A stretch of DNA of 64,000 nucleotides, taken from Octopus sinensis. Its lineage: Eukaryota. Below are positions 1 to 64,000 of the stretch, piece after piece; positions within the stretch are counted from its first letter, which is position 1, and each line of letters begins with the position of its first letter. The position numbers were made by a program, and so were the translations under genes. A model generated the notes under the pieces. It was not told the DNA's origin, ran no database searches, and was given only the letters and a program-made list of their open reading frames with translations. The stretch lies in assembly GCF_006345805.1 (NCBI RefSeq), contig NC_043003.1:83700001-83764000 (forward strand). Direction: 5' to 3'.

Positions 1-165
1 ACAGACACACAAACATATATGACGGGCTTCTTTCAGTTTCCGTCTGCGAAATCCACTCACAATGCTTTGCTCGGCCTGAGGTTATAGTAGAAGACACTTG
101 CCCAAGGTGCCACACAGTGGGACTGAACACAGAACCATGTGGTTAGTAAGCAATCTACTTACCAC
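1..165 (-). mobile_element. tRNA-derived SINE family A, 5' portion
   Basis: Reverse complement matches the plus-strand copies at 7255-7648 and 58760-59198 (gtggtaagtag...ggttcagtccc...ttgggcaagtgtcttctactata...gacggaaactgaaagaagcccgtc). Confidence 0.85.
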
Positions 166-199
166 AAAGACTCAGCGCTTTCAGATATTGTCGGTAAAT

Positions 200-1062
200 A
201 AGACTTTTAACCTAAGGTATTTTACCAGTGAACGTTCCTTGTAATCATTCAATTTCTTCTATGAGACCGGATGAGTTAGAAGATTATGAGTTTGCTGCAT
301 TTAAAGAAGTCGTTAGTGCCCTGAATCATCATGTTACCGTGTGTCAAATATTGCGATTTGGGTGAATTCGTTTGTAATGAAGATGCTGAAATTTTGAAGT
401 ACTAATTTTCATATTTTTTTCTGGTTTAGCTCCTAGCCATCGATATTTTTGAGTAATTCGTTCCCTGATGTATACGACGTATTATAGAAATCTATTTGCA
501 GTAATAGGTTGACTCCTACCGTATAGGGAGTTAAAGAACCATTCTCCGACATTTCCTGTGATACCAAGATTTCTTAAATTATGATAGCTGATTCCATGAT
601 CCGTCTTGTCAAACGCCTTATCGATTTAACAGTCAATGATCTTTCCTCTTAAGAGATTATTAGAGGTAGTGTTATGATGTTGTAAGCATTGTGACAGACA
701 ACTTCGTTCAGCCCGAAACCTATTCCGAGTGTCATCTAAGTTGTTTTCCCTCAGGTATGTTATTACTTTTTGTCTTCAGACAAGGCATTGGATAATTTTA
801 GACGTGTAAGACTTGAGGGAAACAGGTCTGTAATTTTTAGCTTCAGCACTGCTACCTCCTTTGTACCTATATAGGTTTTATTATAGCTTCTTTCAATAGT
901 CTCGGGAATATGAAGGTATCTGGCGACTTTTGAAATAGTACCTTTAATGATTTCATGAGGCGGTTTTTGCACGTTTTTTAGCAATATAATTAGAATACTA
1001 TCTGGTACAGATGCTGAGTTTGAGTCTAAATCACTAATAGCCGCAAGTATATCAACTTCCAT
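200..1062 (-). pseudogene. Old LINE reverse transcriptase remnant (CR1/L2/Jockey group)
   Basis: Minus translation shows EVDILAAISDLDSNSASVPDSI (ORF 763-1062), then FRAERSCLSQ and IDKAFDKTDHGI...LRNLGITGNVGEW, with stops and frameshifts. Confidence 0.7.
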
Positions 1063-1084
1063 GATATTAATTTTAAGTTGTGTC

Positions 1085-1700
1085 TCTGCACTTGAGTTGT
1101 GGGGTCAAAGAATTCGCTTGGGTTATGCACGGGGCTGGGATACGGACGGAGAGTACAGCCTTCCGCCCGTTGAAACGAAAGTGTCGGGGATAAAGTTTGC
1201 GATCATGTCCACGAAGACCTCTATCCGGCGCTGGGGTGAAAATCTCCGCAAATGGTAAGTTTACATGTCCGTTGAAGATGTTGAAAGCTGGATGAGATCT
1301 CCATGCATCCTCCGTCGTTCGAGTGAAGGCAATGCCAGCCGTTGGGGACGTTCCTCTTACGCAAGCTTAGACAAGCCCGCGCCCATTCGGGTTGCCAAGT
1401 GTTGAACCCGTTCCAGGTGTTGAATGTCTTTCTGGAGATATGGGTTTGAGTTATGGATGCAATATTCGAGGATGGGTCGAACTAGAGTGATGTATACAGG
1501 CTAAAAGACGTCCATTTGAAAGGATCGGTGGATGAGGAAAAGATTCCTTCTGGCTTTGCGAAGTACAAAAATACCACACCCACCAAGTCTTTTTCAGCCA
1601 TGGTCCTTGTAATCCATTCTTCAAGAAGGAGAAGATTTGTTAGGCAAGATCTTCGGGGTAGAAATCCATGCTGCGAGTCGGATATATATTTGTACCATAT
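1085..1700 (-). mobile_element. CR1-like LINE fragment with an internal deletion, nested in the older LINE
   Basis: SDSQHGFLPRRSCLTNLLLLEEWIT...FAKA is joined directly to RRNLFLIHRSF...LVRPILEYCI...PYLQKDIQHLERVQHLATRM...LPSLERRRMHGDLI. Confidence 0.75.
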
Positions 1701-2000
1701 ACAGATAATTGTATAATGCTTTGGTTGGATATAGCTGTGGGAATGAATTGAACATTGTGAATAAAGACAAAGTCGAGTATGTTATTTTCCCCTAATTGGA
1801 CGGGTAATAATGTATGGGAAAATCTTTTGTTGTATCGAGGAAAGCGTTCGTATCCCTCCACTTCGGTTGCTTAGCTCCAGGCTGGATATAATCCTCGGAT
1901 CAGCTAAGATTAATAAAATTAAAGACCCCTGTTAAAAGCATATTAGCCCGTATGCTGGCCTCAGCTAGGGTTAGACTTATGAGCGAAAAAAGCACCTCTT
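1700..2000 (-). pseudogene. Apurinic-like endonuclease C-terminal remnant of the older LINE
   Basis: LPVQLGENNILDFVFIHN resembles the PTRxxNILDLVFTN motif that ends LINE APE domains. Confidence 0.45.
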
Positions 2001-2760
2001 TGTGGTTAACCGCGACAGGATGACGGTAGGTAATGCTTTTAATATCATTTCCTTTTTATATAGATTAGTCTGAAATTGTCGAATACATTTCTTCGCAAAT
2101 TAGGTAACTTCGGAGTTGGTCTGCAATCATTTATAGTCAAATGTTTCCTTTCAAAATCTTAAAAAAATTTTTTTTTATGAGCAATAAATATCAAGGCATT
2201 TAACAATGAGCATTAAATATCAAACATAAAAATAAATCATTTTGTTCCCTTGTCAAACTTTGGACCTAACAACCTAAGTGAGAAAACTGAAATGACTGAA
2301 ATAATTTTAAAAGGGCTTTTATTTTTAGGCTGAGGTCAAACAGTCGAATCCATTCAACCATGTCGTCAGTCTTTAGCGACATCAACTACAAAGAGGACCA
2401 AGTATGAAGAGTAGCCGTAGATGCTGGTCATGTTTGTTGTTCTTGTTTGCTGCTACTGTTGTTGTTGTCACATAATTTATTTTTTTCTCTTGACGCTACT
2501 TTGCTTCAGAAGTTGGTCAGTCATAAATTTCCTAGCCCAGCTTCATCACTTTTATTCATTTATTTTTGTTTTTTGTTTTTGCTTTGAAACGAAATCTAGC
2601 TTCAAGCATCTTATACAGATAACTTTTTAGACACTATTTTCCGAAACTGGTAAAATTATGTAGGGGGTGCAAATTTTGATCTTGCACCACCTGAAAATTC
2701 CAAGGAGTGCAGGTGCACCCGCTGCACCCCCTGTTCCCGGGCCCTTGGTATATATATATA

Positions 2761-2975
2761 CACTCTTTTACTCTTTTACTTGTTTCAGTCATTTGACTGT
2801 GGCCATGCTGGAGCACCGCCTTTAGTCGAGCAAATCGACCCCAGGACTTATTCTTTGTAAGCCTGGTACTTATTCTATCGGTATCTTTTTGCCGAACCGC
2901 TAAGTTACGGGGACGTAAACACACCAGCATCGGTTGTCAAGTGATGTTGGGGAGACAAACACAGACACATAAACA
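2761..2975 (-). mobile_element. SINE family A, 3' half
   Basis: ctcttttactcttttacttgtttcagtcatttgactg...acaaacacagacac is the reverse complement of 7440-7648. Confidence 0.85.
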
Positions 2976-3120
2976 ATTTTATTAGGTCATTCAATTTTTC
3001 TCAACTAATCAATAGACCAATTGAGTGAACCTATCAGTAACGTGCCTATAAAGACTACTGGAAACAGCTGTAAGCCAAATTTACGTTAATAAAAGTAAAA
3101 TATTTAATGACCATTATTTA
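2976..3120 (+). repeat. Dispersed repeat carrying GGAAACAGCTGTAAG; second copy at about 37320-37470
   Basis: The two copies align by eye. The motif is shared with the Penelope-type terminus at 11617-11664. Confidence 0.5.
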
Positions 3121-3330
3121 TAACTCGTCTGACATATCACTCTGTGTAAAAATCAGTTTGTCTGGAGCCCAACCACGGATTTACAATAGAGAATTGTGCA
3201 GAACTATAACTTCAGACCCTACCATAAGAATACTTAGAGCTCTTTATTAATCTAAACAATGTGCCATCACAGAGCTTATGAAATATTTTTGCCTGGATTA
3301 ATTAATAATCCCTTACTACTAGCTCATATA

Positions 3331-3361
<31 letters not shown>

Positions 3362-5242
3362 ATATTAATATTGTTCTTTCTTAAGAAATATATAGAGCTG
3401 CTAAAAAGAAGTGCTCGGGTCGAACCCGAAACAAAAGATTTATCAATTTTTCTACCAGTACATGAACTCTAGAAACGGCCGTTGAAAGTGAATCCCTCTG
3501 AAGTGTATTATATACCTTATATACCATTTATATTATTAAAAAACACACCAAACTCTATGGGTCTTTTAATCGAAACTCTTAACCGCTCTTAATTTCAGTA
3601 CAAAAAATTTTTTTCAGTCCTCTATTTCTCTTACTTCCTTCCATATGTATCCCACATGGGTTTTATTAACATTTATCTTTATGTATATTTATAAATATAT
3701 TTATATTTTATAAATAAATTTAAAAGTTTTCATATGTGTCGATATGTATTAATATATGTAATACGCATTTTAAGTCGAATTTATAAATGTATGAGTATGA
3801 TAGTCTAATTTGAGTTTATATATATATATATATATAGTCAACAGATGAGATCCAGAGATTTTCAGTATAGAAAAACACTTAGTGGCGCTCAAATTATTCG
3901 AACTTAGATTCCGATGTCCTTACAAGGGACCGATTCCACAGGGTAAAGAGTGACTATAATAGGAATCAAGGTGAGCACATATCGAGGTAATTATGTGAAT
4001 AAACAAATTCAAAATAAAGGCTTGGGTTTGATATGCAAAATATGTGTATATGTATACATGTTTAGCGAGAGAGGTCGCTAATAAAACGTCAACACTTTAA
4101 TAATTGGACTGAACCATTAATCCAATAACCATGAAATACGTCTGTGCAGTAAAGAACGACAACACTCGTTCTGTGTGAATAACTTCACGTTCAAAGTTTT
4201 ATTCAGACGCGTGACAAATGGACGCGTACAGCAAGTATACAATGTTCAATAAAGATTTATGGAAAGAAGAAAAGTTTCTAACAACTTGTCATGTTCTATG
4301 ATAACTTTGAGTAAATAGATATGAATGAAGCTACAAGATTTACTCTTCCACATGCATTAGGCGTAGAATACCATGGCGAGCTACTGGTAGGAAATTAGAT
4401 ATTGAATTCATGTGCCTGGCTCTCTCGTGGTCGCGGTGGACCTTGTCGTGTCTCGAAGAAGCAGTTAGAGAAGAGAGATTGTTTGAACAAGTGTTCACGC
4501 TTAAATAGGTGATGTGCTACTAGCGACCTCCTGCATGTGTCGTTTAGGAGTTATGCCTCTGGTAAATTAACGAAGGGGGAGTTGACCATGTTCGCCTGGA
4601 TTGTCCTGGAATATTCTAGATTGTTCGATCAGAAGAGATAACTGTCGTTGACTCCCATTGAATATTTTTGTGGGCTTGCGAATCTGTTTCAATTAGCGCT
4701 ACCTACATTACTCTCCCCCAGACCGAAAGGAGTGAAAAGGTCGAATAGGCAAAGAGTTAAACTGTAGGCAATGAAACAGGTGAATGCCCGTTCTACACAA
4801 AGAGTATGGGGGAAAGGTTAAATCACGGATGATGGCAAATGTAAACAATGCATGCAAACACAAGATTATGCGAATAAAAGAATAGAAACATGTAAAGACA
4901 AACGCATATAACATACGAAATATATGTAATAATATATGCAAAAGAAGATGCAGTAAAACAGTTTGTTAAATCGTACAGTTTGTTCAAAACAGGTGGTGTA
5001 TCAACAGGCACAGTTTATGTTAATACGAAAAGGTGATTAAACACAGATAGTTTTGGACAGTTTATGTGGCCAAGTTACAGTTCTACCACTTCGTGTGAAA
5101 TAAAGTGGAACGAAATGTGGTGTTTGCGAATGTCGTTTGGAAGCCTGTAAGGATGTTTGAGGTTGCTGTGAAGTTTTTGTTGCTGGAGTGAATGTGACAG
5201 GTGTGTCAGGTAGTGGAATAAGACTTTCAGAGAAATCCTTCT

Positions 5243-6239
5243 TTACTTTGTCAATAGATACCGTCTCTTTCCGATCGTTAATGTCCACGGTGAAAAGTTC
5301 TGGTGTGTGGAAAAGCACACGGAAAGGCATGTGATGGCATTGAGGCGTCTGAAATTCCCAACTGGTCGGAAGTCTGCGGACCCCCTTTTGCTTGCATTGT
5401 GTAAAGATGACGCCCATGGGCTTGTGAATGGACGTATAAGGCCAAGTTGGAACATATGTTCAAATCTAGCTCGAGCTGCCTTAAGCTTGTCCGGTGCCAA
5501 CCGTCGCTGGCGAGACAAAAACAGGAGGTCCTTTCGTGGAGATGAAGTGTCTTGAATGAACGGGCTCGGTTGGTTTAAACAAATCAGTAAGCTCCGGAAA
5601 AGAAGCAAGCAAAGTGTGGTACGGGTCTCCTGAGGTGGCAACGAAGAAAGAGGGACTTGCAGGAGCGACAGTAGAAATCTTCGTAGGAGTTGATAAGGAG
5701 GTGGTATCGTCGAGAAGCCGCAGCCTTCTCACATCAACCAATAATGAGTAATGGTGTAGAAAATCCGCACTCAATATTGGGTAAGGCAGATCCACGATTA
5801 CGAAAATCCATTTAAAATTTCTACGTAGAGATAAATTCACAGATAAGGAAATCTGTCCATAGGTTCGGATAGTAGAGTAGTTAACAGCATACAAAGAAAT
5901 ATCAGAAAGTTGAGGCCTAATCGAGGTGAAACATAAAGGATAAATACTGATGCTGGCTCCCGTGTCGACTATGAGACGCTTAGAGGAGTTGACGTCTCTA
6001 ACAAAAAAAATACAGGATGTGGAGTAGAACGAAGTGCGGGGACGGCTGATGTGCTCAGGGTCTCCCGGTCTGGTTTCCTTGTGGGGACGTGCCTTGTCAC
6101 CAAATCGTCGATGGTACCAACACAGCGTGTCGGACGAAGTAATGGCACGCTGGGGAGAAGAACGATGCCTAAGACGATTCCTGGAAGACGATCGGGAAGA
6201 AGCAGTTAGAGAAGAGAGGCTGTTTGAACGGGTGTTCAC
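5243..6239 (-). pseudogene. pol: gag C-terminus, aspartic protease and RT N-terminus remnant
   Basis: ORFs 5481-6239 and 5243-5641; DTG protease motif; frameshifted and truncated. Confidence 0.8.
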
Positions 6240-6288
6240 GCTTAAATAGGCGATGTGCTATTCGCGACCTCGTTTAGGAGTTATACCT

Positions 6289-6705
6289 ATTTCGTTACTA
6301 CCCACAGGGGCTAAACACAGAGGGGACAAACAAGGACAGACAAACGGATTAAGTTGATTGCATTGACCCCAGTGCGTAACTGGGACTTAATTTATCGACC
6401 CCGAAAGGATGAAAGGCAAAGTCGACCTCGGCGGAATTTGAACTCAGAACGTAGCGGCAGACGAAATACCTATTTCTTGACTACCCACAAGGGGCTAAAC
6501 ACAGAAAGGACAAACAAGGACAGACAAACGGATTAAGTCGATTACATCGACCCCAGTGCGTAACTGGGACTTAATTTATCGACCCCGAAAGGATAAAAGG
6601 CAAAGTCGACCTCGGTGGAATTTGAACTCAGAACGTAACGGCAGACGAAATACGGCTACGCATTTCGCCCGGCGTGCTAACGTTTCTGCCAGCTCACCGC
6701 CTTAC
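6289..6705 (-). mobile_element. tRNA-derived SINE family B, 1.8-mer, inserted in the 5' LTR
   Basis: 13-bp TSD aggagttatacct at 6276-6288 and 6706-6718; Pol III A/B boxes (gagctggcagaaacg, gagttcaaattcc); body repeated in tandem. Confidence 0.9.
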
Positions 6706-6982
6706 AGGAGTTATACCTCTGGTAAATTAGCGAAGAGAGAGTTAACCATGTTCGCTTGGATTGTCCTGGAATATTATAGCTTGCTCGATCAGGAGAGATA
6801 GAGATAACGGCCGTTGACTCACAACGAATATTTTTGTGGACTTGCGAATCTGTTTCAATTAGCGTTGCCTACACGTGCAAAATGAGAGCAACCAAAGACT
6901 GGGAGTTTCAGTCGATAAATATTTAAGTATAAATATATAATAGGTATATAAATACACGTACACACAAACATACACTCTCTCT

Positions 6983-7018
<36 letters not shown>

Positions 7019-7254
7019 TCCCTCTCTCTCTCATATAAATATTTTTTAATATTTCGCTTAGGCATGGCGAGACACATATACACGTATATACTTTTATTAA
7101 AGCCGATAACAATTGTCCGATGAACAGTAAGTAATTGTTAGTGAATCTTTTTTTTTCGGTTTTAATAAAAGCCTATTACTCTACGTCCAGTATTCAAGTA
7201 CTATTTTTACCACCTTGTTTTTCATTTATGTGCTTATTCATGTGTGTGTGTGTA

Positions 7255-7648
7255 TACGCATGTGTGGTAAGTAGCTTGCTAACCAACCACATGGTTCCGT
7301 GTTCAGTCCCACTGCGTGGCATCTTGAGCAAGTGTCTTCTGCTATAGCCCCGGGCCGACCAATGCCTTGTGAGTGGATTTGGTAGACGGAAACTGAAAGA
7401 AGCCTGTCGTATATATGTATATATATATGTGTGTGTTTGTGTGCCTGTGTTTGTCCCGCTAGCATTGCTTGACAACCGATGCTGGTGTGTTTACGTCCCC
7501 GTCACTTAGCGGTTCGGCAAAAGAGACCGATAGAATAAGTACTGGGCTTACAAAGAATAAGTCCCGGGGCCGATTTTCTCGACTAAAGGCGGTGCTCCAG
7601 CATGGCCGCAGTCAAATGACTGAAACAAGTAAAAGAGTAAAAGAGAGA
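7255..7648 (+). mobile_element. SINE family A, near full length
   Basis: tRNA-like head with B box ggttccgtgttcagtccc, central (TA/TG)n, tail aaaagagtaaaagag; at least 7 copies in the window. Confidence 0.9.
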
Positions 7649-7649
<1 letters not shown>

Positions 7650-7706
<57 letters not shown>

Positions 7707-7800
7707 CACATACACTCACAAACGTACACACACACATACATACATGCATGTATGCATACATACATACATACATACATACATACATACATACATACACACA
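7650..7800. repeat. (TA)n and (TACA)n microsatellites
   Basis: Seen directly; another (TACA)n at 8346-8495. Confidence 0.95.
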
Positions 7801-8968
7801 TGGTGGCTTCCCCCTCGCTATCGAGTATGGCCATTGCACGAAGCTTAATCAATGTTGTTATCGTGCAATGCCTGTGCAAGAAGATTTTTTTTTAAGTGAG
7901 GAAAGGCTGTGCACTGAGTCAATCTCACTCACTAAGCAACAGCAGTCATAATCCGAAAAGAAGAACAAGTCAACATCATCGGTAACCACTGAGCCGCAGG
8001 TTTTATGTCGGAGTTATCCCAGTTACCTCAGTTACCTTCTAGAAGGATGTCCTAACAAAGGCTAGGAGTCCTTCACTTCCAATGGTTTAACCGCGCGATC
8101 GGGTATTCGGTCCGATTATTTCTATGTCCCCGCGCATGATACAGCCCTAAGACATTTATTGGATGGATGGCTGTTGACTCTCAAGAGTTTCTCCGCCCTT
8201 TGACGGTTTTTTTTTCATCCCGCAGGGTGTCCAATAAACACCCTCCTCACCAAGCAAGCTTGGTGGGGTTGCCGGTTTAGTCGCCGACGACCCGACCATT
8301 CAACAGGTTGTACTGGGTTACATGTTACCAGTAGCACTCGAAAGTGACCTATACATACATACATACATACATACATACATACATACATACATACATACAT
8401 ACATACATGCATGCATACATACATAAATACATACATACATACATACATACATACATACATACATACATACATACATACATACATGCATACATACATGTCT
8501 TTACACTTTTAAGAAACCAGCTTTGACATTTTTGAACTGGAGATCAACTGCTTATTATGTAACATAGAAATGACTCACAAACTCTTCAGAACATACAGAA
8601 AAGAAAAAGAAGCAAAGATAAAAAGCCATCTGACTCAGTCGCTCATAAACTGACAAGTAACAAGTCCCACGAAACATAAAAGAAACATGGGAAAGTTTCC
8701 CGACCTTTGCCTCTTGATTAATAAATACGAAGACAAACTAATGGTTTGTAATCATTGTTTGTTCGCAACGGTGTTGAACAAGTTTGACATGTCTCAAAAT
8801 TATATAATTTTTTTTATTGAACATGCCAGTTTGTCAACTCTCCTTTCAATGTCCACTGGTAGCTCCACCCCTGTCCCCTGCCAAGATAGGTGGGTAGGAT
8901 TTCCCAAACACTGAGCTTGTCGATCGCCAACACATTATTTGGTAGTGAGGCGCTATCTCTTTTCGCTG

Positions 8969-9001
<33 letters not shown>

Positions 9002-11364
9002 TATTTATCACTCTCATCCCTCTCACTCTTTATCACTCCCCACCTCTCTCTTTTTATCACATCCCTCTCTCTCTCTCTCTCTCTCTCTCTCCTGTCTCTC
9101 CTTCTCTCTCCCTCTTTCTGTATGATTTATCTAGCTACTTCACAATGATCAGTTCACTCCTTTGCCTTAAACTATTAGATAATTAATCATATTAGTTATT
9201 AATCATATTAGTAAAATATCTCCGTGACGTTTTTTTACTCTTTTCGTATGCAAAATCTCTGCCAACTGATCGATTACATTTGTAAAGGTACTTAGCATTC
9301 GAAACTGCGTCAGCTCTGTGACAGACGTTGGACACAACTCATATCACGTGATCTTAGCTTACGCTTCAACCATTCCTACTTCAGGTACATTCGTATGATC
9401 ACATGATTTGAATGGAAATTTCCACGCAGTTTCCTGCCCTGCCAAAACATGACCAAAGATAGAGACGCACGGGACAAGCAGCGCAGAGGTTCAAAACAAA
9501 GCAAAGGCTTCGTAGAGAATTCTTGCTCAGTCATGCCACTCTATTTCGGCTTAAGAACGATTTCATGACATTCTCATCTCTCACCTCTCGCCACCACGAC
9601 CATTTAACGATTTCACTTTTTTCCAAACATACGTTATCACATTTCTGCTGTTCAGCAACACAGATTTACCAAGTAACCTTCGTAACGTCAATATGGAAAT
9701 AAAAATAATTCATTAAGACAGAATATTGCGGTTGGTTTTATGTGGAAAAACGACATGCTACCTGAATAAATTATCTAACTCCCATCTAACCCAAGTAACA
9801 CGTAATGACCCTCCAACGATACAACAAAATCTGTTTCAATCATTAATTTCTTAAATGTAACCTCCTTTTCTGTCGGAATCGCTGAAATTTATTGCTACTT
9901 TTAGATTTCTAAGCGTTATTTCGTACATTCTTCATCATGCTATGGCTAACTACATCTTTCACCATGTCATGGCTAACTACACACAAACACATGCACATTC
10001 TACTGCTACTATACTTGAAGCTCGAGCAGTCTCATGTCACCTCTATTTGCCGCCTTTTTTCATCATCTATAGGATGTCTTAGCACTTTATGCACACATAC
10101 ATACATACACCACACTAATCCCTGCGCTCCATCTTTGCTCTCCAGAATATCAATCCCATGAAATTCGTTCAAAAAAATGTGAATGTAACAATAAAAACAG
10201 GTGTAGACTCATGTCTTGAAACTTTCAAACATCACGCGCACGCACGCACATACATCGTAATCATCATAACTGTTGTCATCATTGCCATTTTACATCTGCT
10301 TTCCATGCTAGCATGGGTTAGAAAAGTCGTCATGTCTTGAGTTAAAGTCAATGCCTGCTCGGAGTAACTATTTTTTTTGCATATGTCTAAGTCTTACGTT
10401 TCGCTAGAGTCAAGGCTGGATATTTACTGTGCTATTGATACAGAAACATGACATTAATGACATAAATTCCAGAGAATTTTTTTTTTATTCTTGAGACTAT
10501 ATTTTTGGAGTCGGTCGCGATTGCAGTTAGAAGTTTGGTTACCTTCGTGGCGGTTATTCGAAACCTAATTGCTAGATACTCAATCAGACACCACGAGTGA
10601 ATCATTATAGTTTCATGTGATCGGTCTAGTAATCAACAAATCAGTATAAGGATGTGGCGTGATATGGCTTTCTTGAACGTCTTAGAATCTGGCTTCTGGT
10701 TCCCTATAAAAATCGTTTGACATGTAGGTTAGATTGCTGACGGCTAACGGACTTCTGTCATCACAGAGATTTGCGCAGTTGACTTCTGATATTTTGAACT
10801 GACTGCATGCTGTCACAGATAGTTTTCGATAACTCCAGAGAAGTCTGTCTCTTTCCCAGTCGGCAATTATTAACATTGTTCATTGGAAGTAGCAATGTCC
10901 GAAAATAGATATATATATATGTTAAATGTTCGCGAGTTTGCTTCAGTTATTATCCATGCAGCCAATGAAATATAGTAACATTCCCTGCTTTAATTAAGCT
11001 ATCACACACTCTGTTGGTTGGTGTGTGTGAGTGTGTGTGTGTCTGTGTGTGTGTGTGTGTTATACACAAGTAAAGGAACAAACAACAGAAAGTAGCACTC
11101 GATACTTGGCTCGAGTTACGTGTGTTTAATGACAGTTTGACTCAGTTCCACGTTACTTGAAGTTTCTTGGGTGGAGAACACATCCACCTATTCGACGACC
11201 GAACCCCAAAATCCGACGAGCTGAACCCTCCTTGCGCCCACAAATATTTAAGTAATGTGAATCTGAGTCAAGCTATAATCTATCTCTCCCTCACCCGCCC
11301 TCCTACCTGTCTGTCTGTCTATCTATCTAGCTAGCTTGTTATCTATCTATCTGCACACATGTAT

Positions 11365-11399
<35 letters not shown>

Positions 11400-11616
11400 G
11401 ATTATGAGAGGTAATGGTGTCAAGAAGACCTAAAGGTGTCAGGTAATGCTGAGTAAGTGCTATAGACAGACTATAGTTAAGCTCAAGGTTCGGTGATTAT
11501 GCAAATGAGGAGTCCAACGTAGATCATATATCAGCATGCGTATATATAAAAAAAATTAACACAATGAGATAAAAATCCAAGGCTGTGAAAGATTACAGAG
11601 CATTTATAAAGAGAAG

Positions 11617-11664
11617 GTCTTACAGCTGTTTCCAAGATATTTTATATAATCCTTCATCGGAGAC
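11617..11664 (-). ncRNA. Minimal type I hammerhead ribozyme motif (U4C variant)
   Basis: GTCT-CCGATGA-AGGAT..ATCTT-G-GAAA-CAGCTG-TA^-AGAC: stem I GTCT/AGAC, palindromic stem III, GUA site. Confidence 0.6.
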
Positions 11665-11940
11665 AGTGTGAGAAAATGGTTAAGCAATAGTTATTCTAGA
11701 GAATATATGAAATAGAGAGTGGAGGAATGAAAACAGACGTAAGATATGCAGGGATATTGTATCTGCAGTTCCATTATTTAGGCAGAATGGTATACATATA
11801 AATTTCCTGTACATTGTATGTAAGTTCCAATAGTATTTAAAATTGGTCATTCCAAGCATAGAGTTTGTAGACGGTGTTATTGAATCGAGGGTGTTTTTGA
11901 AGAGACTTAAAAGTTGGGAATGTGTTTGAAAGTTCAAATC
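11617..11940 (-). mobile_element. Penelope-like element 3' fragment with terminal-repeat motif
   Basis: Degenerate ORF ending PFCLNNGTADTISLHIL, resembling the end of a GIY-YIG domain, followed by a hammerhead-shaped terminus. Confidence 0.55.
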
Positions 11941-12067
11941 AAAAACTGGAAGAGAGGAAAAAAAGAAAAGCGGGGAGAGCGATAATAAAGAAATGAAGAG
12001 GGGGAAAGTGTACTGGTTAGTGGTCAGTCAGGATAAATTGATAGAAGGAATGGGGAGGTGAGGGTGA

Positions 12068-12342
12068 TGTGGTGTGGTGATGAAGGAGTGTGACGGGACG
12101 GGCAGGAGCGGAAGTGATGCTTACAGGTCTTGCAGGGCGCATGCGCCGGCGGAAGCGGAAGCGACAGACTCAACGCACGTGCGGCATCGACCGGCTGCGA
12201 CAGACCCCAGCAATGCACCGAGACGACAACACGCGAGCAAGTTGGCTGAAGGCCATCCGACTTCATCCCCTGTCAGGTAAGACCTTATTGCACTTCTGTT
12301 TCCTATTTCCTTGTTTCCGTTGTGCTCCTTTCATCAACCACA
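12068..12342 (+). repeat. 5' LTR
   Basis: Differs from 16054-16328 at 3 positions by manual comparison. Confidence 0.97.
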
Positions 12343-12354
12343 AGCTATTTCGGC
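12343..12354 (+). promoter_or_regulatory. Non-canonical primer-binding site complementary to tRNA-Phe nt 1-12
   Basis: AGCTATTTCGGC is the reverse complement of GCCGAAATAGCT, the 5' end of vertebrate/Drosophila tRNA-Phe(GAA), and abuts the LTR end. No TGG PBS is present. Confidence 0.75.
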
Positions 12355-12386
12355 ATTTAGTCAGCGTTCACATTTTTTTCAACACG

Positions 12387-13151
12387 ATGTCGGCAAAAAT
12401 TAGGATCGCCAGTGACGTCGTCAGACCTTTTAACGGCGAAGGCGATGTAGTGGCCTGGATTCAGAAAATCAGGCTGGTGGCGAGACTGCAGGGCATAAGC
12501 GACGTGGCGAGTCTTATGGCCCTGTATTTGGAAAGAAGTGCGTTGTCGCTCTACCTAGAAATGGACGAAAAAGAACGGCTCTGCGATGGGAATATAGAGC
12601 GGCGCTTGTGTGACGCATACACGGAATGCGAGTACACAGCTTTCGCTAAGCTGGGTGCAATCAGGTGGACGGGAGGCCAGGTGGATGATTTTGCGGCGGA
12701 AGCTAGAAGGCTAGCGACTCTGGCCGGGTTTGCCGGAGAAGGACTGGAGAGAGCAGCCCGACTGGCATTCGTAAATGGCTTCCCCGATGACGCAGGGATT
12801 CACCTACAACAACTGCCCGGGGTCAAAAAGATGCCATTGAGCGAGCTTGTAACTCATGCTCGCGGGTTGACGGGACACTCGGGGCGGAAGGGGATAGCGA
12901 TGGCGGTGACGGAGGCGCGTAAAGACGGACGACGTCCCGAGAAAGAGGTACGGAAGCCCACCGTGCAACGAGAGCGGCCGTTCTCAGGACGATGTTTTAA
13001 ATGCCAGGGACCGCACATGGCGCGGGACTGTACGCAGCTGGGGCCAGTTTGCTATCGATGCAGGCAGACAGGGCACATTGCCCGTGATTGCGGCCAGGGA
13101 AACGACCGCGGGGAAGTTGCTGCCTCTCGAACTTTCCCCTCAAACGAGTAG
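12387..13151 (+). CDS. gag: Gag, 254 aa, two zinc knuckles
   Basis: Open from MSAKIRIAS; CFKCQGPHMARDC and CYRCRQTGHIARDC. Confidence 0.92.
   Translation: MSAKIRIASDVVRPFNGEGDVVAWIQKIRLVARLQGISDVASLMALYLERSALSLYLEMDEKERLCDGNIERRLCDAYTECEYTAFAKLGAIRWTGGQVDDFAAEARRLATLAGFAGEGLERAARLAFVNGFPDDAGIHLQQLPGVKKMPLSELVTHARGLTGHSGRKGIAMAVTEARKDGRRPEKEVRKPTVQRERPFSGRCFKCQGPHMARDCTQLGPVCYRCRQTGHIARDCGQGNDRGEVAASRTFPSNE
13097..13139 (+). promoter_or_regulatory. -1 programmed ribosomal frameshift signal
   Basis: G GGA AAC heptamer in the gag frame, 6-nt spacer, hairpin GGGGAAGTT/AACTTTCCCC; the -1 frame is open into the protease. Confidence 0.85.
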
Positions 13152-16017
13152 AGGCGCTATTGGAGACACTGCCAGTGATTGACGTGGAGGCCGAGGGGGA
13201 GACGTTCAAGGCCCTTGTGGATACGGGCTGACCGACCACCCTGGTGACTTCGAGGGTGACGAAGGAATGGAACGGGGTGTGTAGTGTCCGGGCGGTCGAC
13301 GGCAGCGAAATCCGTTGCAGAGGTAGCAGCACGGTAGAGATAGTGGTGCGCGGCGCGACGCTAAGGCTACAGGCAATTGTGGCCGAACGCGTGATAAATG
13401 GAGTTGATGTGGTGATGGGGATGGACGCCATCAACTGCCTCGGTGGCGTCAGCGTTGTGGGAAATAAGGTCACGTTCGGAAGCGTGGGGGCGTCGTGCAC
13501 TGCGAATCAGGATCACCAGAGGGAGCAGAGCCCCGCGAGGGACGGCGCCGCTTACACCATCGAGGACAAGGACTTTCAGGCGGCGTTCGATGGTCAGCGG
13601 TGGACGATAGAGTGGAAATGGAAGGACGAGCCCCCGACACTGGAGAACAGGGTGAGCTGTTACCAGCATACTCTGAAAGGCCACGCCAGGGTTGAGTTTG
13701 AAGACGAGGTGGAGAGGTGGATCGAGGAAGGGATCCTTGTCCCTTGGAAGGAGGAGGTAGCGGGCGGAGTGCTACCCCTGATGGCGGTGGTGCAGCCTAC
13801 GAAGGGAAAAGTCAGACCGGTGCTGGACTTCAGGGAGTTAAACCAGCACATATCGTGTCACACGGGAGGTGAGGCGACAGACGTTTGTGGTGAGGCATTA
13901 CGCAAGTGGAGACAGTCGACTGAGGCAGCGACGATTGTCGACTTGAGATCGGCATACTTGCAGCTCCATGTGAGCGACAAACTATGGCGATATCAGCTGG
14001 TGCGGTACAAGGGCCGGACGTACTGTCTAACCAGGCTGGGTTTCGGGCTGAATTCTGCTCCGAAGATCATGTCGGCAGTGCTTAGGTCCGTCCTAGGGAA
14101 AGACGGCAAGATTAGAAAGGCCACCAGCTCCTACATTGACGATATTTTGGTGGACGAAACTGTAGTGGCAGCCGACGAGGTAGTGAGACATCTGGAGAAG
14201 TTCGGACTGATTGCTAAGCCGCCGGAGTCGATTGAAGGGGGAGCCGCGCTGGGGCTGAAGCTGCGAAGAGATAGATCAGGTGAATTGGTGTTCCGGAGAG
14301 GAAATGAAATCTCAGAGCTGAGTTCCAGCGTCAGCAGGAGAGAGCTGTTCTCGGTGTGTGGGAAGTTGGTCGGTCACTACCCGATCGCTGGATGGCTGCG
14401 CACGGCGTGTAGTTACACCAAGAGACGAGCAGAAGGAGAGAGGTGGGGCGACAAGGTGGGAGAAGGGACGGTGGCGATGATGCAGGAGATCCTAGAGAGG
14501 ACAAGAGCGGAAGACCCGGTCAGGGGGAACTGGTACGTGCCCAGGACGAAATGCGGGACTGTCTGGTGTGATGCTAGCAGTATAGCGATAGGGGTGGTGT
14601 TGGCAATCGAAGGCACTGCGGTGGAGGACGCGTCCTGGCTTCGGAAAGCAGATGATTTCAACCACATCAATGTCGCCGAACTAGACGCGCTACTGAAAGG
14701 GGTGAACTTGGCCTTGAAATGGGGGCTGCGCACGATTGAAATGCGGACGGATTCGGCCACTGTGCTTGGCTGGGTAGGATCAGTGATCACCGGTGACAGG
14801 AGAGTGCGGACGAAAGGTGCTGCGGAGATGTTAGTGAAGCGCCGTCTAGGAGTTCTAGGTGAACTGATCGCCGAATTCGGACTCAAGCTGAACGTGGTCT
14901 TCGTGCCTTCGGAGAAAAACAAGGCGGACGTACTGACCAGGGTGAAAAGGGCGTGGTTGGAAGAACCGGAGGAGGCGCGGAGAGGGATAGCTGCGGCGTG
15001 TCGGTTGGATGACTCCGAGCTGAAGAAATTGCACGCTATGCATCACCTGGGTGTGGACAGGACCCTGTATCTGGCAAAAAAGATTGATGCTGACGTGACC
15101 AGGAGAAGCGTCCGGAAGGTGGTCGGGAGCTGCGACAGGTGTCAGTCCATCGACCCTGCTCCGTGTGGGCATGAACAGGGAAGCCTTTCCGTGGAGCAGA
15201 ACTGGAAAAGGCTAGCTGTGGATGTGACACACTACCGTCAGCGAACGTACCTCTCCATGGTCGACTGTGGCCGGGCCGGCTGGCCATTTGGAGGGAGTTG
15301 AGATCGGGCATTGCTGACGAGATCGTGCAGATCCTGAACGGGATATTTTTAGAGAGAGGTCCCGTGGAAGAACTACTGATGGACAACGGGGCGGCATTTC
15401 GTTCGGAAGCATTGAGGGTTATGCTTGATCGGTGGAACGTGCGACGCTTGTTCAGAGCAGCGTATAGGCCGGGCGGTAACGGGATCGTGGAGAGGCACCA
15501 TCGGACAGTCAAGGCCATAGCGGAAAGAGGGCACATTTCGCCGCTTGAAGCAGTTTTTTGGTACAACTTGTCTCCCCGATCCGGACAGGCTGAGGAATCG
15601 GTGCCACACAGAGCAATATTCAGGTACGAGTGGAGGCATCCGTGTACTAAATCAATGCAACCCGGGGCAGAGGAAGAGCACGCCTTCGTGCGGGTCGGGG
15701 AGGAAGTCTGGGTAAAACCCCCAAACGCACGGTGTACATCGCAATGGGGAAAGGGGACAATAACCTCCGTAAGTTCGAAGAATAACATCTCCATCGATGG
15801 TATGCCACGCCACGTTTTGGACATACGGAGGATTGTCCATGCCCCAGAGGATGGGACAAGCAACAGTGGGCAGGACGAAAACAACCGACAGGATGACGAG
15901 GTCGACAGCAACACACCAGAAACAAGTCCTAGGGTCGCGCTGCGACCACAGAGGGAGCGGCACCCTCCTCCCTGGCTGGCTGATTATGAAACCAGTTTCG
16001 GGTGCGGGAGCGAGTGA
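13097..16017 (+). pseudogene. pol: Pol (PR-RT-RNase H-integrase) with one in-frame stop and one 1-bp deletion
   Basis: ALVDTG* (TGA 13229-31), YIDD, VWCDAS, HHCC zinc finger, D..D(NG)..E; frameshift at about 15271 (CGPGRLAIW expected). Confidence 0.93.
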
Positions 16018-16044
16018 GGAAGCCGGTTCAGTGATTTATAGATC

Positions 16045-16051
16045 AGGGGGG
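16045..16051 (+). promoter_or_regulatory. Polypurine tract
   Basis: AGGGGGG followed by CG and then the TG of the 3' LTR. Confidence 0.85.
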
Positions 16052-16053
16052 CG

Positions 16054-16328
16054 TGTGGTGTGGTGATGAAGGAGTGTGACGGGACGGGCGGGAGCGGAAG
16101 TGATGCTTACAGGTCTTGCAGGGCGCATGCGCCGGCGGAAGCGGAAGCGACAGACTCAACGCACGTGCGGCATCGACCGGCTGCGACAGACCCCAGCAAG
16201 GCACCGAGACGGCAACACGCGAGCAAGTTGGCTGAAGGCCATCCGACTTCATCCCCTGTCAGGTAAGACCTTATTGCACTTCTGTTTCCTATTTCCTTGT
16301 TTCCGTTGTGCTCCTTTCATCAACCACA
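16054..16328 (+). repeat. 3' LTR
   Basis: See 5' LTR. Confidence 0.97.
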
Positions 16329-16623
16329 GGTGATAGAGACAGAAAGATATGAGAGTGTAAAGAGTGAAGGAGTGTCAGGTAGAAGGAATGGGGGATGAAG
16401 GAGATAGAGAAAAATATGAGAGTGTAAAGGGATGAGAGAGTAAAGAGTAAAGGAGTGTCAGGTATGTAGTGATAGCGCCTAAGTGGGGGAAGAGAGAGGA
16501 GAGTAGGAATAGTAAAATGGTTAGGTTGCTAGTAACATACATGAGTTTTGTATGCGTATGTATGTGTTGATGTGTGTAAGTATCTACATACATGTTTAAT
16601 ATATGCATGTGTTTTACAACATC

Positions 16624-16665
<42 letters not shown>

Positions 16666-16782
16666 AGATAAGAAAATGGAGAAATACATCTAAATCAAAT
16701 ATCAATTACCAGATTCACTAGCAGTATATTGGATATATGTTATCCCATGGAGGGTTGCATTTACAACCCCTATCTCAATTTG

Positions 16783-16841
<59 letters not shown>

Positions 16842-17034
16842 ATATTCTTCTACTGCTAGGCTGTTGGCGTTGCTGCTTCTGTTGATGTTGTTGATGCTGC
16901 TGTTTTCGTTGATATAGGTATGGGCGTCATTAATGCTAGCGTATGGGACATCATCTGTGGCGAAGTTGGTGTTGGCGCTGTTAATGTTGAATGAACTGGC
17001 CATAACGATAAATGTGCGTGTGTATGTGTGAAGG

Positions 17035-17150
17035 TGCATGCCTCAGTGGTTAGGGCGTTGCACTCATGATTGCAAGATAATGGTTTTGACTCCCAAATCA
17101 GATGTTGTGTTGTCTTCTTGAGCAAAACACTTCATTTCACGTTGATACCA
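17035..17150 (+). mobile_element. tRNA-derived SINE family C head; longer copy at 44345-44495
   Basis: cagtggttagggcgttg...ttgagcaaaacacttcatttcacgttg is shared by both copies. Confidence 0.65.
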
Positions 17151-17183
17151 TTCGTTTTTCATGTTAAGAGAGAAATCCCTTGG

Positions 17184-17360
17184 CAATTATCAAACCTGTC
17201 ACATGGAACATTGGTGCTCGTCTCCATCTTGGATTAAAACATAATAAAATCCTGTGAGGTTATGATAAAATAACACGAGTGAATGTGTCTTAATGTTTTT
17301 ATCGTGTTTTAATCTAAGATAGACAAACACCAATGTTCCATGTGACAAACATGATAATTG
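17184..17360. repeat. Imperfect inverted repeat (about 65-bp arms), possible MITE or foldback
   Basis: caattatc..tgtcacatggaacattggtg..gattaaaaca versus its reverse complement at 17295-17360. Confidence 0.7.
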
Positions 17361-17977
17361 TTGAAATACACGAAGCATATACATTAGTATACATACACCA
17401 GCTCAGGATTTTACAAGCCATGAGCATATGAGCTCTCACATCGTTCTCATATTTCAAAAAACAAACAAAAATATTGAGACAAAAAACTACAGTTTTAATA
17501 AATAATCTATAAATATTTTAAAATATGGAGCAACTTTTCAATCGCCCTGTATGTATGTATGTATGTATGTATGTATGTATGTATGTACGTACGCACACAT
17601 ATAATAGTTATGAAATAGGTTAAAACTAACAAGAGTCTAGCTATGAAACTAGAAGAATTGCTGCACAAAATGTGCAAATCATAAATAAATCAATTGTTAA
17701 CTTTTTTTGAATTGGGAACAGCACTTTTGTGTTATAGGTAACACTTCTTGTTTTTCTTTCTTTGTCTTGTTTTGTTTTGTTTTGTTTTTTTCAGTCTGCA
17801 GGTGTATGTTATAAACAATCATTGTTAGAATTAGAAAAAAACCAGTTAAAGCACATTTTTTTTAAAGCTTTGTCATTTTCCTTTCTATTTATTGAAATAA
17901 GACTACTGAATAATAGATATATTATCATCATCATCACCATCATCATCATCATTATTATTATTATTATAATTTTCATT

Positions 17978-19543
<1,566 letters not shown>

Positions 19544-19571
19544 CATTATTATTATTATTATTATTATTATT

Positions 19572-20123
19572 GAATTAGAGCAGTGCATGCCATCAGAGTA
19601 ACACTTGGGTAAAATATACGAAACCCAGTATACCCATCATGACTACCTGTCTGATAAGGGTACACCAGGCACATACATCACAACCATATGTGCGCTACAT
19701 GGTGATCTCATATCAAGATAAACAGCACATGACCTTGCAGGTGGGGCCCAGTTAGAATTTTCTTCTGGTCGAGTAACCCATTCCACTCAAAAGGTCCCTG
19801 AATAAGGGTTGTTTAAGGATGTTGAACGAAACACCCATGTTTCCAAAGGTGAATTATTCAAACCCCTAAGAATTCCTCTCAGCACATGGTTATGATGCTC
19901 CCCCACTACTTCAGCTCATGATCAGAGATGCACATATCGTCAGCCACTAAAGGACATGCTCAACTGGTTAAGGTCAAACAACTGACAAGCAAATCTGTGG
20001 TATTGAGCAGAATATTTGCTGTAGCCCATCTTTTATACCAAGACAAAACAATGTACATGATAACACTTCCAATCAATTAAGATCAGAAGCCACGAGAGCC
20101 ACTGCCTGGTACTGTATCAGGGC

Positions 20124-20127
<4 letters not shown>
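19572..20127. mobile_element. Non-coding repeat module between (TTA)n tracts; partial second copy at 50306-50572
   Basis: The two copies align over about 270 bp and share the end agggcattt+(ATT)n. Confidence 0.7.
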
Positions 20128-20209
<82 letters not shown>

Positions 20210-20210
20210 C

Positions 20211-20283
<73 letters not shown>

Positions 20284-20286
<3 letters not shown>

Positions 20287-23200
20287 TAGTTTTATTTTTA
20301 TAGCGTGCTTTCACTTCACTACCGAGCGCAGCTCTGTGTACCTTGGGTATGTGCTGTGATTTGTTGTGATGCTCTGATGGTTATTGTATGGAAAGTGTTC
20401 TGCGTAGGATGTGTGCAGTGCCTAGTAGTGCAATTTTCTGTATGTTATATGTGTTTGTAAGTCCTGGTGTTTTTGTTATGTATTTGTCTGAATATTTTTT
20501 TATCATGCCTAATGCACCTACTATGATAGGAATTGTTTCTGTTTTCAGATTCCACATTCTAGTTACCTCTATTTCCAGGTCTTTGTATTTTGAGAGTTTC
20601 TCCATTTCTTTTAGAGACACGTTGTCATCAGCCGGTATTGATACATCAATTAGAAAGCATTTTTTTCTTCATGGTCTCTGACAACTATATCTGGTCTGTT
20701 GGCCTTAATTTCTCTGTCTGTGTGTATCGGCATATCCCAGAGTATGGTTGCTTTCTCGTTTTCTGTGACCTTTTCTGGTGTGTGCCTATACCATCTTTTT
20801 TCTGTTGTTATTCCATAATGTTGGCATAGCTTCCAATGTATGTAGGTTCTAACTCTGTCATGTCTGTGAATATATTCCTTCTTAGCCAGGACTGGGCAGC
20901 TAGAGATAATATGATTTATTGTTTCTTGTCCATCTCCACATATTCTGCAGTTACTTGTAATATTTCTTTTCATTACATGTTTTTGGTAATTTCTGGTGGG
21001 GAGGCTTTGGTCTTGTGCTGCAATTAAAAATCCCTCTGTTTCTGCTTTGAGTCCTGAGTTTCTCAACCATTGCTGGGATTTGTCTTTGTCTATTTCTTTT
21101 GCGTTTAGTTTAGTCCAGTATTTACCATGAAGGGGCTTTTCTTGCCATCGTTTTATCATGGTTCGTTGCTGTTCTATTTTTAGTTTGGATTTCATTTGTT
21201 TTATAGCTTTTGTTGTTTCTTCATCTTCTTCTTCTTCTTCTTCATGTTTATTAGGTGGTATGATTTCTTGTTTGTATTTGTCAGCTTCCTTAAATACTGA
21301 GAACAGTTTTTTGTTTTGCTCGTGTTTTGCCGCTATCTGGATCAGTTTTCCTTCCTTCTGAAGTAGGTATTTTTGCAGTCCTATGGTGGTTATTTTATAG
21401 TAGTTTTCCAGCTGTATAAGGCCTCTACCACCTTCTATACGTTGTATATATAGTCTTTCTATGTCAGATTTTGGGTGATGCATCCTAGATCCTGTCATTA
21501 TTTTTCTTGTTTTCCTATCTATTTTGGTCAGTTCATTTCGTGTCCAGTTAAGGATATTGTAGCTGTAACTTATAACTGGGACAGCTAAAGTGTTGATACC
21601 TATTATCTTGTTTTTAGCATTGAGCTCTGTGTTTAGTATTGATCTAACTCGTCTATAATATTCTTTTTTTATTTTCTCTTTCATTTGTGTGTGTTGTGTC
21701 TTATCTAGTTCATGGATTCCTAAGTATTTGTAAGTTTGGCTTTGGTCTAATTCTTTTATTTCATTGGTTTTTATCTAGTGTGATGTTGTTACTCTTAACT
21801 AGTTTTCCTCTTTTCATGGTTACTTTGGCGCATTTTTCTAATCCAAATTTCATATCTATTTCTTTGGTAAATCCATGAACTGTCTTTAATAGTGTTTCCA
21901 GTTGTTTGTCATTTGCAGCGTATAGTTTTAGGTCATCCATATATAAAAGGTGGCTGATCGTTTTGCCGTAACATTTATATCCGCATCCAGTTCTATTTAG
22001 CATATCAGATAGAGGTGACAGTGCCAAGCAGAAAAGGAGTGGAGAGAGCGTGTCTCCCTGGAATATTCCTCTTCTAATGGGGATGTCTTTGGTTTTCATG
22101 AGTCCCTCTTTTGTTTGGAGGTGTAGGACTGTTTGCCATTTATTCATAGAGTGCTCTATGAATTTTATGATTGTTGGTGCTACTTTGTTAATGGCTAGTG
22201 TTTCGAGGATCCATGTGTGGGGGATGCTATCAAACGCCTTTTTGTAGTCAATCCAGGCCATACTGAGGCCTTTCTTCTTTCTGTGGCTGTCTTCAGTTAT
22301 GGCTTTATTAATCATTAGTTGATCTTTACAGCCATATGAGCCTTTGCGGCATCCTTTCTGCTCTTCTGGGAACAGTTTGCTTTCGTCCAGGTGCTTGTTC
22401 AGCCTTTGTGATATCACTGCAGTAAATGCCTTGAACATAGTAGGGAGGCAGGTTATTGGTCTGTAGTTTTCTGGTTTTTCTGTTTCATTTGATTTGGGAA
22501 TTAAGATAGTTTTCCCCTTCGTGAGCCATTCAGGCATTGTCTCTGGCTCTGCTAGTACGTTGTTAAAGTTTTCAGCCAGCTTTTTGTGCATTCCTGTTAG
22601 ATATTTCAACCAGAAGTTGGGGATCTTGTCATGCTCAGGTGCCTTCCAGTTGCTTAGTCTTTGCAGTGCCTGGGTGACCTCTTCAGTTGTTATGGGGGTC
22701 CAAAGTTGTTCAGATGCCGAGTTTGTTATTTTGATACTCCTTTTTTTATGGTGGTTCGTTCGCCGACCATATTTCTCTCCAGAATTCTTCCAATTCTTCT
22801 GCCGTTGGTGCTGCAGTGACTTCTATTTTATTTTTGCCCAGTTCTTGGTAGAACTTTTTGGGGTTGGAGTTGAACTTTTTGTTTTCTTCAAAGAAGCGTT
22901 GGCGTTTCTTGTACCGGCGGATCCTTTGTGTTTTGGCAAGGATATCTTGCTTCAGCTTTTCTTTTATTTCAGGCAAATCTTTCTCTGTGATGTTATATTT
23001 GCGGAGTATTTTCGTTCTCTTTTTGTTGCTCAGTAGCGTTGATTGTTTGCTGATTTCATTAAGAATCGACAGGTCTTTTCTAATTTTGTTTATTTTGCTT
23101 TGGATGTTATTTATCCACAGGGTTTGTTTGGGTGGTGGTACTCCTGTTTGGGCGGGTTTGGGTGAGTATCCAGCTTCTTTTGTGGCTGCAGTGGCTGCTG

Positions 23201-24274
23201 CGTATATTAGGTTATTTAGCTCAGTGATGTCACTTTTTTTTGATTCAGTGGCTATCAGTTCAGTGACGGCTAGGTTTATGCTGTTTATAATAGGTGTTGT
23301 TATTTTGTTTATTTTGATTCTTGGGAGGTATGGTCGTTGGTCCATTTTGAGCTCTGTGGTTTTCAGTTCTTTGATTATTTTATTTTTTATATTATCATAA
23401 TCATTAGGCTCGCCTTCGTTGTTTACATCGTGTTTGTTGGGAATGTTGCGTTTGTCTTCGTGTTTTACAGTTTCAGTGTTTATATTATTGGGCATTGTTG
23501 TGTGGCTTCTATCTACATTTTCCTGGTGTATGTTTTCTTTTAGGTGTTCTATTTCTATTTCTGATATTTTTTTTGTGTTGAGAATGTATCTTCGTACGTT
23601 AGCTAATTTATTAGGGTTCATTGCTGTATCTAAGTCTATATCTCTATTATTTTCCTTCCATATTTTATATGTATGTGTTGTTGTATTTTCATTTTTTGGG
23701 TAGAGTATCGCTGTGAAGTATGCGTGTAAGATAGAAATGTATTCCTCACGTGTCCATTTACGTCTTTTGGGTTTTATTTGCGGGACATGAGGTACAACGT
23801 CCGGCTCATTATTTTGACGGTCGTCATTTTCGTAGGGTACCGGTCCGTTTATTTCTGTTGTCACATTATTTCGCACGTGTAGTTTTTCGTACATTTTTTG
23901 TTGTAAGTTTAATGTACGTACCGCTCGATTGTTATTCTTGGGTTGAATAGTATCGGTGGCATTTAATTTCTTCGTAGTTCCTTTGTACATGGTGTTTGGG
24001 GTCGGGGGTGATCGTGATGTTTCACGCATGTTTACATGTGTTGCGTTAGAGGTGGAGATGAAATCGAGTCAAAATACATCATTTCGTTTCGAAAATAGTA
24101 ATAAATTTCAATTAGTATTACTTACTCGGATACAGTCTAATTCTTTGTTAGTAAAACTTTGGCTCCATAGGATGCCCTTGTTTTCGATGTTTGTGGATAG
24201 GTTTCGGAGCTCTGAATTTTCCTTCTTACATCTTAAACGTTCCCCGGTGTTCTTCCTTATTAGGGTTCATTGCT

Positions 24275-24278
<4 letters not shown>
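20284..24278 (-). mobile_element. Near full-length R4/Dong-clade retrotransposon (copy 2) in a (TAA)n microsatellite
   Basis: One ORF broken into 22746-24029, 21761-22609, 20650-21684 and 20381-20620; RT IDYKKAFD, GIFQGD, YMDD; CCHC; RPD..IDVS..EK endonuclease; (TTA)n on both sides. Confidence 0.96.
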
Positions 24279-24315
<37 letters not shown>

Positions 24316-24376
24316 TATTATTATTATTATCATTATTATTATTATTATCATTATTATTATTATTATTATTATTATT

Positions 24377-24900
24377 CAGTAGTCTTATTTTTATCACAAC
24401 CTTTCACTGCACTACTGAGTGTCTTGAGTATGTGCTGTGGTTTGTTGTGGTGCTCTTCTTTTTACTGTATTGAAAGTGCTTTACATAGGATGCGCACTGT
24501 GTCTAGTAGTGATATTTTCTGTATGTTATGATATATACATTTGAAAGTCCTGGTGTTTTTAGTTGTGTATTTGTTTTAACGTTTTTTAATCATACCTATT
24601 TTTATAGGGATTGTTTCTGTTCTAGGCTCCACATTCAGTTTACGTCTATTTCTAGATCTTTGTATTTTGAGAGTTACCCTGTTACTTTTAGAGATATATT
24701 ATCATCTGTTGATGTTGATACATCGATTAGAAAGCATTTTTTTTCTTGTTTATCTCTAACAACTAACTCTATCTTGTCTATTAGCCATGATTTCTCTATC
24801 TGTATGTATTGGCATTTCCCAGAGTATGGTTGCTTTGTCATTTTCTGAGACTTTTTTTGCGGTGTGCCTATACCATCTTTTTTCTGTTGTCATTCCATAG
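24377..24900 (-). mobile_element. Diverged R4-clade 3' fragment (copy 3)
   Basis: Collinear with 20284-20820 but more diverged. Confidence 0.88.
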
Positions 24901-24904
24901 TGTT

Positions 24905-25150
24905 TAAGCCTGGTTTAGAAAGACAATAATTACTCTGACTGCAACACCCACACCAAGCTAGTGGCTATGTTCAGTAAGGCATTCAAAGATATTCGCAGGG
25001 ACGCAGTGAGGAATGCATGCACAAGGTTTCAGAACCATCTTGAGGCCTTGGTGGAAACTGAGGGTAGTAATTTTGAGCAAACTACTATCTCCCCGTAATA
25101 ATCTGGTTGATATTTTTTTATTATTGTATTTTGGGATGGTCATTTTTTTT
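24905..25150 (+). mobile_element. Tc1/mariner-superfamily transposase C-terminal remnant
   Basis: RDAVRNACTRFQNHLEALVETEGSNFE resembles the C-terminal xxRFxxRLEAVIxAxG motif. Confidence 0.5.
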
Positions 25151-25214
25151 TTACCAAATAAACACACACACTATATATTCATTCTTCGCTCGTTTATTGC
25201 TATTCTTATTCTAA

Positions 25215-25895
25215 CTCATGTCATGAGTTGGATGGTTTGACAGGAGCTGGCCAGGCAGAAACCTGCACCAGACTTCTGTGTATTTTGGCAGGGTTTTCAT
25301 GGCTGGATTCTCTTCCTAACACCAACCACCCCGTAGAGTGGACTGAGTGTTTTTTATGTGGCACAAGCACAGGTAAGGTCAGTTTTGGCAAGGTTTTACA
25401 GCTGGATGCCCTTCCAAATGCCAACCACTTTACAGTGTGAACTTGATGCTTTTTACATGGCATATATATTACCATACGAGTGAGATCGTTGCCAGAGCAA
25501 CAAGCTGGTCTCCGTGCCAATGGCACGTAAAAATACCATTCAAGCGTGATCATTACCTGCATCCCCTTACTAGCACTTGTTGCTGGTGGCACATGGAAAA
25601 TAAAACATTCGAGCGAGGTCGTTGCCAGTGCCGCTGGACTGGCTCCTGTGCAGGTGGCACATAAAAAGCACCATTTGAGCATGGCCATTGCCAGTACCAC
25701 CTAACTAGCCCTCATGCCGGTGGCACGTAACAGCACTCACTACACTCTTGGAGTGGTTGGCGTTAGGAAGGGCATCCAGCTGTAGAAACTCTGCCAGATC
25801 AGATTGGAGTCTGGTGCAGCCATCTAGTTCACCAGACCTCAGTCAAATCATCCAATCCATGCTAGCATGGAAAGCAGACGTTAAACGATGATGAT
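25215..25895. mobile_element. RTE 3'-UTR-type repeats (minus piece 25215-25435, plus piece 25440-25895) with about 60-bp internal repeats
   Basis: Tail tggttggcgttaggaagggcatccagctgtagaaac and gccagtgcc...gtggcac.taaaaagcacc units, also found at 28415-28930, 53395-53690 and 62670-63285. Confidence 0.7.
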
Positions 25896-25924
25896 GATAT
25901 ATGTATGTATGTTTAATCAACAGG

Positions 25925-26065
25925 ATCTTTTCAGCTTCCATCACAAGACCTTGGTTGGCTTAAGGCTATAGTAGAGGTCACTTGCCCAGTGCCATGCAGT
26001 GGCACTAAACTTGAAACCATACGGTTAGGAAGTAAGCTTCTTACCACACAGCCACTCCTGCACCT
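25925..26065 (-). mobile_element. SINE family A 5' fragment
   Basis: cttaccacacagccactcctg head on the plus strand. Confidence 0.75.
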
Positions 26066-26188
26066 GTGTGTATGTGTGTATGTATGCATGTATGTGTGTG
26101 CATATATACATGTGTGCATTTGTGTGTGTATGTGTTTGAGTCTGTGTTTGTACAAATAGGTATAACTATTGACATTATGACAAGCCAC

Positions 26189-26240
26189 TCTGTGCTTTTC
26201 GGAGACCAATGGAGTAAATAATCTTTTTCTTGAAAAACAC
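26189..26240 (-). CDS. Candidate host-gene exon (donor uncertain)
   Basis: Acceptor tgtttttgttgctaacactaag; reads GVFQEKDYLLHWSPKSTE, or VFFKKKIIYSIGLRKAQSGLS* in the other frame. Confidence 0.3.
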
Positions 26241-26466
26241 CTTAGTGTTAGCAACAAAAACAGCATCCAACCATAAAATCCTTATTCTAATATGAGGTCA
26301 CTGACTAGCTTATTAAAAACGAGGGAATACGCATAGCAAATAAAAGAACACATTTATCAATTGCAGGCTATAACATTAGCTAAAAGAAACTATTAATTAC
26401 ATTATTTATAGCTGCCTATAATTCAAAAAAGAATTTATACACAGATATGCCTGACTGGACAGCTAC

Positions 26467-26536
26467 CTCCACTGAGCAGAATGTTGTTGCTACTTTCAGT
26501 AGGATATCTGATACATGACATGAAACATGTGCAAGC
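26467..26536 (-). CDS. Candidate host-gene exon, 70 nt
   Basis: atcaatcag / GAG|gtagct; two open frames (ACTCFMSCIRYPTESSNNILLSG or LAHVSCHVSDILLKVATTFCSVE). Confidence 0.35.
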
Positions 26537-26748
26537 CTGATTGATAATAAGGCTATAGGTATAGTAATCTGGGACATGACTGTCTGTATTGATAAAGAAA
26601 TCAATGTAAACAAGCACACACATAGACCAAGGCTTATAACTTTATACACACACTTACATACTCACACATACATACATACATACATACACATACACACACT
26701 TATACTCACACAACCTTGAATATACACACACACAAGTATGAATATGTG

Positions 26749-27007
26749 CACACACAGACAACTTCAGCTTTATATATATATAGATAATGTGTGATGTGAG
26801 AGAGATTTCAGCTGCTATTTCTACCAGGCTGAAAGTTGAATGACCCCTGAGAAGCTCTCTTTTTTTTCAGCTGCTATTTCTACCAGGCTGAAAGTTGAAC
26901 GACCCCTGAGAAGCTCTCTTTTTTGTTTGTGTGTGCACAAATCTCTCTGAAATCTCTCTCACATCACACATTATCTATATATATAAAGCTGAAGTTGTCT
27001 GTGTGTG
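26749..27007. repeat. About 60-bp near-perfect inverted repeat enclosing a 59-bp tandem duplication
   Basis: Arms at 26749-26811 and 26947-27007; spacer units start at 26808 and 26867. Confidence 0.9.
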
Positions 27008-27354
27008 GCAGATTTGGTCGCCTCCAACTAACACCATTTCCTCTGAGACCAAGTTGACCAAAATTGAGAATATGATAGAGTGAGGCTTGTTCTTTCTTTC
27101 GAAGAAGAAAAAATTCAAATCGGACCATGTTAAGACCAAAAATTAATTACATCAAAAAGGTGCTTTTTTTCTATGAAAATCCCTATTTTTTACGATTTTT
27201 TGACTGCTGTGTTGCCATTTTTCGGTGTATTTCAACCAGAAAAATGTTTGCTTAAAGAGTATAACAAGCTACATAATGCAAAATTTTTAATTTTAAAAAA
27301 TTCCAATTCTAAAGGGTCGAAACAAACCCGAGCAATGCCGGGCGATCCTGCTAG
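26974..27354 (+). mobile_element. Non-autonomous Helitron, copy 1
   Basis: A|TC 5' end (tctatatatataaa), subterminal hairpin cccgagcaatgccggg, CTAG|T 3' end. Confidence 0.85.
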
Positions 27355-27733
27355 TCTATATATATACAGCTGAAGTTGTCTGTGTGTGGCAGGTTTGATA
27401 GCCTTCAACTAACTCTATCTCCTCTGAGACCCTGTAGTGCAAGTTGACCAAAATTGAGAGTATGATAGAGTAAGGCTTGCTCTTTCTTTCCTAGAAGAAA
27501 AAATTCAAATCAGACCATGTTAAGACCAAAAATTATTTACATCAAAAAGGTGCTTTTTTTCTATGAAAATCCCTATGTTTTACGATTTTTTGATTGCTGT
27601 GTCGCCATTTTTCGGTGTATTTCAACCAGAAAAATGTTCGCTTAAAGCTACATAATGCAAAATTTTTACTTTTCAAAAATTCCAATTCTAAAGGGTCAAA
27701 ACAAGCCCAAGCAACACCGGGCGATACTGCTAG
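27355..27733 (+). mobile_element. Non-autonomous Helitron, copy 2, head-to-tail with copy 1
   Basis: CTAG|TC junction; same internal sequence; ends gcaacaccgggcgatactgCTAG|T. Confidence 0.85.
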
Positions 27734-27816
27734 TCATTTGATAAAAGAAAGTATATATTGATGAATGATCATTGTCGGAATACCTTTACTCCTATATCTA
27801 CTGAATCAGTGCTAAC

Positions 27817-27949
27817 CTATGACTGAACAAGAGCATGAGACACTTAGATTCAAAAACTTTACACTTTGTTCTTTGTTCTCCACATCTCTTATGTAAATTT
27901 CCACACCCTTTATAATCTGTCCTTGTAATATCTCCCTTATCTGATACCT
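27817..27949 (-). CDS. Candidate host-gene exon, 133 nt
   Basis: tttcttttatgtgccacag acceptor, ATAG|gttagc donor, two open frames, not recognised as a repeat. Confidence 0.45.
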
Positions 27950-28336
27950 CTGTGGCACATAAAAGAAATCAACATCATCATTATTACTATTATTATCATT
28001 ATTATTTTTTTTTCCTTCTTTCTTCAAATTTTCTTCCATTTCTCACCGAGTGTTTTCCATACACCTAAGGCAAAGAAGCTTATTGTATGCATTCCCAGAT
28101 TACACATGCAAATTCACAGGTAAAATATGTATTTAAAAAATTAATAAATAAATAAATTCATGAATGGGTGTTGTTTTCACAATGATAATGCTCCTCTCAG
28201 TACATGAGTTGTTCTAGTTAACACGATTGCTCTTCTCATTATATGAGTCATTCCAGTTTGCTCTTCTCAGTACAAGAGTCATTCCAGTTTATTATTATTA
28301 TTATATTATTATTATTATATTATTATTATTATTATT

Positions 28337-28374
<38 letters not shown>

Positions 28375-28414
28375 TATTATTATTATTATTGTAATTATCA
28401 TTATTATTATTCAT

Positions 28415-29650
28415 CGCTTAAACGTCCGAGTTGGACAGTTTGACTGAGGACTGGTAAGCCAGGAGGTTGCACCAGGCTCCAATCTGATCTGGCGAGGTTT
28501 CTACAACTGAATGCCCTTCCTAAGCTAGCCACTCCAAGAGTGTAGTGGGTGCTTTTTATTTTTCACCGGCACGGGGGCCAGTCAGGTGGCCCTGGTATCG
28601 ACCATGCTTGAATGGTGCTTTTTTACGTGTGCTTTTTTACATGGTGCTTTTTTACATGTCACTGGCATGGAAGCCAGTCAGGCAGCACTGGTATCAACCA
28701 CGCTTGAATGGTGCTTTTTATGTGCCCCCCCCCCCCGGCATGGTAGCCAGTCAGGCAGTTGGTGCTGTCATCGATTGCACACAAATGGCGCTTTTTACGT
28801 ATCACTGCCACAGGTGCCAGTCTGGCGGTACTGGCATCAGCCTTGACTACAATTTTGTTTGATTCAACAACAGGTTTTCTCAAGCACAGCATATTGCCCG
28901 ACGATTGAAGGATACTTTTAAACAGGCCAGTTATGCGACACTGGCATTGGCCATGGCTACGATCTCACTTGATTTACTGGGTCTTCTTAATCACAGCATA
29001 TCACCAAAGGTCTTGGTTGCTTGTCATTGTTTCTGTGAGTCCCAACATTCAAAGGTCTTGCTTCACCACCTCATCCCATGTCTTCTTGGGTCTACCCCTT
29101 CCACAGATTCCTTCCACTGTTAGGGTGTGACACTTTTTCACACAACTGTCCTCATCCATATGCAACACATGACCAGACCAGCACTGTAGTCTCTCTTGCA
29201 CACCACATCTGATGCTTCTAATCTCCAACTTTTCTCTCAGGGCACTCACATTCTGTCGTATATGCACAACTGACATTACATATCCAGCGGAGCATATTAA
29301 CTTCATTTCTTTCAAGCTTACACATGTCCTCAACAGTCACAGCCATGTAGCATGACTGTTCACACACATGCATCATACAGTCTACTTTTCACTTTGAGTG
29401 AGAGGCCCTTTGTTACCAGCAGAGGTAGGAGCTCCTTGAACTTTGCCTAAGCTATTCTTATTCTAGCAGCTACACTCTCAGTGTGTCCACTCCCCACTAC
29501 TGACTTGGTAACCTAGGTAATGGAAACCACCAACTACATGGCATGTGATGGAATCTGCTTTCTGTACATCTTTGGTGTTTATTGCACCTGTGCATCTGCC
29601 ACACACAAAAACTATCTTTCCATTTAACCTTCCTTTGATATTGCTGCATC
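28415..29650 (-). mobile_element. RTE-clade LINE 3' fragment with repeat-bearing 3' UTR
   Basis: FKELLPLLVTKGLSLKVK...LREKLEIRSIRCGVQER...GHV...GRGRPKKTWDEVVKQDL. Confidence 0.85.
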
Positions 29651-29677
29651 TCTTATGTGTCCATAGCTTACACTTAT

Positions 29678-29739
<62 letters not shown>

Positions 29740-29750
29740 TTATCATTATT

Positions 29751-29781
<31 letters not shown>

Positions 29782-29809
29782 TATTATTATTATTATTATT
29801 TTCTCTTTA

Positions 29810-31020
29810 CACAGATTTTGTTGAAGCTCCTAGTCTTGCATGCATGGCAGGCTTATTAGCTGCAGCCAACAGTACTATGCTATTCATTCTTTTCAGCTAC
29901 CTAATACTTTCCTGATTATTTTGGCCATGCCAAGGCGGCAAACCTTTTGTAAAAGTTCTACTGGGCATTATATTCCAATTTCCTTTATATTTCTCTTTAT
30001 GCCTTCTGATACTGTTCCCGAGGACCAAGCAATAATTAGCACTATCTTCACTTTCTTCAATTTCCATAGCCGGGCTATTTCATACTTAAGAGGGTTGTAT
30101 CTATCTATTTTTTCACTTTCCCTTTTGACTATTTGTGGGTCAAAGGGTCATGCAACATCAACTATATAGCATATGTGGTGCACTTTGTCCACCACCACTA
30201 GGTCCAGTCTGTTATCTTCTAGCACCTGATCTGTTTGGATTGGGAAATCCCAAAGGATTTTGCTAGTCACTGACTCTACCACTCTCTGCAGTTTGTGCTC
30301 ATACCATGTCTTGCCTCTCTCTAGCTTCCACCTTTTGCACAGTTTCCAATGTAGCATTTTCGTAGTGGTTTGGGGCAAGTCTTGGGCATTCATTTGGGAT
30401 ATGGGCAATGGTTTCATCCACACTATTACTGATGAGACACAGCAGTGACACTTGTTTTTTCCTCAGGTTGACCCTCCAGTTCATGGCCAAAGCTTGGTTC
30501 CGCACTGCCAGTATAGTGCTCTTGGTCTCTTTTTCTTTTAAGGTTCCTTTCATCAGACAATCCCACCTATATTTTCCCACAACTTCTGTTGCGCCTATAT
30601 GGAATTGATTGTGTAGTCCCTTCTTACATAACTCTTCTTCATGTCCTTTTTTACCTCTTCCTTTGTTATCCCTTTTGTTTCTGTTCTCAATACTCCCTTG
30701 TTTCTAACTGTCACTAGTAAGGTTTCCTTACTTCGGGCTAGTATCTCATTAAGCTCTCGAGTTTGATACGCTCACAGTCTGCCACACTTATCAGTCCCCT
30801 TCCTCCATTTGCTCTCTTCATGTATAAGTGATCAGTGTCTGCACGTGGATGATGGACTCCATGCATCATTAAGAGCTTTCTTGACTTCCAGTCCATCTCC
30901 TTTTGCTCCTCCTCTGACCACTTCAGGATTCCAGTGCCATACCGAACTATTGTGACTGCACGTGAGTTTATTGCCAAAATTGTTTCTGGCATTCAGCTTT
31001 GAAGCCAGTATTTTTCTCAC
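29810..31020 (-). mobile_element. R4-clade family B, degenerate 3' part
   Basis: AINSRAV...HPRADTDHLYMKRANGGRGL, LHWKLC, WDFPIQTDQ, IVDVACPFD; flanked by (TTA)n. Confidence 0.85.
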
Positions 31021-31037
31021 TCACCACAGGCACTCTT

Positions 31038-31090
<53 letters not shown>

Positions 31091-31128
31091 TGTTTTAGTT
31101 GTTGTCATCATCATCATCATTATTATTA

Positions 31129-31282
<154 letters not shown>

Positions 31283-31691
31283 TTTAACTCTGATTTGTTC
31301 TTATTTCTGATAGAATTTATGTGGATATCTACCTCATATATCAACAAGGTTTCAATAATCGTTCAAGCGGTCAAAACCCCTTCTGATAATTTTTCCTGTC
31401 CCTAAGAGGTAAACTTTCTCAAGAAGTTCTACTGGACATTGTATTCCAATCTCCTTCAACCATTTGTCTATTTCAGGGATCAGCAAACTGGTGTAAATTT
31501 TCCCCAAGTGGAGTAAAAATGAAATTCTTGCAGGTAATAAGTAAAATTATATGAAAAGCATGCTCCTTGTTTGACAGAAAATTTTCTTCTGACAACAATA
31601 TAATTGACATGTTTAAGAGACATCACGCTATTTTGAATTACAAACAATTTGGTTGCTAAATCATATTATTTGTCAGTTGTCTATTACTCAC

Positions 31692-31759
31692 CTTAACATT
31701 ATTTTTGACACATGGTTTTTGCTTTGTTTCAGTAGATTTAAGTAGGTATTCAATTCAAC
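31692..31759 (-). CDS. Candidate host-gene exon, 68 nt
   Basis: Strong donor AAG|gtgagta; VELNTYLNLLKQSKNHVSKIML; acceptor only moderate. Confidence 0.3.
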
Positions 31760-31909
31760 CTTTTAACAAAATTGATTGAACCCTGAAGACTGTATCTAAA
31801 TGCCCCAATTTTGATGTAATTGTAACAAAAATGAAACAACATCATTTCTCCAAAACCTGAAGTGAAAAAGTTTCTAGAAAATTCGTTTTGTATCATAATG
31901 AGGACATTA

Positions 31910-32429
31910 CTGTAAATCCTCGAGTATAATCCGCATTTTTTCCCCAAAATTTAAAGGTCAAAATCTCTAGTGCATACTATATTAAAAATGAAAAATATGT
32001 TCTAAGCAATGTCTGAGTCTCTATTTGCTGTCCGGCTATGTTTATTCAGATGCATTTTGTGATGTCAGGCGCAAAAATACCTTAAGCTAAGCCTGAAAGC
32101 AATGAAGTCATAAAAGAATCATCCATAACTTGCAATAAGCAACATTTATTAAATGTTATTACTGTTATTTCTTTATTTTCTGCAAACAAAATGCACAAAA
32201 AAGCTACACATTTGCATTATGTTATATATACAATAATAATAAAGGAAGTTACCATATACTGTTTTACAAACCAAGGACATTATATAGACCTCCTGGATCA
32301 AGTTAGAGAAGAGGTGCGTATTATACACAAGGTTTAGGTTTTTCAGTGGTAAATAAAAATCTCATAAAAATCCCATAAAAATCTCTTGCATATTATACTC
32401 AAGGGCAGACTATACTCGAGGATTTACGG
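31910..32429. mobile_element. pogo/Tigger-like MITE
   Basis: TIR CTGTAAATCCTCGAGTATA / TATACTCGAGGATTTACGG with TA on both sides. Confidence 0.8.
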
Positions 32430-32619
32430 TAATTTATTTTATCATGTTTGTTTTATACTTTTTCATATTTATAACTGTATTCTCCATTTAAACAGATTCA
32501 ATAAACCTTTTGAATTCAAAGAATCAATGAATTTCTTCCTTTCAAATCAAGGGGGTAACATCGGTGTAAATAAATATATTTTGGTGCAATTGGTTAAAGA
32601 AGTTCCCCAACCCCTGGTC

Positions 32620-33900
32620 TATATCATTACTTATGGTCCTTAATGCTCCAAATCATATACAATTTCCATACTTCAATTTCTTACAATTTCAAATTTTAAG
32701 TGATTGTATTATTTTACCATCCTGGAATCAAATAGCTGTGATGGATGAATTAGTAAGCAATATCACTTTTCCTTCTCTATTATTGTTACATCTGGCTTAT
32801 TATTTTTCTATAGCTTTTTATCTGTTTGAATAGGGAAATCCCATAAAGGACTTGCATTTCTCCAACTCAAACACTCTTTTGACTTGATGATCATACCAAG
32901 TACTTCCAGATTCAACACCCCCACTTACTAACAAAGTGTCCAGTGCAAAGCTTTCACAACTTGGTTATGATTTCATTTCTTATATTCTCCCTGAACTAAC
33001 TTGGGACATTTTACAACAATGTGTGTCATTGTTTCATCCCAAATTTCACACATTTTGCTGACAGCTTCCCCTCACATACATATTTTCTCAAGTTGTTTGT
33101 CTCTAATGACTGATCTTGAGCTGTTATAATAAGCCTCCCAGTTTCTTTTTTGAATTGCCCTTTTTTCAACCAAGCCTTGATTTTTGTTCTACATACATTC
33201 TCAGTGGCTTTCCAAAATTGACCATTCAAAGGTTTCTCTTCAATCTGTTTACCATGCTCTCTTTGAATTTCAATCTCGTTTTTTTTCTCCTATTCCATAC
33301 TTGGCCACCTGATCTTTATTTAATTCTTTTGAGGATTGGCACAATTTTTATTATAATTACCTTTTTACACGATTCAGTCCCACTCTATATGCATTTTATT
33401 GTCTTGTACCATCCCCAATTTTTTTTATATGAGCCCTCAGTGGTCAATAAAGAAAAGACTGTTACTATTATTTACTTTTAATCTGCATGTTTGTTACAAT
33501 CACTTGCTGAGACATACCCCGCATCCTAGGTCAAGTGAAGGATAAGAGATATTACAGTATGACTGAAAGCTTGGGGAGGGGAAATGGCAGGGGTAGTAGC
33601 AAAATATCTTCATGTAATACAGCACAGACATTTAAATTGAAAAGGTTTTTCTAAGGATGTGGACAGTACTTGTTAGCACAATCTTTTGAATTCCTCTGAG
33701 ACATGGTTCTCCAGGGATATTGTCTAAATGTTTTTGACATCCCTTTCTTATCATACCTAGGGCACTCACAATAACAGGAACAGCTCTTGCTTTAAGATGC
33801 CACATCTTTAATATTTCAGTTTCCAGGTATTTATACTTACTTAATTTGTCAAATTCCTTTACAGATATATTTTTATCAGTGGGAACACTTACATCTATTA
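32620..33900 (-). mobile_element. Two degenerate R4-clade fragments (32620-33350, 33480-33900)
   Basis: GQFWKATE...WLKKG..KKET..AQDQ; LIDVSVPTDKNISVKEFDKLSKY...IQKIVL. Confidence 0.8.
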
Positions 33901-33910
33901 GTCTACAAGT

Positions 33911-33942
<32 letters not shown>

Positions 33943-33947
33943 TATTA

Positions 33948-33995
<48 letters not shown>

Positions 33996-34004
33996 GTGCA
34001 TTGA

Positions 34005-34205
34005 GCTGGCTGAATCGTTAGCATGCCAGACAAGGCTTAGCAGCATTTCATCCGACTTTACATTCTGAGTTCAAAATCTGCCATGGTCGGCTTTACCCTT
34101 CATCCTTTCGGGGTCTATAAAATAAGTACCGGTTGAACACTGGGGTTGGCATTATTGACTTAGCTGCTCCCCTGCAGTTGCTAGCCTTGTACCAAAATTT
34201 GAATC
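34005..34205 (+). mobile_element. SINE family B (CpG-decayed); further copies at 35485, 35735, 36345(-), 38435, 38590, 42790(-), 48040, 51908, 52668, 52890, 53690
   Basis: Shared core gagttcaaa..gtcgactttgcctttcatcctttcggggtcgataaaataagtacc. Confidence 0.8.
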
Positions 34206-34239
<34 letters not shown>

Positions 34240-34559
34240 AAGGTGGTGAAGCGCAGGTCAAGTACTAGGGTCTATGTAATGACTAAACGCACCACTGAAA
34301 ATTTGAGGCTTTGTGCCTAGAGTAGAAAGAAGTATAGGTGTTGTTGTTGTTGTTGTTGTTATATATGTACTTCTTGCATTGTTTTATATGAGCAGTTCTA
34401 AGTCTCACCTAAAGACCTCAAGTAACACTGAGTTGGACCTTTTATTATGGGTGTTATTCATGGTTAGTACTGATATGTAATGCAGAAAGGAAACCAGAAT
34501 CTGAGAACTAAGATTCTGTTAAACTTTTAATATTTGTTTTGAAAGAGTTTGAAGAGAAT

Positions 34560-35435
34560 CAGGTATTTTCATGTTAACAATGTTTTTCTCAGGTATAGAG
34601 GGCTAGTGGTGGGCAAGTGCAATGATGTTCTGAGGGAGACTCTGGACATCAATGGGAATCAGCCGGCTGGTCTATTCTGGAGAACTTTCAGGCCAGGGCC
34701 TGTGGATAATTTCCACAAATCCTTGGTCTGGCAGTGCTACCGGGGATCATTGTCAGTTCAGGATAAACTCTACAGGCATGAAGTGCTTTCAGTTGGGCTT
34801 CCCCAAGATGCCTGAAGAGCAAAGGAAACTGTCCTGCAAGCTCTCATCCAGTGCCTGTGTATTTCTGATTGTGGATTTATGTCAAACACCTGCTATCATG
34901 TGTAGGATGGATCTGACTATTGGCTGAGTTCATTGTGAAGATAATCCTACTACCTTTCTTTGGCCAGGAAGGGCAGGTTGTCTTTCTTTGCTTGGTAGCC
35001 TTAGCAAAAGAGTTCATGTAGTGGGCCAGATTGAAAAGGTTGAAGACAGATATTTTCCTTTTGGCCAAGCCCTCATCAACTTTTTCAAGTTTCACTGGAA
35101 AAAGAAAGAGAGGGTGGAGAGGGAAGGGCTGCCTCCTAACAATTTTGTTAAAAGGGGAGTGAATGCTGCAAGAATGGTCCAAGTGAATGAGCCTACTGTA
35201 AACATGCACCTGTAGACAATATGGAGAAAACACTTAATCTAGTGGTCAGGGCCTCCATGGTTTTGTGGGGTTCCACAAGCAGCCCTCTTTTAGGGAATTA
35301 TTCTTTGTTAAAATTTATATTTTTGTAGTTTTTTTACTTTTTTACATGCTTTATATGTAACCCCACATTGTATTGTCCTGTACCTTCTCCACCATTTTTT
35401 GTGAACCCTTAGTGGTTAATAAAGAAAACTATTAT
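34560..35435 (+). mobile_element. L1/Tx1-like LINE 3' remnant; relatives at 49780-50300 and 62170-62660
   Basis: FHKSLVWQCYRGSLSVQDKLYRH...ETVLQALIQC, ending in aataaag and an A-rich tail. Confidence 0.65.
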
Positions 35436-35815
35436 TTTTATCATCATCATCATCATTATTACCTTTGTTATTATAATCAAAAGCAGTGAGCTGGCAGAAT
35501 CACTAGCATGCCAAATGAAATGCTTAGCAGCATTTCATCCAAATTTACATTCTGTGTTCAAATTCTGTTGAGTTCGACTTTTCTTTTCACCTTTTTGGAA
35601 TCAATGAAATAAGTACCGATCAAACAGTGGGGTCAATGTAATTGACTTGCCCTTTCCACCAAAATTTCAGATGGAAAAGATTATCAACATTATTGCTATC
35701 ATCATTATTAAGACAGCAAGCTGGTACATGTATTCACTTCTTGGACAAAATTCTGAGCAACATTTAATGCTTTACATTCAAATCCTGCCCAGGTCAACAT
35801 TGTCTTTCATCCTTT

Positions 35816-36113
35816 TGTCTTCTTGTCTTGTCTTGAGACAGCATTCACCTGGGGTGGGTTGAGCTGGCTTCATTCATCCTCAATGCTGCATCTCTCACAA
35901 ACGCCAACCAGACCTGGCGGTTTGAGGCAAACGACCGTGTGATCTCCAACCACTCCTTATTCCAGCGGCGAACGTCATAGATATGGGGGCCTAGGTTGGG
36001 TTCCAGATCAGCCTTGACTGTCATCGGCCAAGTTTTTCGCTGTCCACCACATCGCTTTCACCAACCCTGAAGGGGAGCTGAGGCAATTGCTTCGTAGATG
36101 AATTCTCCTGGTT
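35816..36113 (-). mobile_element. RTE-clade 3' end with (CAAGA)n tail, inserted in a family B SINE
   Basis: GGQRKTWPMTVKADLEP..GP...RRWNKEW...NRQVW..FVRD; the SINE core is split on either side. Confidence 0.75.
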
Positions 36114-36907
36114 GGGGGTCAATAAAATAAAATACCAGTCATGTTCTGTGATTGATGTAATCAACTTATCCCTTCACCTCAAAATTGATGGCCTTGTGCA
36201 AAATCTGGAGAGAAATACAATTATTATTCTCATCTGGCAGTGCTCCAGCATGGATACAGCTGACACATATAAAAGAATAAAAGAATAAAAGAATTTGGTG
36301 CACCAATGGTAAGTTAAAGAAATTATTATTGTTATTGTTGCTTATCCATCTTTACTCTCTGGGTTTAAATTCCGCTGAGGTCAACTTCACCTTTCATCCT
36401 TTCAGGGTCCCTAAAATAAGTACCAGTAGAGCACTGGGATTGATGTAATTGAATTAACCCCTCCCTGAAACTGCTGGCCTTGTACCAAAATTTGAAACCA
36501 TTATTATTATATGTAGCTGCTGCTACTACTACTACTACTATTGAACTCAAACTTTGCATTATACTTTCCAACACCTCTTTTGTGTATACTATTTAGTAAA
36601 ATTTTAAATTTTCATTTTCCACTTGAAAGAGAAATTTTTCTTTCAAGTGGAATATGAAAGAGTTTTTTTTGTACCTCATTATAAAATACTTTAATGAATA
36701 TCAAAATATAAAATATACATGATATAGCAATTTAGTATGTGAGTGTGACATTGTAACATATTGTAACTTTTACAATTAGTCGCATACCAAATTCTTTTAT
36801 ATAAATTATTTGTATTTTATATTTGATATATTTTAAGTTAAATGTCTCATGAGGACATTTTCAAATTTATTGTGCCTTCAACACTATTTGTTGACAAAAA
36901 TATTAGT

Positions 36908-37275
36908 ATCTTATCTCTCTTTTTACTCTTTTACTTGTTTCAGTCATTTGACTGCGGCCATGCTGGAGCACCGCCTTTAGTTGAGCAAATCGACCCCGAG
37001 ACTTATTCTTTGTAAGCCCAGTACATATTCTATTGGTCTCTTTTGCCAAACCACTAAGTGACGGGGACATAAACACACCAGCATCGTTTGTCAAGTAATG
37101 CTAGGGGGGACAAACACAGACACACAAACATACACACACACATATATATACATATATACGATGGGCTTCTTTCAGTTTCCGTCTATCAAATCCACTCACA
37201 AGGCTTTGGTCAGCCCGAGGCTATAGTAGAAGACACTTACCCAAGGTGCCACGCAGTGAGACTAAACCTGGAACC
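36908..37275 (-). mobile_element. SINE family A
   Basis: Aligns to 7255-7648; further copies at 52205-52610(-) and 58760-59198(+). Confidence 0.88.
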
Positions 37276-37499
37276 ATGTGTTCTGCTTTGTTATGACCAG
37301 AAATGGCTCTGACAAAAATAGCATTAATCTTTTTAGGTTGTTCAATTTTTCTCAACTGATCAATAGATCAATTGAGTAAGCCTATCAATAATATACCTAT
37401 AATGACTACTGGAAACAGCTATAAGCCGAATTTGCTCTAATAAAGGGAAAATGTGTAATTCCCATTATTTAGTTTATTAGGATATTTCACAACTTGAAC

Positions 37500-38140
37500 T
37501 GGGAACATCATGAAGAAATATGGGACCAAACTTTTGAGCATTAAAGATAACAAAAAGATCATTCAATGTTGAAAACATGATAAAAGCATTGTCCCTGAGA
37601 ATATTGTTTTGCAATGAAAATCCTTTAAGGGTTTTTTTGTATGAAAGAAGCTATCGTAATTATAGAAGAAGTAGATTTAATGGGCTATTTTCATATTAAT
37701 AGCAAGAGAGGAACAAATAAAATTTTTGTACTTCCTGAACCACTATGTCAACACTCAGATTATTTATTACAGTTGTAACAATTGATCTTTGAGTGGAATC
37801 TGAAACAGTTGTAAAAATGTTGTAAAAATGGTACTTGATGACATTAATATTATTAGACGGGCATATCTTGGAATACCTTTCATCTTTATGCACACATGAA
37901 TGATAAAAAGATTCCTTTGGAGAACAATGCTATTGTTTCTGAATTTTATTAATCCCCAAAAATATATATAAGTTAATGAAAATAATCTATAATTTTTTAC
38001 TATTCCACTTGAAGAGAATTATTAGAATTACATTAATCACTTTATGAAGTCTATGATACAACATTAGTTAATATGTTGTTTATTGTGAATTATTACAATT
38101 AACATTCCTATGAACCTGTTCAGCAGCTAATGGTAGCTGC
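37500..38140 (-). pseudogene. Inverted copy of the ancient Gypsy gag/protease remnant
   Basis: Reverse complement aligns with 40560-41250 and 42000-42760. Confidence 0.6.
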
Positions 38141-38809
38141 ATCATCAAACTTCAATTTACAATTTTCAGATAAACTTTGTTATATAGCACTCTGTTATAA
38201 ACCTATAACAAAGTGCATCTTATATACCTTCTTCTCGGAGAGATTCAAAGGGAGATACAGTTTCAACCCTTTTGTTAAGCAACCCACCTGCTCCTGGTTT
38301 TATGATACAAACACCCTGTTTTAAAGTTATCTAAATTAAAAACTTCCATTAAAATATCATTTATGATAATTTATGTTAATTTATGTTCCAAATACTAGCT
38401 TCAAACTGACCAAGTTATTTTACTAAATTATTTATCATTCTGGGTTCAAATTCTGCAACAATCGACTTTGCCTTTCATCCTTTTGGAGCTGATAAAATCA
38501 GTACCGATTGAACACCAGGGTCGATATAATTGACTTAGTCTCTCCCCCAAACCTGCTGGCTTTGTGCCAAAATTTGAAACCATTATTAAGGTGGTAAGCT
38601 GGCAGAATTGTTAGCATGCTGAGTAAAATACTTAGAGCCATTTCATCTATGTTTGTTTTCTGAGTTCTAATTTTGCCAAAGTCGACTTTGCCATTCATTC
38701 TTTCAGGATCGATAAAATACATACCAGTCAAGGACAGGGATCGATGTAATCAACTTATTCCCACCCTCCAAAACTGCTGACCTTGTGCCAAAATTTGAAA
38801 CCAATAATT

Positions 38810-39620
38810 TCACCAAAGCATATTAATGTTTTGGGCTCACTGTAAATACTCACTGAATCAACCCAAATTCTGCCCTTCCAGACTTCAACATCATCTTTTT
38901 GGATACCCCATTAGAGCAAGTTAATTACTTTGCATACCTTGGCAGTGTGCTTTCTACCAAATGCAGTTCTGAGCAAGATATGGAACAAAGAATCAGATAG
39001 CTTAGTCAACTAACAAAACCTGTATTCAAAAACGAAGACCTGACTTTGAAGATGAAGATTATGGTCTACGAAGCTGTTGACATAGCCATACTCTTAAATG
39101 GTTGTGAAACTAGGACCTTGTATCATTGTGACATCAAAAATCTCAAACATTTTCTTCAACTGAAACTTCGTTCTCTCAAGAACATCAAGTGGTTTGACTA
39201 TGCCTCCAATAACTCCATAATGGAAAGAGTGAATTACCAGAGCATCAAATCTCTAATCTTCAAACACCATCCTCGATGAGTCGGCCATACTACCAAGATG
39301 AATGTTGAACAACTTCCTAGTCAAATCCTCTTCAGTGAACTGGAACCAAGGAAAAGACAAAAAGGGCCCCTCTTTGATGCTGTAAAGCCCAGCTAAAGTA
39401 AACTCTGAAGCAGACTAGCTTTGATCCCTTGGCTTTTGAGATAATTGTAACCAACCATCCCGATGACTAACAAAACATAAACGATGATGTAATATCATTT
39501 AAAAGAGAAAAAAATAAGATAAGAGGAGGATAGACAACAACAAGAGAAGGTCTGACAGCAGCAACCATGACAGATTTTGACATTCACATGTGGCCAATGC
39601 AATCATGTGTTAGCTTTGTT
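38810..39620 (+). mobile_element. RTE/BovB-like LINE 3' remnant
   Basis: LEQVNYFAYLGS...KIMVYEAV..LLNGCETRTLY...LPSQILFSEL. Confidence 0.8.
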
Positions 39621-39689
39621 GGCCACATTTGCCACCAACATTAATGGTCCAAATATTTGTCAAGGAGGAGAAATCGATCCCCAAATTCA

Positions 39690-42600
39690 AGGGGCAAGCT
39701 GACAATGATGTATGTGGTGCATGCATGGAAGCGCATAATGAAAATTTGGATAAGATTAATGAAGTTATCAGAGATTCACAACTTACTTTATATGAGAATA
39801 AGTGTATTTATATAAATGCCAGCTATCCATTTTCTAGAATACAAATTTCTTTTTGGAACCCTAATACTAGATCCAGAATGGTCAGCAGCATTACAGAATT
39901 ATTAGCTTCCTGACAATGAAAAAAATCACTTTGAAGATTGCTGGGTAGACCACATTTTATCAATTTCTCATTATTATTTCAAGTAATCAAAAAACTGCTT
40001 TTAACAGTCTCAAATATTATGTTCTTAAGACTATCTACTCTTTGATGTCAGATAATTTATACATGAAACCAATGATTTTGAGGTGACTACTTTGTAGCTA
40101 AGAAATAATTGTCCTTAATCACCCATGAACAAAAACACCCTTCAATGCCATAGAAAGTCTTGATTATTTACTAAAGTATCACAAAGTATAGACTGATTAC
40201 TTGCAAAACTTTTGCAATTGTTTACAACTCAAGAAACCATTGCTTTTATTTGCATTTATCTTCAACTGAAAATAATAAGCTAGTATGTTGATAATTGAAA
40301 TTGTCTGAATACTATTACGACATATAGGAGTAGCCTAATTTTGGTAAAGTAAACGTTATTGCTGATGTTTTTCTTCAGAAATTGTTTTGTATCTTTGAAT
40401 TTCTGTTTATTTTTTTCTTTTCCTGTTTTGTTGAGAACAGGGCAATCCCTTGAGCTAAGATTTTGAGAGAGATTTTTTTTGCTGCTATTTCTAAGAGGTC
40501 AAATGATCCCATAGAAGCTCTCTCATTAGCTTGGGTGTGTAAGATGATAATGTTACAGATTTACAACAGATTACTTTAAACTTTGATGATGCATTCCAAC
40601 AAGCGTTAGCTTCAGATCAGGTTCAAGTGAATGCTAATAGTAATAATTTACAATAAATAACATATTTACTAATGTGCTAGTACAGCCTTCATAAAGTGAT
40701 TAATGCAATTTTGATGATCCTCTTCAACTGGAGTTTTATTAAAAAGGATAATAAATTATTTTCATTTATTCATTTATTTTAGTCATGTTAAAATTCATAA
40801 ACAATAGGATTATTCTCCAAAAGAATCTTTTTATCATTCATGTGGAAACAAAGATGAAAGGGATTCAAAGGTATGCAAATCTGATAATATTAGTGTCATC
40901 AAGTACCATTTTTACAACCTTTCTGTTTTAGATTGTACTTAATATCAACTGCTACAATTACAATGCATGCCTATGTGTTGTTGACACTATGATTCAGAAG
41001 GTACAAAAATTTTATTTTTTCTTCTCTTGCTATTAATATGAAAATAATCCATTCAATCTACTGCTGTAATTACAATGGCTTCTTTCATACACTAAGTTCT
41101 TAAAGGTTTTTCTCTTTAAGTCATTCAAATTTCATATCAGATTATTATCAACACTGACTGATCTTTTTGTTACCTTCATTGCTTTAACACTTTTGTTGCC
41201 ATATTTCAGTTGAAATACGCTGGTTCTGCTTCAATTAATTTTGGAAATAATGATGAATGTAGTTAAATAAATTTGTCATTTAGCGCTCTTTAGTTTTGGA
41301 CCACAAGCCCAATCAGCCCCCGGAGGAGCTAACTTAAAAGTCCACACAGAGCATGGCTTTTAAGTTAGTTATTCATATAAAGTAAAGCAAGTCACATTTT
41401 ATCAATTTCGCATTACTCTTGTAAGGAATCACAAAATTGCTTTAAATAGTCTCAAGTCTTACATTCTTAAGACTATCTACTCTTTGAACAATTGATGCAT
41501 TTGAGATAATTTGCACTTGAAACCATTACACCTGCAATAACTGCTATATTACAGCAAATTTTACATTTATTTTTCAAAAGCATTAATTACTTGTTTTCAA
41601 AAGCATCCTTCAATTCCATAGAAAATGTTGGCGGTTTGTTAAAGTGTCACAAAGTACAGACTGGTGGTGACTTGCAAAACTTTCACAGCTATTTACATAT
41701 CAAAAGAGTATTACTTTTATTTCCAACAAACATTTATTTACAATCAAAAGAAATAAAATGGTATGTTAGCAATTGAAATTATTTGAATATATTTAGGGCA
41801 AATGATATGATTTTGGAAGAGAAAAAGTTATTGCTGATGTTTACTCCAGAAATTCTTTTGCACCTTTGAATTTTTGTTTTCATCTTGTTTAAGAGATCAC
41901 AATCTCTATGGTGCTCAGATTTTGAGAGAGATTTTGGCTGTCATTTCTAAGAGGTCAGATAACCACATAGAAATTCTCTCATTGGCTTGTGCATGTAGGA
42001 TATTCTTGTTACAGATTTACAACAGAGCAATATACAGTGAAGATTATTAGAAAAGGGTGTATTCAAGTTTGATGATGCATTCCAGCAAACATAAGCTTCA
42101 GAAGAGTTTTAAATGAATTTTAATTACAATAATTCACAATAAACAACATATTTGCTAATATGTTATCAGAGCCTTCATAAGGTAATAAATATAATTTTTA
42201 ATTCTCTTCAACTACAATGATATTAGCCCAGATGATAATTTATTTTCATTTATATATTTATTTATTTTTGTGGTGGTAAGATTCATAAAGAGCAGAACAG
42301 TTCTTCAAAGAAATCATTTAATCATTCATGTGGAAATAAAGAGGGAAGGTACCCAAAGGTATGCCAATCTAATGATATTGATGTCATCAAGTATCATTTT
42401 TACGACCTTTCTCTTCTGATTGTCCTTAAAAATCAACTGCTACAACTACAATGCATGCCTATGTGTTGACATTGTGATTTAGAAAGGACAAGAAGTTTTT
42501 ATTTGTTTCTCTCTTGCTATTAATATGAAAATAACCCATTAAATCTATTTCTATAGTTATAATGGCTTCTTTCATACTCAACACCTTAAAGTTTTTTCTC

Positions 42601-44190
42601 TTCAACAATGAGAAAGTTTATGTCAGATTTTCAACATTGGATGACCTCTGTGTTGCTTTTATTGCTTTAACACTTTCCTTGCCATGTCTCTGTTGAAATA
42701 CACTACTTCTGTTTCAATTAATTTCGAAAATAATGAAGAATAAATTTGTCATTATTCAGTTGGTGCTTGGAACATAAATTAACTTGAAATCTGAATGGAA
42801 CAAAGTCACCATTTTGGGGAGGGGTAAATCAATTATGTCAACCCTAGTTCTCAACGGCTACTTGTTTAATTGACTCCCAAAGAATGAAAGGCAAAGTCAA
42901 TTTGAGCTCAGAACTAAAGGACAGATGAAATGCCTGCAGGCATTTTAATTGGCATGCTTATGATTTTGCCAGTTCACCGTATTAATATAACACTACATAA
43001 TGATCAACATTTTATGACATTTGAAAATAATGGAAAATTGTATCGGTCTTGTAAACTACCTTTCGGGTTGAAGAATTCTGAAGCTTTATTTCAAAGGATA
43101 ATTAATAACATAATTACTGTCAGTTATCTAAATGCCGTGGTTGCTTATATTGATGATGTGGTGCATGCATGGAAGTGCATTACCAAAATTGAGACAAGAT
43201 TAATAACACTCTCAGAGATACACAACTTACTTTATATGAGAATAAATGTTTTTATATGAATTTCCAACTATCCATTTTCTAGAATACAAAATTTCTTATG
43301 GAACTCTAAAATTAGATACAGAATGATCAGTAGTATTATGGAATTATTGTCTTCCTGACAATGAAAAAAATCACTTTCAAGATTATTGGGTCTGTTCTCA
43401 TACCATTCCAGATGAATTCCTCATTATTCATATAAAGTAAAGCAATCCACATTAATCAATTTCTCATTACTCTTATATGGAATCACAAATCTGCTTTAAT
43501 TAGTCTCTAGTTTTACATTCTTAAGACTATCTTAAGACTCTTAAAATAGTTGATGCATTCGAAATAATTTGTACTGGAGATAATTTGTACTATGAAAGTA
43601 GTTGGTGTTAGGAAGGACATCTTGTCATAGAAACCAAACCAAAAAGAAATGCGAGTAAGACATGGTCCTCTGACTCATCTAGGTGAGCATACCTCTGAAT
43701 ATGTACTGAGTTCAACTGTAGCAAAATGTGAATATAAAATGATGATGATGGAGGTGGAGGTGGTGGCAGCGGTTGAGGCGATGGTGGCGGTGGCAGCAGC
43801 AGCAGCAGTGGCAGAAGTGGTGGTGGCAGTGGTGGAATTGGTGGTGGTGGTGGTGGTATTTTTCAAGCACATTAATTACTCATGAACAAAACCTTCCTTC
43901 AATGCCATAGAAAGTCTTGGACATATATTAAACTATCACAAAGACAAAAGTGGTTACTCATAAAACTTTTACAACCATTTATAAATGAAGAAACTATTAT
44001 TTTTATTATCAACAAGTATTTAGTTACAATTCAAAATAATAAGCTAGTATGATGGTAATCAAAATTGTCTGAATACATTCAAAACATATAGCATGATCTT
44101 GGGAGAGAAAACATTATTAATATTTTCTTCAGATTTTGTTTTGCATATTCAACTTTTCTTTCTCAATTTTATGGATATCTTTGCCATTCT
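39690..44190 (+). repeat. Tandemly repeated ancient Gypsy remnants (RT-RNase H, short repeat, gag-protease), period about 1.5 kb
   Basis: KLPFGLKN..FQRII..AYIDD (ORF 42930-43259); RNase H end ..NVIADV.FR three times; identical internal junctions at about 40460 and 41920. Confidence 0.7.
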
Positions 44191-45254
44191 GCTCTATGTC
44201 AGTTTTATTATTACGTGAAAACTGAAAATATACCTTTTGGTAAAGATAATGAGTAAGAAGTATAAATAAGAAACTATGTGCCTCTGGGAATGATTGTGCC
44301 CGGATTAATTTATTTTAATCAAATTTTGCCAAATTAATATGAGCTATTGTGGTTAGGGTGTTAGCATCCTGGTCGTAAGATTGTGGTTTCAATTCCTAGA
44401 CCGGGTGACGCGTTGTGTTCTTGAGCAAAACACTTCATTTCACGTTGCACCAGTCCACTCAGCTGGCGAAAATGAGTAACGCTGCGATGGACTGGCGATA
44501 TTGGTGGTGGCGGCGGCGGCGGCGGCAGCGGTGGTGGCGGTGGCAGCGGCGGCGGTGGTGGCGGTGGCAGCAGCGGCGGCGGTGGCGGTGGTGGTGGCTG
44601 ATGAGGGTTGATGATAATGACGATGTTGACGACCATGTTGGCAACAATGATGATCATGGCAATGATGATGATGGTGGTGGTGGTGGTGTGGTGGTGGTGG
44701 TGTGGTGGTGGTGGTGATGATAACAGAATTAATCTAGGACAAAAGAATACAGTAAATCTTTGAGACTCTAAATGTTTCCCAAATAAAACTTATAAACATG
44801 ATGAATTACTTAAAAAATTTAATAAAATTTGAGAAAAGAAACAGTTCTTTTGAACTTGATTCCCAAGTGAACATTTGGGTTCAGACATTAACTTACAAAC
44901 GATTTATATCAAAACCAGTCTGTTGTATGTCTGCCTCAATATTTGGATATTTCAGTTACAGAGAATGTTGTGCAATGTGAAATTTGCCATGTGTGTGAGT
45001 GTGTGTGTGTGTGTGCACATGCATGTGTGTGTGTGTGTGCATGTGTGTGTGTGTAATATTTTATATGTAACATTAGTCATGATGTGCATGTCTTAGCTTG
45101 TCTATTAAATATGGTTATAGAAATGGCTGAAGTCTCAAATCATTGAACAAAACAATAGAATGTATTTTTTTTTTGTTTACACAAAGGCAACCAATTTAAT
45201 TCATGAGAACAATATTTTTGTCAACTTCCTATGTTGAAAATACAGTAAATTGGC

Positions 45255-45482
45255 AAATGTCTTTGTGAGACACTTGTAAAGTCTGAGTGTCCAACAGTTT
45301 TGCATTCATAAAGCACTTAGCTTTATGGCCAATTCATCAGACTCAAATAGCAAAGGGCATATCATAATTTTACTGCCACAGTTTGAAGAGGTATATGCCC
45401 TTTGCCATTAAAGTCTGATGAGTTGTCCATAAAGCTGTGCTTTATGGATGTAAAACCATTGGTCACTCTATGACCAGACATT
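45255..45482. repeat. Inverted repeat made of two degenerate hammerhead-like motifs
   Basis: Minus 45285-45344 and plus 45411-45468, each AGT-CTGATGA-hairpin-AAAC-..G(T/A)C-ACTC. Confidence 0.7.
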
Positions 45483-45514
45483 TACTTAACTGCATATAAA
45501 AATATATATATATA

Positions 45515-45900
45515 CATTGGGTTATCCCATAAATAATGCCGTTTTTTATACTTCTTTTAATTTTCAAAATTAAGATAAACAAAGTTCTTTTTTAATCTAA
45601 AAAATAAACCCCCTCATTTTCTACACTGCTCTTCCATTTATCTGGTAGACTTGCAAAGCCTCTCTTCCAAAATTTACTTGTCCATGACAAAAATTACTCC
45701 TTCAGACTGTTCTGACCTCGTCTACAGAATTCATATTTTTCCCATCCAAATGATTTTGAAGGAATAAATGATAATTAGATGGAGCAATGTCTGGCGAATA
45801 TAATGGGTGGGGTATCGTTTCCCATTCAAGCTTCTCCAGCTTTTAGAATGTCATCCTCGTTGTATGTGGCCGAGCATTATCCTTATGGAAAAATACCTTT
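45515..45900 (-). mobile_element. mariner transposon 3' fragment with TIR
   Basis: FFHKDNARPHT...PHPLYSPDIAPSNYHLF; TIR cattgggttatcccataaataatgc after TA. Confidence 0.88.
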
Positions 45901-47614
45901 CATTTTGAAACCAAAGTGTAGTATCTGATGTGAACTTACCCACTAGCATATATAATAAAATCACGGGATATTGAGTAATATAATGAATTAAAGTGCATTG
46001 CATATGTTGTAAGCTATATGGTATGGTATGTGGTATGCTACAAGTAGTTACTATCCTACAAATAATCCTATCTAGTTAGTCTGACTTCATCATGCTTTTG
46101 GTGATTAAACTACTTTCTATGATGTTCTACCCTACTTTTGTATGTTGTATGTTGTATTTTGTATGTTGTAATGGCTTTTATATAAGTAAGCCTCCTAATT
46201 ATATACTCCTGTGAAATTATAAAATCATGTATGTAATAGCAAATAGCAAAGGTAACATTATAACTTATTAAATATCCTTTTGGTCTGAATACCTCCAACT
46301 GCCCCCACTACTACTACCATACTTATTGCTTCTTCTGTGAGGTTATTTTCATCTCTCTCCTACCTCAAATTTTAATACTCTGTCTCTTTAAAATGTAAGT
46401 TATATATTTTTCTTACTATTCTCTATACTTTCTTCTTCTTTTTTTTTTTTTGATATCTTCACCTATTAACCGCTTATTCCTTATAAGCTGTTATTGTTCT
46501 TAAACAGAGATATAAACTTTCTAGTTACTTAAGTCTATAAGAGTTGATTATAACATATCCATAATAAAGTATAAATATTTGTGTATATTTGCATGTGTGC
46601 ACATAGTTAAATATGTGTGTGTATCTGTACACAACTTATTCTTTTCTTCGGTTTTTTTTTCTCTGATTCTTAGCTTATAATTAATATATAGATAGCATGA
46701 TTTATCGCCCCAGTATTCCATAAGTTAATACCCAGAGCAGTCTTTATAGAAACCACCTAACAAGTAAATAATTAACTACATGAATGAATATTAAACTAAT
46801 TCTATATAATCTTCCCTTTCTAGTGTTGAAAATTGGTATATATATACACATTTTATCTATTTTGGTTATATCGTTTTTGATAATCTTAAATTTTATCATT
46901 ATACAGCATAACAATATTGTTTATATACAATCATCCGTATTACCCCATGATAATTTCCTCTGTATTAACATCATAGGTTTAATTAGCTTCTTGCCCCTTT
47001 AACTGGTAATTATTATCTTGATTTGGGGGTCTTCCCCTACCCAGCCTCCTTTATAGTTACTTTATACTAATCCTAGAAATCTTGACAATATTTATGACCG
47101 TACCCAGCTATATGCTGTCAACTCACTCCTGCCCACCATTCTAAATAGACACAGTCCTATAGTCTTAGATTTGGTAGTTGATAAAAGGACTAATAAATTA
47201 AAAATGAACCACAATCCTTTACAAGCTATGACCCCAACAAACTTCATACAATTCTTAGAAGTCTAGTATATCCTTAGCTACATTAGTGGCAACATGGACT
47301 TTTTCTGTCTTCTTGCTCTATTAGAGCATTTGAGTAAAATTATATTAATGTGTCCAACTGATTAAAAATTCTATTTATTTATTTATGCAGCTGAGGATAG
47401 TCCTGCATTTAAATTGATGTAATGACAGCATTGTTCAATTAAATGGAGCCGCTTGAAATGGTTGTACTGCATTACCTCTTGATAGCCTGTTGATTATTTT
47501 GATTTTATTCCCCTTACTTTGAGTTGTACGGATAAAACCGCACTGATTTGGTACTTCAACTTAAGTACCTAATACATCTGAATCTCAATTATTTCTTATA
47601 TATATATATATATA

Positions 47615-47648
<34 letters not shown>

Positions 47649-47804
47649 CATACATATATATTTCGTTTTTGTATTTGGTTTACGAGATTCTTTATGTGAA
47701 TTCGTGTGTTGAAGCATATTTCATATTGTCTGGGGAGAGTCATTCTCTTTTAGTGCCTTATTACTTAACACACTCAGCGGTTCGATTTCCACTCATACAA
47801 CAAT

Positions 47805-47842
<38 letters not shown>

Positions 47843-48189
47843 CTTCGCTTTATTGAATCCCATCTAATTCATTCTAATTAAGGCCTAAATAGATGTTAAC
47901 TAACATGAATTGATATTAACTACTATCAATACAAGTTGTGTGGTTATTGTAATCTTAAGATATGTGTTGTTCTAAGTTATGTTGAAGAATTAGAAGTATT
48001 AGAACTATACAAGCTGTGATATTGATTCAAAACAGCAAACTGACTGAGCTATTAGAGCATTATATAAATTGTTTAAAGTATTTAATTCTGGCTTTCTGCA
48101 TGCTGAGTTCAAATCTCATTGAGATCAACTTGGCATTTTATCTTATCAGGGTTAATAAGTAAAGAATCAGCCCTGTACTGGAAATCAAT

Positions 48190-48191
48190 TC

Positions 48192-48234
<43 letters not shown>

Positions 48235-48456
48235 CCTCTCTCTTTTTCTTCTCTTCTTTCTGTATCTCTCTCTCTCCCTTCTTTCTACCAATCTTTCTCA
48301 CTTTCCCCTTCTTTCCCTCTGTCTGGCTCTCTCACTTCCTTCTCTCTCTCTCTCTCTTTCTTTCTTCTCTTCTTTCTGTATCTCTCTCTCCCCCTTTTTT
48401 CTGCCAATCTTTCTATCTTTGCCCTTCTTTCTCTCTGTCTGGCTCTCTCACTCACT

Positions 48457-48506
<50 letters not shown>

Positions 48507-48539
48507 CTCTCTCTCCCCCATCTCTCTCTCTCTCCCCCA

Positions 48540-48570
<31 letters not shown>
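48190..48570. repeat. (CT)n-rich tract with an internal tandem duplication of about 120 bp
   Basis: tctttttcttctcttctttctgtatctc...tctgtctggctctctcact occurs twice. Confidence 0.85.
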
Positions 48571-48571
<1 letters not shown>

Positions 48572-49178
48572 CAAGCTGTTTCTGAAAATGACATCTAACA
48601 AAGTTCTGTACATATCTAAATTTCAAACTTAATAATCTGTTTTTCTTTAAGCTGCTAATGTTCCCAAGGCAATATTACAAGCATAACGTTAACCTTTTAC
48701 ATGCCCCCCACATTTTTGTAAATTTCTGTCTTCATATGTTTACGCATGCATGTTTGTGTCAAGTAAATCCTGGTGCACATTTGTTTGTCTTCTCTTACAC
48801 TTCTTAGTCAGTCTAAGGAGGAGAGATATGTCCTACATTACCACAATCATATCGTTGTCACAAATCAAGTTTATACAAATATTACTTATCAACTTTCATA
48901 TCAAGATCACAGTAGCATATTACTCAGTGGGCAAAGCTGCCCACTCAGGCATGTTCTGACTTTGTAATGACTAGACAACTGTAACTGATGTGACTGTACT
49001 ATTTACATAAATCTTCAGTTGATGTTAGTTTCTTGTTTCAATTCTGTGGGTTCCTTTGTTTTTGTTTTGTTTTGTATTTTTTTCAATTTTGTTTCTAAAA
49101 TTAGTTGAGCTATTTCTTTTACTTTTTTCTTTTTCTTCAATGTTTTTCAAGTAATGTTTACTATCATATACAATTTAC

Positions 49179-49242
49179 TGGTGTAGTGGTTAAGAGCGCG
49201 GGCTAATAACCCCAAGATTCCAAGTGAGATTCCAGGCAGTGA

Positions 49243-49330
<88 letters not shown>

Positions 49331-49422
49331 GGTGGTGGTGGTGGTGGTGGTAGTGTTGGTGGTGGTGGTGGTGTGTGGTGGTGGTGGTGTGGTGGTGGTG
49401 GTGGTGGTGGTGGTGGTGGTGG

Positions 49423-49459
<37 letters not shown>

Positions 49460-49615
49460 AATAATAATAACATTGAAAAATACCTTAGGAATGAGAACCC
49501 AGGTTTGAAATTTCCCCAAGACACCTGATGAAGGCTGGAGGTATATCAAGCGAAACGTGTTAACAACAAACAAAATGAGGACAAATATCTGTCAAATGTC
49601 AATAATGTGAATAAT
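49179..49615 (+). mobile_element. tRNA-headed element with central microsatellite and Penelope-type hammerhead-like tail
   Basis: A box tggtgtagtggttaagagc, B-box-like gtgagattcc; tail acacCTGATGAaggctgg...agcGAAACgtgt. Confidence 0.55.
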
Positions 49616-50608
49616 TTACTTGTCTGTTTATCATAGAATAGTTTTTTTTTTCTTTTCTAAGACTATTTTCTTTATTATATTTTGTAACTCCATTTTCATT
49701 TTTCTACCTTGTATTTTTTTTTTTTTGTGTGTGTACCCCCACCTTAGTTTTCATAGACTCTAGTTTAAACTTTATTGCTTCTATCACCTGTCACTTTCCT
49801 TTGGTCAGGAAAGACAGGCTGTTTTTCTCTGTCTGATGGCTATGGTGAAAGAGGTTGTGTGATAGATGAGGTTGAAAGAACTCAAGAGAGATACATACCT
49901 CTTTGGCCAAGCTCTCACCAATTAGAATTCCAAAAGGAAGGTGAGAGCTGAGAGGGATGTGCTGCCCCAGTAAATTTGTTGAAAGGTGGTTGAATGTGGT
50001 TAGAATGATCCAAGTGAGTGGACCCACTCTAAGTTGATACCTATAAGCTGAGGAGTAAGAAGAGAGGAACACCTGTGGTGGTACTCCTAGTAAGTAGGGT
50101 GGCTTCAAATCTGTGAAACTCCTTGGTTGCACCTGGGTGGTGTTTTCCTTGCTATTGGGTAGTTCGTGTGCAAAATATTTTATTTTATTATTATTGTTTC
50201 AATTATTTACATGTTTTTTTTTATGTAAATCCTCACTGTCCTTTGCCTGTGTGTTGTCCTAAATGTTCCTCGCAACCATTGTAGCCAATAAAGAAAAAAA
50301 GATCATTGAACGAACCACCCATGTTTCCAAAGGTGAATTATCCAAGCCTCCAACAAACTTCCTTGCAACACATGACTATGATGCTCCCCCACTACTTCTG
50401 CTCATGATCAGAGATGCACATATTGTCAGCCACTAAGGGACATGGCCAACTGGTTACGGTCAAGCAACTGACAAGCAAATCTATGGTATTGAGCAGAATA
50501 TTTGCTGTAGCCCATTTTTTATACCAAGACAAAACAATGTACATGATAACACTTCCAATCAGTAGGGCATTTATTATTATCATTATTATTATTATTATTA
50601 TTATTATT

Positions 50609-50755
50609 CAGTAGTTTTATTTTTATAGCGTGCTTTCACTTCACTACCGAGCGCAGCTCTGTGTGCCTTGGGTATGTGCTGTGATTTGTTGTGATGCTCT
50701 GATGGTTATTGTATGGAAAGTGTTCTGCGTAGGATGTGTGCAGTGCCTAGTAGTG

Positions 50756-50809
<54 letters not shown>

Positions 50810-51080
50810 CCCAGATTTTGTTGTAACTCCTGGAGTCTTGCATGCATAGCAGGCTTGCTGCCTGCAGTACCATGCTGTTCTTTTCAACTATCTAATACTT
50901 TCCTGATTATTCTGGCCATGCCAAGGAGGCAAACCTTTTGTAACAGTTCTACTGGGCCCCCTATTTGGATTTCCTTTATATTCCTCTTGATGCTTCCTGA
51001 TACACTCTCCAAGGAACCAACAATGAATGGCACTGTCTCCACCTTCTTCATTCTTCACTGCTGGGCTATTTCATACTAAA
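50609..51080 (-). mobile_element. Two short R4-clade 3' ends (50609-50756 family A; 50810-51080 family B) separated by (TTA)n
   Basis: Near-identical to 20284-20430 and similar to 29840-30090, respectively. Confidence 0.88.
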
Positions 51081-52143
51081 GAAGATTGTATTTATATATA
51101 TTTTCTTTATTATTATCATCATCATCATCATCATTATTTATATCATAAAAACTAATAATTAATTATCTTATCCTTTCAAGGGGCCGATCTTATGCCAGTT
51201 ATTTACGTTGAAAGATTGACTTATAAGAAATGCATTATTGTCTCTCTGATTTTCTATCTTTGTTTATATTTCAAGTACCTTCCTCAGAATCCAAGCTTTT
51301 TCTAAAAGTGACATCTTAGGAAGTTTTCTATATATCTGAATTTCAAATTTAATGATCTATGCTTCTATTTAAGCAGTTACTATTCCCAAGGCCCTTTTAC
51401 AAGTATAATATTAACCTTTTATGTGCCCCACATTTTGTAAACTTTTTTCTTCAAGTTTTCATACCACTCAGTGTTTTCCTTTTTCTTTTCCCACATGCTC
51501 TCTGATGTTACATCAATTATACAATAGAGCTCTTGCTTCTTTCCCAACAATATCAAGTTTACTCCTATGTATCTCATGAGCACATTTGATATCGTAGTCA
51601 CAAAGTAGTTTCACTTCTTCTGACTCTGCTACTGGGTCAGGTTGAAGCTCATATCACTTTTTTGTTCTGTTCAGCTTATATTTCTCACATAACATCCAGT
51701 GCACAATTGTGGCAATGTTATCATGCATTCCTTTGTATCCTGTTTTGTACCAGTCTACCGAACTAACAACGGGGCTTGTTGTTTCTCCTTTTATTCCTCA
51801 CTCTCTATAACAATTATTATTATCATTATTAATATCATTATTATATTATTATTATTATTATTATTATTATTATCATTATTAATATTATTATTATCATTAT
51901 TATTAGGGCAGTGAGCTAACAGAATCATTTGCATCTCAGACAAAATGCTCAGTGGCCTTTCATCTGGTTTCATGTTCGGAGTTCAAATTCTGCTGAGGTC
52001 AACTTAGCCATTCATTAGGGTCGATAAAATAAGTACCAGCTAAGCTCTGGGATCAATGTAATCGACCCTACCCACAAATTTTAGGCCTTGTACCTACAGT
52101 AGATAGGATTAACATTATTATTATTATTATTATTATTATTATC

Positions 52144-52183
<40 letters not shown>

Positions 52184-53064
52184 TCATTATTATTATTATT
52201 ATTATTCTTTTATTCTTTTACTTGTTTCAGTCATTTGACTGCAGCCATGCTGAAGTACCGCCTTTAGTCAAATCAAATCGACCCCAGGGCTTATTCTTTG
52301 TAAGCCTAGTACTTATTCTATCGGACTCTTTTGCCGAACTGCTAAGTTACAGGGACCTAAACACACCAGCATCGGATATCAAGTGATGTTGGGGGGACAA
52401 ACACAGATACATAACATATACACATATATATAGATATATACGATGGGCTTCTTTCAGTTTCCGTCTACCAAATCCACTCACAAGGCTTTGATCGGCCTGA
52501 GGCTATCACAGAAGACACTTGCCCAAGGTGCTATGCAGTGGGACTGAACCTGGAACCATCTGGCTGGTAAGCAAGCTACTTACCACACAGCCACTCCTGC
52601 GTTTATATTATTATTATTATTATTATATTATTATTATATTATTATTATTTATTATTATTATTATCCTGAGAGCTGGTAGAATCTGTGGTATGTCAGAGAA
52701 AAATAATTAGCAGCATTCTGGTTCCTTATGTTTTGAGTTCAAATACTACAAAGGTCAACTTTGCCTTTCATCCTTTCAAAGTTAATAAAAAAGTACCAGT
52801 TGTGTACTGGGGTCAATGTAATCAACTACACCTTGCCGCCAAAATTTCAAGCCTTGTACCTATTAGTAAAAAAAAAATTTAAGAGCAGTAAGCTAGCAAA
52901 ATCTTTAGCACGCTGTATAAAATACTTAGAGTCTTTTCTTCTAGCTTTATCTTCTGAACTCAAAAGCCACCCAGTTCAAGTTTGCCTTTCATCCTTTCTG
53001 GACCAATAAAATAAAGTACCAGTCAAGTTCAGGGCTTGAGTAATTCACTAAACCCTCCCCTTAA

Positions 53065-53283
53065 CCCTTTAGTGTTCAGATTATTCTATCAAACATAATG
53101 CCTATTGATTCCCATTGATTTGAATTAATCATGCATTATCTCATATCTTCAAGATCTTGATGGTGTAATTACTTAATGTAGAATAACATTGTAGGGTAAG
53201 TGTGAGGGCCTGGATCTGGTCAGTTTGAGCATAAAACAGATTAAATATTTTGGCCAGATATGGCTGATTTAAATACTAAAGGG
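53065..53283. mobile_element. piggyBac-type MITE
   Basis: TTAA|CCCTTTAG...CTAAAGGG|TTAA. Confidence 0.75.
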
Positions 53284-53920
53284 TTAAATTGCTGGCTTTA
53301 CGCCAAAATTTGAAACCATCAGGTACCAAGCTAGCAGAGCTGTTAGCACATCAACCAAAACCCTTAGCAGTATTTCTTCCAGCTTTTTATGTTCATCATC
53401 ATCATCATCGCCATAACGTCTGTTTTCCATGCTAGCATGGGTCAGACAGTTCGACCAGGGCCTGGGAAGCCAGGAGGCTGTGCCAGGCTCCAGTCTGATC
53501 TGGCAATGTTTCTACAGCTGGATGCCCTTCCTAATGCCAACCACTCCTTGAGTGTAGTGGGTGCTTTTTACATGCCACCAGCACAGGGGCCAGAGGAGGC
53601 TGGCAAATGGCTACGATTGGTTGGTGCTTCTTACGTGTCACCAACACAGATGCCAGTCAGGCAGCGCTGGCATCGGCCACATGGTGCTTTTTCTGAATTC
53701 AAATTCTGATGAATTCAACTTTACTTTTCACCTTCTTGGGATCAATAAAACAAGTACCAGTTGAGCAGCGAGGTTGATGTAATCTACTTGCCTACTACCT
53801 TAAAATTTTTGGCCTTGTTTTTGTTGTTGTTGTTGTTGCTCTCCTCCTCATTGCCATCATTGTCGCCGCCAACGTTGCCATAACCAACGTTGTCATTGTC
53901 ATCATCCTCATCATTGTTAC

Positions 53921-56900
53921 TGTTGTGGAAAGATTCCGACCACCACCATGTGACTATTAAATAGAGAACTGTTGAGTCATCAGCAATTAGGGTAAGTAGT
54001 TCACAGTGAGCTATTGCTTGAGAGTATTGAGTCTCGTGTAATAGTAATCGTATAACATTGTGTAAATACTTTCTTTCCCCACTGCTTCGTTAAATTATAT
54101 ATATCCAACGCCAGGATATAAAAGTGGTGACAAGTTGATCGAAGCTTGCATTGGATGATGAAATTTCTTTCTTTTTTTTTTTTGGTACAAAACCAAAGAA
54201 AATGGTTTTATTGACCTCTGTGGTGAAGTTGCAAAAGCAACAGCAGCAACAATAACAGTAACTACAACAGCAAAAATAGTTACAACAGCAACTACGACGG
54301 GAAGAACAATAAAATGGGCAGTGATATCCTGATTATTAATGCAGATACATAGAAAAAAATTGGGAAACCTAGATTAAAAGAAACTTTGAAAATTGTCCAT
54401 GGTGTTTCAGAAAAAAATTACATTTTAAGGGCAAATTGTTAAATGACATTACATTTCATGGAAAAACCTTAAAAGCCAAAATTTTTGTGTTGAATGATAT
54501 GACAAATTAATTTGAAACAGACTGGATGGAATTATTTAACTTATGGAACCTCCTCATAAATCTTTTCTGTAAAAATGGGAATGGTTTATTCCCCCCCCCC
54601 CCCCGGTACAAATATGTCATTAGACGAATTAAAAAAGAAAATTTTTTTAATTTTTCCTGAAGTTCTGTCTGATGAATTAGATCTGTGCAGCAAAGCGAAG
54701 GCAAAGTTTCAAATAAAAGAAAATGCCATATCAGTATTTAAGCAAAAACGAACTGTACCTTTCACGGCATTAGATCAGATAAGCTTAGAGTTATAGAGAC
54801 TAGAAAAAATGGGACTTATCCAAAAAATGGAATATAATCAATGGACAGCATCGATTATGTATGTTAAGAAAAAGAATAATAAAATCAGAGTGTGTGCTAA
54901 TTTTTCCACTAGTTTAAATAATTGCTTTAAAATGTTCCACTATCCACTACCTACTCCGGAGGATAATTTTGTGAAATTAAATAGTGGCAAGATATTTTCT
55001 AAATTGGATCTCTCTGATGCATACCTACAAATCAGAGTAGACAATGAATGCTCTAAATGCCTAACAATTAACACACATAGAGGACTGTATAAATATCACA
55101 GGTTACCACTTGGCTTAAAAATCACACTGGTGATTTTTCAACAGATTATAGATGCAATGTTAGCAGACTGTGAATTTGCAATTCCATATTCGGATGATAT
55201 AATCATTAAAAGCAAATCCAGTGATCAACAGGTAGAGCATGTAAACTTTGTGTTAAAAAAAAATTAGGGATTACAGCTTTACTTTGAGTGAAGAAAAAAA
55301 TGAATTTTTCTTACTGAAAATAAAGTATTTAGGACAAATCATTGTCAGAAATGGACATCGACTATATCTGTTGAGGGAAGACACAATTAAAAATATGCTC
55401 CCTCTGACAAATATAGTGACTTTACAAGCTTTTTTGGTGACTGCCAAATTATTACCAAAATTATATTCCAAATATGCCTAAGGTAAGAGTTCCACTAAAT
55501 AATCTATTTAAAAAAATATGTAAAGTGGAACTGGTCTGAAAATTGTCAGAAGGTGTTCAATGAAATTAAAAAGATATCAACATCTGATTTTTCATTAGCA
55601 CACTTCGATCCTGCTATGGAAATTGTTGTAGCTTCAGATGCCTCTAAGTACAGTATTGGAGCAGTAATACTACATGAATATAAAGATAGCAACATGAAGT
55701 GGGTGGTTTATGACTCATGATCTCTGATATCAGCAGAAAAAAATTACAGCCAAATCAAGAAAGAGGCCCTAATGGTAATTTTATTTTTACATAGTAGAAG
55801 TTTTCCATTACAGATTGATCATAGTCCGTTATTATCGATATATGGGTCAAAGAAAGGAATTCCTACCCATACTGCAAATAGGTTACAACACTGGGGAACT
55901 ATATTATTAAACTATGATTCTAAGATGGAGTATATATCATCCAAGAAATTAGGACATGACTGATTTCAAAAAATACTTAACCATTTGAAGATACCATGAT
56001 TGCAGCTTTGTGAGCAGAAAAGGAAATTAAAAATGTTTGTGTAACATCATACGTGAACAGCCAGTCACATAACAAGACAAAATTAAAATCAGAAAATGAT
56101 GAATTCACTAAAAAAATGAAAGAAATGCTGAAGGCTAAAAGAGATAGAAATATGCAATACAAATTCAACCCATTCTCTATGTGAGGCAATAAGCTGATGT
56201 ATGCACAAAGAGTCATAGTGCCAGCCACACTACAGAAGTGATTACTAAAGGAATTTTACATTGGTTACCCAGGGATTTCAAGAATGAAATCATTAATGAG
56301 AAGTTATGTATATTGACCAACAAGGGACCATGACATTGAAGAACTAGTGAAAGCATGTGGAGGGTGTGCTCTAGCTGCAAAAGCACCTACCACTAAATGG
56401 CAACCAAGGCCAAAAACAGATGTTCCATAATCCAGACTGCATATTGATTATGCAGATCCACTTAAGGGTCCATATTACCTTGTTGTGGTGGACAGTTTTT
56501 CAAAAAGCCAACATCTGCAGTTACAGTAAATTTTTTACACAAATTGTTTGCCAGATATGGTATTCCTGATACCATTGTGTCTGATAATGGAACTCAATAA
56601 GAAAATTTTGTAAAATGTTTGTCATCAAACATGTGATCACTCTGCTGTTTCATCTTAGGTCAAATGGACAAGTGAAGCGTTTTGTTGACACTTTCAAGAG
56701 GGTGGGGTAAAAGGTGAACAATGAAGTAATGAACAACCTTGCACTTCAACAATTTCTAAGAGTGTACTGAGTAACACCAAATCCAAATAGCCTGTCTGGA
56801 ATGTTACCCACAGAATTGATGTTTGCCAGAAAGATCAGATCTGTTTTCGATAAGTTGATACTGAGTGAAGATAGACAAAAGGCAAAGAGCAAAAACACTT

Positions 56901-57716
56901 CAAAATTCTTCAAGTTAGGTGATAAAGTTTTTTTCTAAACCTATAGATATGGTAAAGAAAGCTGGGAGGACTGTGTAATTATTAAACAAACTAGAAGAAT
57001 GTTATTCCAGGTAAAAAGAAAAAATGTTCAACATAAAAGACATATTAACCAACTTAAAAAAGACTCATGGAAAAAATAGTGACAAGAAAGGAAATACCCA
57101 TGGAAGTAGTGTATGGCACATTTGAAGTACCAACACCCAAACAATTTGAAGCTACACATTCTAGCACCAGGAAATGGAAAAGAATGGAAACAATGGAATT
57201 GAATCCTAAATGTAAGACACATATAATCCCAGACACAAATAACCCCAGGCACAATGACTCCAGACACAAATAACCCCAGACACAAATAACCCCAGACATA
57301 AATAACCCCTGACACAAATAACCCCAGACACAAATAACCCCAGACACAAATAACCCCAGGCACGAATAACCCCAGACACAAATAACCCCAGACACAAATA
57401 ACCTCAGACACAAATAACATGTGTCTACACTTCTCAACACTCAGCAAGTAACTGAGTGGAATGTGCCAAGAAATTACATGGGTGGATAGCACTATCACAA
57501 CTGCCAGATGTAAGATACACATACACAAAACCCCACCACAACACTGGAGGGTTAAATAGACAACTGTTGAGTCGTCAGCAACTAAGGTAAGCAGTTCACT
57601 GTGAGTTGTTGATTGGGAGTGTTGAGTCTCGTGTAATAGTAATAGTATTGCATTGTGTAAATACTTTCTTTCCCCACTGTTTCAGTAAATTATATGTCCA
57701 ACACCAGGATATAAAA
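53921..57716 (+). mobile_element. Old Mag-like Ty3/Gypsy element, gag largely missing
   Basis: Diverged LTRs 53921-54123 and 57509-57716, possible TSD GTTAC/GTTAT, PBS tggtgacaag; RT FSKLDLSDAYLQ, YSDD; RH DASKY; IN RLHIDY, SDNG. Confidence 0.85.
57215..57418 (+). repeat. 16-bp minisatellite (agacacaaataacccc), about 12-13 units
   Basis: Seen directly, between the end of pol and the 3' LTR. Confidence 0.92.
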
Positions 57717-58005
57717 GTTATCGTTGTCATTGTCGTTGTCATGGTTATCATTAGGAAGTGAGTACACACTTAATAATGAAGGACATGGGAAATTCTGAAC
57801 ACATAAGCTGGTCGTGGTTGACTGAAGAAAGAGGATAGGAAAATTAATTACAATAGAAAGTTCAATATAATTGTCCTTGTTGCTGATGCTGCTGCTACTG
57901 CTGCTGCTGTTGTTGTTATTGTTGTTGTTGTTGATGCTGTTGCATCTGTTATCATCATCATCATTATCATCTGCAGAATGGGAAACCATGCTGATTTTTA
58001 GTTAC

Positions 58006-58069
58006 CTTCTCAGGTGCTCATCTGCTGGAATTTTCCTCTCTGCTTTGAGGAAGAGCTCACCTGCTAACT
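58006..58069 (-). CDS. Candidate host-gene exon, 64 nt (ELAGELFLKAERKIPADEHLR)
   Basis: Branch-like aactaac, ccctttttcag acceptor, AAG|gtaact donor; an overlapping plus-strand exon reading is also possible. Confidence 0.5.
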
Positions 58070-59293
58070 CTGAAAAAGGGTTAGTTTTATGTAGCAACAC
58101 TCCAAACGAAATGCTAAACGTTTCGAAAAATTTTTTTCAATATGGAATTCTTGATTTTATTTTTTCCATGATAAAAACAAGACAAAAGTGAACAATACTA
58201 TAATATTTGACACACACACCACATGCACACACACAAACTGGAGTGAGAGAGTGAAAAAGATTGTAGCAAAGTAAGTGAAAGAGAGATGCTATTCAGGAAG
58301 TTTGCCACCTGTTCAAGATCAACACCTGAAATTAACAGCAACATCATCGTCATGGCCACACAGTATGTATCCTGAAAAGAATATCAGAAAAACAGCAGTT
58401 ATAATGTTGAGCTAAAATCGTTGTACCTTCACCAACAACAATAATGAAAGAGAGAATGGCAAAAGCAATAAATGAAGTTAACAACAGCAGTCACAGTACA
58501 ATAGCAAGGATTCTTCAGAAATGATAAACTACATCAATGAAAAAATGCTGTGTTCACAACCACCACCTCAACGATTGCTTCTTCCACCACAAACATCATC
58601 ATTAACACATTAACACTATGATTTCTGAAAACTTCACCGCCCTTACCAAGAACAGTAACAACAACACAAATGTCTTTTGAAGGGTGACAAAATTCCATAA
58701 ACAAGTTTCCATAGAAAACAAACACAAGAACTTGAATAATGCAGAAAAAACTCATGGTGTAGGAGTGGTTGTGTGGTAAGTAGCCATAGGCATAGGAGTG
58801 GCTGTGTGGTAAGTAGCTTACTTACCAACCACATGGTTCCGAGTTCAGTTCCACTGCATGGCACCTTGGGCAAGTGTCTTCTACTTTAGCCTTGGACCAA
58901 CCAAAGCTTTGTGAGTGGATTTGGTAGACGGAAACTGAAAGAAGCGCATCGTATATATGTATATATGTATGTGTGTATACGTTTGTGTGTTTTGTTTGTC
59001 CCCCCCTCCCCAACATCGCTTGACAACCGATGCTGGTGTGTTTACATTCCCGTAACTTAGCAGTTCGGCAAAAGAGACCGATAGAATAAGTACTAAGCTT
59101 ACAAAGAATAAGTCCTGGGGTCGATTTGGTCGACTAAAGACGGTGCTCCAGCATGGCCACAGTCAAATGACTGAAACAAGTAAAAGAGTAAAGAGAGTAA
59201 ATGGGAAAACAAAGGAGTTCGGCTGGCAGTTCCTTTGTAACTACTGAAAAGAACTGCCAAAAGAGTTAATACACACTGCTGTATGACTATTAA

Positions 59294-59957
59294 CCCAACA
59301 GTATTCAGATTTCTCTGTCAAATGTAATGTTCCTTTATTCACATTGTTTTCAATTTATCATACATTGTATCATAGCTTTGAGATTTCACTGATGTAATAG
59401 CTATTTTTAGAATGGCAATGTAGGATAGATGTGAGAAAGCCTGACCTAGCCAGTTTCAACGTAAAGCTGGTAGAATATTTGGGCCAGATATGGCCAGTTT
59501 AAATGCTAAAGGGTTAAGTATCATTGGTACATAATTTTGAAATTTTGAACAACAAAAACAAACAAGTTTTGTATTTGTATTTGGTCTGCAAGATTCTTTA
59601 TGTGAATTCATGTGCTGAAAGAAATTTTGTTGTGTCTAGAAAGAGTCATTACACCAATGTTAATAACACATGTGCTGGTTCAATTCCACTCTTTTATCCA
59701 ACAACAAATCAATCATTTGTTTAATTTATTTGGTTAACCCTCTAGCGTTCAGATTTCTCTGTCAAATTTAATGCTTGCTTATTCACATTGTTTTCAATTT
59801 ATCATACGTTATATTGTGGCTTTGAGATTTCAATGACGTGATTGTTTATTTTTATAATGTCATTGTAGGACAGATGTGAGAGACCTGAACTTGCCAGTTT
59901 GAACATAAAACAGGTAGAATATTTGGGTCTGATATGGCTAGTTTGAAAACTAAAGGG
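59294..59957. mobile_element. Two more 220-bp piggyBac-type MITEs (59294-59513, 59738-59957)
   Basis: TTAA flanks and CCC..GGG ends; same internal sequence as 53065-53283. Confidence 0.78.
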
Positions 59958-59964
59958 TTAAACT

Positions 59965-60791
59965 TGTAGCGGACCCTTAGTGAAATACTTCCTCTCTCTC
60001 TCTCTGACATATATAACACAAATACGGACGTAGTAGTTAACAGTTAACCTTCGGCCGCTTAGGCCCAGTTGTGTTCACTACTCTGATTGGTTGGTTTTGG
60101 TGCAGTTTGTCTCTTGCTTTATTTCGTGCCAGTGTGCGACCGAACCAATCGCAACCTTCTGATAAGGTCCCATGACCCTGTTTTTCTAAAGCTCGTTTGA
60201 GCCTCTAGTTTGCAATGAAACCCAGTGATTCATCGAATCACATGTCATAGGTTCTCCCCACTGACCACAGAGCACCCAGCGATACAGCCATGTTCCAGTG
60301 ACAGTCAACCAGTTCCAGCGACTGCGACACCAACACTAGCAGCATTTTAGGACCTTCTCCACCATTGCCTTCATCTTAACGTCGCCTCATTCTTAACGTT
60401 GCCTCCACCACCGTCCCCTTCCGCTTATCAATGCCACCATCATCAATACATACACAACAACATCGCCCAGGTTTAACTTCACGCTGTTTGTGAATACTCA
60501 CCAAGGTTAACAGCTAGCTCAACCTGTGAGAACCTTCTGTACCAAGTAACTTGGCACAGCATAGCAGCCACAACTGATAGATGACATGTATTCAACTGGC
60601 TCTGCCTTGTGACCTCAACCTCTTGTACAGAACTACAACTATTGCGTTCATTACTACAAACTGGTATTTACCTTCATCTTGTGTCTGATCTACTTCTAAC
60701 ATCCTGATAGACTCTGTATTTTATCTCATGTGCATACACCCTTGTTGTACACACATACACATTATTGCATGCATGATGGCCTGTGTATGTC

Positions 60792-60847
<56 letters not shown>

Positions 60848-60963
60848 TATTATTATTATTATTATTATATTATTATATATGTACTCATGTCAAACACACA
60901 GACACACACTCTATTACCCACATGTTGACATCGAAATAAAACCTTTCTCTTAAACATTATACA
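59965..60963 (+). mobile_element. Probable solo LTR
   Basis: TGTA...TACA ends, CCAAT boxes, AATAAA near the 3' end, CpG-rich; no TSD found. Confidence 0.4.
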
Positions 60964-63329
60964 GTTGTGTCATCTTCTCCTTATTCCTTTCTGGCACTTG
61001 TATTCATTTATCCATATTTTGACTTTTATTGTAAGGGGACCATGCGGTGTTTAAAGGAGTCATTCATTTTGTCACCATTTCCTTTTCGTACGGTCGTTCT
61101 ACAAACTATTAAAAACTCTCAGATTTTACAGTTGCATGCATTTGATGGATACACTGTCTAAGAGTAATATGAAGCAACATAGATTTTTGTAACTCAAGTA
61201 AGGTAATATGACTGCATAATAGTGAAATTCCTCAGAAGTTCTGCCTCAGAAATACTCTATTTTCTTATGCAAATTTGAGGACCTAAGCTCACTCGCACAT
61301 ACTTTGGTCATCATGTGACAGAGGTCAAAATGTCAGATGTGCCACTAGATTTACACTCCTAGTGGGTAGTGGAATATTTGGTAATAGAAGGCCTAAGTCC
61401 CTATTTCATATTAAAAACATTGAATAGAAAATTGGTTTGGGACTGGAGTGGAGAACTTAATCGAAATAAAACTAGAAACTAGGGACAAGATTCCCAACCT
61501 TATTATATTGCCAAAGGAAGCACAACTTCAGGTCATGATGGTAGGTAGCAGAACTTGGTTGCACACATGTAGGAGCAACAATTGAGGGAAGCAGGAAGAA
61601 GGCCAACATTGCCTTTTTTGGTATTGTATTTGCAGCTGTTGCAGGTATAAGAAAATCTATACCATCGACAGTAGCAACAGAAGCATTCAACAATAATAAA
61701 ACAACAGTAAATACAGTAGTAACCCTAACAATAGCAGTGGTGGAGAGCAGTCTCAATAACAATAGCAGGAGTGGAAACCAACTGTTGCAGCTCAGAAAAC
61801 AATTTTCTCACCATCATAGACATGGCAGATTAAGAAGCCACAATGAACAAAGGTGACAAAACGTAGCAATTACAAAACATATGCAGGAATGAAGAAGAAA
61901 AGCAACTCACAAAATAGTTACAAGTTAATAGCCAAAAAGCACAAAAGATAGACTGAAAATTTATCTCTGAGCCATCTAATATCAAAACCACCATCAAACC
62001 ACAACAAGAACATAACCAACACTCACAAAAGCAACCAGTGTGCTTGGTGTCTGGAATTTCACCAAGTGCACACAATTCTTTACCAGTCAGAAAATGAGGT
62101 TGGTAGAAATTCCACACAGGTATTCAATAAAGGATTAGTAGAGGACAAAAGCAATAACATTCCTGGGGAAATTCTGGGCATTGATGAAAATCAACTGACT
62201 GATCTGTTCTGGGGGTTTTCAATACAGGACCTATAGACAATTTCCAGAAATTCCTTGTCAGAGGATGTTACTTGTTTGATAAACTCTGAGATGTCATTGG
62301 TTGGCCCAGTCCGATATACACACACAATAGTGGAACCATTCTGCAGGCACTCATTCAATGCCTGAGCATTGCTGTAAAGTTACATCAAACAATTGCTGTT
62401 ATGTGCAAGGTGGATACAGCTATCAGCTGATTTCATTGTGAAGATCACATCACCACATTCCTTTGGCCATGATGGGCAAGTAATTTTTGTCCGTGTGGTG
62501 GCTTCAGCAAAAGAGGCATGTTCTAAGCATGCATATATTTAATTGCAAAAATGCAGCTTTTAGAGAGACATGCTTTACTCATCAAAGTGTGCTTTTGTGG
62601 GATTTCCATGGATAGTTCTTGTAGGTCTCCCCACTTTTGGGGAATTTTCCTAGTTTAAAATTTTATTGTTACTTGAGAAGACCCGGCAAGCCAAGTAAGA
62701 CCATAACTGTGTCCTATGCCAGTGCAGCATAACCGGCTCATTTTAGAGTACCCTTCAATCATTGGGCAACAAACTTCACTTGTAAAGACCTGTTGAGTCA
62801 AGTGAAGTCATTGTCATGGCCAATGACAGTACCGCCTGACTGGCACCCATGCCGGTGGCATGTAAAAAGTACCATTTGAGAGTGGTCGATGCCAGTGCTG
62901 CCTGACAGGTTCTGTGCCAGTGGCACATAAAAAGCACCATTCGAGCATGATCATTGCCAGTGCCGCCTGACTGGTTCCCATGCCGGTGGCATGTAGAAAG
63001 CACCATTTGAGCATGGTCAATGGCAGTGCCACCTGACCATGTAAAATGCACCATCCTAGCGTAGTTGATGCCAGTACTGCCTGACTGGCCCTCATGCCAG
63101 TGGCATGTAAAAAGCACCCACTACACTCTCGGAGTGGTTGGCATTAGGAAGGGCATCAAGCGGTAGAAACTTTGCCAGATTAGATTGGAGCCTAGTGCAA
63201 CCTTCTGGCTTGCCAGCTTCAGTCAAACTGTCTAACCCATGCTAGCATGGAAAGCGGACGTTAAACAACGATGATGATGATGATTTCAAAAATTTTACAG
63301 ATTATTCATGCAATTCCAAGTAACACTGT

Positions 63330-64000
63330 CTATCTTCACATTCACTCTTACCATTTCAATCCTGTTTGAGAGCTTAGTATTTATTGTATGCAAGGCTCAA
63401 ACAATGATAGGTGTAACACTTCCCTTCTTCAATGGACACAGTCCTTTTATTTTTTCGTCTCAAATCATATTTTCTATTTCCTGAAGTTTTTCATCATCAG
63501 GACTATATCAATGATGAATGATTAAGCAGGTTTTCCACTCTCTCTCTCTTCCCAGCCTTTACATATGGATTTCAATATTCAATGTCGTGATCACAATGGA
63601 GAATTGTATTATCCATACTTGCCACACAGCTCCCAATGAGTCATTCTTGCAGCATTATTATGTCTTCTGTTATATTTTTTTTCAAACCTGCTTTCTGTAT
63701 CCATCCACTGTGCACAATAGAGTCTCACCTTTATTACTCCATAACCTGCACATCACTTTCAGTTGTACTGTTTGTCCTGCATTTAGTGTAACCAGTCCTA
63801 AGTGCTTGCTTATGTACAGCACAGATGAGTGCTTCTGTCTCTGGGTTCAAGTCACTCTTCCTTTGCCAGTGCCACCTTCCATCACCATCTGCATTCCTGC
63901 TTGCAAACTGCCCACCCATCATTTTTTACCATTCCATTTTCTTTCATCTTTCTTACTCTTCTTTTCTCTGTACTCCTCTGTCTCCACACAAGTATCTGTC
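63330..64000 (-). mobile_element. Old R4-clade remnant
   Basis: GQF...W..KSDLNPETEALICA..QALRT...RRHNNAARMTHWELCGKY. Confidence 0.75.

Follow-up and report, generated by a model that had tools for sequence, protein, structure and literature searches.

A 12-nucleotide block complementary to the 5′ end of tRNA-Phe at the primer-binding position of an octopus LTR retrotransposon

How might reverse transcription begin in an LTR retrotransposon whose 5′ LTR is followed by the complement of the 5′ end of a tRNA, with no TGG-starting site for a tRNA 3′ end? The question is raised by a complete element in Octopus sinensis, located at positions 12068–16328 (+ strand, 4,261 bp) of the window, the whole 64-kb stretch of DNA analysed here. 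Its 5′ LTR (12068–12342, + strand, 275 nt, TGTGGT...ACCACA) ends ...CAACCACA and is followed without a gap by AGCTATTTCGGC (12343–12354, + strand), the exact complement of nucleotides 1–12 of the host tRNA-Phe(GAA). The original prediction had described an LTR end ACCACA directly abutted by this 12-mer on one side of the element and, on the other, a 2-nt CG gap between the polypurine tract (PPT) and the TG of the 3′ LTR, and both descriptions hold.

The gag ORF (12387–13151, + strand), which encodes a CCHC zinc knuckle (PF00098, E 2e-9), starts 33 nt past the end of the block. The pol ORF (13244–15301, + strand) lies in the −1 frame relative to gag and covers protease, reverse transcriptase (RT), DUF7047, an RNase H of the RVT_3 type and the N-terminal zinc-binding part of integrase. 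The rest of pol, with the integrase core and C-terminal part, is in a different frame (15298–16017, + strand); in Pfam searches the Integrase_H2C2 match falls in the second ORF, and the rve domain match in the third ORF only. The polypurine tract AGATCAGGGGGG plus the CG dinucleotide (16040–16053, + strand) adjoins the 3′ LTR (16054–16328, + strand, 275 nt), and the same AGATCA-G-run-CG-TG arrangement is found in sister lineages and in a related crab element. Identical 5-nt copies of GGTGA stand beside both LTRs as a target-site duplication (TSD; left copy 12063–12067, right copy 16329–16333). With TG..CA LTRs, a TSD, internal gag-pol and a PPT, the element is an LTR retrotransposon of the Ortervirales type.

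The LTR pair is 99% identical, and the insertion must be recent, since the 5′ and 3′ LTRs differ at only three of 275 positions (12104, 12214 and 12226). It is also polymorphic, absent from some individuals or haplotypes, because contigs of two public runs (X1 and X7) join 12062 to 16329, skipping the element and one copy of the TSD. In relatives, pol is a single ORF of about 930–990 residues; by this comparison the pol frame of the octopus copy is broken by a frameshift near 15270–15300, in the integrase region, and this copy is defective. Contigs of related copies show length differences at 15267/15268 and 15293. A separate set of contigs, one from run X11 (window 16200 to 12215) and others from metagenomes (L061, L064, L062, L070, L079 and L082), runs from the internal region through one LTR to the PBS and gag. 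Tandem units, one-LTR circles or an assembly collapse of two LTRs could each account for this order; circles, if real, would point to reverse transcription that is still under way. Located 3′ of the element, at 17920–22746 and 19338–20340 of the window, are 110–300-nt direct repeat pairs spaced 2.2–3.3 kb apart and two arrays of 9-bp units.

The element had been labelled Gypsy. The domain order PR-RT-RH-IN of Ty3/gypsy elements (Metaviridae) is present, and to this extent the label stands, but the Ty3/gypsy type of RNase H is missing from the Pfam matches and, among solved structures, both RT and integrase come nearest to retroviral ones. In Pfam there was no RT_RNaseH match at E ≤ 1; DUF7047, RVT_3 and RNase_H were found instead, together with a weak RVT_1 match. 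The RT is nearest to foamy virus and MLV by sequence search (E ≤ 1), where Ty3 RT was not among the matches, and to HIV-2 by profile search, and the nearest solved structures for the integrase are MMTV and other retroviral ones. A model of the DUF7047–RNase H region (P0001:350–610, corresponding to pol at about 14200–14990 of the window; pLDDT 84) was closest to archaeal type-1 RNases H, namely those of Halobacterium (4e19, 26% identity, target TM 0.75) and Sulfolobus tokodaii (3aly), while Ty3 RT ranked 26th in the same structure comparison. In the Atlas, the protein falls in DUF7047 clusters that are mostly arthropod.

The succession of RT, linker (DUF7047) and cellular or archaeal-type RNase H (RVT_3 / PF00075) is shared with retroviruses, Odin and Tat elements with an added RNase H. 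The octopus element differs in having no env, and members of its family measure only 4.2–4.5 kb. Troyka elements are defined by a 3-bp TSD and CG..CG termini (PMC12440569), and identity with them was rejected on account of the 5-bp TSDs and TG..CA ends seen here. We consider the element to be a compact retrovirus-like LTR lineage of uncertain superfamily and doubt the Gypsy label. How retrovirus-like architectures with an added RNase H originated in animals is a question to which this lineage may be relevant.

The tRNA partner of the block could be established in the host genome (2.7 Gb, 13,516 contigs). The host tRNA-Phe(GAA) starts GCCGAAATAGCTCAG, and GCCGAAATAGCTCAGTTGG has at least 115 exact matches, of which those checked are tRNA-Phe(gaa) by ARAGORN; one host tRNA-Phe gene is at L031:1501–1573. 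The tRNA 5′ sequence is thus the one assumed in the original prediction. Within the tRNA, the block faces the acceptor stem on its 5′ strand together with U8 and A9, and reaches three bases into the D stem. Complementarity is exactly 12 nt, because the next LTR base, an A, does not pair with C13. The 12-mer was found once in the 64-kb window, even with one mismatch allowed (0.17 expected by chance), and an identical 12-mer is included in a published northern probe for Drosophila 5′ tRNA-Phe (PMC7038984).

A canonical PBS for a tRNA 3′ end starts with TGG within a few nucleotides of the LTR. No such start is present here and no TGG-type site for the tRNA-Phe 3′ end was found anywhere in the leader, which bears out the absence noted originally. 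RNA structure around the site was not significant (z = +0.62). On the sequence evidence presented here, the 12-nt block very probably pairs with the 5′ end of tRNA-Phe.

The block is not peculiar to this copy. The 15-mer ACAAGCTATTTCGGC, consisting of ACA plus the 12-mer, occurs at 271 sites in the octopus genome versus one site for the reversed control, an enrichment far beyond chance. Sampling twenty of the 271 sites gave at least 14 non-redundant lineages with unrelated U5 ends and leaders; these were collected with the exact 15-mer, making identity inside the block partly a matter of construction, and the informative features are the enrichment and the sharp edges. Similarity ends abruptly on both sides of the block, and the 3′ edge is exactly opposite tRNA nucleotide 1. 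The base at +13 after the block is random in the 14 lineages (0.28 bit; A7 C3 T3 G1). A search that used the LTR–gag junction as query, an unbiased case, recovered a second subfamily with the LTR end …CACTCACTACA that retains AGCTATTTCGGCA and differs in the next 12 nt. Together, the genomic sites and the second subfamily meet the original expectation that sister copies keep the 12-mer.

Several other sequences came to light in the same genome. At L138 (C3:24500929–24501343), an LTR end and the 12-mer are followed by 9 nt and the same LTR end inverted, a head-to-head palindrome that may be a snap-back or rearranged copy. A tRNA-Phe-like tandem array with a 200-bp period occupies C15:43562502–43579097 and beyond and accounts for about 70 of the first 100 matches listed, with GCCGACATAGCTCAG in its place in a few units; the array may consist of tRNA genes or of a satellite derived from a tRNA. 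On C6, at 34.50–34.98 Mb (e.g. L103), dozens of units starting GCCCGCATAGCTCAG are spaced 1–3 kb apart. One of these is called by ARAGORN as a 95-nt 'tRNA-His(atg)' and has the appearance of a tRNA with an intron or of a repeat derived from a tRNA; this LTR family does not use the units as a PBS partner.

A protein search with pol identified hundreds of relatives at 50–65% identity, most of them on contigs of ~4 kb; over all relatives recovered through pol, identity spans 43–65%. Relatives in named genomes come from a porcelain crab (Petrolisthes manimaculis, GCA_034508575.1), a mantis shrimp (Oratosquilla oratoria, GCA_046742065.1) and Argonauta (Argonauta hians, GCA_054771915.1). All three elements have LTRs of about 270–400 nt and a 5-bp TSD each; the 5-bp TSDs across the elements compared were GGTGA, TAAAC and CAGAA. 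The 5′ LTR ends in ACA followed by AGCTATCTAGGC in the crab element and in CACA followed by AGCTATCTAGGC in the mantis-shrimp element. In Argonauta, the 5′ LTR end …CAAG is followed by AGCTATTTCGGC, and the 3′ LTR also ends CAAG before the TSD. A tRNA-Val(CAC) gene lies about 200 bp from the mantis-shrimp copy on the opposite strand (L043:2095–2167; also L140:8095–8167), a single case and the only tRNA found in the 22 kb around that copy.

Metagenome loci, 59 in number, were gathered by a pol profile scan that was blind to the PBS. Of these, 31 carry ACA followed by AGCTATnnnGGC on the + strand just upstream of the gag ATG, and one further locus has a variant of the site with two transitions that is still pairable via G-U. 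Most of the loci without a site do not include the leader. Five loci without a site cover a further 1 kb or so, or more, on the upstream side of the pol match; they are diverged, one is internally deleted, and no gag was found upstream in the extended loci for which ORFs were listed. Four diverged loci (L089, L091, L093 and L100) are degraded, with no gag upstream, and were set aside as uninformative about the site. The predicted conservation of the 12-mer among family members is therefore seen, in the form AGCTATnnnGGC, in cephalopod, crustacean and environmental relatives. The PBS type that we propose, directed at a tRNA 5′ end, consists of a 12-nt block directly after the LTR, exact for the octopus host and with the same layout in relatives.

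The pattern of variation within the block points to the same tRNA end. The constant letters of AGCTATnnnGGC face tRNA G1-C2-C3 and A7-U8-A9-G10-C11-U12, while nnn faces acceptor positions 4–6. This triplet is TTC, CGC, CAC, CCC or CCG in the metagenome loci and CTA in the crustaceans. Variation confined to acceptor positions 4–6 looks like the variation in tRNA 5′ ends between species or isoacceptors. Placed on a pol tree of 36 elements, the five known triplets, together with the label for loci in which no site was found, require at least 15 changes. CGC is present in three separate lineages from one sample, and TTC in five distinct elements of one sample series and in three of one WGS set. 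L052 and L057, well-supported pol sisters from different samples, have CGC and CAC, respectively. Two crustaceans of different orders have CTA in common, as both octopods do TTC. Judged by these comparisons, the triplet follows the sample and not only the pol phylogeny, and the pattern would fit a site that is rewritten from the primer in every cycle. Shared ancestry within hosts may also explain the association of triplet with sample. For retroviruses, rewriting of the PBS from the primer at each cycle has been described (Viruses 2020).

Within the octopus, the sole triplet used by the elements in genome counts is the one that matches tRNA-Phe. All other triplets in ACAAGCTATnnnGGC taken together gave 67 sites versus 37 for the control, and none was enriched. 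Constant parts of the site are shared by other host tRNAs, including Thr-UGU (GCCTCC...) and a large GCCCGC... class; no PBS variant matching the 5′ ends of these or of other host tRNAs was enriched. Eight copies (e.g. C1:98462813) have ACA followed by AGCTATATCGGC, with the triplet ATC, a single transversion in the variable triplet. The host genome has no tRNA class matching these copies, with just one GCCGATATAGCTCAG, and they are probably a small subfamily with a mutated site.

We propose that the 12-mer is a minus-strand PBS that would anneal to cytoplasmic tRNA-Phe over its first 12 nt. That it serves as the binding site for a 10–12-nt 5′ fragment of tRNA-Phe carrying a 3′-OH is, in our view, probable. 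This reading is based on the position of the block, its exact complementarity, its conservation pattern and the absence of the known alternatives, from which we infer the priming, the cut and the nuclease. If the LTR is to be rebuilt with its observed right end, synthesis must start at the U5/PBS border, and an RNA annealed there would therefore need a 3′-OH at tRNA nucleotide 12 (or 10). Since the full tRNA cannot prime from this position, a cut in the tRNA would be required. It would fall after nucleotide 12, or after nucleotide 10 if the AG beside the LTR is a dinucleotide trimmed by integrase. The 10–12-nt 5′ fragment would then prime strong-stop DNA, consisting of GCCGAAAUAG(CU) ribonucleotides joined to U5 antisense DNA. 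Plus-strand synthesis would copy the primer to its 5′ end, creating a site of exactly this length that would be kept matched to the host tRNA.

The two possible primer ends have separate evidence in their favour. A primer ending at nucleotide 10 is favoured by the G-run, CG and TG at the PPT in most lineages, a retroviral layout with 2-nt processing. Pairing of all 12 nt is favoured by the invariance of the AG across the whole family. The Argonauta copy, with its 3′ LTR end CAAG, fits a primer ending at either nucleotide 10 or nucleotide 12.

Working primer duplexes are 10 nt in Ty1, 8 nt in Ty3 and 11 nt in Tf1. Commonly reported tRF-5 classes are longer than 10–12 nt. It speaks against fragment priming that the fragment is shorter than these usual classes and that the cut would fall inside the D stem, and the lack of significant RNA structure around the site also counts against it. 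Enzymes leaving 2′,3′-cyclic phosphates would give no usable primer. The nuclease could be the element's own archaeal-type RNase H, which would act on the RNA:RNA duplex as that of Tf1 does on its own transcript, or it could be a host enzyme leaving a 3′-OH. According to the passages of Viruses 2020 and Neumann 2019 that deal with Tf1, a retroelement RNase H frees its 11-nt primer from an RNA:RNA duplex. Among the enzymes related to our model, S. tokodaii RNase H cleaves dsRNA in vitro and the Halobacterium enzyme cuts RNA–DNA junctions cleanly (review, PMC9719913). For Ty5, the primer is made by RNase P, per the Ty3 review. tRNase ZL cleaves targets beside a guide duplex of ~12 bp and is reported to be inhibited by 5′ leaders >8 nt; it was set aside as a low-probability idea, as the viral strand would amount to a long 5′ leader and thus be inhibitory.

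The mechanism can be taken a step further, and here we are more tentative. It is possible, if doubtful, that the family uses a fourth start of LTR-retroelement reverse transcription, in which its own archaeal-type RNase H (or a host nuclease leaving a 3′-OH) would act in trans on tRNA-Phe, cutting it where its 12-bp RNA:RNA duplex with the element's genome ends. The cut would yield a 10–12-nt 5′-terminal primer, and the site would be rewritten in each cycle, tracking the acceptor stem of the host tRNA-Phe.

Of the alternatives to priming by a tRNA-Phe fragment, the one that survives best, and it is an unlikely one, holds that the 12-mer binds tRNA-Phe or serves some other cis role, such as packaging, dimerisation, integrase end recognition or translation control, and that priming takes place elsewhere or otherwise. 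Conservation alone is no proof of priming, and the ACA beside the site is the LTR end recognised by integrase. A cis role, however, leaves the right end of the LTR to be accounted for, which can be regenerated as observed only if synthesis starts at the U5/PBS border. The leader also offers no other candidate PBS, and the block is exactly tRNA-shaped, ending at tRNA nucleotide 1.

It is quite improbable that the primer is a different small RNA with the 3′ end ...GCCnnnAUAGCU, for example the transcript of a SINE of tRNA origin or a dedicated pol III RNA. Such an RNA would have the advantage of a natural 3′ end that needs no cleavage, in a genome that does contain tRNA-like repeats, including the large GCCCGCATAGCTCAG class and the 200-bp tRNA-Phe array. 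The contexts of the 12-mer argue otherwise: among 100 of the 373 places listed, those in which it is not before C mostly have it before T, as in the PBS on the other strand, and the C context is supplied by tRNA-Phe genes, with no further gene class among these 100. Moreover, the variants in other hosts match acceptor-stem variation at the tRNA 5′ end. The original prediction had raised the matter of a better-matching 3′ end of another abundant RNA; as far as the search went, none was found.

Self-priming of the Tf1/sushi type, in which the 5′ end of the element's own transcript would fold back on the site and be cut by RNase H, had been considered unsupported, and we likewise find it very unlikely. 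The 12-nt length of the duplex is near the 11 nt of Tf1, and the LTR contains a weak partial match, GCUGAAGG. Across the whole element, the best complement of the 12-mer reaches 8/12 by Watson-Crick pairing (10/12 with G-U), and no best site lies inside the LTR. With G-U allowed, complements of the site reach at most 8–9/12 in four full genomic elements and in the 400 nt upstream in 31 metagenome loci. These best self-complements vary in position, are at chance level and show no co-variation with the nnn triplet, and self-priming is contradicted by them. Chance resemblance or an annotation artefact, whether from an LTR boundary set in the wrong place or from a fragment of a tRNA gene in the flank, has only the shortness of a 12-mer in its favour and a negligible probability, being contradicted by boundaries set by the TSD and empty-site contigs, by the 271 versus 1 count and by a site conserved across phyla.

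Priming by a 5′-terminal fragment of tRNA-Phe can be set against the three primer types already described (Neumann 2019), namely the complete tRNA, the half-tRNA that results from a cut in the anticodon stem, and the self-primer. Canonical priming by a tRNA 3′ end, the mode of retroviruses, Ty1, Ty3 and most gypsy and BEL elements, likewise involves a host tRNA, with the PBS adjoining U5 and the PPT at the opposite end; like canonical sites, the PBS of the octopus family probably tracks the host tRNA. Unlike them, it has no TGG start, and the part of the tRNA it pairs with is not the CCA end but the other strand of the acceptor stem.

Cleaved 5′ tRNA fragments prime copia and Ty5 (Ty3 review; Kojima 2024; Neumann 2019). 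In plants, half-tRNA priming has been reported only for Ty1/copia lineages (Neumann 2019), and sites for the anticodon loops of several tRNAs have been reported in fungal Copia and Helenus elements (Kojima 2024). What the octopus family would share with copia, Ty5 and Osser is a primer derived from the 5′ part of a host tRNA by an internal cut, without involvement of the CCA end, and a PBS facing the 3′ end of this fragment. In copia, Ty5 and Osser, cleavage takes place in the anticodon stem-loop of tRNA-iMet (or of the Ile, Tyr and Asp tRNAs) and leaves about half of the tRNA as the fragment, and the PBS pairs internally. The half-tRNA sites of copia, Ty5, Osser and Bianca thus lie against the anticodon stem-loop of tRNA-iMet or Ile, whereas the octopus PBS pairs with nucleotides 1–12 at the 5′ terminus of tRNA-Phe; cleavage would fall in the D stem, and the domain order is RT-RH-IN.

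With Tf1 and sushi elements, the family shares a very short primer (11 versus 10–12 nt) that would be released at the end of an RNA:RNA duplex with a PBS directly after U5, and in both cases no tRNA 3′ end is involved. The Tf1 primer differs in coming from the element itself, as the first 11 nt of its transcript, whereas the octopus family has a host tRNA as its partner, which would place the reaction in trans. A PBS of the Tf1/sushi type is complementary to the first ~11 nt of its own transcript, against a best match of 8–9/12 in the octopus family. By analogy, the family would combine the cleaved 5′ tRNA fragment of copia and Ty5 with the ~11-nt primer of Tf1 taken from the end of an RNA:RNA duplex. 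In a search of the full-text literature that included the site's own sequence and had older nematode Cer and Ty5 papers outside its scope, we found no PBS complementary to a tRNA 5′ terminus, and the 12-mer itself appears there as a tRNA-Phe probe only.

If the proposal is correct, the three known primer types would be joined by a new one, a site for a tRNA 5′ terminus, in a lineage that is widespread in animals and environmental samples, and the shortest class of 5′ tRNA fragments would gain a defined function. Biochemistry would also gain a naturally occurring counterpart of the Tf1 cleavage reaction that works in trans. Standard LTR annotation tools seek complements of tRNA 3′ ends, and a site of this kind would explain why they make no PBS calls in these elements. 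For the same family, silencing by 3′-tRFs aimed at the PBS would miss its target.
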